Assembly (NCBI GenBank): GCA_002483345.1
Contig: DLHS01000015.1
Coordinates: 41,117-105,116 of the forward strand
DNA length: 64,000 nucleotides
From: Bacteroidetes bacterium UBA7662
GTDB lineage: Bacteria > Bacteroidota > Bacteroidia > UBA7662
Direction of reading: 5' to 3'
The notes under the pieces are model-generated. The model saw only the letters and a list, made by a program, of their open reading frames with translations. It had not been told where the DNA came from and did no database searches. Positions 1 to 64,000 of this stretch are shown here, one piece after another (the first letter of the stretch is position 1; each line of letters starts with the position of its first letter). Made by a program: the position numbers and the translations under genes.

Positions 1-284
1 AGCATGCTGTCCAGAATATATGCATCTACATAACTTGAAATCAGCACCACTTCTGCCCTCAGTCCGTGTACTTTTACGTTTTCGAGAATTTCTGAAACAC
101 TGTGTTTGGGGAGATGAATATCTATCAACAGCAGATCAACCTTGTCCGAGATGGTTTTAATCTGCGAAAGGAATTCGTCAGAATCAACATATACATCCAG
201 GTTAATATCGGGGTAATATTTCCGGAGTTGCCTGCGGAAAATCAGGTTGCTGACCGGGTCTGCATCTAAGAGCAATATTTTCAT
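1..284 (-). CDS. response regulator receiver-domain protein (partial, N-terminal part only; continues beyond window start)
   Basis: Reverse-strand translation from ATG at 284: MKILLLDADPVSNLIFRRQLRKYYPDINLDVYVDSDEFLSQIKTISDKVDLLLIDIHLPKHSVSEILENVKV... Has the acidic pocket (LLLDAD) and a phospho-acceptor Asp context (LLLIDIHLP) typical of CheY-like receivers. No stop in window. Confidence 0.5.
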   Translation of the reverse strand, partial: MKILLLDADPVSNLIFRRQLRKYYPDINLDVYVDSDEFLSQIKTISDKVDLLLIDIHLPKHSVSEILENVKVHGLRAEVVLISSYVDAYILDSM

Positions 285-471
285 ATCAGTAAGGACATAG
301 GTTGAGAGAATGTTTTCCGTAACGAATGTATCCCTCCTGATCATGCCTGAGCCGGCTTTTAGATGAATGCTCTGTTTAAGGCTATGAATGCCTGCCGGAT
401 GCCGTTTTTTAATCGATGAATGCCTGTGAATTATTCCATGGTCGGAATGGGCTGGGCCTTATCTTTGCAGG

Positions 472-1245
472 ATGCAATTGAATTTAAAGCGGCCGCTGGC
501 CTTCTTCGATCTGGAAACTACCGGCATCAACACTGCTACAGATCGTATTGTAGAGATTTCGGTATTAAAAGCCATGCCTGACGGCACCAGTCAGATACTC
601 ACCCAACGGATCAATCCGGAGATGAAGATCCCGGCAGAAGTCTCTAAAATCCACGGTATTTTTGATGCAGATGTGGCAGATATGCCCACTTTCAGAACAT
701 TTGCCCCTCAGCTCAACGATTTTATGCGCAATTGCGATTTTGCGGGTTACAATTCCAATCACTTCGACTTGCCCTTGCTGGTAGAGGAATTTTTGAGGGT
801 GGAGGTGGACTTTGACCTGGATGGAAGAAAATTCGTGGATATCCAGACCATTTTCCACAAAAACGAGCCCCGTGATCTCAAAGCAGCTTTCAAATTTTAT
901 TGCGGCAAAGAACTGTTGAATGCCCACAGTGCCGAGGCCGATACGACCGCTACCTATGAAATTTTGCTGAGCCAGCTCGACCGTTACGAAGAACTGAAAA
1001 ACGATGTAGAGTTTCTGCACCGCTATACGGCTCGAAACAATAAATCGGTAGACCTGGCCAGTCGTATCGTGTACAACGACAAAGGAGTGGAAGTATTTAA
1101 TTTTGGTAAACACAAAGGCCGTTCCGTGGCGGAAGTATTTGCGCAGGAACCTGGTTATTACAACTGGATGATGGACGGAGATTTCCCGCGTTACACCAAA
1201 AAAGTAATTACGTCGATTCGCCTGCGGGCATTCAACAATAAATAG
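472..1245 (+). CDS. DEDDh 3'-5' exonuclease (DnaQ / Pol III epsilon-like) with C-terminal extension
   Basis: FFDLETTG exo I motif, later H-x4-D (HSAEADT) exo III motif; 257 aa. Confidence 0.8.
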   Translation: MQLNLKRPLAFFDLETTGINTATDRIVEISVLKAMPDGTSQILTQRINPEMKIPAEVSKIHGIFDADVADMPTFRTFAPQLNDFMRNCDFAGYNSNHFDLPLLVEEFLRVEVDFDLDGRKFVDIQTIFHKNEPRDLKAAFKFYCGKELLNAHSAEADTTATYEILLSQLDRYEELKNDVEFLHRYTARNNKSVDLASRIVYNDKGVEVFNFGKHKGRSVAEVFAQEPGYYNWMMDGDFPRYTKKVITSIRLRAFNNK

Positions 1246-1246
1246 C

Positions 1247-2650
1247 ATGGGCAACTTTCAGGAAGATTTTGCGCCGGCAGTGCAGGAAAAACCGAACGGG
1301 AAGGCCTCCAGACATCAGCCGGCAGCCGGTCAGCGGTCGGTAGCCTTCTACACCCTGGGTTGTAAACTCAACTTCAGCGAAACCTCAGCCATAGGCCGCA
1401 TCTTCACGCAAAACGGCTTCGAAAAGGTTGAGTTCAACGACGGGGCAGATGTTTATGTCATTAATACCTGCTCCGTCACCGACCATGCCGACCGCAAATG
1501 CCGGAAAGTGGTACAACAGGCGCTCAAACACAATCCCGATGCCTATGTGGCCATTATCGGTTGCTATGCACAGCTCAAGCCTGCCGAAATAGCTGAAATA
1601 CCAGGGGTTGATGTCGTATTAGGTGCCGCTGAAAAATTCAACCTGCTCGAACACCTGGGTGATTTCAAAAAGCAGCCTGAAGCCCGGATCGTTTCAGGAG
1701 ATATTGAGGCCGTGAACCGCTTTGTTTCTTCTTATTCGGTTGGCGACCGAACCCGCTCATTTCTCAAAGTACAGGATGGCTGTAATTACAGTTGTACCTT
1801 TTGTACCATACCGCTGGCCAGAGGCAACAGCCGGTCAACACCCATTGCCGGAGTAGTGGCCAATGCCCGTGAAATTGCCGCACAAGGCATCCGGGAAATT
1901 GTGCTTACCGGTGTCAACATAGGTGATTATGGCCTCAATGCCGACGACCCCAAAAACAGGGAGCATGGTACCTTCCTGGAACTGATTACAGCACTGGATG
2001 AGGTAGAAGGGATCGACCGTTTCCGTATTTCCAGCATCGAACCAAATCTGCTTACCAACGAAATCATAGGTTTTGTAGCAAGTTCCAAACGTTTTGTGCC
2101 ACATTTTCACATCCCGCTGCAATCGGGTTCCAACCACATGCTCAGACTGATGCAACGCCGCTATCTGCGCGAGCTGTATGCCGACCGGGTAGCGCAGATC
2201 AAAACACGGATGCCGCATGCCTGCATAGGGGTAGACGTGATAGTGGGTTTCCCCGGCGAAAGTGATGCTGATTTCAGAGATACCTACGAATTCATTAACC
2301 AGCTCGACATCAGCTATCTGCACGTATTTACCTATTCCGAACGCGACAATACCAAAGCTATCCGCATGGAAGGCCGGGTACCTAACGGCAAACGGTCGGA
2401 GCGCAACCGCATGTTGCAGATACTCAGTGAGAAAAAACGAAGAGCCTTCTACAACGAGCACCTGGGAGCAACCCGTACTGTCCTTTTCGAACACGAACAA
2501 CATGCCGAAGAAATGTATGGTTTTACCGATAACTACATCAAGGTAAGAGCCAAATACGACCCCTTGCGGACCAACGAACTGGTGCCTGTAAAACTGGAAG
2601 AAATAGATACTGAAGGCGTGATGTTAGTGGCTGAAGCCGACTACCATTAG
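1247..2650 (+). CDS. mtaB: tRNA t6A37 methylthiotransferase MtaB (radical SAM, MiaB-like)
   Basis: N-terminal MTTase domain VAFYTLGCKLNFSETS, radical-SAM CNYSCTFCTIP, C-terminal TRAM-like region. The N-terminus may be shorter than the ORF (no internal ATG before the conserved block). Confidence 0.8.
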   Translation: MGNFQEDFAPAVQEKPNGKASRHQPAAGQRSVAFYTLGCKLNFSETSAIGRIFTQNGFEKVEFNDGADVYVINTCSVTDHADRKCRKVVQQALKHNPDAYVAIIGCYAQLKPAEIAEIPGVDVVLGAAEKFNLLEHLGDFKKQPEARIVSGDIEAVNRFVSSYSVGDRTRSFLKVQDGCNYSCTFCTIPLARGNSRSTPIAGVVANAREIAAQGIREIVLTGVNIGDYGLNADDPKNREHGTFLELITALDEVEGIDRFRISSIEPNLLTNEIIGFVASSKRFVPHFHIPLQSGSNHMLRLMQRRYLRELYADRVAQIKTRMPHACIGVDVIVGFPGESDADFRDTYEFINQLDISYLHVFTYSERDNTKAIRMEGRVPNGKRSERNRMLQILSEKKRRAFYNEHLGATRTVLFEHEQHAEEMYGFTDNYIKVRAKYDPLRTNELVPVKLEEIDTEGVMLVAEADYH

Positions 2651-4197
2651 TGCACAATCAGTTTCTGCTGAATGGTTTGCGAACCAGTTTGAAGTTGAAT
2701 CAGATATAGTCCGCCACTTAATCCTTCGGTGCCGAAGCTCAGCTGATGCTGTCCGGGCAAATAGCGCCTTCCTTCGAGTAAATATTTTACTCGTTTTCCG
2801 TTTATATCCAGCAATTCTATTTTTACATCTCCCTGCTCGGCCAGCATATAGCCCAGTTGCACTTCTCCGGAAGCCGGATTAGGATAAACCGGATACATTT
2901 TGGTTTTCATGCGCTGAATAGCCAGTTCTCCGGGCTGACTGAGCACAATGTCTTCATCACCTGCCTGATATGGCACAAAAGACACATATGTGAGATACAT
3001 TTCATCCCGCGTGCTTTCTCCCCAGCTGACGTTGATGGGCGGGTCGTTGGGATTATAGGGATTGTTGGTGGTATTGTCGAAAGTGGCTTCCGCGTAAATC
3101 CAGGTGTTTGCCGGGAGTTTTACCAGACGTGGGAAGTGGTAAAAGCCCTGCCAGTTGAAATCCCATTCCGGAATACTGATCAGGTTTACGGTGTCGTTAC
3201 CCGGACGGACGGCATATATTTTCCAGCTTTGTCCCAACAAATGCATATGTGGAAACACGCTGACCAGCGAGACATCTGCCGGAACTCTTAACCTGCCCTT
3301 GAACGACTTCACGGTGTTAGCGGGAATCACAAACGGACCATTGGTCAGATTCAGGGGTGAAATAGGTGCAATTATCTCGTGACGGGTCACCTGATTGTTG
3401 TTGTCAAAGAAAATATTGACGCTGCTGGAGTCTTTCTCGTTGACAGGATAGGGGGCATAATGCATCTGCACCAGCACATCAGCATTACGGTAAAGACGTT
3501 TGCCAATGTTGGTGGGATAATAACGTGGTGTAGTACCCGGTGCCCAGCCGTACCAGGTGTCTTCGGTAGGATTAAAACCAAAACCCGAAAAAGAGGTATA
3601 ACCATACCCTGGATCGTTCTGATCACGGACACGCCCTTGTCCGGTGGTGTCCAATGCAAGAATAGCATGGTGAACAATTTTTTTGTTGCCGGGTCTGAAC
3701 TCAATGGCTTTCACGGTTTTATCTGCAGGGATGTTCACAGGGAGTACAAACACCCGATACATATCCTGGTTGTTGCCGAGGTGTTCGTACTGCTCCGACA
3801 TGTGCAGGGTCATATCGGGCTGCCCGAGCTGCGAACCGGTCGGGAAATTGGGTAAAGGTGGCTCAAGCGTAGGGTTGCCCTGCGGCATCCCGTTGTTTAC
3901 CCAGCTGGCGATGTCATCGATTTCCTGCTGGGTAAGTCCCCGTTCGTCGAGCAGGCTGCTGTAGCTTTTGTCCGGTTGCCAGGGAGGCATGACACGTGTC
4001 TGAGTGGTAAAGCTGATCATGCTGCCATAAGCCGCTACCTCGTTGTAGTTGGTAAAGGGCATGGGCCCGATCTCACCGGCCCGGTGACAGGAAGTACATT
4101 TGTTGTAGATGATGGGTGCTATGTGCTCCGAAAAATTAAGCTGTGCCCATGAAAAAGAAGGCAGCACAAACAGACAAAAGAATAAACGTCTTTTCAT
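2647..4197 (-). CDS. secreted PSCyt1-type cytochrome c / copper type II (DBH/PHM-like) monooxygenase fusion with T9SS C-terminal sorting domain
   Basis: Signal peptide MKRRLFFCLFVLPSFSWAQ (start moved to the ATG at 4197, which gives a 4-nt overlap with the upstream gene's stop). PSCyt1 signature IAPIIYNKCTSCH...MPPW...SWVNNG. Cu-site histidines IVHHAIL, FPHMHLLGQ and distal Met (DEMYLTY). C-terminal YPNPASGEVQL...GGLYLIQLQTG T9SS CTD. Confidence 0.8.
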   Translation of the reverse strand: MKRRLFFCLFVLPSFSWAQLNFSEHIAPIIYNKCTSCHRAGEIGPMPFTNYNEVAAYGSMISFTTQTRVMPPWQPDKSYSSLLDERGLTQQEIDDIASWVNNGMPQGNPTLEPPLPNFPTGSQLGQPDMTLHMSEQYEHLGNNQDMYRVFVLPVNIPADKTVKAIEFRPGNKKIVHHAILALDTTGQGRVRDQNDPGYGYTSFSGFGFNPTEDTWYGWAPGTTPRYYPTNIGKRLYRNADVLVQMHYAPYPVNEKDSSSVNIFFDNNNQVTRHEIIAPISPLNLTNGPFVIPANTVKSFKGRLRVPADVSLVSVFPHMHLLGQSWKIYAVRPGNDTVNLISIPEWDFNWQGFYHFPRLVKLPANTWIYAEATFDNTTNNPYNPNDPPINVSWGESTRDEMYLTYVSFVPYQAGDEDIVLSQPGELAIQRMKTKMYPVYPNPASGEVQLGYMLAEQGDVKIELLDINGKRVKYLLEGRRYLPGQHQLSFGTEGLSGGLYLIQLQTGSQTIQQKLIVH

Positions 4198-4199
4198 GG

Positions 4200-4709
4200 T
4201 TAAAAATCTGAGTGCAGGAAACAACCAACTGCACGTGTTCGAATATAAGGAAAGTCCTCTTTATCAGCTACTTTTTGCAAGCGGTCTGACAATTCGGTGG
4301 CTGTGGCTTTTGGCCTTCGGCGGCCTATTTTTTCATAACTGTTGTCAATTCTTCCGGCATATAAAACCACATTTCTTTCAGATAACAAGACCACCTCCGG
4401 TGTGACTTCAATGTTGTATAAATCAACCAGCATTGCGGCTTTTTCTACTTCTACCCGTCCTTTCAGCTTGTTTTTGCTGAGATAAGCCTGTGCCGAACTG
4501 TCGGTCGACAGCTGGTTCGGAAACACAAATACCCACTCCACCGTTTCCCCGTATCTGGTTTGTAGATGCTGTAACTCCCGGCCATAAAACAAACAAATGG
4601 GGCAGTTTTCCGACCAAAACAGATAAAGGCGCGTTTGCTGTGCAGCAGCCGGTACGGCGAGACCGGCGAACAGAAGCAAAAACGAAAGAAAATACCTGCG
4701 TTTTACCAT
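4200..4709 (-). CDS. periplasmic thioredoxin-fold (TlpA/redoxin-like) protein, CPIC active site
   Basis: Signal peptide MVKRRYFLSFLLLFAGLAVPAAAQ and WSENCPIC motif; 4-nt overlap with the downstream monooxygenase gene; adjacent to the SDR stop. Confidence 0.7.
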   Translation of the reverse strand: MVKRRYFLSFLLLFAGLAVPAAAQQTRLYLFWSENCPICLFYGRELQHLQTRYGETVEWVFVFPNQLSTDSSAQAYLSKNKLKGRVEVEKAAMLVDLYNIEVTPEVVLLSERNVVLYAGRIDNSYEKIGRRRPKATATELSDRLQKVADKEDFPYIRTRAVGCFLHSDF

Positions 4710-5402
4710 CTACCAGTTTTGAGAACGGGGGTGAAGCATAATTTCATCCACTACCACATGATCAGGGGCATTTACAACATACAAAACGGCATCAGCTATG
4801 TCTTTGAGCTGTAGCCAGGCTGCTTTTTTTTCGCTGCCGGGTGTGCTGCCGTTGAAAAAACTGTCGGTTAAGCCAGGATAAATCTGGGTGAGGCGGATGC
4901 CGGCCGGCTGAAGTTCGGTCCGCAGGGCCTGCATCAACGTGCTTTGGGCGGCTTTGGAGGCACAGTACAAGCTGCCGTTCGGGAAAACACGTTTGCCGGC
5001 ATCTGAAACAATGCTGATGATGCGACCTTTTCCGGCTTCCCGCATCTTAAGGGCTATACCCTGACTGATCTGAAAACATGCGCGTACGTTCAGCATAAAC
5101 ATCTGGTCGAAGTCACTGACATTCAGCATGTCAAAAGGTTTAAAAACCCCCATGCCGGCATTGTTCACCAATACATCCGGTGTTTCGAGGGTTTCCAGCC
5201 AATGGGCAGTGGCAACGCTGTCGCTGATATCGAGCTTCGTGCAGGTGGCAGAACCTCCTTTTTGCCGAATTTCCCGGCACAAAACCTCCAGCGCCTGGCT
5301 GTCGCGGGCTACACCATGCACGGCATAGCCGTTTTCTGCCAGCGCATGGGCAATGGCAGCGCCCATACCCCTGGAAGCACCTGTTACAATTGCTTTTTTC
5401 AT
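4710..5402 (-). CDS. SDR family oxidoreductase
   Basis: TGASRGMG Rossmann motif; YxxxK (YCASK). Confidence 0.85.
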   Translation of the reverse strand: MKKAIVTGASRGMGAAIAHALAENGYAVHGVARDSQALEVLCREIRQKGGSATCTKLDISDSVATAHWLETLETPDVLVNNAGMGVFKPFDMLNVSDFDQMFMLNVRACFQISQGIALKMREAGKGRIISIVSDAGKRVFPNGSLYCASKAAQSTLMQALRTELQPAGIRLTQIYPGLTDSFFNGSTPGSEKKAAWLQLKDIADAVLYVVNAPDHVVVDEIMLHPRSQNW

Positions 5403-5881
5403 AAGTCGGGGAATTGATGGCTGTGGAGAATACTGTTTACAGGGACCAGAAAACCCTTTATACCGGCACTTTCAGCGGCTTCCACATCTCTTTCACGGTC
5501 GCCTATCATAAAACTCCTGCTCTTGTCGTAACCGAAACGGGCCAGGGCTTTTTCGATAAACAGGGAACCGGGTTTACGGCAAAGACATTTACCGAAATCG
5601 GGATGATGCCGGCAGAAATATACTTCATCAGGGTAGATGCCTTCTGCCGCCAGCCCGGCCAGCATCTTCTGGTTGATAGCGTGAAAAGTCTCCAGGCTGT
5701 AGAGTCCTTTTGAAATACCGGCCTGATTGGTGACTACAACCAGGCGATAGCCACGTTTTTGCATCTCCCGTAAAAAGGAAAAGATGCCCGGATTAAACAC
5801 AAATTCTTCAGGACTGCAGGTATAATCGCCCGGATCGTGGTTGATAACCCCATCCCGGTCGAGAAACAAGGCTTTACTCAT
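5399..5881 (-). CDS. gmhB: D-glycero-D-manno-heptose 1,7-bisphosphate phosphatase (HAD-IIIA)
   Basis: DRDGVIN HAD motif I, Zn-binding CxHx..CxC region (CRHHPDFGKCLCRKP), 160 aa. Confidence 0.85.
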   Translation of the reverse strand: MSKALFLDRDGVINHDPGDYTCSPEEFVFNPGIFSFLREMQKRGYRLVVVTNQAGISKGLYSLETFHAINQKMLAGLAAEGIYPDEVYFCRHHPDFGKCLCRKPGSLFIEKALARFGYDKSRSFMIGDRERDVEAAESAGIKGFLVPVNSILHSHQFPDL

Positions 5882-5956
5882 CTTACAAACCTACTAAAAT
5901 ACCCCTTGTGAATCATACGCATTCGGGCTTCCTAAATCGTAGGCATCTGCCTATTT

Positions 5957-7486
5957 TTGCGCATGCAAAAGATCATCATACTCGACTTCGGATCGCAATA
6001 CACCCAGCTCATCGCGCGCAGGGTTCGTGAACAGCACGTTTATTGCGAAATTCACCCCTTCAACAAGATCCCGACCCTTGATGCCAGTGTGAAAGGCATT
6101 ATCCTGTCGGGCAGTCCGTATTCGACCAATGATCCGCTTAGTCCGAATCCTGACCTGAAACATATCCTGTCGGCTTATCCTGTTTTAGGGGTTTGTTACG
6201 GCGCGCAGTTGCTCACCAAACAATTTGGTGGCAGTGTGATGCCCTCCAAAACCAGGGAATATGGCAGGGCCAACATCACCTATCTGCAGCCCAATCCTTT
6301 GTTTAAGGATATCAGCCTTGGTAGTCAGGTCTGGATGTCACATAGCGATACCATCACCCACCTGCCTGAAGAGGTGGAACTGCTGGCCAGCACGGAATCA
6401 GTAACCAACGCCGCTTTCCGTTTTGCCGGTAAAAATATCTATTGTATACAGTTCCACCCGGAGGTAACCCACAGTACTGATGGTAAAAAGCTCATCTATA
6501 ATTTTCTGGTTGGCATCTGCGGTTGCAGCCAGGACTGGACCCCCGATCATTTCATCAACAGCACCATTGAAAGCCTTAAGGCAAAAATAGGCAGCGATCA
6601 GGTGGTGATGGGCCTCAGCGGCGGGGTTGATTCAACGGTAGCGGCCGTACTCATCCAGCATGCCATCGGCAAGCAGTTACACTGTATTTTCATCGACAAT
6701 GGTCTTTTGCGGAAAGATGAATTTGAAAAGGTACTGGAGATATACAAACGCCTCGACCTGAATGTTACCGGCGTACGGGCAGCCGATCAGTTTTATGCAG
6801 CGCTCGACGGACTGTCGGAGCCGGAAGCCAAACGCAAAGCCATTGGTAAGGTCTTCATCGATGTATTTGACCAGGAATCACACCGCATTCAGAACGTCAG
6901 CTGGCTGGGGCAGGGAACTATCTATCCCGATGTGATTGAGTCAGTTTCCGTAAACGGGCCTTCTCAAACCATCAAAAGCCACCACAACGTAGGAGGTTTG
7001 CCCGAAAACATGAAACTGAAGGTTGTAGAACCGCTGAATACCCTGTTTAAGGACGAAGTCCGGGAAGTAGGCAAGGCACTGGGTATTCCGATGGATATAC
7101 TCGGCAGGCATCCGTTTCCCGGCCCGGGACTGGGTATCCGCATTTTAGGTGACATAAGCCCGGACAAAGTCCGTATCTTACAGGAGGCCGATGACATCTA
7201 TATCGAAAACCTGAAAGCCTTCGGACTTTACGACAAAGTGTGGCAGGCAGGGGCCATTTTCCTTCCGATTCGTTCGGTAGGGGTAATGGGAGATGAAAGA
7301 ACTTACGAAAATGTAATTGCCTTGCGTGCCGTCGAAAGCCTCGACGGTATGACGGCGGATTGGTGTCATTTGCCCTATGAGTTTTTAGCGAAGGTCTCTA
7401 ACGAGATCATCAACAAAGTAAAAGGCATAAACAGGGTTGTGTATGACATCAGTTCGAAACCACCTGCGACGATTGAGTGGGAATAA
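5957..7486 (+). CDS. guaA: GMP synthase (glutamine-hydrolysing)
   Basis: GATase1 domain ([18 protein letters not shown]...CYGAQL), ATP-PPase SGGVDS motif, 509 aa. Confidence 0.9.
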
Positions 7487-8555
7487 GCAGTTAATCCTGT
7501 TTTGTCTGCTGTTTCTGGCATTTGCCTGCAAGGCGAAACGGGTAGAAAGCGGACAGGCCATTGTAGTTACGCCTGCCGAAAAGACCGGCAAGGCTGCGCT
7601 GGATAGTCCGCTGATTCAATCTCAGGCCAAGGTGCTGAAGATTGAATTGTGGCTTGCCCTATCAGAGCCGGAAATCAACGACGCGGAGCTGTTCAACCGG
7701 ATGCAGGCACTGGAAGGCTTCCTGTTAGGATTCGACAGCCTGCAGCGGAAAGGACTGACAGCTTCTGTTAAAGTGGTGAACAAATCGGAAATAGCAACCG
7801 GCCCTGCCGAAAATGCTGACGCCAATCTGGTTATTGAACAGGAAAAAGACGTTTACCGCATCTATCTCAAAACCGAAAACCGCTGGCTCGAAAGCCGGCC
7901 GCCCATGGAAATGCATACAGCCGCATTGTTGCGGCAAGCCAAGAAAGAAGGGGCTGCCATTTCGGTACTTACACGGGGTACAGAACTTGAAAAACGGGTG
8001 CTGGAAGCCCTTACGGCTCAACAGACAGGGGTTAAAGTACTGGAAAAAAACCGCCCTGGTCGTTCAGAGATAAAAAAGCTGTTGCTCAGGGGCAAGAAGA
8101 ATATTGTTTACCTGCCTTCTCCCGATGAAACCTTTGTGTCCTACTGTCTTAAGGAACTGGTGGAGCTTTCAGCTGAATATGACATAGTGGTATTCGGCCT
8201 GCCTAATTGGGTAGATTTCCCTACCATCGACCCCGAATTGTTAGCCAAAATTCCCATTCGGATTACCACCGCCCAGATGGTAGCCTTCAACGACCGGGAT
8301 GTGAAAGTGGTGCAGCAACTTTTCAGAGAAAAATTTAGTGCAGAACCGCAACTGGCTGCTTTTGTGGCATTTGATCACTGTCTTTTTTTAGGAGAGATTT
8401 GGTTGGAGCACCAAAAATTGAGGTTATCACATTTTAAAGAAAACAGCAGACAGCTGGCACAGGATTTTGAGTTTGTGCCTTCAGAGGAAGCTTACGTCAA
8501 TAAGGCTGTCCGGATACTCGAGTACAGCGAATACCAATTTAAACCCATACCCTGA
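7437..8555 (+). CDS. hypothetical lipoprotein (periplasmic-binding-protein-like)
   Basis: Lipoprotein-type signal peptide [13 protein letters not shown]. True start is probably downstream of the ORF start, which overlaps the guaA end. No recognisable catalytic motif. Confidence 0.5.
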
Positions 8556-9739
8556 TGCATCCCGATTTACGGATGACCCAGACCCTGCAGGCGCTCAAGG
8601 CGTTCCGGCATGGCAGTCTGGCGAGTTTTTTACCCGGACATTTTAAGTCCCACCCCAATATGGGTTCCCGCGACCGCCGTGAGGTAGGTGCTTTTGTATT
8701 TGATGCCTACCGGGTTAAACGTTTGTTTCCTGAAAGAAACAAAGAAGAACAGGTTTTACTGGGAAGATATTTATGTCAACCTCAGGAAGCCGATTTTTTT
8801 GTTCAGTTCTGGAGTGAAAAGCTGTTTGGCACTGCCTGGGAGCAGGGGGAGACCGACCGATGGGCTTTGCTTGAAAAACTCGGACTGAAAGCAGGGTGGG
8901 AGCAATATTTTCCAGCTTCAGAAGCAGTGTCCGCTGCGATCAGGAAGGAAGAATTCCTGCAATCGCATTTGCTGCAACGTAAACTTTGGCTGCGTATGCG
9001 CCGTGGTAAAGAACAATCGGTAAAGAACGAGCTTGAAAAAGCAGGGATAGCCTTCGAAACAACTGAAATAAGCCACCAGGCCATAGCTGTGAAACCGGGT
9101 ACCAAACTCGAACCCCTGCAAGCCTGGCAGCAAGGCAAGATGGAAGTGCAGGACATCTCCTCACAGCTTGTCGGGCAGCTTTTTGAACCCAAAGCCAGCG
9201 AACGCTGGCTCGATGCCTGTGCCGGTGCAGGAGGTAAATCGTTGCTGTTACAGGATATGGAACCGGCCGTCAGCCTTTTTGTGACAGATGTAAGAGATAA
9301 TATTCTTAAAAACCTGCACGAACGTTTCAAAAAAGCAGGGTTACGCAATTACAGCCAGGCGGTAGTTGATCATACAGTATTGGGAGCACTCTCGATGCAG
9401 AAATCCTTCCCCAAACAGTTTGATGCCATCATCGCCGATGTGCCCTGCAGTGGTTCCGGAACCTGGGCCAATACTCCCGAGGTGCTCGACCAGTTTGACC
9501 CCAAAACCATTGCGGAATTTGCAGATAAACAGTACCGCATCGCCAAACAGCTGGCTTATGCCCTGAAATCAGGAGGGAAACTTATCTACCTGACCTGTTC
9601 TGCTTATACAGAAGAAAACGAAGGGGTGGTTGAAAAACTAAGTGTCCTGCCGGAACTGAAATTTGAGAAGCAACAGTATTTCCAGCACTCCACGGAAGGC
9701 GGAGACGTATTGTTTGGTGCTGTTTTCAGGAAAAAATAG
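8555..9739 (+). CDS. 16S rRNA m5C methyltransferase, RsmB/Sun (NOL1/NOP2) family
   Basis: SAM motif DACAGAGGKS, catalytic DVPCSGSGT; start codon overlaps upstream stop (TGATG). Confidence 0.8.
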   Translation: MHPDLRMTQTLQALKAFRHGSLASFLPGHFKSHPNMGSRDRREVGAFVFDAYRVKRLFPERNKEEQVLLGRYLCQPQEADFFVQFWSEKLFGTAWEQGETDRWALLEKLGLKAGWEQYFPASEAVSAAIRKEEFLQSHLLQRKLWLRMRRGKEQSVKNELEKAGIAFETTEISHQAIAVKPGTKLEPLQAWQQGKMEVQDISSQLVGQLFEPKASERWLDACAGAGGKSLLLQDMEPAVSLFVTDVRDNILKNLHERFKKAGLRNYSQAVVDHTVLGALSMQKSFPKQFDAIIADVPCSGSGTWANTPEVLDQFDPKTIAEFADKQYRIAKQLAYALKSGGKLIYLTCSAYTEENEGVVEKLSVLPELKFEKQQYFQHSTEGGDVLFGAVFRKK

Positions 9740-9741
9740 AC

Positions 9742-11028
9742 TCAGATCTGGGACAGGGCCTGATTCAAATCAGCCTGCAGGTCCTGAACATGCTCAATAC
9801 CAACCGAAAACCGGATCATGGCATCTCCAATGCCATATCTTGCCCGGTTGGCAGCTGTCATGGGGGCGTGACTGGTAGTTGCAGGGTGGGCACAAAGACT
9901 TTCTGTGCCACCCAGACTGACAGCCAGTCTGATCAGTTTCAGGGCATCGAGGAAACAAAAAGCTTCTTTTTCACCACCTTTTACATCGAAGGCAATCATC
10001 GCCCCTGAATGCTCGCATTGTTTGCGGAAAATAAGGTTATTGACACTATCTGTTTCTCCGGCCAGACCAGGATAATACACTTTCTTTACTTTTGGATGCT
10101 GATTTAACCAATCTGCCAGTTGCCGGGCATTGGCAGCCGCCTTTTCCATGCGGAGAGAAAGTGTTTCCAGACTCCTTAAAAGCAAAAAGCAGGTAAAAGG
10201 AGAGGCAGTAGCGCCCAGTTGGGTCCGCCAGCCACGAATGACTGCCATCAGCTCTTTCCGGCCGATGCAGGCACCTGCCATTACATCACTGTGGCCACCT
10301 ATATATTTGGTAGCGGAATAGAGTACTACATCCGCTCCGTGTTTGATAGGTTGCTGAAAAACGGGGCCGTAATAGGTATTATCAACCGTGAGTATGACTT
10401 CTTTTTCCGGTTTGGTCAGGATTTTTTTGATTTCAGCGGCGACACTCAGGTCGATCATCAGGTTATGCGGATTGCAGGGAGTTTCTACATGAATTACCCT
10501 GATTTTATCCCTGAATCCTGCCTGATCGATCCGACTAAGCACATCATCAACTGTATCGTTTGCGTCAAAAGCCAGGCTGTTAATCTGCATGGCTTTGAGT
10601 TGGGTGTGTATAAAGGCATCACAGCCACCATAAAGCGGATTGCTGTACAAAATCACATCTCCCGGCCTTAAGAGCGCCAACCAGCAGCTACTTATGGCTG
10701 CCATACCCGATTCGAAGGCCAAAGCAGCTTCTCCACCATCCCAAACACACAACCGTTCTTCCAGTGTCTGCAGGCCGGGATGGTTCCAGCGACTGTAAGC
10801 CATGGGTTCTGCCTCACCAGGTAACAGCTCACCACGCCCGTTTTTGTAGGCAAACAGCCGTTTCATGGTAGCCGAATCCGGGAAAACAAAGGTGGAGGAT
10901 TGGTAGATGGGGACTTTAAGGGCACCCCTGTCCTGGGTATAATCCTGGCTTAAGGAACCGAGTAAGGAATCCGGGTGAAGGGAGTTATCTGAAAAGTGCA
11001 TCTGCAATTTTCGGATATTATTTCTCAA
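9742..11028 (-). CDS. Cys/Met-metabolism PLP-dependent enzyme (trans-sulfuration family; O-acetylhomoserine sulfhydrylase / gamma-lyase type)
   Basis: PIYQSSTFVF... YSATKYIGGHSD PLP-lysine motif typical of PF01053; 428 aa. Confidence 0.8.
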   Translation of the reverse strand: MRNNIRKLQMHFSDNSLHPDSLLGSLSQDYTQDRGALKVPIYQSSTFVFPDSATMKRLFAYKNGRGELLPGEAEPMAYSRWNHPGLQTLEERLCVWDGGEAALAFESGMAAISSCWLALLRPGDVILYSNPLYGGCDAFIHTQLKAMQINSLAFDANDTVDDVLSRIDQAGFRDKIRVIHVETPCNPHNLMIDLSVAAEIKKILTKPEKEVILTVDNTYYGPVFQQPIKHGADVVLYSATKYIGGHSDVMAGACIGRKELMAVIRGWRTQLGATASPFTCFLLLRSLETLSLRMEKAAANARQLADWLNQHPKVKKVYYPGLAGETDSVNNLIFRKQCEHSGAMIAFDVKGGEKEAFCFLDALKLIRLAVSLGGTESLCAHPATTSHAPMTAANRARYGIGDAMIRFSVGIEHVQDLQADLNQALSQI

Positions 11029-12988
11029 TCATCAAGCGGTTTATACCAACACCAGCTGTACTTTTTGTTACAATCTGATAAACCCCCGGAGACAAAGCAG
11101 GGAGAACTAATGTAGCAGGGTTTTCCTGATAATTCAAGCTATAGATAAGTCTACCCTGCAGGTCAAATATGCTGATACTGTTAAACGTTGTTCCTGAGGG
11201 GTCAGATAGATGAAAAGTGCCTTTGCTGGGGTTTGGGTATAGTTTAAGTTGGTGTTGTTCCAGTTTTTGTACGGAAACAGTTGAAATTGAAAGGGTGGCT
11301 GCCTCTGAAGTGTCAGAACACATGGAGGATGATATGATACAGCGGTATTTGTAATTATTCATCCACGGTGAAATGGCACTTACAAATAGCACATTATTGG
11401 TAACCCCATTATAAGGCCCAGCATTGCTTAAATTACGGAAACCGGTACCGTCATCCATCTGCCACTGATAAACGGGTGAGATAGGTGAAAGAACCTCGAA
11501 TGATACCGAACCCCCGATGAAAGCAGAGGTGTCCGATGGATTTAACTGGATCAGGTTTTCAGGGCATTCAAAAAATTTAACCAACATACCGTCATATCCT
11601 CCGATGCGATTCCCGGTAGGGAAAGCAATCTGACTACTGCTTTGGGTATAACCAGCCAAAAAGATGTTGCCTTCCACATCGCAACTTGTATTGTAGCCCC
11701 AGTCAGCTGATGCACCTCCGTAATAGGTACCCCAAATACGCTGTCCGTATGGATCAAACCGGACCAGAAAAGCATCTTCACCGCCACCACCGTAATTGGT
11801 TTGAAAGGCACCAGGCGTACTGATTCCATTAGAACTTCCTGTACCGCCTGTAACCAGCAAGTCGGCTGTGGCATTGAATGCCATTCCGTAAGACATATCT
11901 GTTCCGGTACCACCCAAATAGGTGGCCCATTCAAGTATACCGTTTCGGTTGAAGGACGCCACAAGCGCGTCGGTCATGCCGCCATATATTGTCTGATGAG
12001 CACCTTGTGTCGCTATACCAGAACTGCTGCTGGTCTGACCTGAGAGATACAGTTTGTTGGATGGAATGACATTACCGAATCCATCAGAATAGCCTACTCC
12101 CCAAATAATATCCTCTCCGGGACCGCCGAAATAAGTGCTCCATATTCTATTGCCGTTTCTGTTGAAAGCGTAAAAAATACCATCCGTACCATTGCTTTTG
12201 GATGTTTGGTGTACACCAGGGGTGGCTAATTCGATACTGCTTGACTTACCCCCCAGCCAAATCATACTGTCGGATGCTACGGAAGCATAAATATATTCTG
12301 TGCCTGATCCCCCCAGATAGGTAGCCCAAATCAGTGAGCCGTTATCAGTAAATCGGGCGAGGAATCCATCTGTACTACCATGGTAAAGGGTGTCAAAACC
12401 ATTTACCGTGGAGATTCCTGTTGAACTGGTGCTGATACCACTCATGAAAATATCTCCGTAGGCATTGGTGCTCACGGCATAGGGCTCATCAAGACCTGGC
12501 CCGCCAAAATAAGTCGACCACAACCTTGCACCGGATGGAGTATAGCAGCTTAGAAAACAATCATTGGAGCCACCACCATAAACAGGCTGATGCGCATTGC
12601 TGTCAGCCATATTATTACTGCTGTTGGTATAGCCACTGACCACAACATTATTAGAGACAGGCAATATGGCCAAAGAAGTGCCACGGTCCTCTCCGCTGCC
12701 ACCTAGATAGGTTGTCCATTGCAGGACACCATTGTAATCATATTTACTCAGGTAACTATCGCGGAAGCCACCATGATTCTGTTGCGGAGCCCCGGGTGTA
12801 CTTAACCCAACCGTGGTTTCAGTGAAACCGGTAACGTATACGTTGCCTTGCTCATCTGTAACAGAAGCCCGTATAAAATCAGTAGAAACTCCGCCGGTAT
12901 ATTTCCCCCACAATCTTACCGGGTCAGTTGCACTGGCCGAAAGAGAAAGCAGCACCAGTAAAATGAAAGGTAAAATTCTGTGTATCAT
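11018..12988 (-). CDS. SBBP beta-propeller-repeat protein with T9SS C-terminal sorting domain
   Basis: Signal peptide; many YLGGSG(E/T)D...G repeats; C-terminal LKLYPNPSKGTFHL...IFDLQGRLIYS CTD. Confidence 0.8.
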   Translation of the reverse strand: MIHRILPFILLVLLSLSASATDPVRLWGKYTGGVSTDFIRASVTDEQGNVYVTGFTETTVGLSTPGAPQQNHGGFRDSYLSKYDYNGVLQWTTYLGGSGEDRGTSLAILPVSNNVVVSGYTNSSNNMADSNAHQPVYGGGSNDCFLSCYTPSGARLWSTYFGGPGLDEPYAVSTNAYGDIFMSGISTSSTGISTVNGFDTLYHGSTDGFLARFTDNGSLIWATYLGGSGTEYIYASVASDSMIWLGGKSSSIELATPGVHQTSKSNGTDGIFYAFNRNGNRIWSTYFGGPGEDIIWGVGYSDGFGNVIPSNKLYLSGQTSSSSGIATQGAHQTIYGGMTDALVASFNRNGILEWATYLGGTGTDMSYGMAFNATADLLVTGGTGSSNGISTPGAFQTNYGGGGEDAFLVRFDPYGQRIWGTYYGGASADWGYNTSCDVEGNIFLAGYTQSSSQIAFPTGNRIGGYDGMLVKFFECPENLIQLNPSDTSAFIGGSVSFEVLSPISPVYQWQMDDGTGFRNLSNAGPYNGVTNNVLFVSAISPWMNNYKYRCIISSSMCSDTSEAATLSISTVSVQKLEQHQLKLYPNPSKGTFHLSDPSGTTFNSISIFDLQGRLIYSLNYQENPATLVLPALSPGVYQIVTKSTAGVGINRLMIEK

Positions 12989-13031
12989 GGCCTTGTTTTA
13001 AACAAAGATACACAGCATCAGGCAAGAAATA

Positions 13032-13493
13032 TTATTGACGCATTTTGTCAAGTAAAAAATTTAACTGCATGACTTCTGCTTCGGTCAAAGCCCCCATCAG
13101 CTTATCCATATCACCCTCCAGTTGTTCCATCTGCGCCAGAAGCTCCAGGCCGGTCTGCCCGATGGTTACGTCTACCAGCCTTTTGTCGCTGTCACAAACC
13201 CGTTTTACGACCAGTTTTTTTAATATCAGCCGATCCACAATACGCGATACATCCGACATTTTGTCGAGCATACGTTTGCGGATTTCCTGGGTACTGATAG
13301 GATCCGGGTAACTTCCACGCAGTATGCGCAGCACATTGTATTGCTGCATAGTAATGTCGAAAGGTTCTATCGACAGTCGGATCTGTTCCTGCAGCCAGCC
13401 GTAGGAAAAAATCAGGTTTACGGCTGCTTTCTGGTATTCGTTCCTGAAAGCCCGCTTTTGTTTGATGTCTTCTTGAATCCCCATAAATGACAA
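13032..13493 (-). CDS. MarR family transcriptional regulator
   Basis: Winged-helix MarR region (ISTQEIRKRMLDKMSDVSRIVDRLILKKLVVKRV.DSDKRLVDV). Confidence 0.85.
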   Translation of the reverse strand: MSFMGIQEDIKQKRAFRNEYQKAAVNLIFSYGWLQEQIRLSIEPFDITMQQYNVLRILRGSYPDPISTQEIRKRMLDKMSDVSRIVDRLILKKLVVKRVCDSDKRLVDVTIGQTGLELLAQMEQLEGDMDKLMGALTEAEVMQLNFLLDKMRQ

Positions 13494-13538
13494 ATGCCCC
13501 GGTCTGGTATTGGACCGGGGCGTAAATTTAGTTGATTA

Positions 13539-14189
13539 TCAGCCTTTTTTAACCAGCTGGATGTTCAGGTTGATGTCTACATCATCACCTACCACCGCGC
13601 CGCCGGCTTCCGTAACGGCACTCCACATCAAACCAAAGGTTTTGCGGTTGATAGTACTTTTGGCTTTAAAGCCAGCTTTAATGTTTCCATAAGGGTCTTT
13701 TACCACGCCGCCGTAGGTAACTGCAAATGTTACCGGCTTGGTCACATCACGGATGGTGAGGTTACCGGCGAGTTCATATTTATTGCCACTTACTTTTTTG
13801 AAAGACTTGCTCTGGAAGCTCATCTTCGGGAATTTAGCTGCGTTGAAGAAGTCATCGGACTTCAGATGGTCGTCACGCATAGTGTTGTCGGTGTTGACCG
13901 AAGCAACGTCTACCGTAAATTCCATTTTCGCATCCGTAAAATCGGCTTTGGTGTTGGTCATTTTGCCATCAAACATTTTGAAGTGACCGTCAACTTCTGA
14001 AATAACCAGATGCGATACCGTAAATTTTACATTCGAGTGTGATGCGTCCAATGCCCAGCTGCCGGATGTAGGCAAATCAGCTGCCAGGAGGGCAGAAGCA
14101 GAATCAGAAGACGATGTTTTTTCACCGGTCGTGAAGGCTACCAATGCTGTACTAAGCGCAAGGGTCGCAAGGAGCAATACTTTTTTCAT
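13539..14189 (-). CDS. YceI-family periplasmic polyisoprenoid-binding protein
   Basis: Start re-set to the internal ATG at 14189 (MKKVLLLATLALSTAL signal peptide). YceI signatures SHSNVKF...DVTKPV... Confidence 0.85.
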   Translation of the reverse strand: MKKVLLLATLALSTALVAFTTGEKTSSSDSASALLAADLPTSGSWALDASHSNVKFTVSHLVISEVDGHFKMFDGKMTNTKADFTDAKMEFTVDVASVNTDNTMRDDHLKSDDFFNAAKFPKMSFQSKSFKKVSGNKYELAGNLTIRDVTKPVTFAVTYGGVVKDPYGNIKAGFKAKSTINRKTFGLMWSAVTEAGGAVVGDDVDINLNIQLVKKG

Positions 14190-14289
14190 GGATGTTGAAT
14201 TTTTAATGTTGGTACAAATATAAAGTCTAAACATTGAAGTTTCAACATTGATTGAGAAAATATTTGGCTGACGCGGCAGAGATGCTTTT

Positions 14290-14766
14290 TTAGAAATTCG
14301 CTGAATGTCCTTTGAAATTCCGGAGATAAACCAGTAAACGGGCTTCCGCACATACATTTCCGGCTTTATCGATGGCTTGTGCAGTCATCCATTGCTGAAA
14401 TTTACCTTGTTCCTTCAACGCAATTTCAGCCGCAGCAATGGCCTCTTCTGATATCTCAAAACGAATGCTTAAATCAGAAGCGGCAGGTTTACGGTAGTCA
14501 ATTTCTGCGCTTTTCAGCCATGCTTCCAGCTTTTGACCCTTGTGAGCAAAAATCTGCCACATCAGAATCGAATGAAAAGGGTCAAAGGCACTGAAGATTG
14601 TGCCTCCGAAGATGGTGCGTTGCAGGTTTTTATTAAATACGCTGTGTTTCACCCGAACCTCCGCCCACCGGAAGTCGTCGGCAATGGCAGTCACTTTTAC
14701 CCTCGAAAACAACAGCGGAGGGAAAAGCGAAAGCATCCATTTGATTTGCCAGGGGCGGAATTTCAT
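14290..14766 (-). CDS. DUF4442/YiiD_C hot-dog-fold thioesterase-like protein
   Basis: FGGTIFSAFDPF motif characteristic of DUF4442. Confidence 0.6.
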   Translation of the reverse strand: MKFRPWQIKWMLSLFPPLLFSRVKVTAIADDFRWAEVRVKHSVFNKNLQRTIFGGTIFSAFDPFHSILMWQIFAHKGQKLEAWLKSAEIDYRKPAASDLSIRFEISEEAIAAAEIALKEQGKFQQWMTAQAIDKAGNVCAEARLLVYLRNFKGHSANF

Positions 14767-14778
14767 TGTATTGGTAGT

Positions 14779-16092
14779 TTAATGCTGCCGGGTAAGTTTG
14801 TATTGGTATACCTCTTTGCCGGTATTGTCGACAAAACGAATCAGCAGTTCCCGTTCTTTACGGGGGCCGCTGAATTCGAACAGGGCAAAGTTACGTTGCA
14901 GGACCAGACTTCCTTCGATACGATTGGCATTTGGCTCATTATCACGACTTCTGGCAAAAGAGGAGGTGAGGGGTGAGGCGGTCACATCATGGAACACGAT
15001 GCCCTCTACCGTTAAGCGGCTGATTTCACTGTGATGGCGGTCTCCAGTTACAAAAACCACGTTTTTAATGCCTTCGGCAGCGATTCTCCGCAGTAGTTTT
15101 TCCCTTTCGCAGGCAAAAACGGCATAGTTCTCATACACGGCCATGCTGTTAAGCACCTGACTGCCGTTGGCAACAATTTTATATGGGGCATCACTGAATT
15201 TCAGGGCATTAATGAGCCATTCAATCTGAGCTTCTCCCAACATCTCCCTTTCACAACTGTCATGCAGTGATTCCGAACTGCGGCTCCAGCGATCGTCGAG
15301 CAGGAAAAAATCAACATCTCTGAAACGGAAGGCGGTGGTAATGCCAGGGACCTCCGGAGTACCCACAGTAGGGTTTGCCCAGAATAGCTTAAAAGCTTCC
15401 AGCGAGTAGTTCTTATGAACCCAGCTTTTGTTGGCGTCATTCGGGCCGTAATCGTGATCGTCCCAGATGGCGTAATTTGGGCAAACGGCCAGCATCTGCT
15501 GCATTTCGGGTATGGCCCGGCTGTGGCTGTAGCGGTGTAATACACCTGCCCGGCTGCTCCAGTCTGCTTCCCTCAGGTAGGTGTTGTCTCCCAACCAGAG
15601 CATCATATCAGGTTTTGCTTCAGCCATACGTTCGAAAATGAAGTAATCGCCACCATAGGGTTTACCGGGACGATCGTACACAGTTTCATTGATGAAATTA
15701 CAGCTGCCCATGGCCACTTTGAAGGCAGGTGGATCGTTGCGCCACTGCCAGAGTGGCTGGGTACTGAATAACAAGGGGTAAGGTCTTGCGACTGCCTTGC
15801 CATCAGCCAGCACGCGGTATTCATAGGTAGTGCCCGGCTCCAGCAAGGCGATGGTAAACGTCAGGCAATGGGCTTCCGACGGTCGGCTTTTAAGGGTTTC
15901 GGTTTTCTGCCAGAGATTTGTATTTCCCTGCTTTTTGTACTCCAGGGTTACGGAAGCAGCTTTTTCAGTCTGCAACCAGATGCGGGCTTCGCGCATATCG
16001 GTATGACCCAGCATGGGACCGGCAACCAACTGTGCCAGCGCTGTGGTTACCAGAAATAAGTGAAGAAGGAGCAGTAAAAGGGTCTTTTTCAT
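14779..16092 (-). CDS. PhoD-like alkaline phosphatase (metallophosphatase)
   Basis: Signal peptide MKKTLLLLLLHLFL; metallophosphatase motifs GDNTY, WDDHDYG, TGDRHH. Confidence 0.8.
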   Translation of the reverse strand: MKKTLLLLLLHLFLVTTALAQLVAGPMLGHTDMREARIWLQTEKAASVTLEYKKQGNTNLWQKTETLKSRPSEAHCLTFTIALLEPGTTYEYRVLADGKAVARPYPLLFSTQPLWQWRNDPPAFKVAMGSCNFINETVYDRPGKPYGGDYFIFERMAEAKPDMMLWLGDNTYLREADWSSRAGVLHRYSHSRAIPEMQQMLAVCPNYAIWDDHDYGPNDANKSWVHKNYSLEAFKLFWANPTVGTPEVPGITTAFRFRDVDFFLLDDRWSRSSESLHDSCEREMLGEAQIEWLINALKFSDAPYKIVANGSQVLNSMAVYENYAVFACEREKLLRRIAAEGIKNVVFVTGDRHHSEISRLTVEGIVFHDVTASPLTSSFARSRDNEPNANRIEGSLVLQRNFALFEFSGPRKERELLIRFVDNTGKEVYQYKLTRQH

Positions 16093-16182
16093 GACATAAC
16101 TTTGAAGCAAGATAAGGCTTCCATGTTATCGCTGCATTGCGAATACAGAAAGCATAACTTTGTGTCACCAAGCGTAAAACCC

Positions 16183-17874
16183 ATGCAAAAACTGATTGAA
16201 TGCGTCCCCAATTTCTCAGAAGGGCGCGATATGAGTGTTATCAAACAAATCACCGACCAGATTGAAAGTGTGGCCGGTGTAAAACTACTCGATGTAGACC
16301 CGGGCAAAGCTACCAACCGCACGGTGGTTACTTTTGTGGGGCCACCTCAGGAAGTCATTGAAGCGGCCTTTCTGGCGATTCAGAAAGCCGCAGAGGTCAT
16401 CGACATGCGTAAACACAGCGGCGAACACGCCCGCATGGGGGCTACCGATGTTTGCCCGTTGATACCTATCAGTGGCATAAGCATGGAAGAAACGGCTGAA
16501 TTTGCCCGTAAACTGGGCAAAAGGGTAGGTGAAAACCTGAGTATCCCGGTTTTTCTCTACGAAAAGGCTGCCAGTAAACCTGAACGCCAGAATCTGGCAA
16601 CCATCCGGGCCGGGGAGTATGAAGGCCTGGCCAATAAGCTGAAAGACCCTAACTGGAAACCCGATTTTGGGCAAGCTGTATTCAACGAACGTGCCGGCGC
16701 TACTGTGATAGGTGCCCGTGAATTCCTGATAGCCTACAACATCAACCTCAATACTCCATCTACCCGCATCGCGAATGCTATCGCCTTTGATGTCAGGGAA
16801 GCCGGCAGGATCAAACGCAAAGGCCACCCGGTTTTGGGAGAGATAGAAACCGATGACAGTGGTGAACCTGTCCGCATACCGGGAAGCTTGAAATCAGTGA
16901 AGGCAGTAGGTTGGTTTATAGAGGAATATGGATTTGCACAGATTTCCATGAACCTCACCAATGTGGCAGTCACACCCGTCCACAAAGCCTTTGATGAAGT
17001 GGTGCGCGCAGCCGCTGAAAGGGGGGTAAGGGTTACCGGCTCAGAGCTGGTAGGACTGATCCCATTGCAGGCCATGCTGGATGCCGGTCGTTATTTTCTG
17101 GAGAAAATGGGCAGGTCTGCCGGTGTTTCAGAAGCTGACTTGATTACAACTGCCGTCCGATCCATGGGACTGGCCGAACTGGGACCTTTTGATCCGCAGA
17201 AAAAAATAATCGAGTATGTCATCGCTGATAAAGGTCAAAGCCGACTTGTAAACATGGACTTGCGGGCTTTCGCAGATGAAACAGCCGCTGAATCGCCCGC
17301 GCCGGGTGGTGGTTCCATTGCTGCCTATACAGGGGCTTTGGGTGTATCACTGGCGGCTATGGTAGCCAATTTATCGGCAGCCAAAAGGGGATGGGAAGAT
17401 CAATTCTCCTATTTCAGCGACATGGCGGTGAAAAGCCAGACACTCAAAGAGGCGCTTCTGCGAAAAGTAGATGAGGACACCCTTGCCTTTGACGGTATTA
17501 TGCAGGCTTTTGCCTTGCCCAAAAGCACGCCTGAGGAGAAACAAGCCCGAAGCAAAGCCATTCAGGACGCTACGGTAGTCGCCATTGAGACCCCTTTGTC
17601 TGTCATGCGCCTGGCTTTACAATCTTTCGAACCCATCCGGGCCATGATTGAAAAGGGAAATCCTAATTCTGTGACCGATGCAGGAGTTGGCGCCCTGTGT
17701 GCCAGAACCGCCATCTATGGTGCCTATATGAATGTGAAAGTAAATCTGAGTGGCATAAAAGACAAAAGTTACTCAGATAAAGTAATGTCCGAATCAGAAA
17801 CTATTCTGTCTCAGGCATTAAAGCTGGAGGCGGAGCTGCTGGCGTTGGTTGATCAGCGACTGGCTGCGGGTTGA
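16183..17874 (+). CDS. ftcD: glutamate formimidoyltransferase / formimidoyltetrahydrofolate cyclodeaminase
   Basis: N-terminal LIECVPNFSEGRD formiminotransferase signature plus C-terminal cyclodeaminase domain; start placed at the internal ATG (16183). Confidence 0.8.
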   Translation: MQKLIECVPNFSEGRDMSVIKQITDQIESVAGVKLLDVDPGKATNRTVVTFVGPPQEVIEAAFLAIQKAAEVIDMRKHSGEHARMGATDVCPLIPISGISMEETAEFARKLGKRVGENLSIPVFLYEKAASKPERQNLATIRAGEYEGLANKLKDPNWKPDFGQAVFNERAGATVIGAREFLIAYNINLNTPSTRIANAIAFDVREAGRIKRKGHPVLGEIETDDSGEPVRIPGSLKSVKAVGWFIEEYGFAQISMNLTNVAVTPVHKAFDEVVRAAAERGVRVTGSELVGLIPLQAMLDAGRYFLEKMGRSAGVSEADLITTAVRSMGLAELGPFDPQKKIIEYVIADKGQSRLVNMDLRAFADETAAESPAPGGGSIAAYTGALGVSLAAMVANLSAAKRGWEDQFSYFSDMAVKSQTLKEALLRKVDEDTLAFDGIMQAFALPKSTPEEKQARSKAIQDATVVAIETPLSVMRLALQSFEPIRAMIEKGNPNSVTDAGVGALCARTAIYGAYMNVKVNLSGIKDKSYSDKVMSESETILSQALKLEAELLALVDQRLAAG

Positions 17875-19405
17875 GAAGTTTATAAAGGCCTCTTTCCGGA
17901 TTACAAATAAAAGCCTCCTCCATGCGGAAGGAGGCTAATTTTTTGCGGTCAGCCTCCCATTTGAAACCTTTCAGACGGAATTCCAGGGGATTTACCTGAT
18001 CGATAGGATGAAGGACGGCAACAGGTTGGACATAAAAACGAATATCGACAGGCCGGTTATCTTCCAGCAGTATAGTGATATCACTCGATTCTATCTTATT
18101 CGCCCCCATCAGGCTGCCATCTTCCCGCTCTACATAATAGATGCTTTGTCCGTTGCCTTTGATATCAATCCGCGCCATCTGACGGTTTTCAAACCAGGCT
18201 GTCATGTCCTTACCCTTTACCTGACTGTAACGGAGTGAGTCTTCTTCTTTCACCATCAGGCCGTCTCTGTACATCTCCAGCCGGTCAAAATCTTTTCCTT
18301 TGGTATACAACTCCATAAATTCCGAAGTAATCTGGAATTCAGCAGACCATATCACAGGATTCCGGTAAAACCGGAAGACGGAATCTGTTTCCACATAACT
18401 CAGTGAATCACAGAGCAGCAGCAAATCTGATTTTTGAATCACCGGTAGAAAATGGGCCAGCAACACATTGGTGCTGTCTCCGATGCGGTTTTGGTAGATG
18501 GTGTCAGCGGTGAGATAAAGCGTATCCGGATCGCTGAAATTCATCAGTATCGGGAAATTGTAGACTACAGAAGTTCCTTTTTTACGATCAAAACGGGTGT
18601 ATCCGCCCCTGACTTCTGTTTTCTCCAGGGTATCAATCACCTGGACCCCGCCGATACAATAGCCTCGCTGCAGGCTGTCGTTGAAGTAAATGGTGTCTGC
18701 GCGGATGAACTGGTGGCTGTCAATCGCCACTTGTCCGTTTTTGGTGAGGAACGATTCACGCGTCTGTGTTTTGAACCACCCCCCTTCGGTATAGGTCGTA
18801 CTCCGGTCGGAGTAGATATACGTTGGCCCGAAAAAATCAGCCTTTTTAAGCAAGGTGTGGTAGTGCAGGGTGTCGCCGGTGAGCCGGAAATCTGGGTGGT
18901 CGAGGGTTACATTTTTTTGGAAAAATAGCTTTTTAAGATTGCTGTCGTACAGGCCGTTTTTGCTTTTCAGGACTGCTTCGGCATTGGTGATGACAGCAGG
19001 AGTGTTGTAGCGGGCAATTTTATTGGCCGTATTGTAGTACAGTATGTCAGTCCGGAGGGTCATCTCTCCATCGGTAACCACTACCTCTCCTTTGAGATAG
19101 GCATCTTTGCTGTTGCCATCATACTCCAGATAGCGGGAGCGGGCATCCATCTTGCCGGGTTGCAGTATACGCACCTTTCCGAAGGCCGTGGCTTTGTTCT
19201 GGTCGACATAGAGGTAGGCGCTGTCACAAAACAACTGAACGTCGTTCTGGCGCAGGATTACATCCCCCAGCAGCTTACGGATCTTCGAGCCACCTGACTC
19301 TTCATATGTGCCTTCACGCGACCTTTCGATGGTTATCAGGTTTTTGCCTTGCCCGAAAAGCAGGAGCGGTAATACGCTGAAATAGAGGAGCAGTAGTTTT
19401 TTCAA
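17801..19405 (-). CDS. OstA-like (LptA/LptD N-terminal domain repeat) outer-membrane-associated protein
   Basis: Repeated OstA_N-like strands (GDVILRQNDVQLFCDSAYLY, YLKGEVVVTDGEMTLRTDILYY). Probable TTG start at 19405 giving signal peptide (M)KKLLLLYFSVLPLLLFGQ. The low-complexity Pro/Ala C-terminus overlaps the ftcD 3' end by 74 nt. Confidence 0.55.
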   Translation of the reverse strand: MKKLLLLYFSVLPLLLFGQGKNLITIERSREGTYEESGGSKIRKLLGDVILRQNDVQLFCDSAYLYVDQNKATAFGKVRILQPGKMDARSRYLEYDGNSKDAYLKGEVVVTDGEMTLRTDILYYNTANKIARYNTPAVITNAEAVLKSKNGLYDSNLKKLFFQKNVTLDHPDFRLTGDTLHYHTLLKKADFFGPTYIYSDRSTTYTEGGWFKTQTRESFLTKNGQVAIDSHQFIRADTIYFNDSLQRGYCIGGVQVIDTLEKTEVRGGYTRFDRKKGTSVVYNFPILMNFSDPDTLYLTADTIYQNRIGDSTNVLLAHFLPVIQKSDLLLLCDSLSYVETDSVFRFYRNPVIWSAEFQITSEFMELYTKGKDFDRLEMYRDGLMVKEEDSLRYSQVKGKDMTAWFENRQMARIDIKGNGQSIYYVEREDGSLMGANKIESSDITILLEDNRPVDIRFYVQPVAVLHPIDQVNPLEFRLKGFKWEADRKKLASFRMEEAFICNPERGLYKLLNPQPVADQPTPAAPPPALMPETE

Positions 19406-19493
19406 AAGCTTGTGGCAGAATCTGACGACCAAAATTAGGCGAATTCGTGTAGTTTTAACGTTCATTTTGCTGCAATTAGCGTTAGAGTCCTTC

Positions 19494-20609
19494 ATGAATC
19501 TCCTTTTTCTTGCATCCTGGTACCCATCTGATGAACAAGCCCGCAACGGATTGTTTATACTGCGGCATGCAGAGGCATTGGCAAAGCATAGTGAACACCG
19601 GGTACAGGTGGCAGCTGCCCTGACTGACAGCCAGGTGAAAAATATCCGGCTGACCTCCTTCGAAGCCGAAGGAGTTACGCACTGGGTAGGGCGATACCCT
19701 GCCTCTCGCTATGGGCTGCTGCAGGCGTTTCGGTATATACAGACTTATCTGCGCATTATCCGTCAGGTCCGAAAGCAAGGTGCAAAACCGGATATGCTGG
19801 TTGTAAACGTTTTGTGGCGGGCGGGTATTGTCGCCTGGTTATACAACTTAATGACCTCCACACCTTATATCATTATCGAACATTGGTCTGGTTATATGCC
19901 TGAAGGAGAAGGGTATAATGGATTTTATCGTAAGTATTTATCTAAGTTAATTGCTGATCAGGCGGAACATATTCTGCCCGTCTCCCATTACCTTGCCAGC
20001 AGCATGCGCGGACAAGGGTTCAACAATCGTTTTACGGTGCTTCCGAATGTAGTGGATACCAAACGGTATCGGCCGGCTCAAATCCGAAAATTAAATCCTG
20101 CTCCGGTTTTATTGCATGTTTCCAACCTGGCACCTGAGAAAAATTTCGGAACCGTTATAGAAATCTGGCATACGCTGAAGCAGGAATTCCCCGCAACTGA
20201 GTTGCGTGTGGCCGGCGCGTATGACAATCTTACCAGAGAACGGTATGGAGATGAAACGGGGCTGCGCTGGCTGGGCTATCTGGAAGCCCCTGACCTTGCG
20301 ACTGAATACCAACAGGCCGATTGTCTGGTCATGCCCAGCACCTTTGAAACCTTCTCTATTGTAGTTGCAGAGGCCCTGGCATGCAATTGCCCTGTACTGG
20401 CCAGCAAGCTTGAAACTTTCCAATTGTATCAGGGAGCTAAAGGCCTGACATTACTGGATCGCCGGGAAACTGCTCTCTGGGTAGCGCATATTAAACGATT
20501 GTGGCAACAGGAAAGCGGAGAAGATGACTTTGAATTTATTGATTCCAGATTTTCTGAATTAAATGTTTCCAAAAAGCTTGCTGGTATAATTGAGGGTGTA
20601 ATACATTGA
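19494..20609 (+). CDS. glycosyltransferase family 1 (GT4)
   Basis: Start placed at MNLLFLASWYPS; C-terminal GT1 motif E(x7)E region (PSTFETFSIVVAEALACNCPVLAS). Confidence 0.8.
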   Translation: MNLLFLASWYPSDEQARNGLFILRHAEALAKHSEHRVQVAAALTDSQVKNIRLTSFEAEGVTHWVGRYPASRYGLLQAFRYIQTYLRIIRQVRKQGAKPDMLVVNVLWRAGIVAWLYNLMTSTPYIIIEHWSGYMPEGEGYNGFYRKYLSKLIADQAEHILPVSHYLASSMRGQGFNNRFTVLPNVVDTKRYRPAQIRKLNPAPVLLHVSNLAPEKNFGTVIEIWHTLKQEFPATELRVAGAYDNLTRERYGDETGLRWLGYLEAPDLATEYQQADCLVMPSTFETFSIVVAEALACNCPVLASKLETFQLYQGAKGLTLLDRRETALWVAHIKRLWQQESGEDDFEFIDSRFSELNVSKKLAGIIEGVIH

Positions 20610-21886
20610 TTAAAATCATTCTTCACACCTTCGCCAGTAAGCTCTTCAACGCCCTGCTGAATTTTGGACTGGTAGTCCTCACTGCCCGTTTTTTAGGAGC
20701 GGAGGTCCGTGGAGAGATTAGTCTGCTCATAGCTACCTTGTATCTTTTTGTACTTGCAAGTGGTTTTGTGGGGGGTGGAGCCATGATATACCTGGCACCT
20801 CGTTTTCCCCGCAGGCAATTATTGATTTTTGCTTATTTATGGGCACTGTTTATTTCGGTCATCCTGGTACCCTTCTGCCTGTATTGGCCGGGATTACCTG
20901 ATCCTGTGCTGCTACACTGGGTGTTGCTTTCGTTGCTTTTTAATCTTACAGCTGCCAATCGGTATATGCTGATAGCAACAGAGAAGATCAAGACTGATAA
21001 CCTGTTGGGAATTTTGTTGAACGGGGTGCAGTTGTTATGCCTGGGGGCGTTTGTTTTTATAGCCAATCAAAGCGATTTAATGGCTTTCGTATTGGTTTTG
21101 TACGTTAGCTGGGGACTTGCACTGGCCGTTTCAGGCTGGCATATCAGAAAGATATGGTCAGAAAACAACCCGACCAGGTGGCAGGTTACCGGTAAGGCCA
21201 TGCTGCATTTTGGATTTTTGTCGCAGGGCGCTAATCTGGCGCAGTTTTTTGGCTACAGGATACAGTTTTACCTGATAGGTGGTTTTTTAGGTAAGGATGC
21301 TGTTGGCGTATTTTCAGTCGCTGTCGCCCTCTCAGAAGCTTTGTGGATGATAACCCAAAGCATTTCATTGGTGCAATTATCCCGTATTTCAAATATGGAA
21401 GATGCCAGCCAAAGTACCGGCTGGTCGATTAAACTGATGAAGGCAAGTATGGTGCTGACATTGGCAGCCTTGTGCGTATTACTGGCATTGCCCGGTTATG
21501 TTTTTGGATGGGTGTTCGGGCAGGATTTTACTGCTTTGAAACCTCTGATATGGCGCATGGCACCCGGAATTTTAGCTTTATCGATGTCAAATATCATTGC
21601 ACATTATTATGCCGGTATCGGAAAAGTGAAGGTGAATTTGCTGATTTCACTCCTGACCATGATTACGGTTTATCTGGCAAACCTCTGGCTGATGTCGGAA
21701 GATGGCCTGAATGGTGCTGCCTGGGCTTCTTCTGTGGCCTACCTCTTGTCGGCTGCGGTATTGGTTGTCTATTTCCTCAGAAGTAACCACCTCCGCTGGC
21801 AGGAGGTGCTCCCGGGCAGAAAAGACAGCCTGATTTTACGTCAATTAATAGAACCTTATGTGCGGAATTACAGGAATCGTCCCTAA
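20606..21886 (+). CDS. polysaccharide biosynthesis protein / Wzx-like oligosaccharide flippase
   Basis: About 12 predicted TM helices; 4-nt overlap with upstream GT1; 426 aa. Confidence 0.7.
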   Translation: MIKIILHTFASKLFNALLNFGLVVLTARFLGAEVRGEISLLIATLYLFVLASGFVGGGAMIYLAPRFPRRQLLIFAYLWALFISVILVPFCLYWPGLPDPVLLHWVLLSLLFNLTAANRYMLIATEKIKTDNLLGILLNGVQLLCLGAFVFIANQSDLMAFVLVLYVSWGLALAVSGWHIRKIWSENNPTRWQVTGKAMLHFGFLSQGANLAQFFGYRIQFYLIGGFLGKDAVGVFSVAVALSEALWMITQSISLVQLSRISNMEDASQSTGWSIKLMKASMVLTLAALCVLLALPGYVFGWVFGQDFTALKPLIWRMAPGILALSMSNIIAHYYAGIGKVKVNLLISLLTMITVYLANLWLMSEDGLNGAAWASSVAYLLSAAVLVVYFLRSNHLRWQEVLPGRKDSLILRQLIEPYVRNYRNRP

Positions 21887-23819
21887 AGGCTCTTTTACTG
21901 AAACAGCGGTTGTACTGAGAAGAATGAACAACCGTTTGAAACACCGAGGACCGGATGACGCGGGTTTTTGGCTTGGAGATGTTCAGAACAGCCGTTCTTT
22001 TGCAGATCCGGAAAGCCATCCCGATATAAGGGCAATCCTGCCGCTACTTGATACAGCTCTTACTCAAAAGGTTGGACTGGGTCATCGCCGCCTGTCCATC
22101 ATTGACCTGTCACCGGCCGGTCATCAGCCAATGCTTAGTCAGGATGAACGTTTTGTCCTGAGCTACAACGGCGAACTGTACAACTACATCGAATTACGGG
22201 CAGAACTGACCTCCAAAGGACATACTTTTAAAACGGCTGGTGATGCAGAAGTACTGATCGCCGCCTGGCAGCATTGGGGGCCCGATGCACTCAGCCATTT
22301 TGAAGGTATGTGGGCATTCGCCCTGTACGACCGCCAGGAGCACAAACTGTGGCTGGTAAGAGACAGAACGGGCGTAAAACCCTTGTTTTACCTTACGACG
22401 AAGGAGGCTTTCCTGTTTGCTTCTGAACCTAAAGCCTTGCTGGCCAGCGGTCTTTATACGCCTGTCCTGAATGAAGGGGCTGCTTACAGTTTTCTGGTGC
22501 ATGCTGCACTCGACGAGGATCAGGGGTATTTGTTAGAAGATATTCAGGAGTTAGCAGCCGGTCACTGGCTTCAATACGACTTGCGTACTGACGATATGGA
22601 GGTCAAACGATACCACCAGCCTATCTGGAACGACGATCTGAAGGCAGCCAGTACCTTTCAGCGTGAACTTACGGTGACTACTATCCGGGAGCAACTGACC
22701 AGATCGGTTAACCTTAGGTTACGCTCGGATGTAAAAGTGGGGGCGAGCCTTTCCGGAGGCCTCGACAGCGCTGCTTTAGCAGCACTGGCTGCCAAAGAGA
22801 CAGGTTTTCCACTTTTTACGGCAGTTTATGACGGTTTTCCTGAAAATGAAGGTCATTACGCCAGAGCCGTAGCAGAGCTGTTGAAAGCAGACTGGCAGCC
22901 TGTTGAAGTAAATGCAGCAGGCATTGCTGACCGGCTGGAGGACATGGTAAACATACAGGATGGCCCTGTACTGGCATTGAGTACGTTTGCCCAGTTATTG
23001 ATTTGCGAAACGGCACACCGGCAGGGAGTAACCATATTGCTCGATGGCCAGGGTGGAGATGAATTGTTTACAGGTTATGACCGTTACTGGCTTAGTTTTT
23101 ACCAGCAGGCTTTGCAAACAGGTAATTTATCTGTTCTGGGAGCCGCTTTTCAGCAAGCAGGCAAACAGAAATTATTATTCAATTCCATGTCGTCCCTGTT
23201 TCTGAACCCCTTGCTGGGAAACCGCCGGTTGGGCGCCTTTTTCAGGAATACATTGGCGCAACGAAAGCCAGAATTGGCCTACCTGGATAAAAATTATGCA
23301 GAACAGCACTTTGCCCTGTCCATGGCTTATGTAAGCAGGGGCGTAGCGTCCAGTGTAAATGCCCAGCAAGCCAGAGAACTGTACGGCTATGACCTGAAAA
23401 ACCTGCTGCGCTGGGGAGACCGCAACAGCATGTCGGCAGCCATTGAAAACAGAGCCCCCTTTGCCGACGACCCGCAACTGGCTCAGCTGTTACTGTCAAT
23501 ACCGGCAGCAGAAAAACTCGACATTCAAGGTGTCAGTAAAAAGCTGCTTAGAGAAGCCATGCAGGGTAAATTACCTGAAATGGTGCTTCATAGGCAGGAT
23601 AAACAGGGATTTACAACACCTCAGCTACCCTGGATGAAAACACTGTGGCCCGTATGGAAGCAATACCTGGAATATCTGCCCGGCTGGGTAAACAAAGGAG
23701 CCATCCACAGAGACGCTAACCGGTTGCTGGAGGATGCCCGGGGAGTTGCTTTTTTACTCAGAGCAGTATCACTGGGGGCGTGGCTTAAAAATTTGCAGGC
23801 CCATACCAAAAGCTTGTAA
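21858..23819 (+). CDS. asnB: asparagine synthase (glutamine-hydrolysing) family amidotransferase
   Basis: MCGITGIV Ntn-Cys2 start, SGGLDS PP-loop, 653 aa. Confidence 0.85.
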   Translation: MCGITGIVPKGSFTETAVVLRRMNNRLKHRGPDDAGFWLGDVQNSRSFADPESHPDIRAILPLLDTALTQKVGLGHRRLSIIDLSPAGHQPMLSQDERFVLSYNGELYNYIELRAELTSKGHTFKTAGDAEVLIAAWQHWGPDALSHFEGMWAFALYDRQEHKLWLVRDRTGVKPLFYLTTKEAFLFASEPKALLASGLYTPVLNEGAAYSFLVHAALDEDQGYLLEDIQELAAGHWLQYDLRTDDMEVKRYHQPIWNDDLKAASTFQRELTVTTIREQLTRSVNLRLRSDVKVGASLSGGLDSAALAALAAKETGFPLFTAVYDGFPENEGHYARAVAELLKADWQPVEVNAAGIADRLEDMVNIQDGPVLALSTFAQLLICETAHRQGVTILLDGQGGDELFTGYDRYWLSFYQQALQTGNLSVLGAAFQQAGKQKLLFNSMSSLFLNPLLGNRRLGAFFRNTLAQRKPELAYLDKNYAEQHFALSMAYVSRGVASSVNAQQARELYGYDLKNLLRWGDRNSMSAAIENRAPFADDPQLAQLLLSIPAAEKLDIQGVSKKLLREAMQGKLPEMVLHRQDKQGFTTPQLPWMKTLWPVWKQYLEYLPGWVNKGAIHRDANRLLEDARGVAFLLRAVSLGAWLKNLQAHTKSL

Positions 23820-23838
23820 ATAATTTCAAAAAGAGGCT

Positions 23839-23846
23839 ATATTTGC
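23839..23846 (+). promoter_or_regulatory. candidate Bacteroidetes sigmaA -7 box (TATATTTG) for tRNA-His, with TTG at 23814-23816 as possible -33
   Basis: Matches the TAnnTTTG consensus, 36 nt upstream of the tRNA 5' end. Confidence 0.35.
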
Positions 23847-23881
23847 ATTCCCTTAACAATCCCGCATTAATGCGGGAAAAT

Positions 23882-23958
23882 GGTGGTTGTAGCTCAGTTG
23901 GTTAGAGCACTAGATTGTGGTTCTAGGGGTCGTGGGTTCGAGCCCCATCTTCCACCCA
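23882..23958 (+). tRNA. tRNA-His (anticodon GTG) with encoded G-1
   Basis: D-arm GCTC/AGTTGGTTA/GAGC, anticodon stem-loop CTAGA-TTGTGGT-TCTAG, T-arm GTGGG-TTCGAGC-CCCAT, discriminator C. Two T.T oppositions in the acceptor stem were noted. Confidence 0.8.
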
Positions 23959-23959
23959 A

Positions 23960-23990
23960 AAAGTCCCGTTTTACGGGACTTTTTTGTTTT
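23960..23990 (+). terminator. rho-independent terminator after tRNA-His (AAAGTCCCG-ttta-CGGGACTTTTTTG)
   Basis: Perfect 9-bp stem followed by a T-tract. Confidence 0.6.
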
Positions 23991-24357
23991 TATCTGGTTT
24001 TCGGATTATGATCAGAGATTCCTGCCCGACAAAGGCATAGCCCAGATCATAACAGAAGTAATAGGTATTACCTGCAGCAGTAGTGAGGGCGTGCGTATGA
24101 TACCTGAAATCAAAACCCAGTTCTGAGATTTTGTTCCGGTGTATTTTGCTTTTTCCTATGCTATTCAGGAGCATTTTCTCCAGGATTTTACGGTTTCTCC
24201 AGAGTATGCTGTGAATGAAACGGACAGAAGCGGTGTTTTTGGCCGATCGCAGGTTGTTGTAGTTGTTCCGGCATTGGTCATCGCAGAATTTTTTATCACT
24301 GCGACCCCGGAGAGGAGTGCCGCATTGTTGACAAAGGGATATTTCAGCTTGTTTCAT
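23971..24357 (-). CDS. hypothetical zinc-ribbon protein (CxxC...CxxxC)
   Basis: N-terminal CQQCGTPL...KKFCDDQC; the 3' end overlaps the tRNA terminator hairpin. Confidence 0.45.
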   Translation of the reverse strand: MKQAEISLCQQCGTPLRGRSDKKFCDDQCRNNYNNLRSAKNTASVRFIHSILWRNRKILEKMLLNSIGKSKIHRNKISELGFDFRYHTHALTTAAGNTYYFCYDLGYAFVGQESLIIIRKPDKNKKVP

Positions 24358-24504
24358 GAGATAAGATTTGGAATAAATATTTGTAGTCGCTTACATCCGA
24401 TTACAAGTGCTTAATATCCGGCTGCTTCTTATCTCGTTTGCAGCTTTGTTTGTCGGGAATCAACCCAACTTTTTAACCTTTTGTACATTTTAAACAATTC
24501 TGCC

Positions 24505-24864
24505 ATGAGCAACATGAAAAATCAGGTCAGACTGATCGGAAATCTTGGGATGGATCCCGAGATAAAAGAAGTGGGGACCAACCGGAAACTCGCCAAGTTC
24601 AGTCTGGCCACCAACGAAACCTACCGCAATGACAAAGGTGAACGCATCACCGAAACCCAGTGGCATAATCTGATTGGCTGGGGAAGAATTGCCATCATTT
24701 GCGAGAAGTACCTTAAAAAAGGGGCAGAAATCGCGGTAGAGGGAAAGTTGAACAACCGATCCTATGTGGACAGAGAGGGTCACAAACGGTATGTAAGTGA
24801 GGTAGTCGTCTCTGACATGGTATTGCTGGGAAGCAGAAACAAGGCAATGGCAGAAGAGGGGTAA
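24505..24864 (+). CDS. ssb: single-stranded DNA-binding protein (short paralog lacking the acidic tail)
   Basis: OB-fold SSB signature VRLIGNLG...TQWHNL..WG; ends AMAEEG with no DDIPF tail. Confidence 0.75.
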   Translation: MSNMKNQVRLIGNLGMDPEIKEVGTNRKLAKFSLATNETYRNDKGERITETQWHNLIGWGRIAIICEKYLKKGAEIAVEGKLNNRSYVDREGHKRYVSEVVVSDMVLLGSRNKAMAEEG

Positions 24865-24872
24865 GCCGGATC

Positions 24873-25002
24873 GGCTGTCCCGGGAATGGAGCGCGTATCG
24901 TTATAAAGTTAAAAACAGGAGCGGCAAAGAAAAAACTGTCTCGCCTCCCACTTCTCACTGCCCGATTCTCGTTTCTCGATGTCTAAAAAACCCGGGACAG
25001 CC
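24873..25002. repeat. 12-bp inverted repeat GGCTGTCCCGGG...CCCGGGACAGCC enclosing a solo arm of the GAGAGGCGAGAC repeat family (24936..24983)
   Basis: Seen directly in sequence between the convergent ssb and T9SS-cargo genes. Confidence 0.45.
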
Positions 25003-25019
25003 TTTTAAACCCAAAATAC

Positions 25020-27062
25020 TTATCGGATAATAGCGAATTTGCCTGTTTGTATGTCGTTCGTTTTCATGTCTTTGACACTGAAAAGATAAAGACCGCTGGC
25101 AATGGCCTGTTTGTCGTCAGAAAGCACATCCCAGCCATGTTCTCCGCCTGCCATGGTAGTTTTAGCCGGGTCGCCCCCGAAGCTTGTATACCAGCCGCTG
25201 TTGGAGCCATTGAAGTCTGCCCCGGCATCATGGTTCAGCGTAGCCACGATATCTCCTGCCAGTGTATAGATTCTGATCTCCGCTCTTTCTGGCAGGTTGT
25301 AGAACATGATTTTACGCGTCCTGGAGGTTGTGCCGTCCCAGGCAGCCGAAATGCGGTATGGGTTCGGATACACCCCAACTTTGGAGGTTTTCCCCATCGG
25401 GCCTCCTTCAGTACCCGGGAAAATACGGTAGGCATTTTGCACCCTGGATGATTCCAGCGATTGCAGGCCAATGGCCGGATCACCTTCATCGAAAGATGTA
25501 ATGATGTAGAGATACTGCCAGCCATTCAGCAGGTTATCTACCTCAAACTTATACCAGTATCTGGTGGTGTCTCCTTCAAACAGCTTGGGTGTATTAAGAC
25601 GTACACCGTCAAAACCATTGTTGAAGCCGATACCATTGCCGGGTTTATCCCATTGACCAATCAGCGCGGCCTGTTCCAGCAAATTGGGTTTGAGGTCATC
25701 ACCCGGTTTGGTTCTGTAAACCCGGTAGCCCTCAAAATCCTGTTTTTTGGTAATGGGATCTATCGAAACGGCCGCAGAACTGTCCCAGTAAATGATGGCT
25801 TTGTTAGAGGCGGTTTCAATCCGCACTTTGGGTGGATTGGTTGGCTCAGGGAGTATGTATCTGTCCAGCCGGTTGTTATTGTTCAGGTCTTCACCCGCAT
25901 CCAAACGGCCATTCTCATTGGTGTCTTCTCCTACGTAGGTGCGTTTTGCCCAGCCCAGGTTCTCGCGTAGCAGGGCTTTGGCATTGTAGCTGTCTTTCGG
26001 CACATCGTCTATCTGTCGGGCGCAGACTACAGCCAGAACCAGACCAACGGTCTCACCGGGTTCTACCCGGGTTACCGGTCCTATGCTGTACAATTGTACC
26101 CGGTTTGCAGGAGCTGCCAGACCGGCTGCCGGGCTGAAATCACCGCGGTTACGCATCCGGTCATAACGCTGCTGATCGTTGGTCGGAGCGGAGACATTGT
26201 ACAACCAGTAGTTTGGGTTAGCACGGGGTGCGGGTAAACCCTGATTGGTGAATGTATTGGCATTGTTCGGATGGAAATACTGATTTCTCCACTCAATACC
26301 CAGAAATTGAATAGCTCCGTAAGAGTTGGTAAAACCCGGGTCGCCGGTTACATCGTAGGCGTACAAGGCGAGGAGCGTGTCTTCAAAGCCAATACTTCCC
26401 TTATTGAAAAAGGCACTTCCACGATCTACTGTAACATTTACATTCCGAACCACCAGGTCGCTCCACATACCGAGATACACCGAATCCCACGCACTTCCGG
26501 AATTATTGGTGATCTGATAGTTCAGGATAACAAAATAGTCGGCAAAGGAGAAGTTCCAGGCATAGGTTTCAAGCCTTACCCGTGCATTCAGCGGGTTCAG
26601 GTGGTTGTTGATGGGTTGGTTGGTACCCGGAACAATGGTGAATTCGTCGGTAAAGTTGAGGATATTATCTTCATGGGAAATAGCTTGTGTGCTGAACACT
26701 TCGCTACCCGGAAGGCTTGACCGTTGTAGAATAGGAGAGCCGGGCATGGCTGAATATTCGAAGCCTGCTTTTCCGGTAGCGTAGCCGGAAGCATCATCGA
26801 GCGAACCGGTTGAAACGGCAAGCTGGCCATTCTGGTAGGCTCCGATCCATAAGCCAGCCTCAAACAGATGTTCGACCCCTGAGTTGAGCGGGTACTCCAT
26901 GGAAGGCGGCCCTTGCGGGTCGTTGCGCACGTTGGGGCGCCCAACGGTGCCCACATTGGTCACATTCAAGCCAATATTGCCTATCTGGATAGATTTCTGG
27001 TCAAATTGTGCTGACAGTTCGCCGGCGAACAGCAAACAAGCCAGTAACAGGATTCGCTTCAT
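25020..27062 (-). CDS. hypothetical secreted protein with extended T9SS-type C-terminal sorting domain
   Basis: Signal peptide MKRILLLACLLFAGELSAQ; C-terminal VYPNPYRISAAW...GLYLFSV...KFAIIR. Confidence 0.7.
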   Translation of the reverse strand: MKRILLLACLLFAGELSAQFDQKSIQIGNIGLNVTNVGTVGRPNVRNDPQGPPSMEYPLNSGVEHLFEAGLWIGAYQNGQLAVSTGSLDDASGYATGKAGFEYSAMPGSPILQRSSLPGSEVFSTQAISHEDNILNFTDEFTIVPGTNQPINNHLNPLNARVRLETYAWNFSFADYFVILNYQITNNSGSAWDSVYLGMWSDLVVRNVNVTVDRGSAFFNKGSIGFEDTLLALYAYDVTGDPGFTNSYGAIQFLGIEWRNQYFHPNNANTFTNQGLPAPRANPNYWLYNVSAPTNDQQRYDRMRNRGDFSPAAGLAAPANRVQLYSIGPVTRVEPGETVGLVLAVVCARQIDDVPKDSYNAKALLRENLGWAKRTYVGEDTNENGRLDAGEDLNNNNRLDRYILPEPTNPPKVRIETASNKAIIYWDSSAAVSIDPITKKQDFEGYRVYRTKPGDDLKPNLLEQAALIGQWDKPGNGIGFNNGFDGVRLNTPKLFEGDTTRYWYKFEVDNLLNGWQYLYIITSFDEGDPAIGLQSLESSRVQNAYRIFPGTEGGPMGKTSKVGVYPNPYRISAAWDGTTSRTRKIMFYNLPERAEIRIYTLAGDIVATLNHDAGADFNGSNSGWYTSFGGDPAKTTMAGGEHGWDVLSDDKQAIASGLYLFSVKDMKTNDIQTGKFAIIR

Positions 27063-27098
27063 ACGTTGCGAAGATAAGGAGCTTCGGTTATTGGAAGG

Positions 27099-27716
27099 TT
27101 AAGGCTTTGTATCTGGGTACATACATTTTGCCAAATAATTACGGGCTTCGGGCCCCACATTAAAAAGCAGATCAAGTATGCTCAGATTTTCAAGAAATCC
27201 ATGACGCTCGGCAAAGGGCTGGTAATAAGGAATCCACCTGGAAGGTAGCGCTGTTTGCAGCCCTTCGTAACGCAAGTCAATGACAGCATGATCGCCGGGA
27301 ATTACAAAAATATCCGTGACCCTGTACAAGGTATCAAGACGCAGGAGCTTGTGAATCGTTTGCAGGAGTTCAAAGTTAAAATCCCACAGTTTTTCATAGG
27401 TATTTTCGTAAAAAGGTGCTAACCAGGGACTGTAATCATCGTAATAGGGCGCCTTGCCATAGGCGGTTTTGATGGCGTTCCAGTGCTGTTTTTGCCAGTT
27501 TTTACTGTTGTCGATGGTCAATTCTGAGACCAGGCAGCGCTGATTTCGTCCACCTGAAAGTGGGATGCTAAGTATCTGTTTACCCTGTGCAGTGGTAATT
27601 TCACAACGGTTTCTGCCTGAAGCTTTGACAAAATGCTCACAATTCTCCAGCCTTACGGTGGGGTATTTGATTAAATTTGTATACCACCCCAAAGCCGGTA
27701 GGTAATGAAGCGCCAT
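27099..27716 (-). CDS. WbqC-like family protein
   Basis: Start set to the ATG at 27716 (MALHYLPALGWY). The conserved WbqC region is YLPALGWYTNL...ILDLLFNVG. Confidence 0.65.
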   Translation of the reverse strand: MALHYLPALGWYTNLIKYPTVRLENCEHFVKASGRNRCEITTAQGKQILSIPLSGGRNQRCLVSELTIDNSKNWQKQHWNAIKTAYGKAPYYDDYSPWLAPFYENTYEKLWDFNFELLQTIHKLLRLDTLYRVTDIFVIPGDHAVIDLRYEGLQTALPSRWIPYYQPFAERHGFLENLSILDLLFNVGPEARNYLAKCMYPDTKP

Positions 27717-29229
27717 GAGAACGTCCCTTTTTTCAGTCACCTTAGCTGATTTTGCTGCAATGTTAAGCGGTTCATACCGAAGGCTCGTATTTGTAACCGG
27801 ATTATTTTTGTTGCTGACTCCCGGAGATGGTTTTGCAATTGATGCCCAGTTTAAACATTGTGTCTTCCGGCAACCGGGCAAAGGGCCTTACGTTGAAACA
27901 TACCTGTCGGTCAACAGCCGTTCGATAGCTTTTGCCAGGATCGCGGAAAACAGCTTTCAGGGTAGTATTGAGGTAACGATTGATTTTTCACGGAACGATA
28001 CCATAGTTGTATTTGATAAGTATGTGCTGAAAAGTCCGGTCATTGACAGCAATACCAATACCCGCTTTTCTTTTCTTGATTTGCAACGTTTTCGGCTCGA
28101 CCCCGGGATGTATACCCTCCACCTGAAAATCACAGATACCAACGACAGCAGTAATACAGCCTCCGCCAGTGAAAAAATTGAAGTCCTCCACGAAACAGGA
28201 AAAGTCAATATATCTGACCTGATGCTTGCAAGCAGTATTACCCCTTCCATGGGTACAAGCTCTCTGGTCAAAAGCGGTCTCGAGATTGTCCCGCGTCCCT
28301 CGGCTTTTTATGGCAATAATCAGGATACCCTGCAATACTATCTGGAAGTGTATGGCACCGAAAAACTGGTTGGTGACTCCGTTTTTATTGTTAAAAGCTG
28401 GATAGAAAACGGGGATGGTGCCACCGTAACGAATATGAGTCGTTTTTACAGGAAAACCCCTGGTACGGTCATTCCGCTGGCAGATGCGTTGCTGATAGAT
28501 GAACTGCCTTCCGGTAACTATTTCCTTAAAGTAGAGGTCAGAAGCCGGCTGAACGATTTGCTGGCCTCCCGGCAGCTTAAAATACAACGCCTCAACAACA
28601 ACCTTGTCTTCGATGAAGCCAAAATTCTGGCAACCAAACTCGGCGGTACCTTTGTAGATAAGTATACCCGGAATGAATTGCTCGATCATGTGAAATCACT
28701 TCGCCCGATTACGCAATTCAACGAAAGACAGTACGCCGATAATCTGCTGAAGAACAAAGAAGTAGATGAAGAGCTTCTGAAACGTTACATGCTCAGTTTC
28801 TGGGAAAAAAGAAATCCGGGAAACCCGCGTGCGGCCTGGGAAACCTATTACGCAGAAGTACAGAAGGCCAACCAATTGTTCAGTTCGAAGATCAACCGCG
28901 GTTATGCTACCGAAAGAGGACGGGTTTATTTGCAGTACGGAGTACCTAACAGCCGCACCGTAGTAGACAATGAACCGAGCGCCTATCCCTATGAAATCTG
29001 GTGGTACTATGAGTACCAGGGGCAGCGTAACATCCGCTTTGTATTCTATAATCCTGATTTGATTACCAACGATTATGTACTGCTGCACTCCGAAGCCCTG
29101 GGAGAGACCTTTGACCCGCAATGGCGTCTGATTATTTTCAGCCGTACCACGGCCTTTCAGAATCTCGACGACACGCAGAATCGTGACCATTTCGGTACCC
29201 GTCTGGAAGAAAATTACAGGAATCAGTAA
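27715..29229 (+). CDS. GWxTD domain-containing protein
   Basis: C-terminal block FWEKRNP...AWETYYAEVQKANQLF...GYATERGRVYLQYGVPN...YPYEIWWY matches GWxTD-domain architecture; signal peptide. Confidence 0.65.
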   Translation: MRTSLFSVTLADFAAMLSGSYRRLVFVTGLFLLLTPGDGFAIDAQFKHCVFRQPGKGPYVETYLSVNSRSIAFARIAENSFQGSIEVTIDFSRNDTIVVFDKYVLKSPVIDSNTNTRFSFLDLQRFRLDPGMYTLHLKITDTNDSSNTASASEKIEVLHETGKVNISDLMLASSITPSMGTSSLVKSGLEIVPRPSAFYGNNQDTLQYYLEVYGTEKLVGDSVFIVKSWIENGDGATVTNMSRFYRKTPGTVIPLADALLIDELPSGNYFLKVEVRSRLNDLLASRQLKIQRLNNNLVFDEAKILATKLGGTFVDKYTRNELLDHVKSLRPITQFNERQYADNLLKNKEVDEELLKRYMLSFWEKRNPGNPRAAWETYYAEVQKANQLFSSKINRGYATERGRVYLQYGVPNSRTVVDNEPSAYPYEIWWYYEYQGQRNIRFVFYNPDLITNDYVLLHSEALGETFDPQWRLIIFSRTTAFQNLDDTQNRDHFGTRLEENYRNQ

Positions 29230-29235
29230 GGCTGC

Positions 29236-30120
29236 ATGCAAACATTCAGTTATCGTTTGCAGTATTTTTTGCTGTATCTGTTTTCCCTGCTGCCTTACCG
29301 GCTGCTGTATCTGCTGAGTGATGTATTTTTTGTGCTTAACTACTACCTCGTTGGTTATAGACGAAAAGTAGTCTTTCAGAACCTGAGAAATAGCTTTCCT
29401 GATAAATCAGAAAAGGAAATAAGAATCATTGCCCGGAAGTTCTACCATTATCTGAGCGATCAGTTTGTGGAAACATTCAAAACACTCAGCATTTCTGAGG
29501 AAGAGCTTGACCGCAGAGTCGTATTGCTTAATCCCGAAGTAATGAACAAGCTGTATGAAAAAGGTCAGAGTGTGGTGCATTTGCTTGGCCACCACGCCAA
29601 CTGGGAATGGTATGCCAAACAACTGGCCCGTAAAACCCGACACCAGCTCTTTTTTGTTTACAAGCCACTCAGTAACAAAGGCATGGACAAGGTGCTGATA
29701 GCCCTGCGTTCCCGTTTTGGTGTAATGGCTGTACCCATGAAGGAGGTCTTCAAAACCATCGAAAGCTATACCGAAAGACCCCATGCAAGCTTTTTCGGGG
29801 GCGATCAATCCCCCATGCGGCATAACAAATACATCTGGACGACCTTTATGCATCAGGAAACTGCAGTTTATCTGGGGGCAGAAAGTATCGCCAGGCAATA
29901 CAACGAAGCCGTGGTTTTCGGGAAAATGCGTCGGCTGAAAAGAGGGTATTATTCCATTGAATTAAGCCTGATTACCGATGTACCTTTGCAAACAGCTCCG
30001 GGAGAAATTACGGTGGCACATACGAAAGCCCTTGAAAGTCTGTTGCAGGAACAGCCTGAGTACTGGTTATGGTCGCACAAACGCTGGAAGTTTAAAAAAT
30101 CGGAAGTAGAAAATGTCTGA
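29236..30120 (+). CDS. lipid A biosynthesis (Kdo2-lipid IVA) acyltransferase, LpxL/HtrB family
   Basis: N-terminal TM segment plus HHANWEW (HX4D-like acyltransferase) motif. Confidence 0.7.
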   Translation: MQTFSYRLQYFLLYLFSLLPYRLLYLLSDVFFVLNYYLVGYRRKVVFQNLRNSFPDKSEKEIRIIARKFYHYLSDQFVETFKTLSISEEELDRRVVLLNPEVMNKLYEKGQSVVHLLGHHANWEWYAKQLARKTRHQLFFVYKPLSNKGMDKVLIALRSRFGVMAVPMKEVFKTIESYTERPHASFFGGDQSPMRHNKYIWTTFMHQETAVYLGAESIARQYNEAVVFGKMRRLKRGYYSIELSLITDVPLQTAPGEITVAHTKALESLLQEQPEYWLWSHKRWKFKKSEVENV

Positions 30121-31171
30121 ATACCCTGAAGTAGCAGTTGTCATTCTGAACTGGAATGGAAAAAAGCATCTGGAAACCTATTTGCCGAGTGTTTTAGACA
30201 CTGTTTACCCCGACTGGAAGTTGTATGTAATCGACAATAACTCTACCGACGATTCCATTGCCTTTCTGAAGGCAAATTATGCTGCCAGGCTTGAGTTGAT
30301 CTGCCTGAAAGAAAATTTCGGCTATGCAGGGGGTTATAACGAAGGTTTGAAGCAAATCCCTGCCCGTTTTTATGTGTTGCTCAACAGCGATGTCGCGGTG
30401 AAATCGGATTGGCTGGACCGCCCGGTGGCGCTGATGAAACAGCATGACGACATAGCGGCTGTGCAGCCTAAAATCCTTTCCTGGATCGAGCCTGCGTTTT
30501 TTGAATATGCAGGTGCTGCTGGGGGCTATATCGACCGTTGGGGATATCCGTTTTGCGCCGGCAGGGTTTTTCAGGAGGTAGAGAGAGATTTGGGGCAATA
30601 CGACTATGAAAAGGAAGTATTCTGGGTGTCAGGAGCCTGTATGTTTGTGCGCGCAGATGTTTTCTGGAAGGTTGGCGCCCTGGATGCAGATTATTTTGCA
30701 CACATGGAAGAAATTGACCTGTGCTGGCGGATGCACAATGCCGGGTACAAGGCAGTACAAACCCATTTGAGCGTGGTTTACCACCTTGGAGGAGGGTCTT
30801 TGTCGTATGGTAACCCGCGAAAAACCTACCTTAATTTCAGAAACAGCCTCATTACGCTGCAAAAAAACCTGCCCGGCTGGCAGATGTGGCTGTCGGTTTT
30901 CATGCGTATGATACTCGATTTCCCGGCTGCCATGAAGTTTTTACTCAGTGGCTCGAAGGCAGATTTTATGGCGGTACTGAACGCGCACCAGGCTTTTTAC
31001 CGCGACTTTGGCAAAAACCACCGGAAACGGAAGCTCATTCCCCGGAAAAAGAAAAAATCATCTTTCAAAACCATTTACCCCGGCAGTGTGGTGGTAGCCT
31101 ATTTCGGCTTGCAACGCAAACGGTTTCCCGGCTTTGTGTCTTTTAACAAACGAAAAGAAACAGCTGCCTAA
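30113..31171 (+). CDS. glycosyltransferase family 2
   Basis: VVILNWNGKKHLETYLPSV...YVIDNNSTDDS...DxD (LNSDVAV). Confidence 0.8.
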   Translation: MSEYPEVAVVILNWNGKKHLETYLPSVLDTVYPDWKLYVIDNNSTDDSIAFLKANYAARLELICLKENFGYAGGYNEGLKQIPARFYVLLNSDVAVKSDWLDRPVALMKQHDDIAAVQPKILSWIEPAFFEYAGAAGGYIDRWGYPFCAGRVFQEVERDLGQYDYEKEVFWVSGACMFVRADVFWKVGALDADYFAHMEEIDLCWRMHNAGYKAVQTHLSVVYHLGGGSLSYGNPRKTYLNFRNSLITLQKNLPGWQMWLSVFMRMILDFPAAMKFLLSGSKADFMAVLNAHQAFYRDFGKNHRKRKLIPRKKKKSSFKTIYPGSVVVAYFGLQRKRFPGFVSFNKRKETAA

Positions 31172-31599
31172 GCCAACCGGACACTTTCAAGTGCCAGTCG
31201 GTAGGAGTTGAGCCCAAAGCCACTCACAATGCCTTTACAATGCGCCGAAAGGAAGGAGTGATGCCTGAAACTTTCACGGGCATGCGGATTGGAAATGTGC
31301 ACTTCAATGACCGGCGTTTTGATGGCGGCTACCGCATCTCCCAAAGCAACGCTGGTATGGGTATAACCTCCTGCATTGAAGAGGATGCAGCCCCATTCAA
31401 AGCCTGCCTCATGTAATTTATTGATCAGCTCACCTTCTACATTACTCTGGTAATAAGTGAGCTCCATTTCGGTAAATTCTGCCTTTAAGGTCTCCAAATA
31501 AGCCTCAAAGGACTCACTTCCATAGATTTCAGGCTCTCTTTTACCCAATAAATTGAGGTTAGGGCCATTGAGGATGAGTATGCGGGTTTTCTGTTTCAC
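31168..31599 (-). CDS. aroQ: 3-dehydroquinate dehydratase, type II
   Basis: ILILNGPNLNLLGKREPEIYG...HISNPHARE signature. GTG start at 31599 chosen (the ORF-track N-terminal extension overlaps xerD). Confidence 0.8.
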   Translation of the reverse strand: MKQKTRILILNGPNLNLLGKREPEIYGSESFEAYLETLKAEFTEMELTYYQSNVEGELINKLHEAGFEWGCILFNAGGYTHTSVALGDAVAAIKTPVIEVHISNPHARESFRHHSFLSAHCKGIVSGFGLNSYRLALESVRLA

Positions 31600-31641
31600 A
31601 GGGGAAATAAACGATATTGTGGCGAAGTAAGTTAAAATTAA

Positions 31642-32541
31642 GTGAACTGGGAAGCTGAAATCAAAGGATTCAAAGCATATCTCCAATTGGAGCGCTCTTT
31701 GTCGCCCAATACGGTGGAGGCTTACAGCAATGATATCGGTAAACTGGCACAGTATGCTGCCATGCAGCCCGGTCAGCCATCTTACCGCCAGCTCAAACAT
31801 CCCGATTTGCAGCGATTTCTGGAATGGATTAATGGTTTTCAGCTGACGGAAACCAGTCAGGCCCGTATTATCTCAGGTATCAAGGGTTTTTACCGCTATG
31901 CCGTATTGGAGGGCCTCATGCAGGAAAACCCCGCCGATCTGCTCGAAATGCCCCGCCTCAAACGAAAATTGCCGGAGGTACTTTCATTGGAAGAAATCAA
32001 CGAAATGCTGAGTTGTATCGATATGAGCAAACCCGAAGGACATCGCAACAAGGCACTGCTGGAGACATTGTATGGTTGCGGTCTGCGCGTAACGGAATTG
32101 ATAGATTTAAAATTATCCAACTTGTTTTTTCAGGCCGGCTTTATCCGGGTGGTAGGAAAAGGAGATAAAGAACGGATTGTTCCTATCGGCCAGGAGGCAC
32201 AAAAGGCCATCCAATGGTATGTTGACAGTCAGCGTAAAACGCTGAAAATTAAAAAAGGGCAGGAAGACTTTGTGTTTCTCAGCCGTAATGGCAGACAGCT
32301 CACCCGTGTCATGGTGTTTTTTATCATCAAAGAGCTCGCATCTCTGGCCGGTATTCATAAAAAAATAAGTCCGCATACCTTCCGGCATTCTTTTGCAACC
32401 CATCTGGTAGAAGCCGGAGCCGATTTGCGGGCGGTGCAGGATATGCTGGGCCATGAGAGCATCACCACCACCGAAATTTACACCCACATCAGCCGCGACT
32501 ACCTGCGAGAAGTTGTCATGAAATACCACCCCAGAGGATGA
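31642..32541 (+). CDS. xerD: site-specific tyrosine recombinase XerD
   Basis: N-terminal core-binding domain (YLQLERSLSPNTVEAYSNDI) and catalytic RHSFATHLVEAGADLRAVQDMLGHESITTTEIYTH. Confidence 0.8.
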   Translation: MNWEAEIKGFKAYLQLERSLSPNTVEAYSNDIGKLAQYAAMQPGQPSYRQLKHPDLQRFLEWINGFQLTETSQARIISGIKGFYRYAVLEGLMQENPADLLEMPRLKRKLPEVLSLEEINEMLSCIDMSKPEGHRNKALLETLYGCGLRVTELIDLKLSNLFFQAGFIRVVGKGDKERIVPIGQEAQKAIQWYVDSQRKTLKIKKGQEDFVFLSRNGRQLTRVMVFFIIKELASLAGIHKKISPHTFRHSFATHLVEAGADLRAVQDMLGHESITTTEIYTHISRDYLREVVMKYHPRG

Positions 32542-33356
32542 ACCAACATTATCACCCGCTTACATCAAACGCCTTTGCCCTGATTACAGGTGCGAGTACC
32601 GGACTGGGAGCTGCTTTTGCCGCGCGTTTGGCAAAAGCAGGGAAACCCCTGTTGCTGGTGGCCTTGCCAGGAGAACAATTACAGGAGAAAGCTGCCGCCT
32701 TAAAACAAACTTTTGGGGTAGAAGTAATTGCCCTGGAAATCGATCTGACCCATGAAAATGGCCTGCAAGCACTCTTTCAGCAGTGTACTGACGCCGGCTG
32801 GCCCATTGACATGCTACTCAATAATGCCGGAGTAGGTGGCAGTCAGCCTTTTGAAACAGCATCGTCGGTCTGGCTTGAAAAAATCATCAGTTTGAACGTT
32901 TTGGCGACCACTTTGCTGACACAACATTTTCTACCGGTACTCAAAGCACAACCACGCGCCCTTATCCTGAATGTATCCAGCATGGCGGCTTTTACACCCA
33001 TGCCCTATAAAATGGTGTATCCTGCCAGCAAAGCTTTCGTAACCAGTTTTTCGATGGGTTTGGATGCTGAACTGCGTGCCAGCACGAATGTCCGGGTGTT
33101 TTGCCTGCATCCCGGTGGTATGAAGACCAATGAGGATGTCTCGGCCCGGCTCAGCAGGCAAAGCTGGCTGGGAAAACAAACGGTATTACCAGTCGACAGG
33201 ATAGTGGATATCAGTCTCAATGCCATCTGGTCTGATAAGACTGTAATCGTGCCCGGCTGGGCCAACCGGATGAACTACTGGTTGTTCAAATTTTTACCCT
33301 GGTCGGTCAGGAGCAGGGCCTTGGTAAAGTTTATGAAACGAGAGCTTAATCTCTGA
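32538..33356 (+). CDS. SDR family oxidoreductase
   Basis: ITGASTGLG ... YPASKAF. Confidence 0.8.
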   Translation: MNQHYHPLTSNAFALITGASTGLGAAFAARLAKAGKPLLLVALPGEQLQEKAAALKQTFGVEVIALEIDLTHENGLQALFQQCTDAGWPIDMLLNNAGVGGSQPFETASSVWLEKIISLNVLATTLLTQHFLPVLKAQPRALILNVSSMAAFTPMPYKMVYPASKAFVTSFSMGLDAELRASTNVRVFCLHPGGMKTNEDVSARLSRQSWLGKQTVLPVDRIVDISLNAIWSDKTVIVPGWANRMNYWLFKFLPWSVRSRALVKFMKRELNL

Positions 33357-33357
33357 A

Positions 33358-33720
33358 TCAGGGATTTTCATCTATCCAGAGGGCTTCAAAGAGCGTGGCA
33401 GTAAGCTGCGCAGCATCTATTTCCGCCAGGGAATAAAAATGTTGCAGGGCAACCTGTTTACGGTTGGCCATTTCCAGTGCTCCCTTTTCATTTGAAAGTT
33501 TGTGCCCTTCGCACCAGCCCAGCAGTACCCCTTTGTCGGGGCCCCATTTCACGCCTGCCGGCCACAAAAAGCAGACTCTTTTTTTGCCGAAATAATAGGG
33601 TACCCCGTAGGATAATCTTTCATCCAGTTCGGGCGCGTGATCCTGAATAAGCCTGCGCAGCGTTAACAAGATACCGCGTTCCGGCTCGTCTATCCCATAA
33701 AACCAATCTTCGGCTATCAT
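33358..33720 (-). CDS. DUF1801 (YdhG-like) domain protein
   Basis: 120-aa protein with the typical DUF1801 pattern (ERLSYGVPYY...). Confidence 0.6.
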   Translation of the reverse strand: MIAEDWFYGIDEPERGILLTLRRLIQDHAPELDERLSYGVPYYFGKKRVCFLWPAGVKWGPDKGVLLGWCEGHKLSNEKGALEMANRKQVALQHFYSLAEIDAAQLTATLFEALWIDENP

Positions 33721-33724
33721 TTAG

Positions 33725-33767
33725 CTAAAAAACAAAAAATCCCGTTTCCAACGGGCAGAAACGGGAT
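33725..33767 (-). terminator. rho-independent terminator downstream of fsa/tal
   Basis: Stem ATCCCGTTTC / GAAACGGGAT followed on the minus strand by TTTTTGTTTTTT. Confidence 0.5.
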
Positions 33768-33787
33768 GTTTAATTGGAACGGTTTGA

Positions 33788-34447
33788 CTACGCCTTGTTG
33801 GCTTTGGCGTGGTCGGCCAGGAATTGAGCCAGTCCTTTTTCAGTAAGCGGGTGGTTCAGCAGGCCGGTGATGGCGCTCAGCGGGCAGGTTACAACGTCGG
33901 CACCTACTTCAGCACATTTAACAATGTGGAGGCTGTTGCGAACGGATGCAGCGAGTACTTCTGTCTCCCAGCCATTGATGGTGTAAATGCGTACAATCTG
34001 TTCAATGAGTTGAATACCATCGAACGAAATGTCGTCGAGACGGCCCATGAAGGGAGATACATAGGTAGCGCCGGCTTTGGCCGCCAGTATGGCTTGTCCG
34101 GGACTGAATACCAGGGTACAATTGGTTTTGATGCCCTTGCTGCTGAAATATTTGATGGCTTTCACGCCGTCGGCAATCATGGGGACTTTTACCACGATTT
34201 TTTCGTCCAGTGCAGCCAGTTTTTCACCTTCTGCGATCATGCCGGCCAGATCGGTGCTGATAACTTCGGCACTTACATCACCATCTACAATGTTGCAGAT
34301 GGCTTTGTAGTGATTAAGGACATTGACTTCCCCGGAGATGCCTTCTTTGGCCATGAGAGAAGGGTTGGTGGTTACCCCGTCGAGTACCCCGAGCGCATGG
34401 GCTTCGCGAATCTGGTCGAGGTTGGCGGTATCGATGAAAAATTTCAT
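33788..34447 (-). CDS. fsa: fructose-6-phosphate aldolase / transaldolase family (TalC/Fsa type)
   Basis: MKFFIDTANLDQIRE...GVTTNPSL...Schiff-base Lys region; 219 aa. Confidence 0.85.
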   Translation of the reverse strand: MKFFIDTANLDQIREAHALGVLDGVTTNPSLMAKEGISGEVNVLNHYKAICNIVDGDVSAEVISTDLAGMIAEGEKLAALDEKIVVKVPMIADGVKAIKYFSSKGIKTNCTLVFSPGQAILAAKAGATYVSPFMGRLDDISFDGIQLIEQIVRIYTINGWETEVLAASVRNSLHIVKCAEVGADVVTCPLSAITGLLNHPLTEKGLAQFLADHAKANKA

Positions 34448-34834
34448 GGGTTGGATATTAATCTTTGGGAAGTGGCTGTTTGTCAGCTCAAAATAAGATT
34501 CTTATTTGATTTGAGCAGCAGGGAAGTAGAGAGAACAGGAAGGGATGCTGTAACGGAAGAACTATGGGCTGCATCTTCAAACCTGCGCATTCGGATGTCC
34601 TGTTTTCGGTGACGGAAAAAATAAAAAAGGGGTAAGCTACTTGCATCGCACCGCTCAACCGCCTACCCTTGCTGTATTCCTACCCTGGGGGATTCAGCAG
34701 GAGCTGGTCGTACAAGACTTACCCCAGGCGCAAAGGTACGCCTTTACTGCTTTTTTGCAGCCGGAAGTACAGAATTTCATAAGCATCAGCTTTTCAGCAG
34801 GATAAGATTGGTTTTTTCTCAATCATGGAATTTT

Positions 34835-34895
34835 TGTAAAGTTTACTTGTCAATATGTAAAGTTTACTTAACTTTGTAAAGTAAACTTGACAATC
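34835..34895 (+). promoter_or_regulatory. promoter/operator: three ~23-bp repeats TGTAAAGT(TT/AA)ACTTG(T/A)CAAT spaced 21 and 19 bp apart, overlapping a -33 TTG (34847) and -7 TAACTTTG (34869..34876)
   Basis: Direct repeats at 34835, 34856, 34875; the third copy carries the internal palindromic halves flipped; lies immediately upstream of the DUF2975-XRE operon. Confidence 0.5.
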
Positions 34896-35357
34896 ATGAA
34901 AACAAATTTGCTTTTTTCAAACCGTTTAAGGCCTTTTGGCTGGTTATTGTTGCTGCCCGGTCTGGCATTAGGGGTGGCACAGATGTACTTCGAGTTCGAA
35001 CTTACCTTCCTTGATTTCAGCAACAGCTGGCTGGAAAGAATTTATGTGAAGGATCTTTTTAGTGGTAATCTGAATTTAACGGATGAGTTGGCTGCCATCG
35101 GTATTATTGCCGGACTGATGGTACTGGTTTTTTCAGCAGAAAAACTGGAAGATGAATGGAGCAGCAGTCTGCGCCTGCGCGCCCTCAGCTGGGCGGTGTG
35201 GGTGCATTACGCGATCCTGACCATCGCTATATTACTGGTTCATGGAACTTCGTTTTTTAATGTGCTGGTCTACAATATCTTCACTTTATTAGTTGTTTTC
35301 GGGCTGAGATTCCGTTATCTGCTCTGGAAGGCAAGTCAAAGCGGGGAGGAAGCATGA
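34896..35357 (+). CDS. DUF2975-like small membrane protein
   Basis: 4 TM helices; conserved pairing with a downstream XRE regulator (4-nt overlap). Confidence 0.6.
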   Translation: MKTNLLFSNRLRPFGWLLLLPGLALGVAQMYFEFELTFLDFSNSWLERIYVKDLFSGNLNLTDELAAIGIIAGLMVLVFSAEKLEDEWSSSLRLRALSWAVWVHYAILTIAILLVHGTSFFNVLVYNIFTLLVVFGLRFRYLLWKASQSGEEA

Positions 35358-35557
35358 TTAATGCAGTGAAGCAGGCAAGGATGGAAAAGCAGCTCACACA
35401 AAGTGAGTTGGCTGTTTTGCTGGGGGTTTCCAGGCAAACCATTCATTCCATAGAGTCATCCCGCTATGTTCCTTCTACCGTTCTGGCGCTTAAGCTGGCG
35501 CAGGTGCTGGGAAAAGCTGTTGAACAGCTTTTCCAACTGGAGTCTTCTGATAGTTGA
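35354..35557 (+). CDS. XRE-family HTH transcriptional regulator (YozG-like)
   Basis: LTQSELAVLLGVSRQTIHSIESSRYVPS HTH. Confidence 0.85.
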   Translation: MINAVKQARMEKQLTQSELAVLLGVSRQTIHSIESSRYVPSTVLALKLAQVLGKAVEQLFQLESSDS

Positions 35558-35617
35558 GATAAAAAGCAAACATTTTACAGGCGCTGACCTTATTTTTGAC
35601 AGTCATAAGCCTTTATC

Positions 35618-37243
35618 ATGAACCTGGAATTCAACAAAAACGAAGACGAGTACAAGCAGCTGATGTATAAATACAAAGTCCGCTTCGAGCAAATCAAAAA
35701 GGGCGGTGGTGACAAAGCCATTGCGAAGTTGCACGAAAAAGGGAAACTGACTGCCCGTGAACGCATCGCTTTGTTGATAGACAAGGGTACAGAACCGCTG
35801 GAAGTAGGTGGATTTGCCGGCGAAGGCATGTATGCTGAGCACGGCGGCTGTCCTTCCGGTGGTGTGGTGGTGGTGGTGGCCTACGTGAGCAAACGCCTTT
35901 GTGTGATTGTAGCCAATGATGCCACTGTTAAGGCCGGCGCCTGGTTTCCAATCACCGGGAAAAAGAACCTCAGGGCCCAGGAAATAGCGATGGAGAACAA
36001 AATACCTATCATCTATCTGGTCGACAGTGCGGGGGTTTATCTGCCTATGCAGGATGAAATTTTCCCGGACAAGGAACATTTCGGTCGCATTTTCAGGAAC
36101 AATGCCATCATGTCGTCGGAAGGCATCGTTCAGATTGCCGCAGTGATGGGTTCGTGTGTGGCAGGGGGTGCTTATCTGCCGATTATGTCGGATGAGGCAC
36201 TCATTGTAGATAAAACGGGCAGTATCTTTCTGGCAGGCTCTTATCTGGTAAAAGCCGCCATCGGGGAAGATATCGATAATGAACTGCTGGGTGGCGCTAC
36301 CACACACTGCGAAATCAGCGGGGTGACAGACTACAAAATGCCCGACGACAAAACCTGCCTGGAAACCATCCGCAAGCTGGTAGACAAGCTGGGGCATGGT
36401 GATAAGACCGGCTACGACCGTGTTAAACCAGCCGCGCCAAAGAAAAATCCGGCTGATATTTACGGCCTTTTCCCCGTGAGTGGAAAGCCGTATGATGTAA
36501 CGGAAGTAATTGAACGTCTGGTAGATGATTCAGACTTTACGCCTTATAAGGAAGCCTATGGCCAGACCATTGTCTGTGGTTATGCCCGCATCGACGGCTG
36601 GGCAGTAGGAATTGTGGCCAACCAGCGTAAAATTGTAAAAAGCAAAAAGGGGGAGATGCAGATCGGCGGGGTGATCTACTCCGATTCGGCCGACAAAGCG
36701 ACCCGTTTTATCGCCAATTGCAATCAGAAGAAGATACCGCTGGTGTTTTTGCAGGATGTGACCGGTTTTATGGTCGGCAGTCGCTCGGAACATGGTGGTA
36801 TCATCAAAGACGGTGCGAAAATGGTTAATGCCGTGGCCAATTCCGTGGTACCCAAGTTCACCATTGTAACCGGGAACTCCTATGGAGCCGGCAATTATGC
36901 GATGTGTGGCAAAGCCTACGATCCCCGCCTGATTTACGCCTGGCCAACAGCAAAAATGGCCGTTATGGGTGGGGAGCAGGCGGCTAAAGTATTGCTGCAG
37001 ATCAATGTCAGTGCGGCCAAATCCAAAGGAGAACTGATTACCCCGGAGGCGGAGGCAGAAATGCTCAAAACCATTACCGACCGTTATACCAGCCAGACCA
37101 CGCCTGAGTATGCTGCTGCCCGTTTATGGGTAGATGGTATCATTGATCCGCTGGAAACCCGTAAAGTTATCAGCATGGGCATAGAAGCAGCCAATCACGC
37201 GCCCATTACGAAAAGGTTTAATATGGGTGTGCTGCAGGTATGA
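35618..37243 (+). CDS. acyl-CoA carboxylase carboxyltransferase (beta) subunit (propionyl-/methylcrotonyl-CoA carboxylase type)
   Basis: Two crotonase-fold CT domains; 541 aa; GGVVVVVA and later conserved CT blocks. Confidence 0.85.
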   Translation: MNLEFNKNEDEYKQLMYKYKVRFEQIKKGGGDKAIAKLHEKGKLTARERIALLIDKGTEPLEVGGFAGEGMYAEHGGCPSGGVVVVVAYVSKRLCVIVANDATVKAGAWFPITGKKNLRAQEIAMENKIPIIYLVDSAGVYLPMQDEIFPDKEHFGRIFRNNAIMSSEGIVQIAAVMGSCVAGGAYLPIMSDEALIVDKTGSIFLAGSYLVKAAIGEDIDNELLGGATTHCEISGVTDYKMPDDKTCLETIRKLVDKLGHGDKTGYDRVKPAAPKKNPADIYGLFPVSGKPYDVTEVIERLVDDSDFTPYKEAYGQTIVCGYARIDGWAVGIVANQRKIVKSKKGEMQIGGVIYSDSADKATRFIANCNQKKIPLVFLQDVTGFMVGSRSEHGGIIKDGAKMVNAVANSVVPKFTIVTGNSYGAGNYAMCGKAYDPRLIYAWPTAKMAVMGGEQAAKVLLQINVSAAKSKGELITPEAEAEMLKTITDRYTSQTTPEYAAARLWVDGIIDPLETRKVISMGIEAANHAPITKRFNMGVLQV

Positions 37244-37255
37244 GTTTGTAAGGAC

Positions 37256-37325
37256 GGGAGTGGAGATGGGAGTGTGGAGATGGGAGTATAAAGTTTTCTC
37301 TACTCTTCACGCTCCCATCTCCATA
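37256..37325. repeat. hairpin made of two tandem TGGAGATGGGAGT units plus one inverted copy, filling the convergent intergenic gap
   Basis: TGGAGATGGGAGTGTGGAGATGGGAGTAT ... GCTCCCATCTCCATA; ends 4 bp from the stop of the actin-like gene. Confidence 0.5.
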
Positions 37326-37328
37326 TTC

Positions 37329-38633
37329 CTACCAGGTTCCTGATATCAAAAACTTGTGAATGCGTTTGGTGGGAGCCTTTTCTACTGTTTTGGCTACTTT
37401 CGGAGCGGTTTCGGAAACAGTTTTTACGGTTGTGGCTACCGGCTCAGGAAAGGGACTTTCATCATCGATCAGGATTGCAGCGGGTTTGGCAGCAGGTTTT
37501 TCAACTTCAGCCGGTGCCTGTTTGGGTACTTCGGCAACTGGTGAGGCCTGACCATTGGTTTTTTCCTGCCTGGCGGTGGCTGCACCATTTACTTTGGGAG
37601 CGGCCTCCTGACTGTCGGCGTATAAGGTTACGATGGTGGTGGCATTGCCGATATCCAGACCAACGGCCATAGATTTATCACCGGTTGTTTCGAAAGAATG
37701 AATGCAATAGCCTTTGCTGGCCATGGCAGCCGGCTCATCGGGGATGACCAGATCGAGCACATCTTTGAATTCAGTACGGAATTGTTCCGCCAGATCTTCG
37801 TACATGGCACCACCTCCCACGAGGTAAAGTTTGTTGGCCCGCTGGAAGTCCGTGTCGAGGAAAGCACGCCGTAGTGCAGGCGAAATGACATCCTGGTAAT
37901 ATTGGGTCAGCGCCCGGGCACGGGCTTCTTTCAGATCAACCCGTTTGCGGCTGGCGAAGAGAAATCCTTTCTGGAACGCCACATCGATCTGGTGTTCGTT
38001 TTTAAGTTCGAGGTAATATTGACGACCTACTTCCTGCATCAGGAGATTTACGGCATAACGGAGTCCGTTGACAGAAACAGCGGTACGTTGCACGGTACCC
38101 GCTTCTGTGCTCAGTATCGCTTCACAAGTGCCGAATCCGAGACTCACCACAAAAAAGGAACCGCTGGCTGCCTGCTCTCCTTTGCGAAGTCCAAGAATAC
38201 AGCCTTGTATCTCAGGTATGATCTGCGCCTGCTCAACCTGTATCGGAATGTTTCGCCGCAAGCCGGTTGAATAGGTTGCAGCATCAAATTCGATGATGTG
38301 CTCCCGTTGAATAGCACTTACAGCCTGTTCCCGGTAGATAGGGTAGGTTGAGCTTGGGAAACCGCTTGATATGGTTAGTCTGGCTTTGTTGAGATGTTGA
38401 TTGGCCAGTAATAAACCAGATTTCAGCAGCAACGCATATTCTGTTTCAGATGGGGCAGAATTGATGTTTTTGTGCGGAGCAACACCTTCTGAAAGGGCGA
38501 GATCGCCTACAACATAAGCTCTTCTTTTTTCAAACAGTTTTAGCCCGTGTAAGAGGTCTGGTGCCACCTGACGTAACTCTGCATTGTTGCCTTCGATGAC
38601 ACTTGGGAACTGTAATACTTTGAACATAAGCAC
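37329..38633 (-). CDS. actin-fold ATPase of the ParM/AlfA-like family with apparently permuted phosphate-1 hairpin and disordered C-terminal tail
   Basis: Motif order in the 434-aa ORF: AYVVGDLALSEG (res ~40), FVVSLGFGTCEAIL (phosphate-2, ~165), KLYLVGGGA (~270), DEPAAMASKGY (~305), then MAVGLDIGNATTIVTLYAD (phosphate-1, ~322), then a P/A/K/E-rich tail. Confidence 0.55.
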   Translation of the reverse strand: MLMFKVLQFPSVIEGNNAELRQVAPDLLHGLKLFEKRRAYVVGDLALSEGVAPHKNINSAPSETEYALLLKSGLLLANQHLNKARLTISSGFPSSTYPIYREQAVSAIQREHIIEFDAATYSTGLRRNIPIQVEQAQIIPEIQGCILGLRKGEQAASGSFFVVSLGFGTCEAILSTEAGTVQRTAVSVNGLRYAVNLLMQEVGRQYYLELKNEHQIDVAFQKGFLFASRKRVDLKEARARALTQYYQDVISPALRRAFLDTDFQRANKLYLVGGGAMYEDLAEQFRTEFKDVLDLVIPDEPAAMASKGYCIHSFETTGDKSMAVGLDIGNATTIVTLYADSQEAAPKVNGAATARQEKTNGQASPVAEVPKQAPAEVEKPAAKPAAILIDDESPFPEPVATTVKTVSETAPKVAKTVEKAPTKRIHKFLISGTW

Positions 38634-38797
38634 TGATTAGGGTTGACAAGAATAGTTGGTTCGAACTGTCTCACAACAATACGAATTGTCAAATTAAGCA
38701 ATGATTAAGAAATTGTTCAAGTAAATTGGCCAATTTCTTAATTTTTTATACTCAGTCGCCTTTTGTGCTAGATGCTTACAATGAGCTTATTCCGTTT

Positions 38798-40006
38798 TTA
38801 AGCCGTTACATAATCCTCCAGATAGCTGAATCTGGATGTCAGAGCTCCGTTTTCACAGATGGAGGCCCGTTGAAGCATCGGATTTTGAGGATCCCGTATC
38901 AGTTTGTCCATGACATACTGCACCAGATTGTAGCTAAACTCCCTGGAGGCATCTTTCGGCAACTCACAGGGCAGATTGTCAACCGCCATTACGTCTATGG
39001 AATCAGGACGGAAGGGTTCGGTTTCTGATTCGGTAATTACATCATAGCCGTAAAACGGTTTTTCAATGTCGCTGGCACGTATGGTGCTGGGGATGGAACC
39101 ATTGATGTCACAGGTAATGTCTGCGATGGTTTTGATACGGAAATCGATTTGTCGCATATCCTCTTTTGTGAAAAAGATGGGTGCTTTGGGATCCCAGTAA
39201 ATAGTATTTATTAGTAAGTCAGTTACCGAAGTAAATGGATTGAATACAGAAACATATTCGCCAGGGAATTCATGAAAGTGGGTGCTTTCAAAAGGACGGT
39301 TGTTTTTATGGCGGTACAAGTCTTTTGAACGGAGTTCGACGTATACTGCCTCATCAAATTCCTGAAACAAATACTCATCTACGGTAACAGGTTTTACACC
39401 AGCAAGATGAAGTAATTCCAGTGCGCCCGCACCCACCCGGCCGGTACCGGTAACTGCTATTTTAACCGGTGGCAGGGTAATTCCTGTATACAGCGCCCGA
39501 AGCTCTGCATAATCGTGACAATCATGCGCGGCTTTCAGCGAAAAGGTGCCTGTCCGTTGACCATAGGCCCTTAAACCATTGTGAGTACCTACCACCCCTG
39601 CAAAGTGACCAAAGGCAACAGCTCTTTTACCATGCTCAAAGGTGATAACCTCGTAATCCACCATGCGGATATGTTTCTCAATCATGGCTTGCAGTAATCC
39701 CCTGTTATAGGCCTGTTTTTTGATGGTATGGGAGAAGAAAAGGTATGTTTTACCCTCCAGAAGCCGGGTAATGGGCACTTCTTTTACGCCCATCAGTACA
39801 TCACAAGCAGACAAATCTTCCCGGATTTCGCAACCTGCTGCTTCAAATTCACTTTCGGGGAAACATCTGATCGGAGAAGGTTGTACCCATATTCTAAGCT
39901 CCGGGTATTGTTCAAGCAGTTGCTGACAGTGTTCCGGTATAAGGGGAACCCGGTGGTCAGGAGGTATTTTCCCTTCTCTCAGTATGCCGAGGGTGAACTT
40001 TTTCAT
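38798..40006 (-). CDS. saccharopine dehydrogenase (LYS1-type) / AlaDH-PNT-domain NAD-dependent oxidoreductase
   Basis: AlaDh_PNT_N and _C domains, GTGRVGAGA Rossmann; 402 aa. Confidence 0.7.
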   Translation of the reverse strand: MKKFTLGILREGKIPPDHRVPLIPEHCQQLLEQYPELRIWVQPSPIRCFPESEFEAAGCEIREDLSACDVLMGVKEVPITRLLEGKTYLFFSHTIKKQAYNRGLLQAMIEKHIRMVDYEVITFEHGKRAVAFGHFAGVVGTHNGLRAYGQRTGTFSLKAAHDCHDYAELRALYTGITLPPVKIAVTGTGRVGAGALELLHLAGVKPVTVDEYLFQEFDEAVYVELRSKDLYRHKNNRPFESTHFHEFPGEYVSVFNPFTSVTDLLINTIYWDPKAPIFFTKEDMRQIDFRIKTIADITCDINGSIPSTIRASDIEKPFYGYDVITESETEPFRPDSIDVMAVDNLPCELPKDASREFSYNLVQYVMDKLIRDPQNPMLQRASICENGALTSRFSYLEDYVTA

Positions 40007-40106
40007 GGTGCAAAAATCGGAGAATATGGGGAGAAAGTGGAAGTTTTTTCAGAATACTAAACGACAGCTATTTTGCTTTTTGCGCTGATATTGATTGAAA
40101 TTCCCT

Positions 40107-40114
40107 TATTTTTG
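40107..40114 (+). promoter_or_regulatory. candidate -7 box TATTTTTG for ssrA
   Basis: Matches TAnnTTTG, 15 nt upstream of the mature tmRNA 5' end. Confidence 0.35.
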
Positions 40115-40128
40115 CAGTCCTGTAAAAT

Positions 40129-40498
40129 GGGGCTGACTGGAATCGACAGCTTGTATGAATACGCAGGTAAGCATGCGGAGCCTTGTACGGGAGCTCCTTA
40201 ATCTGAACGTTCAAGCCATAATCGGCGAAAATAACTACGCACTCGCTGCTTAATCCTAGGGATTAAGCGCAGTTGCTCCCTTCCTGACGGGCTGCTTAGC
40301 CGGGATATTGTGGAGCATCATTCATAAGCAGCTGGCCTGCGGTCTGCTCCTGACCAACGGTAAGAAACCAAAGAGCTAAGGGAAAACCTGGCAAGCCCGC
40401 CGGCCTGGTCTACCCCGACAATCAACGGCAGGATAAGCATGTAGAAAGCTTCCGGTTCGCTTGACTGGACCAGGGTTCGACTCCCTGCAGCTCCACCA
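40129..40498 (+). ncRNA. ssrA: tmRNA (transfer-messenger RNA)
   Basis: 5' GGGGCUGA... pairs with 3' ...CAGCUCCACCA (G3.U wobble). T-arm GGTTCGACTCC. In-frame tag reading frame ggc gaa aat aac tac gca ctc gct gct taa (40224..40253) encodes GENNYALAA*. 370 nt. Confidence 0.9.
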
Positions 40499-40516
40499 GA
40501 TTCAATCATCTTAATT

Positions 40517-40552
40517 TAAAAGCCCGAATTCATACTGGATTCGGGCTTTTTT
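40517..40552 (+). terminator. rho-independent terminator after ssrA
   Basis: AAAAGCCCGAAT-tcatactgg-ATTCGGGCTTTTTT. Confidence 0.6.
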
Positions 40553-40678
40553 CATTTATAATTCACCATTTCAGCCGGATTTTTCCCAGGCAGCCATGGC
40601 ACGTGAGTCTGTTGAAGGTATCTGTGTATTCTTATCCGTGAATCAGATAAGAAAGTGCTTTACATCCTTGCATTAAGC

Positions 40679-42427
40679 CTATTTTTCAGTCAGTCTGATT
40701 GTATATTCCAGCACAGCATCCGTTCTCTTTAAATAATCGGTTATGCTCTGACTGACAAAATGATCTGGTAAAATACCGGTTTCATCCGGAAGTAAAGGGG
40801 CTGCTGATTCAGAGGTGCTGTTGGCTATATAATACTCCATTCCTGTGTTGGGAAGCCTGCATATTTTTTGACCTGCCGTACAAAATTGATTGGAGCCAAG
40901 CTCTTCACCCACTATAGTTCCCAGCTGAAAAATCTTTACAAGCGACATAAAATGACCGGTAGTAGATTTGCCGTTCCCATCGATGATGAAGTAGCATTTG
41001 CCGTCAAATACGTCTTTAACCGGCTGCTGCAGGGCGTGGCCTAAAACATAGTCCGAATTTGAAAAATAGGGAAAGGGTTCTTTTTTCAGGTGTTTTAGCA
41101 GGTAAATACTTGATTCGGGCGATCCTCCGCCATTAAAACGCAGGTCAACGATGAGATTTTTAATGTTCTTTTCTTTTATTTCCCGGAAACTCCTGTCAAT
41201 GAAGGCCTCAAAAACATTAAGATCGTCCCACCTGTAATAATTGAATGACTTCACAGTCAGAATCGCTGTTTTCGCGTCATCAGATATTTCAAAACACAGC
41301 CTTTCAGGGCAGGGCTTAACTGATGGATCCTGGCGTTGAATCTGGGGACTTTGAGCAGGATCCAAACGTATGACTGTATTTTTTCCCTTGACCCTGATTT
41401 CATAGGTTGCAGGGAAACCCAATGCGAATGGAATCATTCCAGTCGCCCAAATATTAAATACATGCCTTTTGGTGGTTTGAATCTTGCCCTGTGATTCAAT
41501 GCGTTTGTAAATCTCGTTTACAAGCTGTGCAACAGGTATCCCGTTGATACTCACTATTTCATCTTTCAGCGCAACCTTGTTTTTATTGTTGGCAGGATCG
41601 GTAACAAACAAATGACCATCTACCCATCTGGTTTTCAGCGGAAATCTTACAGATAGGGGCAGGTCACCCTCCTCAAAAAAACGACCCATGGTAGTGTGCG
41701 AACAACCTATGCTGGCAACAATTTCAAGGCAATGCCAGTAAAATTCGCTGTAAGTGGTGTTGTCCGAAACAAGGGCCTTTTTAGATTCAATCAATTGGTT
41801 GAACGCATCTTCGGAAATGAATTTGAGCGCATTCGGATGAATGGATGTTAGTTTTTTTCCCAATTGATCAAGGTCCTCTTTATACGCTACGGCCGTATAA
41901 ACCCGGGTCATTTTATCTATAAACAGTTCGGGTTTTTTTTCGGGATATTTGATTTTGTCAATCTGGTCGTTTGCATTGAAATTTTCCGGATCAAGTGCAA
42001 GTGATTTTCTGTAGTTGACCAGCGATTCTTCCGGATAACCATTCATCAGGTATCCTTCGCCCAAACTATCATAGGCATTGGATGAGTTTGGAAATTCTGA
42101 AACCAAAAGCTTAAATATCTCCAGGGCTTCTGATTTTTTATTGTTGTAGAGCAGGGAGTAGCCATACATATTCAGATCATTTTCATCTTCAAAATTGTAG
42201 GCGTCAGGATGTTCCTTTTTAAGGCGTTTGTACAGTGCAATCCTCTTTTCTATCGGCAGGTTCTCATTTTCTCTGAGTGTCTGTGATATGGATCTCTTTT
42301 CTGTGATTCCCAGGTTTGTTTCCGGAAAAGCTGCCGAAGCAAACGAACGCTTATTGTTTATACTGCCAATAAGTGAATAACTGCTTAAAACAAGCAATAG
42401 GACTATTTTTTTGCGGATATCAGCCAT
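40679..42427 (-). CDS. S41-family (C-terminal processing) peptidase with N-terminal TPR repeats
   Basis: TPR region (AYDSLGEGYLMNGYPEESLVNYRKSLALDP); S41 motif IVDLRFNGGG; signal peptide; noticeably lower GC than flanks. Confidence 0.8.
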   Translation of the reverse strand: MADIRKKIVLLLVLSSYSLIGSINNKRSFASAAFPETNLGITEKRSISQTLRENENLPIEKRIALYKRLKKEHPDAYNFEDENDLNMYGYSLLYNNKKSEALEIFKLLVSEFPNSSNAYDSLGEGYLMNGYPEESLVNYRKSLALDPENFNANDQIDKIKYPEKKPELFIDKMTRVYTAVAYKEDLDQLGKKLTSIHPNALKFISEDAFNQLIESKKALVSDNTTYSEFYWHCLEIVASIGCSHTTMGRFFEEGDLPLSVRFPLKTRWVDGHLFVTDPANNKNKVALKDEIVSINGIPVAQLVNEIYKRIESQGKIQTTKRHVFNIWATGMIPFALGFPATYEIRVKGKNTVIRLDPAQSPQIQRQDPSVKPCPERLCFEISDDAKTAILTVKSFNYYRWDDLNVFEAFIDRSFREIKEKNIKNLIVDLRFNGGGSPESSIYLLKHLKKEPFPYFSNSDYVLGHALQQPVKDVFDGKCYFIIDGNGKSTTGHFMSLVKIFQLGTIVGEELGSNQFCTAGQKICRLPNTGMEYYIANSTSESAAPLLPDETGILPDHFVSQSITDYLKRTDAVLEYTIRLTEK

Positions 42428-42759
42428 GCTTTTTTTTAGAAGACTAAAGTTAAGCGGGTTAATTTCCGGAGCTCAAAAGCGACTGTAAATTGATGTAAAA
42501 CGAACTGTAAATTATGTGTAAAGACTCAGAAGGGGGCAGCACATCCGGTGATTGGCCTGTAATAAGTTGATAATGAAAGAATAGATAATCCTGATCAGTC
42601 ATACTATTCAGCCTTGGCACTGTTAATTATTCAGCATGTCTGGAGAGAACACCTATTTTACCTTTTCTTCCGGCGGAATCTGAAAGGCTATGGTGGCTGC
42701 ATGGCAATTTTATTTGCTTCTTTTTGCGTATTGTTGGGCAAAGTTTACCTCATGCTACT

Positions 42760-43374
42760 ATGCGCTATTCAGGAATTATCTTTTTTGTAGTTATGCTGCT
42801 GAGCAGCCATACAAAGGCACAAAACTGGCTCGACAGGCTGGAAGACAATGAACCGGTAACCCGAAAGACCATACTTAAACTGGATGTGATGAGTCCGGTT
42901 TACGATATGTTTAATCCCGAGCTGGAGTTTGTGCTCAACGAAGAATCCAGCGTGACGGTTGAGTTGATCTGGCAGTCTGTAACCTCAGATGCCTATGACT
43001 TTGCCAAAGCGGGCGGAAGAATAAACTATCGTTTTTACCTGGGCAACCGACCGGCACCGGCCGGAATTTACGTGGCTGCCGGATTGGGTTTCTTCGATGT
43101 TGAGGGAACAAGAAAAAGGGTGCAGGTTTTTACACCTTCCGGTTACACCTATGTGAACCAAACTTCGGCGGCGAAAGAGTTTGCCAGTTTTATCTGGTTA
43201 GGCAGACAAAGTGTTTTTAAAAACAGAATCAGCCTTGAATATGCGCTTGGAACAGGCTATACTTTTAATCCCGTTGATTTTGAAAGAGATAGTTACTGGG
43301 CAAGGGGTAGATATGCCATTTATGGCAATGTGCGTATCGGTTTCTTAATCGGAAGTCCTGCCTCTGATAATTAA
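42760..43374 (+). CDS. hypothetical outer-membrane beta-barrel-like protein (DUF3575-like)
   Basis: Signal peptide MRYSGIIFFVVMLLSSHTKAQ; alternating hydrophobic beta-strand pattern; C-terminal aromatic (RIGFLIG). Confidence 0.45.
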   Translation: MRYSGIIFFVVMLLSSHTKAQNWLDRLEDNEPVTRKTILKLDVMSPVYDMFNPELEFVLNEESSVTVELIWQSVTSDAYDFAKAGGRINYRFYLGNRPAPAGIYVAAGLGFFDVEGTRKRVQVFTPSGYTYVNQTSAAKEFASFIWLGRQSVFKNRISLEYALGTGYTFNPVDFERDSYWARGRYAIYGNVRIGFLIGSPASDN

Positions 43375-43436
43375 GCGCAGGAGGCGACACTTCCCCAAAA
43401 ACATTCGGAATTCAACGGAATGACCTATTTTGCAGC

Positions 43437-44189
43437 ATGCAAAAGTTTTTTGGTTATCTGCTGACACCATTTTACCTGCTTTTTTTTGGCCTTACACTCC
43501 TGATTTTTCAGCCCCTTCAGGTAATTGCCTATGAGTTGTTCGGACCAAGGGGCCAGCAAAAAATGGTGTACGGTCTAAACTGGACCGCCATGCGGTGCAT
43601 GCATCTTCTGGGTGGAAGTCTGGTTTTTGATTTTGATCCGGATAGTTTACCAACCGACCGTAAACTTGTATTTGTAGCGAATCACCAGAGCATGAACGAT
43701 ATACCACCCATGATCTGGTTTTTCAGACGTTTCAGGCCGGTTTTTATTGCAAAAAAAGAACTCGCGAAGGGAATACCCAGTATCTCCTACAACTATAAAA
43801 GAGGCGGGGCGGTAGCCATCGACCGCAAAGATGGTGCGCAGGCCCGCAAGGCTATCCTGGATTTGGGTAAAAGGTTACGGGAAGAACAGATTTCTGTCTG
43901 TATTTTTCCGGAAGGTACCCGTGCCCGTAATGGCCGGTTAAAACCTTTTCAGGCAGGGGGAATCAAAACCCTATTACAGGAAGTACCTGATGCCGTATTT
44001 GTTCCTTTGGCGATTGCCAACAGCTGGCGTTTGGTGGAGCATGGCTTCTGGCCGATGCCGGCTGGAATCAGAATACGCTTTAAGGTTTTACCGGTGGTTG
44101 ATGCCAAAGGCAGGACAGCTGAGGAGGTGGTGGAAGAGCTTCACCGGCGTATTGCCCTTCAGCTGGAACAGCCGGGGTTTAGTGTTTAA
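43437..44189 (+). CDS. 1-acyl-sn-glycerol-3-phosphate acyltransferase (PlsC-family lysophospholipid acyltransferase)
   Basis: ANHQSMNDI (HX4D) and FPEGTR motifs. Confidence 0.8.
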   Translation: MQKFFGYLLTPFYLLFFGLTLLIFQPLQVIAYELFGPRGQQKMVYGLNWTAMRCMHLLGGSLVFDFDPDSLPTDRKLVFVANHQSMNDIPPMIWFFRRFRPVFIAKKELAKGIPSISYNYKRGGAVAIDRKDGAQARKAILDLGKRLREEQISVCIFPEGTRARNGRLKPFQAGGIKTLLQEVPDAVFVPLAIANSWRLVEHGFWPMPAGIRIRFKVLPVVDAKGRTAEEVVEELHRRIALQLEQPGFSV

Positions 44190-44213
44190 TTTTAGTTATC
44201 AATTTTTCTCAAG

Positions 44214-46370
44214 ATGAAAAGAAATATACTGATTACATTTTTGGCCTTTCTGCTTGTTCCGGGCATGTTAACAGCTGGTCCGGGAGAAGGAATGTACCCT
44301 ATGAGTGAGCTTCGCAAGCTGGATTTGAAAAAGGCGGGTATGGGACTTACTGCCGAAGCGTTGTTTAGTCCTCAGGGTGATGCACTGGTCAATGCCCTGG
44401 TCAGGGTGGGAGGGTGCACGGGTTCCTTTGTTTCGAATGAAGGACTGATTATCACCAATCACCATTGTGCATTTGGTGCCGTGGCAGCGGCCAGTAGTGT
44501 CGGCAATGATTATATCACCAATGGTTTTATTGCCCGTGAAAGAGAGCTCGAGATTCCGGCGCAGGGGTTGACGGTTAAAATTACCCTGGGTTATGAAGAT
44601 GTGAGCGCAGCCGTACTGGCTGCTGCAGGGGCAGAAACAGATCCTGTCAGGAGGTTGGCAGCCATGCGAGACAAGGTTCGCCAGATTGAGCAAAAAGCGA
44701 GGCAGGATGAGCCAAAACTTACCCATGAAGTAGCTGAAATGTTTGTGGGACGCTCTTATGTCCTGTTTCATTACCAGACCATCCAGGATATCCGGTTGGT
44801 TTATGTGCCACCCCGCAATGTCGGGGAGTTTGGGGGTGAAAGTGATAACTGGGTGTGGCCGCGACACAACGGGGATTTCTCCTTTGTAAGGGCCTATGTA
44901 GCTGCCGATGGCCAGCCGGCCACTTTCAGCAAAGACAATGTGCCCTTTACGCCCAAACGATTCCTGAAAGTAAATCCTGCCGGTGTTCAGGAAAATGATT
45001 TTGTATTCATACTGGGTTATCCCGGTCGTACTTTCCGTCATTATCCCGCGGAATACATACGTTATCAGAACGATTATCTCCTCCCTTATACCGCTGAAAC
45101 CTACGACTGGCTGATACAGGGGATGAAGGAACTGGGAGATCAGGATCCGGCCAAAGCCATTGCCTTTGCCAGCAAAATCAAGGGACTGGCCAATACGACT
45201 AAAAACTACAAAGGTAAAATTCAGGGAATACGCCGGATTGGCCTGATTGATCAGAAAATTGGAGAAGAAAAAGAGATGCGTGCCATGCTCGCGAATAAAC
45301 CGGAGCTGCAGACAACCTATGGTAAAGTGCTGGATGAGCTCGATGCCGTATATAAAACCATGCAGGAGGATGCTCCCAGGACATTATGGTTCTCGTATTT
45401 GAACAGTCAGAGTGCGAGTATGTCAGTTGCTCTGCGCATTGCCATGGTTCAGGCTACCCTCGACACCCTGCCCAAAGCGAGTCATGCGGATTATATCCGG
45501 AAACAGCAGGAGGAAATGAAAAAACATATCGGAAGAATGTATTCCCCTTACGATGCCGGACTCGACAGGGCATACCTTGACCGTATGTTGCGCCAGGCAC
45601 TTGGCTGGCCTGCAGAGCAGCAACCGGTCAGTCTGAAAAAAAGGTTTTCCGTCCAGGTAAAGGATCGCAGACTTGATAAGTTCCTGACAAGCATAAGTAC
45701 AAAAACTAATTTTTTCGACAAAGAAGCCTTGCTCAGACAACTGGATGCTAACCCTGACAGATTTTTCACTGCTAAAAATGGGCTGACAGAGATTGCCGGT
45801 GATATGATAGTGATGGCAGCAGAACTCCGGGGCCGGGCCCAGGCCAATGAAGGGAAACTTGCCACGTTGCTGCCGGGGTATCTTGACCTCAAAATTGCAA
45901 CAGGAACTCATTTTGTACCCGATGCCAATGCTACCCTGCGCCTTACTTACGGCCATGTTAAGGGTTATGAGCCGGAGGATGGTGTCTATCAGTCACCTTT
46001 TACCACTGTCGCTGGTTTGGTTGAAAAGGGGGAGAAAACGGGGGATTATGAAATCAACCAGCAATTGGTAGCGGCCTACGAAAAGGGTGGTCATGAAAAA
46101 TATCAGCATCCGGGATTAAAAGATGTGCCGGTAGGTTTGTTGTACAACCTGGATACTACCGGCGGTAATTCTGGCAGTCCGGTGATGAATGCGCAGGGTG
46201 AACTTATTGGTGTGAATTTCGACCGAGCCTTCACGGCTACCATCAATGACTTTGCCTGGAATGAGAGTTACAGCCGTTCTATCGGGGTAGATATCCGTTT
46301 TGTGCTGTGGACACTGGATAAAGTGTCGGATGCCGGCTTTCTGATAAAGGAGATGGGGGTGCTCAGGTAG
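44214..46370 (+). CDS. S46-family dipeptidyl-peptidase (DPP7/DPP11-like)
   Basis: 718 aa, signal peptide, catalytic-His region GGCTGSFVSNEGLIITNHHCA and C-terminal TGGNSGSPV Ser motif. Confidence 0.85.
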   Translation: MKRNILITFLAFLLVPGMLTAGPGEGMYPMSELRKLDLKKAGMGLTAEALFSPQGDALVNALVRVGGCTGSFVSNEGLIITNHHCAFGAVAAASSVGNDYITNGFIARERELEIPAQGLTVKITLGYEDVSAAVLAAAGAETDPVRRLAAMRDKVRQIEQKARQDEPKLTHEVAEMFVGRSYVLFHYQTIQDIRLVYVPPRNVGEFGGESDNWVWPRHNGDFSFVRAYVAADGQPATFSKDNVPFTPKRFLKVNPAGVQENDFVFILGYPGRTFRHYPAEYIRYQNDYLLPYTAETYDWLIQGMKELGDQDPAKAIAFASKIKGLANTTKNYKGKIQGIRRIGLIDQKIGEEKEMRAMLANKPELQTTYGKVLDELDAVYKTMQEDAPRTLWFSYLNSQSASMSVALRIAMVQATLDTLPKASHADYIRKQQEEMKKHIGRMYSPYDAGLDRAYLDRMLRQALGWPAEQQPVSLKKRFSVQVKDRRLDKFLTSISTKTNFFDKEALLRQLDANPDRFFTAKNGLTEIAGDMIVMAAELRGRAQANEGKLATLLPGYLDLKIATGTHFVPDANATLRLTYGHVKGYEPEDGVYQSPFTTVAGLVEKGEKTGDYEINQQLVAAYEKGGHEKYQHPGLKDVPVGLLYNLDTTGGNSGSPVMNAQGELIGVNFDRAFTATINDFAWNESYSRSIGVDIRFVLWTLDKVSDAGFLIKEMGVLR

Positions 46371-46397
46371 TATGGTGGATGGCACACGGATTTTTAT

Positions 46398-46446
46398 GAT
46401 TTATATGATTTTCGCTGATGTACAACCAGCGAAAATCATATAAATC
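46398..46446. terminator. perfect 20-bp inverted repeat (GATTTATATGATTTTCGCTG / CAGCGAAAATCATATAAATC, 9-nt loop) between convergent genes; bidirectional terminator or REP-like element
   Basis: Seen directly in sequence. Confidence 0.5.
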
Positions 46447-46463
46447 GGCGTCCCATAGCAATA

Positions 46464-47957
46464 CTAATGTGCCCTGTTAAGCCTCCAAAGGCTTACCGCC
46501 TGTCCGTTCGTTGATGCAGCCACCTGTTTTTTCTCCCCGGGCTCACCGAAGAGAAAACCAGTCAAAGCTGCTACCGAGGCTGTTTCTGCCTCGCTGGATT
46601 GTAACATATCCGGTGTGAAATGATGCCCGATGAAGTGCGTATCGAAGTTACCGGAACGGAAGGCCGGGTGATCGAAGGCAAACTTCCCGAAGGGCAGGGT
46701 AGTGGCAAAACCCCGGATATCATATTCACCAATGGCGCGAAGCATGCGCGCGATGGCTTGCTCCCGGGTAGGTGCATGTACAATGAGTTTGGCTATCATC
46801 GGGTCGTACATGACGGGGACTTCCATGCCCTGTTCGAAGCCGTCATCAACCCGGATGCCGGGTCCTTGCGGGCGGATGTAGCGTTCAAGTGTGCCGATGT
46901 CGGGCAGGAAATTATTCGCAGGGTCTTCGGCGCAGATACGCAGCTCCAGGCTGTGGCCGTTTATTTGCAGATCTTCCTGGCGGAAAGGCAGTGCTTCTCC
47001 TTCAGCGACTTTGATCTGTAAGGCTACCAGATCGAGCCCTGTAATCATCTCTGTTACCGGATGTTCCACCTGCAGACGGGTATTCATCTCCAGAAAGTAA
47101 AAGTTCAGCTTTTCATCCACCAGAAACTCAACTGTGCCGGCTCCGTAATAATTACAGGCCTTGGCTACCCGAACGGCCGCTTCACCCATGGCCTTGCGGA
47201 CTTCCGGCGTCAGACAACTGGAAGGAGCTTCTTCAATAAGTTTTTGATGACGACGCTGAATGCTGCATTCTCTTTCGAAGAGATAAACCACATGACCGTG
47301 TTTGTCGCCCATAATCTGAATCTCTATGTGGCGGGGAGAACCGATGTATTTCTCAATGAAAACCGCATCATCTCCAAAGGCTGAACGGGCTTCGCTTTGG
47401 GCCAGCCGGCATTGCTCATCAAAACCTGCAATTTCTTCCACTATCCGCATCCCCTTTCCACCACCACCTGCAGCAGCCTTGATCAACACAGGAAAGCCAA
47501 TTTGTTCTGCTACCAGCCGGGCTTCGTGTAAATCGACGATGGCCCCTTCGGTACCGGGCACCATGGGTATGTCGAAGTTTTTGACCGCATTTTTGGCGGA
47601 GAGCTTATTGCCCATCATATCCATCGAGCCGGCGCTGGGGCCGACGAGCAGTAAACCGGCCGCTTCCACAGCTCTGGCAAAGCCCGCATTTTCAGATAAA
47701 AAACCGTATCCCGGGTGTATGGCATCCACGCCATGTTGCAGTGATAGCTGAATGAGGTGGTCGCCCCGCAGATAAGATTGGTTGCTGGGTGCAGGACCGA
47801 TGCAAAAGGCTTCATCCGCAAAACGAACGTGGGGACTGAGTCGGTCAGCTTCAGAAAAAACGGCCACGGTCTGTATACCCATTTCCCGGGCGGTACGCAT
47901 AACACGCAGGGCAATTTCACCCCGGTTGGCAACAAGCAGTTTGTGGATTTTTTGCAT
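46464..47957 (-). CDS. accC: biotin carboxylase subunit of acetyl/acyl-CoA carboxylase
   Basis: LVANRGEIALRV..., ATP-grasp fold, 497 aa. Confidence 0.9.
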   Translation of the reverse strand: MQKIHKLLVANRGEIALRVMRTAREMGIQTVAVFSEADRLSPHVRFADEAFCIGPAPSNQSYLRGDHLIQLSLQHGVDAIHPGYGFLSENAGFARAVEAAGLLLVGPSAGSMDMMGNKLSAKNAVKNFDIPMVPGTEGAIVDLHEARLVAEQIGFPVLIKAAAGGGGKGMRIVEEIAGFDEQCRLAQSEARSAFGDDAVFIEKYIGSPRHIEIQIMGDKHGHVVYLFERECSIQRRHQKLIEEAPSSCLTPEVRKAMGEAAVRVAKACNYYGAGTVEFLVDEKLNFYFLEMNTRLQVEHPVTEMITGLDLVALQIKVAEGEALPFRQEDLQINGHSLELRICAEDPANNFLPDIGTLERYIRPQGPGIRVDDGFEQGMEVPVMYDPMIAKLIVHAPTREQAIARMLRAIGEYDIRGFATTLPFGKFAFDHPAFRSGNFDTHFIGHHFTPDMLQSSEAETASVAALTGFLFGEPGEKKQVAASTNGQAVSLWRLNRAH

Positions 47958-48035
47958 GCAATGGAATTGAAGGGGCTAAGTTAAGTCGCCGAACTGTAAA
48001 TATTCCTTTGCACCCTGCGTCTGGCGGCTAATTTT

Positions 48036-48704
48036 GTGATGAAATCAAATGCATTGAAGCAATTCCTGGCCTTACTCCGACATGAATTCACCGCAGAGTG
48101 GCGACAGCGCAATGCTTTAGGGGGGGTACTGTTGTATGTAGTTTCTACAGTATTTGTCGCGTATCTCACTTTCAAAAGGGTAGAACCCCTCACCTGGATA
48201 GCCCTGTACTGGATTATTTTGCTTTTTGCTTCTGTGAACGCGGTAGCCAAAAGTTTTATTCAATATGCTCCCGGCAGGATGTTGTACTACTATCTGGTGG
48301 CAGATCCACTGGCTTTGCTGGCAGCCAAGCTGGTCTATAACATCGTTTTGTTATGGACCATTCAGTTGCTTGCCTTTGGCGTGATGAGTTTGCTGGTAGG
48401 GCAACCGGTGCAGGATCCGCTCATGTTTTTGCTTTCAGGCGGATTGGCTGCCATTGGTTTTGCGGCCAGCGGAACACTGGTATCTGCCATCAGCCACAAA
48501 GCCACCAACCAAAGCACCCTGATGGCTATCCTCAGTTTTCCGGTCTTGCTGCCGGTGTTGACGCTGGTCATTAAACTCTCTAAAAATGCCCTCGACGGTC
48601 TGGACCGTTCGGTTTCATACGATGAATTGCTGAGTTTATCGGCGGTTGATGCCCTTGTGGTGGGCGTTGCACTTCTCTTATTTCCCTACCTTTGGAAAGA
48701 ATGA
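48036..48704 (+). CDS. ccmB: heme exporter protein B (cytochrome c maturation system I)
   Basis: 6-TM CcmB topology, 222 aa, immediately upstream of ccmC. Confidence 0.75.
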   Translation: MMKSNALKQFLALLRHEFTAEWRQRNALGGVLLYVVSTVFVAYLTFKRVEPLTWIALYWIILLFASVNAVAKSFIQYAPGRMLYYYLVADPLALLAAKLVYNIVLLWTIQLLAFGVMSLLVGQPVQDPLMFLLSGGLAAIGFAASGTLVSAISHKATNQSTLMAILSFPVLLPVLTLVIKLSKNALDGLDRSVSYDELLSLSAVDALVVGVALLLFPYLWKE

Positions 48705-49360
48705 TAAAAGGATTACACTGGTATAAAATCGCAGCTATATTGCTGCTGCTCGTGACCAGCTGGTTTGGTCTGATGGGCGACGTACCCCGGCTGGTGGTAC
48801 TGAATGAAACCATCCGCAACCTCTATTTCCATGTACCTATGTGGTTTGGTATGGTGGTGATTTTGGGTGCTTCGGCTGTTCACAGTATCAAATACCTCAG
48901 CAAACCCGACCCGGTATCGGATATAAAGGCGGAAGAAATGGCCAAAACAGGCCTTTTGTTCGGGATACTCGGACTGGTAACCGGTGCTATCTGGGCACAG
49001 TTCACCTGGGGAGAGTGGTGGAGCAGCGATCCGAAGCAAAACACCTCGGCCATCGCCTTGCTGATTTACCTGGCTTATCTGGTTCTGAGGGGGTCCTTCC
49101 GTGAAGAACAGCAGCGGGCACGGGTAGCAGCTGTGTATAACATTTTTGCCTTTGCAAGTCTCATACCGTTGCTTTTTATCCTGCCCCGGCTGGCGGAGGA
49201 TTCTTTACATCCGGGCAATGGCGGTAACCCGGGCTTCGGGGGATACGACCTGGATGCCAATATGCGGATGGTGTTTTATCCTGCAGTTTTAGGCTGGATT
49301 TTACTTGGTTTCTGGATTACAGAATTGCGTGTACGTTTGAAAAAAATACAATTACCTTAA
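48692..49360 (+). CDS. ccmC: heme exporter protein C
   Basis: WWD-domain motif WGEWWSSDPKQ plus conserved His in flanking loops. Confidence 0.85.
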   Translation: MERMIKGLHWYKIAAILLLLVTSWFGLMGDVPRLVVLNETIRNLYFHVPMWFGMVVILGASAVHSIKYLSKPDPVSDIKAEEMAKTGLLFGILGLVTGAIWAQFTWGEWWSSDPKQNTSAIALLIYLAYLVLRGSFREEQQRARVAAVYNIFAFASLIPLLFILPRLAEDSLHPGNGGNPGFGGYDLDANMRMVFYPAVLGWILLGFWITELRVRLKKIQLP

Positions 49361-49362
49361 CC

Positions 49363-49590
49363 ATGAAGTATTTCGTCAGTTCCTTGCTCTTTTTGGTCAT
49401 TTTGTTTTGTACCTTGGTCACAAGCGCTCAAAGTTCATCTGTTGAAATGGCTGATCTGATGCGCTCTAACGGAAAAATATATGTTGTCGTCGCGGTCGTC
49501 CTTGTTATCCTGCTGACCTTGTTCAGCTACCTGATCCGCCTCGACCGGCGACTTAAAAAAATCGAAGACCAGCATCCAAAACATTCTTAA
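49363..49590 (+). CDS. CcmD-like small membrane protein
   Basis: 75-aa single-TM protein directly after ccmC. Confidence 0.55.
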   Translation: MKYFVSSLLFLVILFCTLVTSAQSSSVEMADLMRSNGKIYVVVAVVLVILLTLFSYLIRLDRRLKKIEDQHPKHS

Positions 49591-49602
49591 AAACGCTCAA
49601 TT

Positions 49603-51027
49603 ATGGCAGCAAACACACAAGAAGAGCATAGCTTTTTCGGCGATGTGCTCAAGTATTTCGACAACGCTTCTTCTTACCTGAATTATCCGGCAGGAATGCT
49701 CGATCAGATCAAGTATTGCAACAGTGTTTATCGCATGCGTTTCCCCGTTAAAGTGGATAACGGCATTGAAGTAATTGAAGCGTACAGGGTAGAGCACAGC
49801 CACCACCGCATGCCTACCAAAGGGGGTATTCGTTATTCAATGGCCGTAAATCAAGACGAGGTAATGGCATTGGCTGCCCTCATGACTTACAAATGCGCGA
49901 TTGTGGATGTTCCCTTCGGCGGTGCCAAAGGAGGTGTAAAAATCGACCCTAAAAATTACACAGAAGAACAGTTGGAGCGCATCACCCGCCGTTATACTTC
50001 AGAGCTTATCAAAAAGAATTTCATAGGCCCCGGTCTTGATGTGCCTGCACCTGATTATGGGACAGGGGAGCGAGAGATGGCCTGGATAGTTGATACCTAT
50101 GCTACCTTTTTTCCGGGTCAAACCGATGCCATTGGTTGTGTAACCGGAAAACCGGTCTCGCAGGGCGGTATCAATGGCCGCCGGGAAGCCACCGGCTTAG
50201 GTGTTTATTTCGGTATCCGAGAAGCTGTCAGCTTTGAGGACGATATGAAGCGGCTGGGTATGACAACCGGCCTGGTGGGTAAAACCATGGTTATTCAGGG
50301 CCTTGGCAATGTGGGCTACCATTGTGCCAAGTTTTTCTCTGAAGGAGGGGCCAGAATTATTTGTCTGGCCGAATACGAGGGGGCAGTGTATAATCCGGAT
50401 GGACTGGATTATCTGGCTGTAGTTGAGCACCGCCGCAGAACTGGCAGCATACTCAACTTCCCTGGTGCTACCAACCTTGCCAAAAATACCGATGCCCTGG
50501 AGCTTGATTGTGACATCCTGATTCCGGCTGCCCTGGAAAACCAGATACACGAAGGAAACGCAGCCCGTATCAAGGCCAAAATAATCGGTGAAGCGGCCAA
50601 CGGTCCTGTTACAGCGGAAGCAGAAGTAATCCTGAACAAAAAAGGTATCATGACCATCCCCGATATTTACCTGAATGCCGGTGGTGTAACGGTTTCTTAC
50701 TTCGAGTGGCTCAAAAACCTCTCACACGTTCGTTTTGGTCGTCTGGGCAAACGTTTCGACGAGAATCTGAACAACAGCATCATTACCGCCGTGGAGGAAA
50801 TGACCGGTAAAAATGTAAGTGACCGTCACAAACAACAAATCGGCCGGGGTGCAGATGAGGTAGATCTGGTGTACTCAGGACTGGAAGAGACGATGATTGA
50901 GGCCTATCGCCAGATTCGGGATGTGAAAATTGAGATGCCGCATGTGCCGGACTACAGGACAGCTGCCTTCATTGTGGCTATCCGCAAGATTGCCCGTTCG
51001 TACGAGTCTCTGGGCTTATTCCCTTAG
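49603..51027 (+). CDS. gdhA: glutamate dehydrogenase (Glu/Leu/Phe/Val DH family)
   Basis: Catalytic block [12 protein letters not shown]; Rossmann GLGNVG; 474 aa. Confidence 0.9.
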
Positions 51028-51167
51028 ATTTTGAGATTTCGAGAGGCGAGACTTTTTGACCGCTGCGCGGTGGATTTAAGGCTTGTCCGAAATGTTGGAC
51101 TGCGCCCAAAGACGCATGTAGGCTGTGGTCTACTGCACAAAAGTCTCGCCTCTCACTTCTCAAAATC
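51027..51167. repeat. MITE/REP-like element: ~30-bp terminal inverted repeats (GATTTTGAGA..GAGAGGCGAGACTTTT) flanking an ~80-bp core with an internal hairpin; fills the gap between gdh stop and merR stop exactly
   Basis: 5' arm 51027..51057, 3' arm 51139..51167 (reverse complement nearly identical). Confidence 0.55.
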
Positions 51168-51917
51168 TTATACTCTTAAACAGTAAACCAGCATGGCTTT
51201 GCTGAGAAATGCCGCTAAGCCTGGTTTTACTTTATCGTAGGTGGCTTTGAAACGCTCGTCTTCTACATATAGCTGCGCCCAGGCACGGTAAACTGTCAGA
51301 TCGGCCGGATAAAAGCTGGTGGTGTACTGATGGTGTTTCTTTACCCATTCCTGCACCCTGGGATCGTCAGCCTGCAGATGCATCAGTTTGCTGAGCGCGA
51401 GGTTGATTTCATCCCCTTCTTTTTGCAAAGCCAGCACCGTTGCCTTGTCGAGGCTGTTCAGTCTTGTTTTGGTTTCATCCAGGGTAGCGGCACCATATTT
51501 TTCTGCCACTTCGCTTTCCAGGGCCTGTACTTTTTCCTTACGAAAACCTTTGTACAGCATGTCGTAATTGCTCATTTTTTCTTCTTTTTTGAGTTGATGA
51601 AGGGTTTCATCGAGTGTATGAAGCAGTACCTGCAGCCTTCTTTGCCTTTGCTGCAGCTTTTCCCGGTGGAAAAGAAGGGCAGTTTCACGGTTAAATCTGG
51701 GGTCGTCTAATAATAGCCGTATCTCTTCCAGCGGGAAATCGAGTTCCCTGTAAAAAAGAATCTGCTGCAAACGATAAAGTTCCGATTCACCATAGTAGCG
51801 GTACCCGGATCTTTTGCGTTCTCCCGGCTTTAGCAGACCAATCTGGTCATAATGGTGAAGCGTGCGCACACTCACCGATGCCAGCTTTGCCAATTGATTT
51901 ACTGTGTATTGTTCCAT
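51168..51917 (-). CDS. MerR family transcriptional regulator with C-terminal effector domain
   Basis: N-terminal YTVNQLAKLASVSVRTLHHYDQIGLL HTH. Confidence 0.85.
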   Translation of the reverse strand: MEQYTVNQLAKLASVSVRTLHHYDQIGLLKPGERKRSGYRYYGESELYRLQQILFYRELDFPLEEIRLLLDDPRFNRETALLFHREKLQQRQRRLQVLLHTLDETLHQLKKEEKMSNYDMLYKGFRKEKVQALESEVAEKYGAATLDETKTRLNSLDKATVLALQKEGDEINLALSKLMHLQADDPRVQEWVKKHHQYTTSFYPADLTVYRAWAQLYVEDERFKATYDKVKPGLAAFLSKAMLVYCLRV

Positions 51918-51977
51918 ATCTCAACTTGAAGACAAAGTAAAACTATCACGTAAGGTGAGAGTCAAGCTTTTTTTGTT

Positions 51978-52112
51978 GACATCGAGAGGGCGAGAGGCGA
52001 GACTGGCTTTCCTGAGCTTTGTGAAACTTGGCAAACTCCGTGTATTCGGAGTTAAAAAGACTCCAAGCCAGCGTAGAGTAAAGCCAGTCTCGCCTCTCGA
52101 AATCTCGATGTC
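51978..52112. repeat. second MITE/REP-like element of the same family (TIR GACATCGAGA..GAGAGGCGAGACTGGCTTT) in the merR upstream region
   Basis: 5' arm 51978..52010, 3' arm 52080..52112; internal hairpin AACTCCG/CGGAGTT. Confidence 0.55.
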
Positions 52113-52159
52113 TGAAAAAAAACCGCGCCATTCGCTTGCCACAAGGAAGCTGCCAGGGC

Positions 52160-52807
52160 CTAGGCGATCGATTCTGATTGTATGCTTTCGATTACTTTCA
52201 GCGTCTGATCCAGTGAGCTGTATCCCTGGCATACCAGGAAATAGTTATCGTTACGTCTGTAAATGAGGGTAGGGAAACCGCTCACACCAAATTTAGCAAC
52301 ATGATCAAATTCATCTTTGGTTGCCAGTTTATAGCTGAAATCGTTGAACCTTGTCCTGAAATCTTCTTCCTCCATACCCAGTTCATGTGCCAGTACCACA
52401 TAACTTTCAGCCACATTGGGGTTAAAACCGTGGTGATAAATGACCTTCTGAATTTCATGGGCAATGTGCACCGCCTGTTTGGGTGCAAACTCTTTCAGTA
52501 TAACCCCCGCCCGACTGGGGGGCTCTGAATCGAAGATGGTTTTACCGCCATCCATGAGCTCAGCCAGAAAAGGCTGACCGAAACGCACTCCCGTGAGCTC
52601 TTCCACCCGTTTGTAAGCGGTTTTGACATAGGGAGCAACCACTCCTATAGGTCCTGATCTCTCACCCAGCATCATACCACCGGCATATACTGAGAAGGGG
52701 AGAGTAGCTCCCAATCTCTGGTGTAAATCCACCATTACCTGACTAAAACCGTAGCACCAGCCGCAAAGGGGGTCGTACAGATAGATGATTTCGTTTTCTG
52801 ATTCCAT
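52160..52807 (-). CDS. DsbA-family thiol:disulfide oxidoreductase-like protein (FrnE/HCCA-isomerase-like)
   Basis: CGWC thioredoxin-fold active site near the N-terminus; 215 aa. Confidence 0.75.
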   Translation of the reverse strand: MESENEIIYLYDPLCGWCYGFSQVMVDLHQRLGATLPFSVYAGGMMLGERSGPIGVVAPYVKTAYKRVEELTGVRFGQPFLAELMDGGKTIFDSEPPSRAGVILKEFAPKQAVHIAHEIQKVIYHHGFNPNVAESYVVLAHELGMEEEDFRTRFNDFSYKLATKDEFDHVAKFGVSGFPTLIYRRNDNYFLVCQGYSSLDQTLKVIESIQSESIA

Positions 52808-52837
52808 GTTTCAGAAACACCATCTTTTGCGCAAGGT

Positions 52838-53539
52838 TCAATCTTCGTCTGGTGTCTCTACTTCTACCTCTTTACGGACCAAACGAAGGATGGAAACGAT
52901 GTGACAATACATGATCATGGGTACCAGCACAGTGGGCAGCAACTGGAAAGGAAAATGCAGTACAGCTGTATTCGGCATCTCAAAATTAATGACCTGCATG
53001 GCTCCCGGGAGAGACAGTGCTGCATGAATAACCACATTCAGTAGCGATAACATGCCTATTACATTCCAGCCGATGAGGATATTACGCGTCAGTAGTTTCT
53101 GCTGATATCCCATGTGCGCAATTAAGGGAGCCGTCATGCCAATGACAATGTCGTAGTTTCGGCCCTCAAAGGTCATGTCAACGGGGAGATATTGCGCTTT
53201 GTGCAGCCATAAAAGCACGAATTCTACAGCAACCCGGGTACCATGAATGTAATGCAGATAACCGTCATCTGAGTCATGGATCATTTGTTTACCTCGGCTG
53301 GTGAATAGATAAAGCAGAGGTAAAAGCGCTGATGGTATGATCAATAGCAGCAAGCGGGGTGGCGTAGCGCTTGTATCCTGGAAAAACCCGGTATAGGCCA
53401 GATAGCTGCTTATCCCACCTATCAGCAGCCAGAAGATGAAAGGTTTTTTGTCTTTAGGTTGACTTAACCAAAGGAGTACAAAGGCAGCCAGCAAAGCTGC
53501 AGCAAACACTATCGGGGTATACGAAGGGACATTTTCCAT
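52838..53539 (-). CDS. hypothetical integral membrane protein
   Basis: About 6 hydrophobic helices; no recognised motif. Confidence 0.5.
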   Translation of the reverse strand: MENVPSYTPIVFAAALLAAFVLLWLSQPKDKKPFIFWLLIGGISSYLAYTGFFQDTSATPPRLLLLIIPSALLPLLYLFTSRGKQMIHDSDDGYLHYIHGTRVAVEFVLLWLHKAQYLPVDMTFEGRNYDIVIGMTAPLIAHMGYQQKLLTRNILIGWNVIGMLSLLNVVIHAALSLPGAMQVINFEMPNTAVLHFPFQLLPTVLVPMIMYCHIVSILRLVRKEVEVETPDED

Positions 53540-53820
53540 GCAATCGTTTTTTTGGATAACGACAAGTTACATGGTCATGGTCTTTTTGGTCGTATAATGA
53601 CAAAAACTTTCTCCACAATTTGGGGGTAATTGTGGAAATCGCTTTTTTCTGTGTTAGGGTAATTGGGTATGCTTATGTGCTAATATTCAACTATTTGAAT
53701 GATTATCTAAAGCAACAGAAATAGGAACAATGCAGGCATTTAATTCAATGTTAAAATTTAATTAAATTATTTAACTGATAATTTAATATAATTTAAAAAA
53801 TGCCTCCGTTTTTTTAATTA

Positions 53821-54864
53821 TTAACGCTTTTTATTCAAACCCAACATAGCAACCATCCAATCCGGCAATTGTTTTTCCTTGCGGTTTTTCAGATGAAGGA
53901 AAAGGTTCAGTTTTTTCAGCACCGGCACCTTGTGTGTTTCCACCAATTCAATCAAAGCTCCGTCGGGATCTTCGACATAAGCGAACCGTCCGCCACTTTC
54001 ACCCATATCGAAAGTATCTCCGCTGTCGACTGTAAAAGGATGCCCTTTTGCCTGTGATCGGGCTTTGAGCCCATCCATGTTTATAGTGTCAAAACAGAGG
54101 TGGATGTAACCACAATCTCCCCAGAAACGGTTTTCAAATATTTTACGGCCACTTTTATCGAGGCGTTCAAATAGTTCTATATCAATACTGCCCAGTAATT
54201 TACTGAAAGCACCGTATGGGGTATAAGCCTTGCGAAGAAGCACCCGTCTGTAGGTCGCCTCATCGGGAAGATCTTCAAAACTGCCTGTCTGGTCATATAC
54301 CAGTTCGTTTATGCCCAGAACCTCCTGATAGAAGCGAATAGATTTATCCATGTCGGAAACACCGATACAGGCACCTGTAACACCCCCGGTAATTTTATCT
54401 TTCACTTTAAACCAATCGTTACCTTCTACTACCTGAAAAGGGTATCCGTGCAGGTCGTTGATCCAGAAACAAGGGCGTCCGGTCAGGTCTTTGCCCAGTT
54501 TCCCTGGTTTTTTGTTCACTTTTTGAAGATGTGCATGCAGTGCTGCTACATTTTTGCTCTTCATTTTGGCAGCATAGATGCCCAGATCACCCAGCCGGAT
54601 GTCGAATGTAGCAGGTTGAGGAACCTTGCTGGTGTATTGCCAGATTTCAAATCCGCCGCCACCAGCCATGTTCAGGGCCAGTGCCGCCCGTCGTTTTTCC
54701 ACTTTTTGGTTGGTATAACGAATCATCAGTGCCGCCTCTGCGGCATCGTCAAACACATTAACATCCATACCAAAGGCACGGATATACCATTGCCAGGCTT
54801 TTTCGAGGTCGGGTGTACCGATACCAATTTGCTGAATACCGGTGATGTGGGGGATTTGACTCAT
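53821..54864 (-). CDS. VOC-family (glyoxalase/bleomycin-resistance/dioxygenase) two-domain protein
   Basis: Two tandem VOC-like modules (GIQQIGIGTPDLEKAWQWY...; GVTGACIGVSDMDKSIRFY...). Confidence 0.7.
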   Translation of the reverse strand: MSQIPHITGIQQIGIGTPDLEKAWQWYIRAFGMDVNVFDDAAEAALMIRYTNQKVEKRRAALALNMAGGGGFEIWQYTSKVPQPATFDIRLGDLGIYAAKMKSKNVAALHAHLQKVNKKPGKLGKDLTGRPCFWINDLHGYPFQVVEGNDWFKVKDKITGGVTGACIGVSDMDKSIRFYQEVLGINELVYDQTGSFEDLPDEATYRRVLLRKAYTPYGAFSKLLGSIDIELFERLDKSGRKIFENRFWGDCGYIHLCFDTINMDGLKARSQAKGHPFTVDSGDTFDMGESGGRFAYVEDPDGALIELVETHKVPVLKKLNLFLHLKNRKEKQLPDWMVAMLGLNKKR

Positions 54865-55652
54865 ACAGGGCTAATTTTTCGGCTGATCAGGCGATACAGC
54901 GGCGGCACAAATTTAGAGAACCAATACAAGAGTCGTTCGCCTTTTGCCACCAAAACCAGGTGTTTTTTACGATTGTATGCCTTAAGAATCTGATTAGCAC
55001 ATACATCCGCGGGAATCCCGTTGGCCTGACCGGGATCCATTTTACCATGCGCCTCACCACTTGCTTCTACCGCCGAGTAGGAGATAGGGGTATTGATGCG
55101 CCCCGGACAAACCACCAGCACATGGATTTTTCCCGCTTCTTCAATGGCAACGGTATTAAAATAGCCATGCAGCGCATGTTTGGAGGCAGCATAGGTAGAG
55201 CGGGTCGGGAATCCAAACAGGCCGACTACAGAACTGGTAATGACAATACCGGCTCTGGCGGGATTAAAGGCCGGAAACAAAAGTTTTGTAAATAAAACCG
55301 GCCCCAGAAAATTTACCTGCATGATATGTTTTTCAGTTTCAAAGGTTGATTCCCGGGCAGAGCCACGCTGACTGATCCCTGCATTGTTGAAGAGGATATC
55401 AACCCGTGGAATTAATCCAAGCAAAGTTGCCGCTGCCTGACGGATACTGCTTTCATCTGAAAGATCCATGGCCACCACATGACACTCATCGGTATGCTGC
55501 AGACAGTTTTTTTTGACTTCTTCCAGCTCCGGGAGGCGCCGGGCCAATAATACCAGTCTGCTTTTTTGTCTGGCCAGGGCTTCTGCCAGTGCTTTTCCGA
55601 TTCCGGAACTGGCACCTGTGATCACAACATAACTGGAGGCAAATTCACTCAT
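54861..55652 (-). CDS. SDR family oxidoreductase
   Basis: ITGASSGIGKA ... YAASKHA. Confidence 0.85.
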   Translation of the reverse strand: MSEFASSYVVITGASSGIGKALAEALARQKSRLVLLARRLPELEEVKKNCLQHTDECHVVAMDLSDESSIRQAAATLLGLIPRVDILFNNAGISQRGSARESTFETEKHIMQVNFLGPVLFTKLLFPAFNPARAGIVITSSVVGLFGFPTRSTYAASKHALHGYFNTVAIEEAGKIHVLVVCPGRINTPISYSAVEASGEAHGKMDPGQANGIPADVCANQILKAYNRKKHLVLVAKGERLLYWFSKFVPPLYRLISRKISPV

Positions 55653-55852
55653 ATCAGGTTAAAAATTAGGGTATATCTTTTGCTGGTCTGCGAATACCGG
55701 AAGTGTTGGTTTTTACCGCTGTCTCCGCAATCCCGAAACTACAATCTTCTGCGAACAAGCTGGTAATTCCTGACAGAATTCCTGTGTTTGCTGAACCATT
55801 ACCTTAGAAAAGAAGCTGTTTTTACCTACTTTTGCATCGAAAAAACTGCCTT

Positions 55853-56743
55853 ATGAAAAATATTACGGTCATCGGTTCAGGTACCATGGGTAACGGAATA
55901 GCTCATGTTTTTGCGATGCATAACTATCAGGTCACCCTGGTTGATATCAACCAGACGGCCCTCGATAAAGGCATGGTGACCATCGCCAGAAACCTTGACC
56001 GCATGGTAGCCAAAGGCAGCATCTCAGAAGCTGAGAAGGCGGCTGCACTGGCACATATAAAAGCGCAGACAGATATGGCGGAGGGCGTCAAAAACGCGGA
56101 TCTTGTGGTAGAAGCTGCAACTGAAAACATTGAGCTTAAACTGAACATTTTCCGTCAGTTAGATGCACTGGCACCTGCAGAAGCCATTCTGGCCTCCAAT
56201 ACATCCTCTATATCGATTACCCAAATCGCGGCTGTTACCAAACGGGCTGATAAAATAATCGGTATGCACTTTATGAATCCGGTACCGGTGATGAAGCTGA
56301 TTGAAGTAATCAGGGGTTACAATACGAGCGACGAGGTTACCCAGACTATCATGGATCTCAGCGCAGTGCTGGGAAAAATACCGGTAGAGGTAAATGATTA
56401 TCCGGGTTTTGTAGCCAACCGTATCCTGATGCCGATGATCAACGAAGCTATTTGCACCCTTTTTGAAGGAGTTGCCGGTGTTTCAGAGATTGATACAGTG
56501 ATGAAACTTGGCATGGCACATCCGATGGGACCCCTGCAACTCGCTGATTTTATAGGGTTGGATGTTTGTCTGGCCATTCTCCGTGTTTTACACGATGGTT
56601 TTGGTAATCCTAAATATGCCCCTTGTCCTTTGCTGGTGAATATGGTTACGGCCGGCCACCTGGGGGCCAAATCAGGTAAAGGCTTTTATGAATACACCCC
56701 CGGTTCAAAAGAGCTGGTCGTGGCCGCCGGTTTCCGGAAGTAA
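55853..56743 (+). CDS. hbd: 3-hydroxybutyryl-CoA / 3-hydroxyacyl-CoA dehydrogenase
   Basis: ITVIGSGTMGNGIA NAD-binding motif, HFMNPVPVMKLIEVI, 3HCDH C-terminal domain. Confidence 0.85.
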   Translation: MKNITVIGSGTMGNGIAHVFAMHNYQVTLVDINQTALDKGMVTIARNLDRMVAKGSISEAEKAAALAHIKAQTDMAEGVKNADLVVEAATENIELKLNIFRQLDALAPAEAILASNTSSISITQIAAVTKRADKIIGMHFMNPVPVMKLIEVIRGYNTSDEVTQTIMDLSAVLGKIPVEVNDYPGFVANRILMPMINEAICTLFEGVAGVSEIDTVMKLGMAHPMGPLQLADFIGLDVCLAILRVLHDGFGNPKYAPCPLLVNMVTAGHLGAKSGKGFYEYTPGSKELVVAAGFRK

Positions 56744-58249
56744 GCAGCTTTGAATCTGTAGCATGGCCTCCGGCAGGTAATGGACGATATCTCGGGCCAG
56801 GAGCGATTCCTGGCCTTTTTTATGTGCTGCCAGATCTCCTGCCAAACCATGCAGGTAAACACCTGCCAGCGCAGCCTGTTCCGGCGGCAAACCCTTTGCC
56901 AGCAGACCAAGCAGTATACCACAGAGCACATCTCCGCTGCCAGCTGTTGCCATGCCCGGATTACCTGTCGGGTTCACATAAAGTCGCTTATCAGGTAAAC
57001 AAATAAAGGTGTAGCGGTTTTTTAAGATCAGGATACAGGTGTGCCTGACTGCAAACTCCCGGCTGGTTTCCAGCAAAGTGGGCCAGTCAGCCATTTTGCC
57101 AAGTAAACGTTCGCATTCGGCTTTGTGTGGGGTAAGCAGGCTGTGGGCAGGCAGGTGGTTGAGGAGATGGGGGTGGAGTGAGAGCAGATTAAGCGCGTCC
57201 GCATCGAGTACCAGTGGTGTTGACTGAGATTCCAACCAGGCTGTAAAGGCAAGCGCGGTATCAGAGACAGTGTCAAGGCCTGGCCCTGCCCCCAAGCCAC
57301 TGTATTTACCATCGGAGGGTGCTGATGTCCAGCGTTCCGGATGAGAATCAGGACTGACCATGGCTTCCGGAACAGCGCTCTGGAGTGGCGATATACATTG
57401 TGTGGGGACATGCACGGTAATCTTACCACAACCTACCCGCAAAGCTGCTTCAGCTGCCAGTATTGCCGCTCCGGTCTTCCCATAACTACCCGCCAGCAGT
57501 AAGGCATGTCCGAAATCTCCCTTGTGTGAAAATTCACTCCGGGGAGGGAAAACCGTTTTTACATCTTCCTGCTCAGTAAGAAATGCCCAGGGAGGGGTTG
57601 TTGCACTGAAAGTAGCGGATAATCCGATGTTCAGTACTTTTGCCTTTCCGACAAAAACTGCGTTTTCGGCAAACAACATGGCTGGTTTGAGGCTTTGGAA
57701 AGTGAAGGTATGATCTGCTTTAACCGCCAATCCTTTAAAAACGGTAGCTTCCACGGCCATTCCACTGGGGACATCCAGCGCTATCACGTCGCCCGGATGC
57801 CGGTTAATAGCCTCTACCCAGGCTTTGAGAGCTCCTTCAAGGGGACGATTGGTGCCGGTGCCCAACAACGCATCTATGACGACACTTTCCGGTTGCCGGG
57901 AGAGCATAACAGGTTCCTCTGCATGGAAGAGTATGCCCGGCTGTCTGGATTGCACCCATGCCAGCGCCTCCTGTCGTTCAGAACTTGCCCTGATACCGGA
58001 GGCAGGCATAAATATTTTGACCGTATATCCTTTTTCATGCAGATAAAGACCTGTTAACAGGCCGTCTCCGCCATTGTTTCCCTGACCACAAACTAACTGA
58101 ACAGTCGTTTGTGTATCGTATTGAAGTACAAATTGTCTTACAAAAGCAGCACAGGCGCGCTTCATCAGGTCGAAGGAACCGATTTGCTGCTCCTTTAAGC
58201 TGTACGCATCCCATGCTTTGATACCTTCCGCCAGGTAAATAGCTTTCAT
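56705..58249 (-). CDS. nnr: bifunctional NAD(P)H-hydrate epimerase / ADP-dependent dehydratase (YjeF N+C)
   Basis: YjeF_N GQGNNGGDG motif, C-terminal carbohydrate-kinase-like domain GSGDVLCG. Confidence 0.85.
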   Translation of the reverse strand: MKAIYLAEGIKAWDAYSLKEQQIGSFDLMKRACAAFVRQFVLQYDTQTTVQLVCGQGNNGGDGLLTGLYLHEKGYTVKIFMPASGIRASSERQEALAWVQSRQPGILFHAEEPVMLSRQPESVVIDALLGTGTNRPLEGALKAWVEAINRHPGDVIALDVPSGMAVEATVFKGLAVKADHTFTFQSLKPAMLFAENAVFVGKAKVLNIGLSATFSATTPPWAFLTEQEDVKTVFPPRSEFSHKGDFGHALLLAGSYGKTGAAILAAEAALRVGCGKITVHVPTQCISPLQSAVPEAMVSPDSHPERWTSAPSDGKYSGLGAGPGLDTVSDTALAFTAWLESQSTPLVLDADALNLLSLHPHLLNHLPAHSLLTPHKAECERLLGKMADWPTLLETSREFAVRHTCILILKNRYTFICLPDKRLYVNPTGNPGMATAGSGDVLCGILLGLLAKGLPPEQAALAGVYLHGLAGDLAAHKKGQESLLARDIVHYLPEAMLQIQSCLLPETGGHDQLF

Positions 58250-58977
58250 GTTTTTAAACGGCGTATAATCCGCAACTGGTGGCTGTACTGTCCGTTGGCT
58301 TTGTTGAAGATGCCCTGGTGGTCGAATAAATCGATGCGTACCTGGCCTGAAGCATGCAGTATTTCGCTTTCATTGAGTAATAAGCCTACATGTACGATAC
58401 GGCCCTCCGCATTGTCAAAAAAGGCTAAATCTCCTGCCCTTGCTTCTGCTACGAGGTGTACCATATCACCCAGCTCAGCCTGTTGCCAGGCATCCCGTGG
58501 GAGTTTTTTGCCATACATTTTGAATATCTGCTGCATCAGACCGGAACAATCAATGCCAAAGATGCTTTTACCTCCCCATAAATAGGGGGTGTTCAGGTAT
58601 AATCTGCCCGTCGCCTCGAGGCTTTTGGGGTTGTATGGCTGTGAATTCATACGACCCGGTATCAAACTGCCATGCGGCACCAGCATGGGTCCATCCGGCG
58701 TTTCTATTTTCTGAACCTGCTCCGTAACCCATGCCAGATGTTCAGAGTCATGTGTACTGTATTGTTTGTTGTCGATCCACCCTTCATAATCGTCCTCACC
58801 CTTTACCAGACTCCATTTAGCTTGTTTATCCAACACGCTGATTGATTCGCCATATAGTAACTGGCTTATTTGTTCACTTCGGTCGGAAGGTTCCCGACGC
58901 ATAGGAACCACGGGCAGATGGCAGTAGAAACTCATGGATACGAATTTGAGAAAAATAAAAAAGGCCTGTGCATCCAC
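58246..58977 (-). CDS. NlpC/P60 (C40) family peptidase with N-terminal SH3-like domain
   Basis: YLWGGKSIFGIDCSGLMQQIF catalytic Cys, downstream His (IVHVGL). Confidence 0.75.
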   Translation of the reverse strand: MDAQAFFIFLKFVSMSFYCHLPVVPMRREPSDRSEQISQLLYGESISVLDKQAKWSLVKGEDDYEGWIDNKQYSTHDSEHLAWVTEQVQKIETPDGPMLVPHGSLIPGRMNSQPYNPKSLEATGRLYLNTPYLWGGKSIFGIDCSGLMQQIFKMYGKKLPRDAWQQAELGDMVHLVAEARAGDLAFFDNAEGRIVHVGLLLNESEILHASGQVRIDLFDHQGIFNKANGQYSHQLRIIRRLKT

Positions 58978-59005
58978 AGGCCTTTTTGTTTTCTAAAAGT
59001 TTCGC

Positions 59006-60697
59006 TTAACGGATGGCTACCTTGAAGTAGTCCTGGTTGTGGTGCTTCAGGAACTCAGCGTCATTTTTAGCCATTTCACGACCATTGGCGTCAAGGGCAA
59101 TGGAACGGGTGAGGCCGGTAGTCATCATATCACGGTTGTCGGTGCGTGCACCGATGATGGCTTTAAGGTAGTGACCCGCTGCATCAAGGTTCTGGATAGC
59201 ATCCAGTTCTTTCTGAGCAGCCGGGTAGTTTTTGTTCAATACATAAGCCAGGGCCTTGTTGTAACCTGCATCCAGTTTGCGGAGGGCGAGGTCGTAATCA
59301 CCGGCACGTACAGCTACTACACCTGCATTGTGGTCGGTATTCACACCCGCATTGGTTGCTTTTGTGAAGAATTCTTTTGCTTTTTTGTGGTCACCTTCTT
59401 TACCGGCGAGTACACCCTGGTTGTTCAGAACTTCTGCTGCGTCTGTATTGGCAGCTGATGCGTTGGCCAGATGCGCACGGGCACCATTGAGGTCGTTGTT
59501 GTTCAAGGCCATTGCAGCCAGGTTGTTGAAGCTGCGGTAATCAGCAGGATAAGCTTTGCCGGCATTGGTGAGGATAGTGGTGCGGTCAGCATCGTTGGTG
59601 GCGATACGGGCGGCTTTCATGTATTCATTGGCAGAAAGCGCAGAATCACTGTTGATGGCCAGCTTGAGCAGGGTGGTATCGTCTTTTACCGGCTCAACAG
59701 CTTTGATGACCATTTCAGCACGACGCAATTGCGGAAGATATTTATCAGCCAATACTTTGTAAGCAGCGGTTAACTGACGGAGGTCAGCCTGTTTCTCTTC
59801 GCTCGACTTGCCACTGTTGATAACAGCGATTACTTCGTCTTTGTTAGGGATGTTTTCATTCTGAATCAAACCAAGGAGACCGTTCCAGTCTTCTGTAGCG
59901 GTTTCTTCTTTGTAGAAATTGTCATCGTACAATTTGGTCATACCTTTTTTGCCGATGAGGGTTTTGAAAACAAAGTCGTTGGCACCTTTGGCACGCTGGT
60001 CAGCCAGCTTATCGTTGCGTTGCAACTCTCCGTCCGGCGAAGCATAACCATTGATAACGATTTCACGAATCTGATAACCCTTTTGCATGAAGTCAGCCAT
60101 CGCCTGGATTTCAGCTTTTTTCTTCTCAGAATTACGGACATCCGACTGGTTGATAAGGAAGAAAATGGTAGCGCTTTGCTGAACCGGTACTTCCTTGAAG
60201 TTATCGGCGGCCATCGCTGCTTTATAATCTGCCTTCAGGCGCTGTGCTGTTACAATCGTACCATCTGCCAGCTTGACGGCAGGGAAATCAACCGATTTTT
60301 TTCCTACGGCTACATTTACTTTGGCAGTGAGCTCAGCTTTTTCCATGCCTTTTTTGTAGGCAAGAGCACCTGAACTGCTGAAAGTACCACCTGTCGCGTT
60401 GGCGACGGTACGACCGGCACCTTCGGCACTTTCGCCTTTGAATTTAACCGGAGCCAATTCAACATTGTTACCCGCATAGTTTAATACCGGCGTTGCAGTA
60501 AGGACTGCTTTTTTGTCGAAGTATTTAGGGCCAAAAGTGATTTTATTGACGAAGCTGACACTGTCACCACGGAGTTCAAGTACTTGTGGTTCGGTGCTGT
60601 AGCTTACGCCACCCGGATTTTTGAGCATTTTGCTGCTGCAACCAGCGGCGATTCCGCCCAGGATCAAGAGTGCTGCAATCGATTTTTGAAGATTCAT
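59006..60697 (-). CDS. lipoprotein with OmpA-like segment and C-terminal TPR-like repeats
   Basis: Lipobox LILGGIAAGCSS; VINGYASPDGELQRNDKLADQRA resembles the OmpA-type peptidoglycan-binding core; Ala/Asn-rich TPR-like C-terminus. Confidence 0.5.
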   Translation of the reverse strand: MNLQKSIAALLILGGIAAGCSSKMLKNPGGVSYSTEPQVLELRGDSVSFVNKITFGPKYFDKKAVLTATPVLNYAGNNVELAPVKFKGESAEGAGRTVANATGGTFSSSGALAYKKGMEKAELTAKVNVAVGKKSVDFPAVKLADGTIVTAQRLKADYKAAMAADNFKEVPVQQSATIFFLINQSDVRNSEKKKAEIQAMADFMQKGYQIREIVINGYASPDGELQRNDKLADQRAKGANDFVFKTLIGKKGMTKLYDDNFYKEETATEDWNGLLGLIQNENIPNKDEVIAVINSGKSSEEKQADLRQLTAAYKVLADKYLPQLRRAEMVIKAVEPVKDDTTLLKLAINSDSALSANEYMKAARIATNDADRTTILTNAGKAYPADYRSFNNLAAMALNNNDLNGARAHLANASAANTDAAEVLNNQGVLAGKEGDHKKAKEFFTKATNAGVNTDHNAGVVAVRAGDYDLALRKLDAGYNKALAYVLNKNYPAAQKELDAIQNLDAAGHYLKAIIGARTDNRDMMTTGLTRSIALDANGREMAKNDAEFLKHHNQDYFKVAIR

Positions 60698-60850
60698 AAC
60701 TATGTGAGTTTGTTTTTGCCTGTAAAGAGGGACAAGTTATTAATTTTGATGCAAATATATTGAATCGAATATTAAACAGCGAAAGAAACAGTAAAGGTTA
60801 CAATAGTTTAAAACCCTTGCTATTTTGCAGTTGTATAGCCCCTTGAACCC

Positions 60851-61546
60851 ATGTCCGAAGCAGCAGAAAAGGTAATCAGCGTATCAGGAGTAGACATTTA
60901 CCAGCAGAAAAACCTGGTCCTGCACGATTTGAATTTTGAAATTGCCAGTGGTGAATTCGTTTATCTCATTGGCAAAACAGGAGCAGGAAAAAGTTCTTTG
61001 CTTAAAACCCTCTATGGCGATCTTCCCCTGATGAAAGGGAACATCAATATAGGAGGCATAGCATTGTTTGGCATCAAACAAAAAAGCATTCCGCAACTCC
61101 GCCGGAAGCTGGGGATTGTCTTTCAGGATTTTCAGTTGCTTACCGACCGTACCATCAAGGAAAATCTTTTGTTTGTACTCAGGGCAACCGGCTGGAAAGA
61201 TAAAAAGGCCATGCAGGCCCGCATTGATGAAGTATTGCAGTTGGTTGGTTTACCAACCAAAGATTTCAAAATGCCCCATGAACTCAGCGGAGGAGAGCAA
61301 CAACGTATTGTGATTGCCCGTGCGCTCCTGAACGATCCTGAAATCATCCTGGCCGATGAGCCAACCGGAAATCTTGATCCGGACACGTCTTCAGATACCA
61401 TGAAACTGCTGATAGAAGTCAGCAGGAAATCCAATACGGCGGTACTTATGGCCACCCATGATTATATGATCATCGAACGTTTCCCCGCCCGCCTCCTCAA
61501 GTGTGAAGACGGTCAGGTGAAGGATTTAGGTGGCATATTGTTCTGA
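60851..61546 (+). CDS. ftsE: FtsE-like ABC transporter ATP-binding protein
   Basis: Walker A GKTGAGKSS, signature LSGGEQQR, Walker B ILADEPTGNLD. Confidence 0.75.
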   Translation: MSEAAEKVISVSGVDIYQQKNLVLHDLNFEIASGEFVYLIGKTGAGKSSLLKTLYGDLPLMKGNINIGGIALFGIKQKSIPQLRRKLGIVFQDFQLLTDRTIKENLLFVLRATGWKDKKAMQARIDEVLQLVGLPTKDFKMPHELSGGEQQRIVIARALLNDPEIILADEPTGNLDPDTSSDTMKLLIEVSRKSNTAVLMATHDYMIIERFPARLLKCEDGQVKDLGGILF

Positions 61547-61547
61547 A

Positions 61548-62450
61548 ATGCAGCTTTCGGTGCTGATACCGGTGTACCGGCTGGATGCAGGTGAGTTGCT
61601 GCAGCGTCTGCACACCCAACTGGAGGCTGCCGGTATTTCCTATGAAATCCTGGTGTTCGACGACAGTGGGGCTGTTGCTCACTATCACTGGCATGCTGCT
61701 GTCAGCTACATCCAACAGCTTACCATTTACAGCGATACCGGAAATAAGGGGAGAAGCAGTGCCAGAAACCATTTGCTGAGCAAAGCCAGCGGGAATTATG
61801 TGCTTTTTCTGGATGGAGACATGGCGATAAATGAGGGTTTTATCTCCGCTTACCTCCGGGAAGCGGAGGTATACCCGGATACGGTATTGCTGGGAGGCAT
61901 CCGATATGAAGGCGATGAGCGATTTCTACGTGTAAGGGTTGGAAAGGTACGGGAAGCCTTGCCGGCGAACATCCGTCAGCAATTTCCGTTTCGTTCTTTT
62001 ACGGTTGCCAATGCGCTTCTGCCACGGCATGTCCTTTCCGATCTCAGGTTCGATGAGTCTATCAAAGGGTATGGGCACGAGGATACCCTGTTCGGCCTTC
62101 ATTTGCAGGACAAAGGGGTAAAAATCAAACACCTGGATAATCCGGCCGTCCATACAGGTATTGATGATGACCAGGTTTTTCTAAGGAAAACCGACGCTGC
62201 ACTGGAAACACTGGCAGGCCTGTACCACCAAAAGGTACTTTTATCCCGGCATGTGCGTGAAATTAGATTGCTTCATCTCTGGCAGCGGCTGCATGCTTTC
62301 AGGATACCTGGTTTATTTGCCGGAATCATTCCGCTCAGTTGGCTGAAGACGCGTGTTCTGAAAAATAGCTCCCTGTACTGGTTTGACTTATACAAACTCC
62401 ACCGGCTTCATAGTTTTCTGAAACAAAAACAGCCTCAAAGCAGCTTGTAA
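61548..62450 (+). CDS. glycosyltransferase family 2
   Basis: LSVLIPVYR...FDDSG...FLDGDM (DxD). Confidence 0.7.
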   Translation: MQLSVLIPVYRLDAGELLQRLHTQLEAAGISYEILVFDDSGAVAHYHWHAAVSYIQQLTIYSDTGNKGRSSARNHLLSKASGNYVLFLDGDMAINEGFISAYLREAEVYPDTVLLGGIRYEGDERFLRVRVGKVREALPANIRQQFPFRSFTVANALLPRHVLSDLRFDESIKGYGHEDTLFGLHLQDKGVKIKHLDNPAVHTGIDDDQVFLRKTDAALETLAGLYHQKVLLSRHVREIRLLHLWQRLHAFRIPGLFAGIIPLSWLKTRVLKNSSLYWFDLYKLHRLHSFLKQKQPQSSL

Positions 62451-63517
62451 AAGCGGATTAACGTCTCTTCTTCTTTCTCCCAAATCCATGCTGCGGAGGC
62501 TTTACGGCAGTTTTGCTGCAAAGCTGCATATTTTGAGGTGTCATTTTTAAGGCTTTCGATGGCCGAAACCAGTGTATTTAGCTGTAGTTCAGGTAACAAG
62601 ACTGCAACCTCATGAACGGCATTCAGCCTTTGATATTCAGGGAAATCCATACTCAGCTGTGGCACAGCTGCCTGTACATAATCGAAGAATTTATTGGCCA
62701 GCGAGTAGTAGTAATTAGGCGACCATGCTTCCAGCAGATTTACCCCCAGCCAGGCCTTTTGGGTGTAAGTGGTAAGTTCAGCAGCTTTCAAAGGCCCTGT
62801 GAAGCGCACCAGATCTCCCAAATCAGCTCGTGAGACCTGTTTGTGCAGCAGGGTTTCCAAATCGCCGCCTCCTGCAATGACACAGGGAATGCCGGTGATT
62901 TTAACAGCTTCCAGAAGCATTTCCAGGCCACGACCGGCATTCAAGGCTCCCTGATAGAGCAGGTAGCCTGCTGAAACGTTTGTATCCGGAACCGCCTGAG
63001 CCAGGGGCATGTTGCGAATCACTTCAAAACGGATACCATAGCGGTTAAAATACCAGTCGGCGAGTGACTGGTTAACGGTGTAGGCATATTTGAGTTTGGA
63101 AACCAAAAACTGTTCTAATCTGAGCCATATCTTCCTGATGACTGGCCTGTGAATGAGTTCCGGGACCTCGGTATAAAGCTCATGGGCATCAAATACCAAT
63201 ATTTTGCCCCTCAGACGGGCAGCAAGCCAGGCCCCGGGGAGACTGTCTAAATCGGCAGCACTGATGATATCTGATTTGCTGAAAAGGAGGGTCAGAAACA
63301 GCCGGATATTAAATTCAGCATAGAAAAAAGGACCTTTATGGCACCGGAGTTTCATTCTTTTAGCCAAAAAAGGGGTGTGCGAAAGCGGCTGGCTGGCTGG
63401 CTTTTCGCGTCCGAGCAAAGTCACCGCATACCCTGCTTTATACAGGCTGCCTGCAATCCGCAGCATCCGCTGATCGTGATTTAAATCGGTAGTTACAGTC
63501 AGAATGATGCGTTTCAT
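62435..63517 (-). CDS. glycosyltransferase family 1
   Basis: GT1 C-terminal domain with conserved Gly-rich / E-x7-E-like region; 360 aa. Confidence 0.75.
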   Translation of the reverse strand: MKRIILTVTTDLNHDQRMLRIAGSLYKAGYAVTLLGREKPASQPLSHTPFLAKRMKLRCHKGPFFYAEFNIRLFLTLLFSKSDIISAADLDSLPGAWLAARLRGKILVFDAHELYTEVPELIHRPVIRKIWLRLEQFLVSKLKYAYTVNQSLADWYFNRYGIRFEVIRNMPLAQAVPDTNVSAGYLLYQGALNAGRGLEMLLEAVKITGIPCVIAGGGDLETLLHKQVSRADLGDLVRFTGPLKAAELTTYTQKAWLGVNLLEAWSPNYYYSLANKFFDYVQAAVPQLSMDFPEYQRLNAVHEVAVLLPELQLNTLVSAIESLKNDTSKYAALQQNCRKASAAWIWEKEEETLIRFYKLL

Positions 63518-64000
63518 GAAGCCCAGCTTAGCATTTCTTTTTCCGACTGCCGGATAACATCCTGTTCAATCAGCCATCGCACAACTTCCAAAACTACCTT
63601 TTTATTGTCGTATGCGATGGAATCTACCAAGACGTTCAATTTCATGGGGTTGACAAGTTTTTCCTGCAGCAGGGGTTTAAGCATTGCCAGCGTTTCAGGG
63701 TCGATGCTATCCTGGTGCAGTTGCAGGCAGTAATCACATTGTCCGCAACTTTTACTTTCGGTTTCGCCAAAATACGCCATCAGCACCTGACTCCGGCATT
63801 GGGTGGTAGTCCCGGCATAGTGCAGCGCAGCATCGAGCTTTTCCCGGCGGTCATTTTTGAGTAGTTCGTATTTTTCAGGAGGCAGCAGGAGATGTTCTTC
63901 TGCAAGTCGTTCCTCAAGAAAGGTAATGGTTGGTTTATCTGTCCGGGGAACATAATCAACCAGTTCAAATTGTTGCAGTTTGAGCAACAGACTCCTGATC
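63514..64000 (-). CDS. RecQ-family DNA helicase, C-terminal part (partial; continues beyond window end)
   Basis: RecQ zinc-binding subdomain CRSQVLMAYFGE...CGQCDYC; the ORF runs off the window edge on the minus strand. Confidence 0.55.
   Translation of the reverse strand, partial: IRSLLLKLQQFELVDYVPRTDKPTITFLEERLAEEHLLLPPEKYELLKNDRREKLDAALHYAGTTTQCRSQVLMAYFGETESKSCGQCDYCLQLHQDSIDPETLAMLKPLLQEKLVNPMKLNVLVDSIAYDNKKVVLEVVRWLIEQDVIRQSEKEMLSWAS

What the first reader, a model, noticed from the sequence alone, without database searches (positions are those of the whole stretch)
2647..5881. T9SS-secreted cytochrome c - copper monooxygenase fusion in an operon with a TlpA-like redoxin, an SDR and gmhB
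One polypeptide combines a PSCyt1-type mono-haem cytochrome c domain (CTSCH ... MPPW ... SWVNNG), a DBH/PHM-like type II copper monooxygenase (HH, H, HMH and distal Met ligand sets all present) and a T9SS C-terminal sorting domain. This implies export to the cell surface or outer membrane. Its start overlaps by 4 nt the stop of a periplasmic CPIC thioredoxin-fold protein. That protein is preceded with no gap by an SDR, and the SDR's start overlaps gmhB by 4 nt. The result is a tightly coupled four-gene unit on the minus strand. The redoxin is a plausible dedicated reductant for apo-cytochrome cysteines or for the copper site. The built-in cytochrome could replace ascorbate as electron donor for the monooxygenase.
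Basis: partly seen in the sequence, partly recalled or inferred. Interest (0 to 1): 0.6.

Follow-up and report, generated by a model that had tools for sequence, protein, structure and literature searches.

The report
Exported haem-copper monooxygenase with partner redoxin
This gene encodes an uncharacterised bacterial relative of the animal copper enzymes that make amidated peptide hormones and noradrenaline. It has a built-in cytochrome c and a cell-surface export tag, and across several bacterial phyla it is paired with, or fused to, one particular small thiol protein, which suggests a new way of supplying or assembling this kind of enzyme.

Summary

The family is large: about 2,500 clusters at E<=1e-30. 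No named or characterised member was found in the databases or papers searched.

The functional unit is two genes, not four. The redoxin lies next to the enzyme in 51 of 77 informative loci. It is fused to it, at either end, in many Planctomycetota and in two Armatimonadota loci. The SDR and the gmhB-like gene stay nearby only in close, fully syntenic relatives.

The redoxin is not a classical CxxC TlpA. Its invariant cysteines are C36 and the C-terminal C163, as in the uncharacterised solved proteins 2CVB and 2YWI.

No protein carries both a redoxin and a CTD. This fits a partner that acts in the periplasm, in maturation or priming. A role as catalytic electron donor is not excluded.

Two corrections: the redoxin/enzyme junction is a 2-nt gap, not a 4-nt overlap, and PSCyt1 is not supported. 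The substrate is unknown.

The parts
2647..4197 (-). Gene for the 516-aa cytochrome c / two-copper monooxygenase / T9SS-CTD protein (stop codon 2647-2649; preferred start ATG at 4197)
   Evidence: ORF; start context. The identical protein is called on 4 public contigs. More than 5,000 homologues were found.
4141..4197 (-). Sec signal peptide MKRRLFFCLFVLPSFSWAQ (residues 1-19)
   Evidence: Read from the sequence. An N-terminal basic-hydrophobic-AxA-like pattern is conserved in alignment A1. This is by inspection; no predictor was run.
3853..4140 (-). Mono-haem cytochrome c domain (residues 20-115): CTSCH at 4084-4098, axial Met in MPPW at 3979-3990
   Evidence: C34, C37, H38, M70, P71 and P72 are invariant in 321 homologues. 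The isolated domain scores 21.7 bits on PF00034 against a cutoff of 21.3. Cytochrome_CBB3 matches weakly in 30 of 32 members. The region is helical in the model.
3403..3825 (-). N-terminal beta-sandwich of the copper core with the CuH site (H176, H177 at 3667-3672; H246 at 3460-3462)
2953..3390 (-). C-terminal beta-sandwich of the copper core with the CuM site (H317-M-H319 at 3241-3249; M400 at 2998-3000)
   Evidence: PF03712 scores 23.3 bits against a cutoff of 23 and is hit in 29 of 32 members. hhalign places H317/H319 on PHM H242/H244 and M400 on PHM M314. The residues are invariant.
2650..2889 (-). T9SS type-A C-terminal sorting domain (residues 437-516)
4200..4709 (-). Partner redoxin, 169 aa, signal peptide, thioredoxin fold; CPIC at 4593-4604, C-terminal GC at 4221-4226
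   Evidence: It is adjacent to or fused with the enzyme in 55 of 77 loci. C36 and C163 are invariant. The family profile matches 2CVB at E 1.7e-25. Foldseek also returns ResA, StoA and DsbE.
4710..5402 (-). Classical SDR oxidoreductase. It is probably co-transcribed here, but it is not part of the conserved module.
   Evidence: adh_short scores 153.5 bits. It is absent as a co-oriented neighbour in 80 distant loci and present only in syntenic close relatives.
5399..5881 (-). GmhB-like HAD-IIIA phosphatase. It is probably co-transcribed here, but it is not part of the conserved module.
   Evidence: TIGR01656 scores 139.3 and TIGR01662 scores 103, both above cutoff. The GmhB equivalog models fall below cutoff. 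It is not conserved next to the enzyme.

Best explanation
The conserved unit is a two-gene module: a periplasmic thioredoxin-fold protein and, just downstream, a haem-copper monooxygenase.

Shown. The enzyme has a Sec signal, one c-type haem domain (CXXCH His plus Met70), a PHM/DBH-type non-coupled two-copper core (CuH = H176/H177/H246; CuM = H317/H319/M400) and a T9SS type-A CTD. The redoxin is genetically tied to it across phyla, and in many lineages fused to it.

Inferred for the enzyme. It is exported by Sec. It receives haem and two coppers in the periplasm. In Bacteroidota it is then passed, folded, through the T9SS to the cell surface or the medium. In turnover the haem c takes single electrons from an outside donor and relays them to CuH and then CuM. 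CuM activates O2 to hydroxylate a substrate that is not peptidyl-glycine and remains unknown. The haem plays the part that ascorbate plays for PHM and DBH.

Inferred, less certain, for the redoxin. It works through its invariant C36/C163 pair. In this organism it acts on the enzyme in the periplasm before export, as a dedicated maturation or priming factor. The most likely action is keeping the only two cysteines of the enzyme, those of CXXCH, reduced for haem attachment. Delivering the first reducing equivalents is an alternative.

The SDR and gmhB-like genes are lineage-specific neighbours, not functional partners.
For: Architecture and ligands:
- Pfam and NCBIfam domain hits.
- The AF2 model has pLDDT 84.6.
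- The top 31 Foldseek hits are all PHM or DBH, with E down to 5e-12.
- hhalign places all six copper ligands on PHM H107/H108/H172/H242/H244/M314. The PHM sequence used was checked against PDB 1SDW.
- All haem and copper residues are invariant in 321 homologues.

Module:
- A redoxin lies directly upstream in 46 of 77 informative loci and directly downstream in 5. In L072, L077, L078 and L080 it is in one ORF with the enzyme.
- About 110 of the 120 best hits to the L078 ORF are 600-735-aa proteins carrying AhpC-TSA/Redoxin Pfam domains.
- Among 150 representatives, redoxin fusions occur at either end: 11 N-terminal, 5 C-terminal and 1 duplicated module.
- No other neighbour is conserved; the next gene cluster is shared by only 7 loci.

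Periplasmic, pre-export action:
- None of 81 CTD-bearing representatives carries a redoxin, and none of 17 redoxin fusions carries a CTD.
- The redoxin has a signal peptide and no CTD.
- The mature enzyme has no cysteines other than those of CXXCH.
- The redoxin fold matches the ResA/StoA/DsbE (CcmG) cytochrome-maturation redoxins.
- TlpA gives a precedent for a periplasmic redoxin that prepares cuproenzyme subunits (PMC6696091).
Against: - No biochemical data exist for any member. Haem binding, copper content, O2 chemistry and secretion are all inferred.
- Pfam support for the copper domains is marginal: the C domain scores 23.3 against 23, and the N domain 15.4 against 30.
- A maturation factor permanently fused to its client, as in many Planctomycetota proteins, is unusual. 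Fusion fits a steady-state catalytic partner better.
- The second Cys of CxxC, which ResA and CcmG both need, is mostly absent from the family.
- General cytochrome c maturation systems already include a redoxin, so the need for a dedicated one is unexplained.
- 22 of 77 loci show no redoxin within 6 kb.
- The donor that would reduce a surface-exposed haem is unknown.
Confidence: 0.55

Rival explanations
1. The redoxin is the catalytic electron donor. Its C36/C163 dithiol, recycled by a DsbD/CcdA/ScsB-type membrane reductase, supplies the two electrons each turnover needs. The haem c splits this two-electron donor into two one-electron steps to CuH and CuM. The module would then be a thiol-driven copper monooxygenase, or simply an oxidase.
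For: - Covalent fusions at either terminus are widespread. One protein even duplicates the whole redoxin-cyt-CuMO unit (P0281).
- Exactly two electrons are needed per PHM-type turnover (established PHM chemistry).
- Electron flow from thiol to haem c to copper is thermodynamically downhill (general knowledge).
- The fold resembles the N-terminal TlpA-like domain of PilB, which is fused to the MsrA/B domains (2FY6, 2H30, 2JZR). From memory, that domain feeds electrons to MsrA/B.
- Envelope peroxiredoxin-like proteins are known to be reduced by DsbD-family transporters (PMC3322552 abstract).
Against: - In Bacteroidota the enzyme carries a T9SS CTD and the redoxin does not. No protein combines the two. 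An exported enzyme would therefore be cut off from its donor.
- No flavin or other known two-to-one electron converter is present.
- No DsbD/CcdA gene is conserved nearby.
Confidence: 0.27
2. The redoxin is a peroxiredoxin-like guard or a copper handler. Either C36 acts as a peroxidatic Cys and C163 as a resolving Cys, removing H2O2 made by uncoupled O2 reduction at CuM. Or the two thiolates bind Cu(I) and load the CuH and CuM sites.
For: - The family hits AhpC-TSA (PF00578) in the fused proteins, which NCBI names 'alkyl hydroperoxide reductase'.
- It is homologous to 2YWI, whose C-terminal Cys is described as a resolving Cys (PMC3091736).
- A conserved S/T sits 3 residues before C36 in 99 of 116 fused members, and R120 is conserved.
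- Thioredoxin-fold copper chaperones such as Sco exist (PMC6696091).
Against: - The Prx PxxxTxxC motif is not complete.
- The invariant P104 in the TPE motif aligns with the ResA/StoA-type redoxins. From general knowledge, it is the cis-Pro typical of thiol-disulfide oxidoreductases rather than of Prx.
- There is no conserved His or Met to complete a Sco-like copper site.
- The closest solved relatives (2CVB, 2YWI, 3U5R) share the same Cys pair, and nothing found here links them to copper.
Confidence: 0.12
3. The four genes form one functional pathway. The SDR and the GmhB-like phosphatase would make or modify a sugar-type substrate or cofactor for the monooxygenase.
For: - The window shows 4-nt, 0-nt and 2-nt junctions, with no terminator-like site between the genes on the minus strand.
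- The same gene order occurs in relatives whose enzyme is 60-62% identical.
Against: - None of 80 distant loci has a co-oriented SDR or GmhB-like neighbour.
- In the close relatives the whole region is syntenic, including guaA, the rsmB-like gene, the radical-SAM gene and the exonuclease. The junctions there open to 80-216 bp, as expected from shared ancestry rather than selection for linkage.
- Both proteins lack signal peptides (by inspection of the sequences), so they are cytoplasmic.
Confidence: 0.04

Closest known systems
Peptidylglycine alpha-hydroxylating monooxygenase (PHM, EC 1.14.17.3), dopamine beta-hydroxylase and tyramine beta-monooxygenase: the non-coupled binuclear 'copper type II ascorbate-dependent monooxygenases' (Pfam PF01082 + PF03712)
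   Same: - All six ligands line up with similar spacing (HH...H...HxH...M), and the QxHY motif around the third CuH histidine is kept.
   Different: - Only about 16-19% identity, with no sequence-level PDB hit.
- None of the PHM disulfides; the mature core has no cysteines.
- The PHM peptide-carboxylate binders are replaced: R240 by F315 and N316 by L402.
- An N-terminal c-type haem domain is present.
- The protein is bacterial, periplasmic or T9SS-exported.
- A dedicated redoxin partner is present.
- Nothing indicates an ascorbate supply.
Cytochrome-domain partners of copper monooxygenases in eukaryotes: the DOMON domain of DBH, CYBDOM proteins, and the cellobiose dehydrogenase cytochrome domain that reduces LPMOs (from memory, not tested here)
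   Same: A redox or haem module is attached to, or paired with, a secreted mononuclear-site copper oxygenase. It can feed single electrons without a soluble vitamin cofactor.
   Different: - Those modules bind haem b, or none at all, and have an unrelated beta-sandwich fold.
- Here the module is a covalent-haem class-I-like cytochrome c, made by the bacterial periplasmic maturation machinery.
Solved but uncharacterised thioredoxin-like proteins 2CVB/2YWO (Thermus thermophilus), 2YWI (Geobacillus kaustophilus) and 3U5R (Sinorhizobium meliloti SMc02350)
   Same: - The redoxin family profile matches them at E 1.7e-25, 2.3e-21 and 3.9e-17 over the whole domain.
- They share a CP-x-x first Cys, the TPE/TPD loop, Y-x-G-R/Q-x-D/N-D and the C-terminal I-G-C motif.
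- They are the best Foldseek hits.
- The C-terminal Cys of 2YWI is described as a resolving Cys.
   Different: - Nothing found here links those proteins to a cytochrome c / copper enzyme.
- The window protein has a signal peptide.
- Unlike them, the window protein also keeps a second Cys (CPIC).
Periplasmic TlpA/ResA/StoA/CcmG (DsbE) thiol-disulfide reductases of cytochrome c and cuproenzyme maturation
   Same: - Thioredoxin fold with the same loop motifs: StoA at E 4.6e-12 and ResA at E 1.3e-10; Foldseek hits.
- An envelope location.
- Genetic linkage to a c-type cytochrome / copper protein.
   Different: - The CxxC motif that defines their mechanism is not conserved in this family: the second Cys is present in 39 of 61 stand-alone and 5 of 116 fused members.
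- A C-terminal extension carrying an invariant Cys is added.
- The redoxin is often covalently fused to its presumed client.
T9SS type-A CTD cargo proteins of Bacteroidota (e.g. mirolase, NucA)
   Same: A C-terminal beta-sandwich sorting domain scores above both curated cutoffs and matches solved CTDs.
   Different: The cargo here needs covalent haem and copper inserted before export. No paper describing haem-copper oxygenase cargo was found in the library searched.

Membership tests
PHM/DBH-type copper monooxygenase (PF01082 + PF03712) | Two-domain beta-sandwich catalytic fold | tested here: met
   [not shown]
PHM/DBH-type copper monooxygenase (PF01082 + PF03712) | CuH site with three His and CuM site with two His plus Met | tested here: met
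   hhalign puts H176/H177/H246 on PHM H107/H108/H172 and H317/H319/M400 on PHM H242/H244/M314. All are invariant in 321 homologues.
PHM/DBH-type copper monooxygenase (PF01082 + PF03712) | Pfam gathering scores for both domains | tested here: inconclusive
   PF03712 scores 23.3 bits against a cutoff of 23 and is hit in 29 of 32 members. PF01082 scores 15.4 against 30 and is hit in 4 of 32 members.
PHM/DBH-type copper monooxygenase (PF01082 + PF03712) | PHM substrate-binding residues for peptidyl-glycine (R240, N316, Y318) | tested here: not met
   In the hhalign alignment R240 corresponds to F315 and N316 to L402. Only the Tyr position is kept, as Y404. The protein is therefore not filed as a PHM orthologue.
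PHM/DBH-type copper monooxygenase (PF01082 + PF03712) | Ascorbate-dependent, O2-dependent hydroxylation | not testable with these tools
   This needs enzyme assays.
Class I c-type cytochrome | CXXCH haem-attachment motif and a distal Met ligand, both conserved | tested here: met
   C34, C37, H38 and M70 are invariant.
Class I c-type cytochrome | Profile match to a cytochrome c family | tested here: inconclusive
   The isolated domain scores 21.7 bits on PF00034 against 21.3, and 22.5 on PF13442 against 27.
PSCyt1 (PF07635, planctomycete cytochrome c) | Profile match to PF07635 | tested here: not met
   No hit in 32 members at E<=0.1, nor in three isolated domains at E<=10.
T9SS type-A cargo | C-terminal Por_Secre_tail / TIGR04183 domain at the extreme C-terminus | tested here: met
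   45.6 bits against 27, and 40.3 bits against 23, over residues 437-515 of 516. Structural matches to solved CTDs.
T9SS type-A cargo | Actual T9SS-dependent export and CTD cleavage | not testable with these tools
   The only supporting context is a second CTD protein in the window, at 11018..12988.
TlpA/ResA/CcmG thiol-disulfide reductases | Thioredoxin fold with family loop motifs | tested here: met
   Foldseek and profile hits to StoA, ResA, DsbE and PilB-N.
TlpA/ResA/CcmG thiol-disulfide reductases | Conserved CxxC active site | tested here: not met
   This protein has it (CPIC). Across the family the second Cys is found in only 39 of 61 stand-alone and 5 of 116 fused members.
2CVB/2YWI/3U5R thioredoxin-like family | Full-length profile similarity, with a CP-type first Cys and a C-terminal GC | tested here: met
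   E 1.7e-25, 2.3e-21 and 3.9e-17, with the motifs aligned. C36 is found in 177 of 177 and C163 in 175 of 177 members.
Conserved operon / functional gene module | Neighbourhood kept across distant taxa | tested here: met
   Met for the redoxin + enzyme pair only: 51 adjacent plus 4 fused of 77 loci, spanning Bacteroidota, Planctomycetota, Verrucomicrobiota, Armatimonadota and Latescibacterota.
Conserved operon / functional gene module | SDR and gmhB-like genes kept with the enzyme across distant taxa | tested here: not met
   No co-oriented case in 80 loci. They recur only in fully syntenic close relatives.
GmhB (D-glycero-D-manno-heptose-1,7-bisphosphate 7-phosphatase) | NCBIfam equivalog or subfamily cutoff | tested here: not met
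   NF006506 scores 148.9 against 178 and TIGR00213 scores 127.5 against 149.6. The HAD-IIIA domain models are passed.

The most novel reading that the evidence does not exclude
The module is a new way of powering a PHM-type copper monooxygenase. A dedicated two-cysteine redoxin, recycled from the cytoplasm through the membrane, hands two electrons to a built-in haem c. The haem meters them one at a time to CuH and CuM. In Bacteroidota the primed or matured enzyme is then displayed on the cell surface by the T9SS, where it would oxidise an extracellular substrate such as a polymer or a small aromatic or amine compound. That would be a bacterial, ascorbate-free counterpart of the cytochrome-LPMO and DOMON-DBH arrangements.
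Probability: 0.3. Interest if true: 0.8.

Novelty: new variant of a known kind. Interest (0 to 1): 0.62.

Why it matters
PHM and DBH are the textbook non-coupled binuclear copper monooxygenases, and to my knowledge they have been studied almost only in animals, where ascorbate feeds them. This work defines a very large bacterial family: about 13,000 clusters at 50% identity match at E<=1e-3 and about 2,500 at E<=1e-30. The family keeps the full copper chemistry but replaces the soluble reductant with a covalently attached cytochrome c and adds a family-specific thiol protein. In Bacteroidota the whole cofactor-loaded enzyme is routed through the T9SS.

If confirmed, three things follow:
- A tractable bacterial model for long-range electron transfer into CuH and CuM.
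- A new class of secreted oxidative enzymes in abundant polymer-degrading phyla. Current annotation hides it under 'T9SS type A sorting domain-containing protein' or 'alkyl hydroperoxide reductase'.
- A first functional context for the orphan 2CVB/2YWI/3U5R thioredoxin-like family.

Tried and rejected
- Sequence search of the enzyme against PDB found nothing as a single sequence. As a profile it hit only CTDs. The PHM link therefore rests on Pfam, hhalign and structure.
- The PSCyt1 assignment was rejected.
- The four-gene functional operon was rejected on conservation.
- A classical CxxC TlpA mechanism was rejected as the family rule.
- The word-index homologue search with the redoxin alone returned only 9 close relatives. 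The family was recovered instead from neighbouring ORFs in the loci and from fused proteins.
- A search for other conserved neighbours, such as DsbD/CcdA, copper chaperones or transporters, found none. After the enzyme and its own antisense ORFs, the next cluster is shared by 7 loci.
- No paralogue of the enzyme or redoxin, and no second CXXCH ORF, exists in the 64-kb window.
- Seven literature searches covered PHM-like bacterial enzymes, Pfam accessions, T9SS cytochrome or copper cargo, and ascorbate-dependent monooxygenases in Bacteroidetes/Planctomycetes. None found a paper on this family.
- The AFDB Foldseek library was unavailable.
- A tri-domain natural fusion was not modelled to see how the redoxin docks. 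The tools return no coordinates or PAE, so the result could not have been read.
- The promoter and terminator scan was uninformative, with counts at the shuffle expectation.

Full report
**What is in the sequence**

The minus strand of window 2647..5881 carries four co-directional ORFs:
- a HAD-IIIA phosphatase at 5399..5881;
- a classical SDR at 4710..5402;
- a 169-aa thioredoxin-fold protein at 4200..4709;
- a long ORF ending at 2647.

The junctions were read directly:
- The phosphatase stop and the SDR start share ATGA.
- The SDR stop TAG is followed at once by the redoxin ATG.
- The redoxin stop TAA is followed by CC and then ATG at 4197.

The ATG at 4197 gives MKRRLFFCLFVLPSFSWAQ, a normal signal peptide. 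The same 516-aa product is called on four public contigs. The alternative TTG at 4224 would overlap the redoxin gene by 25 nt.

**The enzyme**

Pfam and NCBIfam give a solid T9SS type-A sorting domain: PF18962 at 45.6 bits against 27, and TIGR04183 at 40.3 against 23. They give a marginal Cu2_monoox_C hit (23.3 against 23). The hits to Cu2_monooxygen N and to the cytochrome c families are below threshold.

Four further lines settle the identification.
1. In a 32-sequence alignment of 47-82% identical homologues, these residues are invariant: C34, C37, H38, M70-P-P-W73, H176, H177, H246, H317, H319 and M400. They remain invariant in 321 homologues that include distant Planctomycetota fusions.
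2. An AlphaFold model (pLDDT 84.6) finds only PHM and DBH among its top 31 Foldseek hits in PDB (E down to 5e-12).
3. A profile-sequence alignment to the rat PHM core was made. I recalled that sequence from memory and then verified it against PDB 1SDW. The alignment places H176/H177 on H107/H108, H246 on H172, H317/H319 on H242/H244 and M400 on M314. The QxHY motif is kept (probability 70%, E 4e-5).
4. The isolated N-terminal domain just passes generic PF00034 (21.7 against 21.3) and weakly matches Cytochrome_CBB3. PF07635 (PSCyt1) is never hit.

The haem-domain label should therefore be 'class-I-like mono-haem cytochrome c', not PSCyt1.

The PHM residues that hold the peptidyl-glycine carboxylate are not kept: R240 corresponds to F315 and N316 to L402. 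None of the PHM disulfides exists. This is a PHM-type catalyst but not a PHM orthologue.

**How common it is**

The word-index search returned more than 5,000 hits. Most have no informative name: 'T9SS type A sorting domain-containing protein', or occasionally 'ascorbate-dependent monooxygenase' or 'mono/diheme cytochrome c family protein'.

An exhaustive HMMER scan of 1.84 billion 50%-identity representatives, using the cytochrome-plus-copper core, found 13,206 proteins at E<=1e-3 and 2,482 at E<=1e-30.

A genome scan found at least 596 relatives:
- In Bacteroidota (Hymenobacter, Saprospiraceae, Flavobacteriales, Crocinitomicaceae, Chitinophagales) the match runs to the CTD.
- In Planctomycetota, Verrucomicrobiota, Armatimonadota, Abditibacteria and Latescibacterota the match ends at about residue 410-427, so there is no CTD.

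**The real module**

In the 80 fetched loci I looked for homologues of the window's neighbours. Of 77 loci with enough flanking sequence:
- 46 have a homologue of the redoxin directly upstream on the same strand;
- 5 have it directly downstream;
- 4 carry redoxin and enzyme as one ORF (L072, L077, L078, L080; sequences);
- 22 show none within 6 kb.

None of the 80 loci has a co-oriented SDR or GmhB-like neighbour. No other gene family is shared by more than 7 loci.

Searching with the L078 fusion shows that the tri-domain form is common. About 110 of the 120 best hits are 600-735-aa proteins with AhpC-TSA/Redoxin Pfam hits, named 'alkyl hydroperoxide reductase' or 'redoxin domain-containing protein'.

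Among the 150 representatives listed, the architectures are:

| Architecture | Count |
|---|---|
| cyt-CuMO-CTD | 80 |
| cyt-CuMO | 51 |
| redoxin-cyt-CuMO | 11 |
| cyt-CuMO-redoxin | 5 |
| duplicated cyt-CuMO module (P0163) | 1 |
| duplicated redoxin-cyt-CuMO module (P0281) | 1 |
| CuMO-CTD without a detected cytochrome domain | 1 |

None combines a redoxin with a CTD.

In close relatives of the window organism (enzyme 60-62% identical), the gmhB-like, SDR, redoxin and enzyme genes keep the same order. So does everything around them: guaA, an rsmB-like gene, the radical-SAM gene and the exonuclease. The junctions there open to 80-216 bp. That is inherited synteny, not evidence of a four-gene function. 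The genes are probably co-transcribed in this organism, but the conserved functional unit is redoxin plus enzyme.

**The redoxin**

This copy has CPIC, but the family does not depend on CxxC:
- C36 is found in 177 of 177 members.
- The second Cys is found in 39 of 61 stand-alone and only 5 of 116 fused members; elsewhere it is Ser, Ala or Thr.
- A Cys in a C-terminal 'GC' motif (C163) is found in 175 of 177.
- P104, Y117 and G119 are invariant. E105 (152 of 177) and R120 (163 of 177) are highly conserved.

The model (pLDDT 82) is closest to 2CVB/2YWO, 3U5R and 2YWI. After those come ResA, StoA, DsbE, the PilB N-terminal domain and tryparedoxin.

A profile of 23 diverse family members matches 2CVB, 2YWI and 3U5R at E 1.7e-25, 2.3e-21 and 3.9e-17. 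The aligned motifs are CP-x-V, TPE/TPD, YxG(R/Q)xDD and IGCxIKW. One paper treats the C-terminal Cys of 2YWI as a resolving cysteine (PMC3091736). 2CVB has a separately deposited 'reduced' form, 2YWO.

The working redox pair is therefore most likely C36-C163. The family is a distinct, functionally orphan branch of the TlpA/Prx clan.

**How it most likely works**

Shown: the domain set, the ligand sets, the fold, and the genetic coupling with the redoxin.

Inferred:
- Sec export is followed by haem attachment and copper loading in the periplasm, and then by T9SS export of the folded holo-enzyme in Bacteroidota.
- Electrons enter at the haem c and pass to CuH and CuM.
- O2 is activated at CuM to hydroxylate a substrate that is unknown and is not peptidyl-glycine.

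I weigh two models for the redoxin.

*Maturation or priming in the periplasm.* Points in favour:
- CTD-bearing enzymes never carry the redoxin, and the redoxin has no CTD, so the two meet only before export.
- The mature enzyme's only cysteines are those of CXXCH.
- The fold is that of the cytochrome-maturation redoxins.

*Steady-state electron donor.* Points in favour:
- Permanent fusions at either end are frequent.
- The two electrons of a dithiol match the two needed per turnover.

Neither model is excluded. I put about 0.55 on the overall picture with a periplasmic maturation or priming role, about 0.27 on the catalytic-donor variant, and about 0.12 on a peroxide-guard or copper-handling role. 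A TlpA-like action on copper-ligand cysteines is ruled out, because the copper sites have none.

**Comparison and novelty**

Seven full-text searches found no paper on this family. Database names are generic or misleading.

The catalytic core belongs to a known kind, PHM/DBH. Three things are new:
- a covalently attached c-type haem domain as the likely electron entry;
- a dedicated atypical two-cysteine redoxin;
- T9SS routing of a haem-and-copper cargo.

I rate it a new variant of a known kind, with interest 0.62.

**Limits**
- Everything functional is inferred.
- Pfam support for the copper domains is marginal without the structural and ligand evidence.
- Domain-domain geometry could not be inspected.
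- Taxon labels of several MAG contigs look unreliable.
- The substrate is unknown.

Noticed in passing
window 2647-2650: The enzyme gene (minus strand, stop at 2647-2649) and the convergent radical-SAM methylthiotransferase-like gene (1247..2650, plus strand; UPF0004 + Radical_SAM) overlap by 4 nt at their 3' ends. That leaves no room for a terminator between them.
   Followed up: partly
window 11018-12988 (minus): A second T9SS type-A CTD protein lies here: 656 aa with SBBP-like repeats and a Por_Secre_tail domain. The organism therefore has other T9SS cargo close by.
   Followed up: partly
P0163 (1064 aa), P0281 (1251 aa), P0157/P0160/P0172/P0174 (about 1070-1090 aa): These giant relatives contain two complete modules: cyt-CuMO twice in P0163, and redoxin-cyt-CuMO twice in P0281. 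Several others carry N-terminal EF-hand calcium-binding domains.
   Followed up: partly
P0334, P0351, P0358, P0367, P0394: In these relatives the redoxin domain is fused to the C-terminus of the enzyme rather than the N-terminus. The fusion arose in both orientations.
   Followed up: partly
L044:6001-9427, L064:5-2802, L080:6001-9162: These loci have a tandem arrangement of enzyme, redoxin and enzyme, so one redoxin gene sits between two paralogous enzyme genes. In L080 the second copy is fused to the redoxin.
   Followed up: partly
L028, L035, L047, L051, L081: These contigs are labelled Hyphomicrobiales, Halioglobus or Klebsiella MAGs. L028, L035, L047 and L051 carry full-length Bacteroidota-type enzymes whose match runs into the CTD. 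L081 carries a CTD-less enzyme of the type otherwise found in the CTD-less phyla (Planctomycetota, Verrucomicrobiota, Armatimonadota). The taxon labels are probably binning errors.
   Followed up: no
L001:13729-14250 (same contig as the window, about 1.5 kb beyond its left edge): A cytochrome P460 family gene lies close to this locus on the parent contig. P460 proteins are another unusual periplasmic haem c family.
   Followed up: no
window 7437-8555 (plus): A 372-aa ORF (called as 370 aa in L001) with no Pfam hit lies between guaA and the rsmB-like gene. It is conserved in position in the close relatives (L082:530-1648, L085:518-1504).
   Followed up: no
L008:5731-5952: Only the C-terminal half of a redoxin homologue is detectable upstream of the enzyme here (tblastn, query residues 96-168). 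No intact ORF was found, so this may be a decayed or frameshifted partner gene.
   Followed up: no

Follow-up and report, generated by a model that had tools for sequence, protein, structure and literature searches.

A circularly permuted actin-like ATPase of the ParM/ALP branch in a chromosomal family of Bacteroidota and Balneolales

The actin-like gene and the core of its product

An actin-like gene was located on the minus strand of the window, i.e., the whole 64-kb stretch of DNA that was analyzed. Its flanking genes are housekeeping genes and code for an AlaDh-type dehydrogenase, an acyl-CoA carboxyltransferase, a transaldolase and tmRNA. The following features delimit the gene:

37329..38627, minus strand: circularly permuted actin-like gene, 432 amino acids from ATG 38627, stop codon at 37329-37331
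37261..37329, no strand assigned: long inverted repeat with an internal tandem 14-nt repeat, found by repeat search between the convergent actin-like and carboxyltransferase genes

The longest open reading frame at this position (37329..38633, minus strand, 434 amino acids) begins with GTG 38633, two codons before ATG 38627. The latter codon (MFKV...) is the likely start, and a start at this position is common to the gene callers and all homologs. A TAA codon at 38639-38637 is found immediately upstream of GTG 38633 and makes an in-frame N-terminal extension impossible. Consequently, a normal phosphate-1 motif hidden behind such an extension or a frameshift was ruled out by the upstream TAA and the same start in all homologs. 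A misassembly of the locus, which had been raised as a concern in a sequence-only reading of this DNA, was excluded because two independent assemblies (Logan SRR5322582 and JGI 3300000271) match 5.3 kb of the window DNA without a difference. Thus, the arrangement is genuine. A scan of the locus for sigma-70 promoters found none, as expected for Bacteroidota. The inverted repeat probably acts as a bidirectional terminator.

The N-terminal part of the protein was recognized by the Pfam profile ALP_N (PF17989) with 31.6 bits at a cutoff of 26.3. Residues 9-141 correspond to profile positions 21-145 of 148, thus the first 20 profile positions are absent at the N-terminus. Together with the blocking TAA codon this bears out the earlier statement that the N-terminus contains no phosphate-1 motif. 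The profile MreB-like_C (PF21522) reached 26.4 bits, just under its cutoff of 27.8 (E = 1.2e-5), and a precomputed PF21522 match exists for many homologs. A fold comparison revealed an actin fold nearest to ParM-type structures. A search of NCBIfam gave no meaningful match and a sequence search of the PDB with the native and the un-permuted sequence no significant one. All landmarks named in the sequence-only reading are present (YVVGDLA at 40-46, VVSLGFGTCE at 162-171, LYLVGGGA at 269-276 and DEPAAMASKGY at 299-309 in the 434-residue numbering). In the numbering from ATG 38627, which is used from here on, the core elements are:

38604..38624, minus strand: N-terminal strand, residues 2-8 (FKVLQFP, running into SVIE), from the canonical-profile alignment and DSSP
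38211..38216, minus strand: Pro-Glu pair P138-E139, aligned with canonical 'iPQplG'
38121..38150, minus strand: phosphate-2 motif VVSLGFGTCE, residues 160-169, aligned with canonical 'iiDiGfkTtD'
37809..37817, minus strand: adenosine motif GGG, G271-G273 inside LYLVGGGA, aligned with canonical 'ltGGGa'

The canonical profile pairs 'fkfpSvvg' with LQFPSVIE from profile position 24. The N-terminal strand takes the place that beta3 has in canonical actin-like proteins and, thus, the chain starts at beta3 and not at beta1. In an alignment of 118 sequences E139 is invariant and P138 nearly so. The pair is found at the position of the catalytic glutamate of R1 ParM (E148 in MPES). In the phosphate-2 motif the same alignment shows no variation at S162, G164, G166 and E169 and hardly any at T167; G271-G273 of the adenosine motif are invariant or nearly so. 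The phosphate-2 pattern D-x-G-x-x-T with its Mg-coordinating Asp is not found; the motif reads S-L-G-F-G-T-C-E. It had been called degenerate before, and indeed an invariant Ser stands where the first Asp would be expected. The final acidic residue is a Glu, as it is in MreB. Because of this exchange in phosphate-2, and since the phosphate-1 motif described below carries no canonical Lys, ATP hydrolysis may be slow or absent.

The relocated phosphate-1 hairpin

The missing element was found at the other end of the chain, in the place where the sequence-only reading had put a textbook phosphate-1 hairpin:

37614..37670, minus strand: phosphate-1 beta-hairpin MAVGLDIGNATTIVTLYAD, residues 320-338 (322-340 in the 434-residue numbering), from conservation, graft test, doubling test and AlphaFold2 (AF2) model

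The hairpin AVGLDIGNATTIV is C-terminal to the last helix, from which it is separated by a linker of approximately 5 residues. Its counterpart in the actin fold is beta1-turn-beta2. The canonical motif order of phosphate-1, phosphate-2 and adenosine is not kept, phosphate-1 being the last motif of the 432 residues. Homologs share this arrangement, which answers the homology check that had been proposed: G323, D325, G327, N328 and T331, i.e., the pattern G-x-D-x-G-N-x-x-T, do not vary among the 118 homologs that were aligned, the most distant of which share 45% identity. The Ala in front of this pattern is invariant in an alignment of 21 sequences, and D-x-G-N was found in every complete open reading frame of 80 genomic loci. 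Judged from these sequences, the C-terminal position of the hairpin is far beyond chance.

When the hairpin was grafted ahead of the N-terminus, the ALP_N match rose to 38.9 bits and covered profile positions 1-145. The controls (core only, scrambled and reversed) remained at 30.8-31.2 bits, so that the graft gained 8 bits. For a doubling test, 31 canonical, unpermuted relatives were combined into a profile that was compared with the tandem-doubled sequences of 21 family members. By our operational definition the canonical profile runs contiguously over the junction of the doubled sequence of a circular permutant and gains in score. The junction was crossed from profile position 3-8 in 20 of the 21 sequences and the score increased in each, by 2-14 bits overall and by about 10 bits in the core family. 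For the doubled window protein the score rose from 113.6 to 124.3 bits (+10.7). Its doubled residues 319-646 matched profile positions 3-326, and canonical 'vigvDvGfgftKvv' was aligned with 'AVGLDIGNATTIVT'. Native sequences reach the canonical profiles only from position 21-26 in most members, from about position 24 in the window protein and from position 39-49 in divergent members.

The full-length AF2 model of the monomer exhibited a pLDDT of 82.7 and a pTM of 0.76. The two hairpin strands, residues 321-326 and 330-336, were modelled at pLDDT 94 and 86, respectively. DSSP assigned strand 2-8 in the full model, and its beta-ladder was gone in a model from which the hairpin had been deleted. 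The deletion lowered the pLDDT of residues 1-30 from 93/72/87 to 82/58/69 and left the remainder unchanged. Structure prediction, proposed earlier as a check, thus places the hairpin with confidence, and in the models the ladder of the N-terminal strand depends on it. This indirect evidence is consistent with a hairpin that pairs with the N-terminal strand and, in cis, fills the gap in the central sheet of its own subdomain IA, a placement that is judged from pLDDT, DSSP and the deletion comparison. If it is right, the invariant Asp would be situated in the nucleotide pocket. Taken together, graft test, doubling test and AF2 model support the circular permutation that had been suspected from the sequence. 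In a full-text literature search, which covered few subscription-journal papers, no permuted actin-like protein was found to be described; the sequence-only reading had known of none either.

The permuted family, its bactofilin neighbours and the long-tail clade

Relatives of the protein are encoded in 214 species genomes. The carriers belong to the Bacteroidota (Cytophagales, Bacteroidales, Sphingobacteriales and Chitinophagales) and to the Balneolales. In the family alignments every member starts at FPSVxE. Most homologs terminate 8-20 residues past the hairpin and, therefore, no second gene copy follows it. Across the family a short linker of conserved length connects the last helix to the hairpin. 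A profile search of 1.84 billion representatives revealed two classes. Canonical proteins carry an N-terminal xIGxDxGFGxxK hairpin about 15 residues ahead of FPSVVG and end at NxxGYxK, whereas permuted proteins carry a C-terminal [IV]D[IV]GN and have no N-terminal hairpin. The permutation is of ancient origin and has become fixed in a family of chromosomal genes. All permuted sequences together obtained a neighbor-joining bootstrap of 22/50, which is weak for monophyly. The closest canonical relative, P0197, is located on a contig of 1.7 kb, too short to be informative on its gene neighbourhood. Other clades tolerate extensions at either new terminus, with a tail of 195 residues in P0121 and N-terminal extensions of about 110 residues in P0115 and P0116. 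The permuted architecture proposed before stood, and what had been missed, as it is not visible from one sequence alone, is the large size of the family and its usual pairing with a bactofilin.

A bactofilin gene (PF04519) was found directly downstream of the actin-like gene, with the same orientation, in 66 of 80 related genomic loci. Its start is mostly located between -14 and +31 nt relative to the actin-like stop codon; five gaps measure 113-314 nt. The partner bactofilins have a disordered tail that ends in an aromatic...W pattern (NYGxVAW, [YF]PR[TS]W or GWW), and many of them carry an MFSKK-like N-terminal membrane anchor. Apparent fusions of both proteins at two loci (L047 and L076) turned out to be separate genes in the same frame, split by a stop codon. 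In the 64-kb window neither tblastn nor six-frame profile searches detected a bactofilin, and for this reason we infer the partnership from the relatives. Behind the genes of two permuted members that are more distant, P0180 and P0205, lie small open reading frames without Pfam matches, which might or might not be divergent partners, and one divergent member adjoins both a bactofilin and a fragment of an M23 peptidase.

The same kind of literature search, again with few subscription-journal papers, found no report of an actin-like/bactofilin operon, client or partner. Known client systems of bactofilins are BacA-PbpC, BacP-PadC-ParA and the bactofilin-M23 peptidase pair with LmdC (PMC12448750, PMC10945521). 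The relatives of the window protein resemble these systems in that they adjoin a bactofilin; the locus in the window itself has none. In BacP, a motif of the disordered C-terminal tail is bound by a client (PMC12448750). This hints at a role of the W-terminated bactofilin tails in the present family.

The window protein belongs to a clade with long tails. This clade is monophyletic, is nested among bactofilin-linked clades and has no downstream bactofilin. The disordered tails of its members are 77-96 residues long. The low-complexity tail of about 90 residues that had been noted behind the hairpin comprises 94 residues rich in Pro, Ala, Lys and Glu, and it consists of two parts:

37368..37613, minus strand: disordered linker rich in Pro, Ala, Lys, Glu and Thr, residues 339-420, AF2 pLDDT 43-51, no secondary structure
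37332..37367, minus strand: C-terminal motif KRIHKFLISGTW-COOH, residues 421-432, from conservation and AF2

The sequence of the linker varies within the clade. The tails end in a conserved KR-x-x-KFL-x-TG-x-W, and the terminal pattern [KR]R[IL]x[KN]FLx[TS]GxW is kept in almost all of 26 long-tail homologs. AF2 modelled a helix at residues 420-429 with a pLDDT of about 67. The terminal peptide is basic and aromatic, has a net charge of +2 to +3 and a hydrophobic moment of 0.41-0.53, i.e., a moderate amphipathicity. KRIHKFLISGTW is a candidate membrane- or partner-binding peptide. Homology of the tail to bactofilin was rejected. A profile of the partner bactofilins gave no match to the tail of the window protein at E ≤ 10, and its sole match among the long-tail homologs (P0008, E 0.23) was insignificant. 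The combination of an actin-fold core, a disordered linker and a short conserved basic/aromatic C-terminal helix is reminiscent of FtsA, a division protein of the actin fold in which a flexible linker leads to an amphipathic helix at the C-terminus that targets the membrane.

Interpretation and alternatives

The gene encodes an actin-like ATPase of the ParM/ALP branch that is circularly permuted and looks functional. With good confidence we explain the locus as a whole by a permuted ParM/ALP protein that would serve as a filament-forming cytoskeletal element and may work with a bactofilin partner or with its own tail. The chain passes through beta3 of subdomain IA, subdomain IB, the catalytic Pro-Glu, phosphate-2, subdomains IIA/IIB, the adenosine GGG and the last helix, and then through a linker of about 5 residues into the beta1-turn-beta2 phosphate-1 hairpin (D-I-G-N-A-T-T). 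By analogy to its structural neighbours Dh-cParM1, pCBH ParM, CorM and BeeR the protein would bind ATP and polymerize. An ASKHA ATPase or nucleotide-binding regulator that does not polymerize, e.g., a factor that is chaperone-like or bound to a scaffold and acts on the bactofilin, appears unlikely to us. The protein would presumably be a cytoskeletal element and not a DNA segregation motor. In most lineages it may function together with the downstream bactofilin with which its gene is paired in the relatives. For the lineage of the window it is quite possible, if slightly short of probable, that the bactofilin was lost and that the tail of about 80 residues with KRIHKFLISGTW tethers the filament to the membrane or to the partner of the bactofilin, as in FtsA. 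This tail would sit on the new C-terminus that the permutation created. A wider proposal, which we make tentatively and consider somewhat doubtful, is a so far unrecognized two-polymer cytoskeletal module of Bacteroidota and Balneolales. Here, the bactofilin would be a scaffold that is bound to the membrane and independent of nucleotides, and its W-tail would dock the nucleotide-driven actin-like filament to it. The permutation would be adaptive, since it brought the termini to the beta2/beta3 junction, an exposed site at which added tails would leave the filament interfaces undisturbed, and the tail of the window protein would represent an internalized adaptor in a single-gene version of the module.

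Domain swapping classically arises when a permutation relocates a central strand to the end of the chain and leaves it on a short linker. The hairpin could thus act in trans and insert into a neighbouring subunit, so that the swap drives or stabilizes an oligomer or filament. A linker as short as the one in the AF2 model (about 5 residues) would fit such a swap, and the modelling covered the monomer only. However, this monomer accommodates the hairpin at pLDDT 86-94 with a pTM of 0.76, and the short linker is conserved in length throughout the family. Moreover, the canonical C-terminal helix and beta1 share one subdomain, so a short linker suffices for closure in cis. We regard an action in trans as very unlikely. 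The publicly available annotations of relatives as 'plasmid segregation protein ParM' or 'ParM/StbA family protein' would make the protein a usual partition ATPase of type II (ParMRC) that belongs to an integrated plasmid or another mobile element. Nevertheless, no ParR-like gene was found near the locus and a repeat search detected neither an iteron array nor a centromere, in agreement with what had been read from the sequence. The neighbours of the actin-like gene are housekeeping genes, tblastn against 72,556 plasmids and 50,697 phage records gave no matches, and the conserved neighbour in the relatives is a bactofilin, not a DNA-binding adaptor. A role of the protein in ParMRC-type partitioning is extremely improbable.

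The hairpin might also be a functionless remnant in a pseudogene-like protein, left by a decayed second tandem gene that was fused in frame, or an artefact of the assembly or of a frameshift. The hairpin of the window protein begins with a Met, and the sequence-only reading had described a weak echo between the tail segment APKVNGAATARQ and the N-terminus, as after a tandem duplication. But this Met is not conserved in the homologs. The echo did not hold either: its Smith-Waterman score of 19 is at chance level (shuffle mean 19.6, p about 0.5), and it is lacking in close homologs, including one with 79% identity. Furthermore, the two independent assemblies are identical, most homologs end shortly (8-20 residues) beyond the hairpin, and its motif is invariant in 118 homologs and occurs in every complete open reading frame of the 80 fetched loci (214 species genomes). 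The conservation data refute the remnant, to which we assign a negligible probability.

The preferred reading of a permuted cytoskeletal protein touches a heavily studied fold. The order beta-beta-beta-alpha-beta-alpha-beta-alpha with an N-terminal phosphate-1 motif is taken as constant from sugar kinases to actin. A conserved natural family in which the central strand and phosphate-1 come last would be a ready-made experiment on fold assembly. It would also probe how far a nucleotide site tolerates re-threading and where a filament subunit can be extended. Profile annotation accepts the permuted proteins as "ParM/StbA" while 20 active-site residues go missing, and other permuted families may have been overlooked in the same manner. 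The near-obligate pairing with bactofilin suggests that a cytoskeletal system awaits study in Cytophagales, Bacteroidales and related groups, in which the mechanisms of shape and surface motility are poorly understood, and adds a new class of candidate client to bactofilin research.

In comparison to plasmid ParM/ALP proteins (R1 ParM, 4a61; pCBH ParM, 6ixw; Alp7A, 5ec0; AlfA, 6f95; ALP_N, PF17989) and archaeal Ta0583 (2fsj) the family differs in its permuted chain, in having neither centromere nor adaptor and in that no plasmid or phage copies were found. The chromosomal ParM-like filament proteins Dh-cParM1 (PDB 8x1i; PMC12270681), CorM of the cyanobacterial CorMR system (PDB 9rmi; bioRxiv 10.1101/2025.06.27.661541) and BeeR (PDB 8r2n) show the canonical order with an N-terminal phosphate-1, whereas in the permuted proteins this hairpin is C-terminal and the Asp of phosphate-2 has given way to a Ser. 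The adaptor of CorM and classical ParM is of the ParR type; in the permuted family a bactofilin or a built-in tail is found instead.

Circular permutation of the actin-like protein

The mechanical open reading frame at 37329..38633 on the reverse strand encodes 434 amino acids. An in-frame TAA is located directly 5' of its GTG codon and, therefore, no in-frame extension is possible. All gene calls and all homologs place the start at the ATG at 38627, two codons past the GTG, which yields a protein of 432 residues beginning with MFKVLQFPSVIE. The landmark motifs named in a sequence-only reading of this DNA were all found at the proposed positions of the ORF. The same holds for the hairpin MAVGLDIGNATTIVTLYAD near the C-terminus, which is encoded by 37670..37614 (reverse strand) and followed by a low-complexity tail of 94 amino acids. 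The Pfam profile ALP_N recognized the window protein with 31.6 bits (curated cutoff 26.3), residues 9-141 being aligned with profile positions 21-145 of 148. Thus, the first 20 profile positions are without an N-terminal counterpart and, as the frame cannot be extended, the phosphate-1 motif is indeed missing at the N-terminus. A misassembly, which that reading had wished to see checked, is excluded by the identity of the window DNA over 5.3 kb in two independent assemblies.

The circular permutation proposed in the same reading was borne out by two profile tests. For the graft test, residues 322-341 were placed before the native N-terminus and the construct was scored against ALP_N. It reached 38.9 bits, with an alignment spanning profile positions 1-145. 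With the core alone, or with a scrambled or reversed hairpin as control, the scores remained at 30.8-31.2 bits and the alignments began no earlier than positions 19-21. For the doubling test, 31 canonical proteins, which carry the hairpin at the N-terminus, were combined in a profile that was compared with native and tandem-doubled versions of 21 permuted sequences. Most native sequences were aligned from position 22-26 only, divergent ones from position 39-49. The doubled sequences were aligned from position 3-8, the C-terminal hairpin of copy 1 running unbroken into copy 2. The test was positive for 20 of the 21 sequences with a score gain of 2-14 bits in each (approximately 10 bits within the core family). 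For the window protein the score rose from 113.6 to 124.3 bits, and canonical 'mkvigvDvGfgftKvvsek...kefkfpSvvg' was paired with 'SMAVGLDIGNATTIVTLYAD-MFKVLQFPSVIE'. Consequently, the window protein belongs to the ParM/ALP branch and its chain is circularly permuted.

An AlphaFold2 model based on a 118-sequence alignment (pLDDT 82.7, pTM 0.76) contained the hairpin as ordered strands at residues 321-326 (pLDDT 94) and 330-336 (pLDDT 86). The tail was disordered (pLDDT 43-51) with a short terminal helix at residues 420-429 (pLDDT ~67). A model of residues 1-316, in which the hairpin is the only ordered segment absent, kept the whole core. Strand 2-8 was no longer assigned in this model, and the pLDDT of residues 1-30 dropped from 93/72/87 to 82/58/69. 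The loss of this strand upon removal of the hairpin alone argues that the two are hydrogen-bonded in the full model. The structure prediction proposed in the sequence-only reading thus gives good, albeit indirect, support for a pairing of the N-terminal strand with the hairpin like that of beta3 with beta2 in the canonical sheet. Completion of subdomain IA in cis by the hairpin is probable, the models supporting it well but likewise indirectly. The subdomain IB loop EGVAPHKNINS(AP) (residues 47-57 of the 432-residue protein; window ~38455-38490, reverse strand) is nearly invariant in the family, yet its pLDDT is only 66-68. Like the D-loop of actin, this loop may form a contact between subunits.

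The permuted family and its nucleotide site

A search of 5.8 billion proteins revealed 215 relatives of the window protein, publicly annotated as ParM/StbA family or hypothetical. When one genome was scanned for each species, 214 genomes proved to encode a relative. Carriers include Roseivirga, Cyclobacterium, Echinicola, Belliella, Lunatimonas, Sphingobacterium, Massilibacteroides, rumen Bacteroidales, a Chitinophaga MAG and Balneolales. In alignments of 21 and 118 sequences (identity down to 45%) every protein starts with the FPSVxE strand and the C-terminal G-x-D-x-G-N-x-x-T is invariant, as is the preceding Ala in the 21-sequence alignment. Every complete ORF among the 80 fetched loci contained D-x-G-N. 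The homologs share the C-terminal position of the hairpin; their family is large and chromosomal, and the rearrangement has become fixed in it.

Most members have a length of 338-352 amino acids and end 8-20 residues past the hairpin; the decayed remains of a second gene copy are not found behind it in these proteins. The echo of a duplication, which the sequence-only reading had seen between tail and N-terminus, was at chance level. The initial Met of the hairpin was considered as the trace of a second gene start and rejected, as it is not conserved among homologs.

A profile search with the permuted family among 1.84 billion cluster representatives retrieved two classes. Permuted proteins lack the N-terminal hairpin and carry [IV]D[IVF]GN at the end; they include deeply divergent subfamilies (P0180, P0195, P0204, P0205, P0210, P0213, P0220, P0244 and P0258). 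Canonical proteins carry xIGxDxGFGxxK at the N-terminus approximately 15 residues before FPSVVG and end with an NxxGYxK helix. In a neighbor-joining tree the permuted sequences formed one clade versus the canonical ones (bootstrap 22/50), which weakly suggests that the permutation arose once.

Nucleotide-site motifs of canonical proteins and of the permuted family
Phosphate-1: canonical D-x-G-F-G-x-x-K; permuted D-I-G-N-A-T-T (D, G, N and second T invariant)
Catalytic position: canonical P-Q; permuted P-E (Glu invariant, Pro nearly so)
Phosphate-2 (38121-38150, reverse strand): canonical D-i-G-f-k-T-t-D; permuted S-L-G-F-G-T-C-E (invariant Ser replaces Asp)
Adenosine motif: canonical GGG; permuted GGG kept

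The phosphate-1 form resembles that of MreB and Hsp70, and we take the Pro-Glu to be equivalent to that of R1 ParM. Actin-fold ATPases normally possess a phosphate-2 motif DxGxxTxD with a Mg-coordinating Asp at the position of the family's Ser. The strict conservation of the motifs argues for a working nucleotide site; due to the Ser, its hydrolysis kinetics should not be assumed. Judged from fold neighbours and conserved motifs, the permuted protein would bind ATP and polymerise.

Gene neighbourhoods in relatives and in the window

In Roseivirga, Echinicola and Massilibacteroides a bactofilin gene (PF04519) is located directly 3' of the actin-like gene. Using a profile built from downstream ORFs, with representatives checked against Pfam and locus L059 inspected by hand, a downstream bactofilin was detected in 66 of 80 related loci (range L003-L089), for example:

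L003:7056-7523, bactofilin gene
L006:6075-6608, bactofilin gene
L008:6039-6590, bactofilin gene
L059:5031-5597, bactofilin gene

The bactofilin start mostly lies -14 to +31 nt from the actin-like stop codon; five gaps are longer (113-314 nt). Four of the 66 loci contain a second, tail-less bactofilin upstream. The remaining loci comprise five long-tail loci, seven of rumen Bacteroidales and two contig ends. Downstream bactofilins possess disordered C-terminal tails with conserved aromatic...W-COOH ends (NYGxVAW, [YF]PR[TS]W, GWW), and several start with an MFSKK-type membrane-targeting sequence as described for bactofilins (PMC12448750). From this conserved gene order we infer that the permuted family acts together with a bactofilin. 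Apparent actin-like/bactofilin fusion proteins were rejected as artefacts. In the region L090:1716-4415, an M23 peptidase fragment of 131 aa lies immediately 5' of the gene of the divergent permuted member P0132 and a bactofilin is located ~1.3 kb upstream, which recalls the known bactofilin-M23 link and its cell-wall remodelling theme (PMC10945521).

A full-text literature search of incomplete coverage gave no account of a permuted actin-like protein, in agreement with the sequence-only reading, or of an actin-like/bactofilin operon. Targeted checks of a paper on chromosomal ParM, of two on bactofilins and of a survey of circular permutations gave none either. Fold and superfamily are known; chain topology and bactofilin partnership are rated as not previously known, although a prior description is possible.

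In the window the actin-like gene is flanked on one side by an AlaDh-type dehydrogenase gene, which lies on the same strand at a distance of 165 nt, and on the other by a convergent acyl-CoA carboxyltransferase gene. Further features are:

40129-40498, forward strand: tmRNA gene (Rfam RF00023, 135 bits), 1.5 kb from the actin-like gene, between a peptidase S41 gene and the AlaDh-type gene
38704-38742: 17-nt inverted repeat ATTAAGAAATTGTTCAA / TTGGCCAATTTCTTAAT, 5-nt spacer, ~65-115 nt upstream of the start codon
37260-37329: tandem 14-nt repeat GTGGAGATGGGAGT, two copies, within a 20-25 nt inverted repeat separating the convergent actin-like and carboxyltransferase genes
34887-35557, forward strand: 156-aa predicted membrane protein, 4-nt overlap with a 67-aa XRE-type HTH protein

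The 17-nt inverted repeat could be an operator, and the inverted repeat at 37260-37329 is probably a bidirectional terminator. In the identical locus L001 the HTH protein matches Pfam HTH_3/HTH_19; the small cassette of two genes has no bearing on the present finding. A 63-aa ORF at 40318..40509 (reverse strand) was rejected as an antisense artefact of the tmRNA. As already noted from the sequence, the locus contains neither a ParR-like gene nor an iteron array, and tblastn gave no match among 72,556 plasmids and 50,697 phage records. The window locus is not a partition locus.

The long-tail clade and other terminal additions

The window protein is part of a long-tail clade (26 sequences, 53-80% identity), which is monophyletic and nested among bactofilin-linked clades in a neighbor-joining tree calculated without bootstrap. 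No bactofilin is adjacent to the genes of this clade. Its proteins carry a linker of 77-96 amino acids with variable sequence, whereas the terminal [KR]R[IL]x[KN]FLx[TS]GxW-COOH is conserved strongly. This terminal peptide is basic and moderately amphipathic (hydrophobic moment 0.41-0.53) with a predicted helix. The tail of the window protein was rejected as a bactofilin homolog, no segment of it matching the bactofilin profile. For the window lineage we hypothesise, at slightly under even chances, that the bactofilin's role as a tether, be it to the membrane or a shared partner, has passed to the flexible tail with its terminal peptide. The tail would then work like the linker and amphipathic helix of FtsA. 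Alternatively, the terminal peptide could dock on its own protein, as the C-terminus of ParR docks on ParM.

At two loci of long-tail relatives (L007:6568-10104 and L012) the gene that follows codes for a secreted protein of ~1,174-1,175 aa, whose end ...VKTVKVIF has the look of a sorting tail for type IX secretion. Since the window has no such gene at that place, the link is probably incidental.

Clades without adjacent bactofilin bear other terminal additions. The rumen Bacteroidales clade (MAGs; L068, L079, L083-L085, L087) has a conserved ...NLKFK-COOH end, and P0115 and P0116 (L009) possess a Lys-rich N-terminal extension of ~110 aa. The family member P0121 carries a Glu/Lys-rich C-terminal tail of 195 aa. 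Additions at both ends in various clades indicate that both new termini tolerate them, as expected if the beta2/beta3 junction is surface-exposed.

Follow-up and report, generated by a model that had tools for sequence, protein, structure and literature searches.

Bacterial MITEs are exemplified by the Correia or NEMIS elements of Neisseria and by the ERIC or IRU sequences of enterobacteria, and Correia elements duplicate the dinucleotide TA on insertion. Hairpins and terminators are also known as targets of mobile elements, like IS1397 and ISKpn1, which are found in REP loops, or the class C group II introns, which are found after terminators. Much has been documented on small palindromic repeats of Proteobacteria and Cyanobacteria, whereas those of Bacteroidota have been catalogued poorly. 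A REP unit is an imperfect palindrome of 20-40 bp that carries GTAG or CGTC as an unpaired tag, by which superfamilies are defined (PMC3733652). TIR families are moderately abundant, with single, dimeric or grouped units; they are defined by the flanking TIRYT gene, and several types share the motif GGGGWSAS (Di Nocera et al. 2013, PMC3733652). The analysis presented here concerns a family of inverted repeats from Bacteroidetes bacterium UBA7662, identified in a window of 64,000 nucleotides, the whole stretch of DNA that was analysed.

A repeat family exists in this genome. Its core 12-mer, GAGAGGCGAGAC, has four exact matches in the window, at 51041-52 (+), 51143-54 (-), 51992-52003 (+) and 52087-98 (-), and a fifth with one mismatch at 24938-49 (-), while 0.19 were expected and none of 100 shuffles reached five or more. 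The 12-mer forms the inner portion of inverted arms, which are 31-46 nt long. With an HMM built for the arm, exactly five arms were identified in the window (E 4e-11 to 1e-6; next match E = 11), and a sixth was found about 8.5 kb past the window end. In total, four loci, designated A, B, C and D, carry six arms in the ~83 kb examined, where the arms are the only dispersed repeats. The initial annotation had described A and B as inverted-repeat elements around a shared core, each with an inner hairpin, and had placed a partial copy at 24.9 kb. The motif count and the arms confirm this description and both quoted hairpins are present in the sequence, but the family is not restricted to these three loci, as locus D lies beyond the window.

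Read from its outer end, an arm consists of an optional T-run, AGAYWTYGAGA, a variable unpaired patch of 3-4 nt and YGAGAGGCGAGAC. Arms are purine-rich, not self-complementary, and devoid of a GTAG or CGTC tag. By eye, an arm resembles three to six GAGAnnn heptamers; TRF, run on arm C, did not call a heptamer periodicity at score 30. Within a copy the arms agree at 27-28 of 31 positions, and between copies A and B at 21-25 of 31. The outer helices, GATTTTGAGA in A versus GACATCGAGA in B, differ by three paired changes. The core enclosed by the arms (63-82 nt) differs between the subfamilies, so that only the arms are common to A and B: local alignment of the two cores scored no better than shuffles, and the same was obtained when the left part of locus C was compared to both cores. 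Because the cores are unrelated and the sharing is limited to the arms, these data do not demonstrate a single master sequence that replicates.

Copy A (51026..51168, without strand) is a palindromic element of 143 bp which occupies the entire spacer between the convergent genes gdh and merR. The gdh stop codon, TAG, is located at 51025-27 and that of merR at 51168-70, in agreement with the earlier proposal that the element fills the space from stop to stop; its flanks, TTA and TTA, coincide with these two codons. Arm A_L (51026..51057, +) reads AGATTTTGAGA-TTTC-GAGAGGCGAGAC-TTTT and is identical at 28 of 31 positions to arm A_R (51138..51168), which reads AGATTTTGAGA-AGT-GAGAGGCGAGAC-TTTT on the minus strand. 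In these arms of about 31 nt, a perfect outer helix of 11 nt (51026-36 with 51158-68) and a perfect inner helix of 16 nt (51041-56 with 51139-54) surround the unpaired patch of 3-4 nt. The core of A (51058..51137, without strand) forms three small internal hairpins. RNA folding gave -69.3 and -66.2 kcal/mol (z -7.8 and -8.1), and no shuffle folds as well. This hairpin is the only structure left between gdh and merR, with no ordinary terminator beside it, and copy A probably acts now as a 3'-end barrier or stabiliser for both genes.

Copy B (51968..52122, without strand) lies between the stop of the dsbA-like gene (52160) and the merR promoter. It is a palindromic element of 155 bp including T-run and A-run ends, or of 135 bp when counted from GACATC to GATGTC (51978-52112). 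The latter limits were those of the initial annotation; the inverted repeat is indeed present there, but at either end it continues for about 10 more nt, into the T-run and the A-run. Arm B_L (51968..52013, +) reads T7-GT-TGACATCGAGA-GGGC-GAGAGGCGAGAC-TGGCTTT, and arm B_R (52077..52122), on the minus strand, T8-C-AGACATCGAGA-TTTC-GAGAGGCGAGAC-TGGCTTT. These arms of 46 nt are 85% complementary and enclose a core (52014..52076, without strand) with the apical hairpin AACTCCG...CGGAGTT. The RNA fold reaches -79.2 and -76.4 kcal/mol (z -11.6 and -9.8) and is equalled by no shuffle, which brings the range for both copies to -66 to -79 kcal/mol and z -7.8 to -11.6. No direct repeat was found in the sequence flanking copy B. 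The A-run end stops 2 nt upstream of a putative merR promoter (51933..51965, -), consisting of TTGAC at 51965-61 and TACTTTG at 51939-33; this was read from sequence comparison with relatives, in which it is conserved, and its function as a promoter is presumed. Copy B would belong to the 3' untranslated region of the dsbA-like gene. The merR promoter, just upstream of which it lies, is intact and may be insulated or modulated by it. In two independent short-read assemblies of the same strain from Logan, the break falls on one and the same base within arm B_R, as is expected of a repeat that is present elsewhere in the genome. Between three independent data sets in which the strain occurs (JGI 3300000271, SRR5322582 and SRR845265), the sequence is 100% identical.

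The remaining two loci carry truncated copies, each with a solo arm. Arm C (24931..24990, read on the minus strand; arm HMM E = 1.2e-6) begins with T6-AGACATCGAGA, continues with five more GAGAnnn-like heptamers and ends with GGGAGGCGAGAC. It lies between the convergent ssb gene and a gene for a protein of 680 amino acids, for which the earlier label of a T9SS cargo is unsupported, the protein having no Pfam match. The arm had been noted to be bracketed by a 12-bp inverted repeat, which is real: GGCTGTCCCGGG at 24873-84 is matched by CCCGGGACAGCC at 24991-25002, after which TTTT follows. Together they make up the ssb terminator (24873..25006, +), with its 12-bp GC stem split by 106 nt that include arm C. 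At the same place, a relative contains an intact stem of 13 bp with a loop of 4 nt and a T-run, in a spacer of 53 bp versus 155 bp here. The inverted repeat around arm C is thus best read, on the sequences compared, as the stem of a host terminator which was split by insertion. Locus D, a solo arm of the B type identified by the arm HMM at L123 960-1012, aligns with B_L and with about 19 further nt reaching into the B core. Locus C lies inside a terminator hairpin loop, and locus D directly follows a terminator tail.

For comparison, two genomes were available as relatives, the nearest found, with MerR proteins 60-64% identical to the one encoded in the window and amino-acid identities of 55-64%. 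The gene order dsbA>merR><gdh is the same in both, and neither contains elements at these sites. The spacer between the dsbA-like gene and merR comprises 242 bp in the window versus 73 and 71 bp in the relatives, and the one between gdh and merR 140 bp versus 59 and 55 bp. The order ssb><680-aa gene is also kept in a relative, where the element is absent as well. At the merR/gdh and ssb sites, the relatives have canonical terminators with a GC hairpin and a T-run. Element-free sites were hence identified at three of three orthologous positions, in relatives distant enough that the exact junctions are beyond reconstruction, and no arms were found in 71 kb of the relatives' DNA. As judged from this comparison, the elements are seen to be extra sequence at three loci, with the native terminator missing at locus A and the terminator stem split at locus C. 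The idea that A and B are the ends of a composite transposon with merR as its cargo was considered and rejected, because the synteny of dsbA, merR and gdh is conserved in the relatives without elements.

The elements are non-coding. When six-frame translations of A and B were searched against 5.8 billion proteins, no homologue reached E <= 10. With Rfam at the gathering threshold, only tmRNA, SRP RNA and a tRNA were identified in the whole window and the elements were unmatched, and the arms are not parts of a conserved gene or RNA; in E-value mode, the region 50900-52300 matched only plant miRNA-precursor models, with 22-27 bits versus thresholds of 72-195. Neither a transposase, as had been noted before, nor a RAYT or Y1/HUH gene or an IS with matching ends was identified in the ~105 kb examined. 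No consistent target-site duplication was found across copies A and B; C and D are truncated. Readings as integron attC sites, CRISPR repeats or an RNA gene were rejected because there was no integron-type integrase, no cas gene, no Rfam match and no regular spacing. The sole integrase-family gene (31642-32541) is Xer-like.

The arm sequence had no match in the literature or in the metagenome, viral and plasmid collections searched. The paired-core pattern GAGAGGCGAGAC-N70-100-GTCTCGCCTCTC had 0 matches in IMG/VR and 0 in the JGI metagenomes, and the single-arm pattern GAYWTYGAGANNNCGAGAGGCGAGAC had 0 matches in the JGI metagenomes. A looser arm pattern gave five matches in high-GC phage contigs of IMG/VR, which lacked an inverted partner or any further similarity and were regarded as chance. 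Searched by blastn, A and B had no match among the plasmids of PLSDB, and a literature search with the core sequence on either strand returned no papers. A scan of a genome collection with the 14-mer CGAGAGGCGAGACT gave at least 118 loci, mostly in unrelated and predominantly high-GC taxa; this 14-mer is non-specific and the matches were attributed to chance, the source genome being absent among those listed.

None of the copies has the build of an ordinary terminator. An intrinsic terminator consists of a GC hairpin followed by a T-run, and this arrangement is found neither in A nor in B: a T-run 3' of the hairpin is absent on both strands, and a terminator scan gave no site within either copy. 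In B and C, the T-run precedes the arm and the A-run comes after, an order opposite to that in a terminator. Ordinary GC-hairpin/T-run terminators are used elsewhere in the genome, for example at 58953-58992. Another convergent spacer (37261-37329) is filled by a purine-rich hairpin of similar composition.

Taken together, with a probability of roughly 60%, the elements are lineage-restricted, non-coding palindromic repeats which belong to the non-autonomous miniature mobile elements of the MITE/REPIN kind. They have terminal inverted repeats, they are small and without coding capacity, and their orthologous sites are element-free; presumably they are mobile or were so in the past. The family would be defined by the arm of 31-46 nt as its unit, and with two inverted arms flanking a core of 63-82 nt, either strand of a full copy could form a single long hairpin. 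The arms would be recognised, and the element moved, by a putative enzyme whose gene lies elsewhere in the genome. The 3' ends of genes, in or beside intrinsic terminators, would tolerate insertions, and truncated copies would persist as solo arms. The earlier view of non-autonomous MITE-like or REP/BIME-like repeats which favour convergent terminator regions is supported by the evidence gathered, with the reservation that a preference for terminators, seen at four loci, is not statistically established. On a more tentative and rather unlikely reading, the repeats represent an undescribed palindromic mobile DNA that seeks terminators: the arms, as variable GAGAnnn runs, would be recognised by a putative enzyme, and the element would insert into the terminator loop or tail and could take over the role of the terminator, as between gdh and merR.

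Mobility might also reside in the arm itself, as the replicating unit, which would relate the family to REP-dimer or 'TIR-repeat' elements linked to HUH tyrosine transposases (RAYT or TIRYT). Around unrelated linkers, arms would then be present singly, as inverted dimers or in groups, and would spread via single-stranded DNA without a target-site duplication. This is consistent with the unrelated cores of A and B between common arms, with the solo arms at C and D, with the lack of a target-site duplication at B, and with the position of the elements downstream of genes, between convergent or co-oriented ORFs. It also has parallels: in non-REP TIR families, which flank tyrosine-transposase genes, units stand alone, form dimers or are grouped (Di Nocera et al. 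2013, PMC3733652), and inverted REP doublets with a spacer make hairpins, with singlets being treated as decay products (Bertels & Rainey 2011, PMC3116915). However, the arms are not palindromic themselves and have neither tag, a Y1/HUH transposase gene was not identified in the ~105 kb, and the ~19 nt which follow the arm at locus D favour truncation of a whole element. On balance, the arm as the mobile unit is doubtful, though not implausible.

Quite unlikely is an origin without mobility, in which the host evolved long 3'-end hairpins or protein-binding arrays of GAGAnnn heptamers, either of local origin or spread by recombination, and has retained them for the formation of transcript 3' ends, for mRNA stability or for the organisation of the nucleoid. 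All four loci are downstream of genes, copy A is the sole structure between two convergent genes, where the orthologues are served by a normal bidirectional terminator, the pairing of the hairpin is kept between A and B via paired changes, and the spacer hairpin at 37261-37329 is similar in composition. These points would fit a host function, but the hairpins are not followed by a T-run and the order in B and C is reversed, while ordinary terminators, like the one at 58953-58992, serve elsewhere. In addition, the relatives lack elements at the same sites, the working terminator stem at locus C was split and not replaced, and the solo arms of C and D, which are truncated, suggest decay and not function. 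A chance resemblance or an assembly artefact, to which the small number of four loci and the absence of a heptamer call by TRF could point, is effectively refuted, because 0 of 100 shuffles reached the motif count, the arm HMM gave E-values down to 4e-11 and the three independent data sets are identical.

At three loci, the short element-free spacers of the relatives and the element in this genome provide a view before and after, in which one native terminator was split and one was wholly lost. Should the family prove abundant across the genome, it could serve as a marker for strain typing, would explain recurrent assembly breaks and would offer a test case for hairpins which replace intrinsic terminators.

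Compared to the hairpin- or terminator-targeting elements, locus C inside a terminator loop and locus D after a terminator tail are similar in position; however, IS1397, ISKpn1 and the class C introns are autonomous and encode their enzymes, whereas only non-coding elements of ~150 bp are present here. The arms differ from REP units and REPINs by not being palindromic, by the absence of GTAG or CGTC, by the unrelated spacers of A and B, and by the lack of a RAYT gene in the ~105 kb examined. Nevertheless, like REPINs, A and B consist of inverted units with a spacer and form a hairpin, C and D correspond to singlets, and the elements are extragenic, downstream of genes, without a consistent target-site duplication and lineage-restricted (Bertels & Rainey 2011, PMC3116915). 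With the TIR families of TIRYT, they share non-REP inverted arms in single or dimeric units (Di Nocera et al. 2013, PMC3733652), but GGGGWSAS is absent from the arms and no TIRYT gene is visible in the ~105 kb. Unlike Correia elements, A and B have no consistent target-site duplication, and unlike bacterial MITEs in general, they have no cognate IS in the ~105 kb examined and their arms look like runs of GAGAnnn heptamers in variable number. In other respects the likeness to bacterial MITEs is close: A and B, with 143 and 155 bp, are non-coding and intergenic, have long terminal inverted repeats and form one long hairpin, cotranscription with the neighbouring genes is likely, and subfamilies of MITEs can also share the terminal repeats only. 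The family adds one more example to a well-known kind of element and is not a new class of biology, and its host is a deep-branching lineage of the Bacteroidota.

The inverted repeats around merR are best explained as members of a family of non-autonomous palindromic repeats which has spread within this lineage. Two paired copies were identified, copy A (51026-51168) in the spacer between gdh and merR, and copy B (51968-52122) between the stop codon of the dsbA-like gene and the merR promoter. Exact sites of the 12-mer GAGAGGCGAGAC are located in their arms at 51041, 51143 (minus strand), 51992 and 52087 (minus strand), and a copy with one mismatch is present at 24938 (minus strand) in a solo arm, arm C (24931-24990, minus strand). 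These five matches compare to a mean of 0.19 in dinucleotide-preserving shuffles, none of which reached five. The 12-mer repeats and inverted arms were found in the sequence as described in the initial annotation. From the outer end inward, the arms share an optional T-run, AGAYWTYGAGA, a variable patch of 3-4 nt (TTTC, GGGC or AGT), YGAGAGGCGAGAC and a copy-specific extension of the helix, which is TTTT in copy A and TGGCTTT in copy B. By eye, the arms resemble runs of GAGAnnn heptamers, with six units in arm C versus three in the others; since this periodicity is not called by TRF, the pattern is descriptive only. An HMM built from the five arms recovered only those five in the window (E-values 4e-11 to 1e-6; next match E = 11), and when 83 kb of this genome were compared all against all, these arms were the sole dispersed repeat.

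In copy A, 11 outer nucleotides (51026-51036 with 51158-51168) and 16 inner nucleotides (51041-51056 with 51139-51154) pair perfectly, separated by an unpaired patch of 3-4 nt. The inverted repeat of copy B comprises 46 nt with 85% complementarity (51968-52013 with 52077-52122) and takes in a T-run at one side and an A-run at the other. RNA folding, proposed earlier as a check, showed that each copy forms one long hairpin on either strand, with energies of -69.3 and -66.2 kcal/mol for copy A and -79.2 and -76.4 kcal/mol for copy B; the z-scores were between -7.8 and -11.6, and none of the shuffles folded equally well. Arm identity is 28/31 and 27/31 inside the copies versus 21-25/31 between them, and in the outer helix three paired changes separate copy A (GATTTTGAGA) from copy B (GACATCGAGA). 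The cores (63-82 nt) of the two copies showed no relatedness, with alignment scores no better than those of shuffles. The TTA on either side of copy A, a possible target-site duplication, coincides with the two stop codons; the relatives have diverged too far for the junctions to be reconstructed.

Among 5.8 billion proteins searched, the best MerR matches outside the identical strain share 60-64% identity, so that no close relative was found. Two related genomes (L120 and L121) have the same gene order as the window over about 20 kb, including dsbA-merR and the convergent gdh. The dsbA-merR spacer measures 242 bp in the window versus 73 and 71 bp in these relatives, and the merR-gdh spacer 140 bp versus 59 and 55 bp. 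Both relatives carry a textbook bidirectional terminator in the merR-gdh spacer, for example AAAGGCTGCC-cgaa-GGCAGCCTTT. The flank comparison suggested in the initial annotation revealed short spacers with an ordinary terminator between merR and gdh. In the window, copy A accounts for the whole of this spacer, as had been claimed, and the native terminator is gone; copy A would be the only structure left for stopping or stabilising the convergent gdh and merR transcripts. The placement of copy B upstream of merR also held: it lies within the 3' region of the dsbA-like gene, 2-12 nt directly upstream of a putative merR promoter region (TTGAC ... TACTTTG; 51933-51965, minus strand) that is conserved in all three genomes (9960-10000 in both L120 and L121). 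The putative operator palindrome between the promoter boxes differs, being TCACcttacGTGA in the window and TGACC...GGTCA in the relatives. Because the dsbA-merR-gdh position is ancestral, merR was rejected as the cargo of a composite element. No arms were found in 71 kb of the relatives' sequence, in which the long inverted repeats are ordinary terminators.

At the locus of arm C, the spacer between ssb and a gene for a 680-aa protein is 155 bp long versus 53 bp in a related sequence (L135), where it holds the terminator AAAGGGCCCTGA-ttt-TCAGGGCCCTTT. In the window, 106 nt including arm C part the two halves of a GC stem of 12 bp that has TTTT after it. This stem is the 12-bp inverted repeat noticed earlier around the arm and, given the intact terminator in L135, is best read from the sequence as a host terminator whose loop would have received an insertion that split it. 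The label "T9SS cargo" for the adjoining gene (25020-27062, minus strand) was not upheld, since the product contains neither a Pfam domain nor a Por_Secre_tail; its L135 orthologue is likewise 680 aa long and likewise without a match.

The search was extended by 10 kb past each window end, using a 100%-identical same-strain assembly. Here, the arm HMM identified a sixth arm, some 8.5 kb downstream of the end of the window (L123, 960-1012), which makes a fourth locus of the family, locus D. It is of the B type, aligns with the left arm of copy B plus about 19 further nucleotides reaching into the B core, and has no partner arm. It directly follows the hairpin/T-tail terminator of rpmA, with a convergent AraC-family gene opposite. 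Further copies are suggested by assembly breaks: in both independent same-strain Logan assemblies (SRR5322582 and SRR845265) a contig ends at 52092, inside the right arm of copy B, and the following SRR5322582 contig begins at 52117 (break points at the ends of L127 and L128 and the start of L119), with a 26-nt overlap, TTTCAGACATCGAGATTTCGAGAGGC. Since no copy in the window has more than 20-21 exactly matching nucleotides in common with this arm and the break is reproducible, near-identical arms are suggested elsewhere in the genome, though the break may also reflect a drop of coverage at a strong hairpin. Another SRR845265 contig ends within a tRNA gene at 23906, and the two kinds of break together indicate that contig breaks in these assemblies mark repeats.

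Other identities were considered for the elements. A known RNA was rejected, as the window yields just tmRNA, SRP RNA and a tRNA at gathering thresholds; the E-value mode gave, for the elements, nothing but generic models of long hairpins (plant miRNA precursors), with scores far under threshold. Coding sequence was likewise rejected, six-frame translations of copies A and B having no protein match at E <= 10. A canonical terminator was rejected, since the hairpins are not followed by a T-run, which in copy B and arm C precedes the arm instead. Ordinary terminators are in use elsewhere in this genome, like the canonical bidirectional one (AAAAAAGGCCTGTG / CACAGGCCTTTTT) at 58953-58992; this site and a convergent spacer with an AT-rich inverted repeat that is perfect over 20 bp (GATTTATATGATTTTCGCTG, 46398-46446) exemplify ordinary spacers. 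A purine-rich hairpin at 37261-37329 (two tandem GGAGATGGGAG units pairing with CTCCCATCTCC; -43 kcal/mol, z -6.3) takes up the whole convergent spacer that separates a carboxyltransferase gene (35618-37243, plus strand) from an actin-like ALP_N gene (37329-38633, minus strand); its composition is like that of arm C (GAGAAGTGGGAGG), and it was not detected by the arm HMM. Two or three repeats of TTGTAAAGTTTACTTGTCAA, direct and inverted, are present at 34834-34893, with the SRP RNA gene (34626-34731) on one side and a 156-aa ORF without Pfam match on the other; the arrangement looks like an operator.

Exact-pattern scans of JGI metagenomes returned no copies, in a collection that may not include the same-strain contig; this strain is present in metagenome 3300000271 as contig PBR_1000100, which matches 22 kb of the window at 100% identity. 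Matches to a 14-mer in the genome collection were attributed to chance, the matches listed being mostly from unrelated high-GC genomes. In three Rhizobiaceae contigs (L029, L042 and L054) it falls within bases 33-50 from the start of the contig, which suggests an unrelated rhizobial repeat breaking assemblies.

The hedged MITE/REP-like reading of the initial annotation is supported by the comparison with relatives, the repeat family and the non-coding hairpins. As claimed there, no transposase was found; across the window and flanks (about 105 kb), neither a RAYT nor an integron integrase was detected, and a Xer-like gene (31642-32541) is the sole integrase-family gene. Two versions of the spread can be considered. 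In a MITE version, the whole palindrome would move, the arms would be transposase-binding terminal repeats, and copies A and B would be subfamilies with the terminal repeats alone in common. In a REP-dimer/TIRYT version, the arms would be the units, pairing up around arbitrary linkers. The latter fits cores that are unrelated, arms that occur alone and the apparent lack of target-site duplications, and comparable cases have been described (Bertels & Rainey 2011, PMC3116915; Di Nocera et al. 2013, PMC3733652); however, locus D retains some sequence beyond the arm, which speaks against arm autonomy. The persisting copies would be those at gene 3' ends, in or beside terminators, and among the four loci the association with terminators is clear.

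Speaking against REP membership, no arm is itself a palindrome, and a GTAG or CGTC tag is absent from them. The elements examined gave no evidence of a new mechanism, and they represent a new and apparently lineage-restricted addition to a known class, the MITE/REPIN-like small palindromic repeats between genes.
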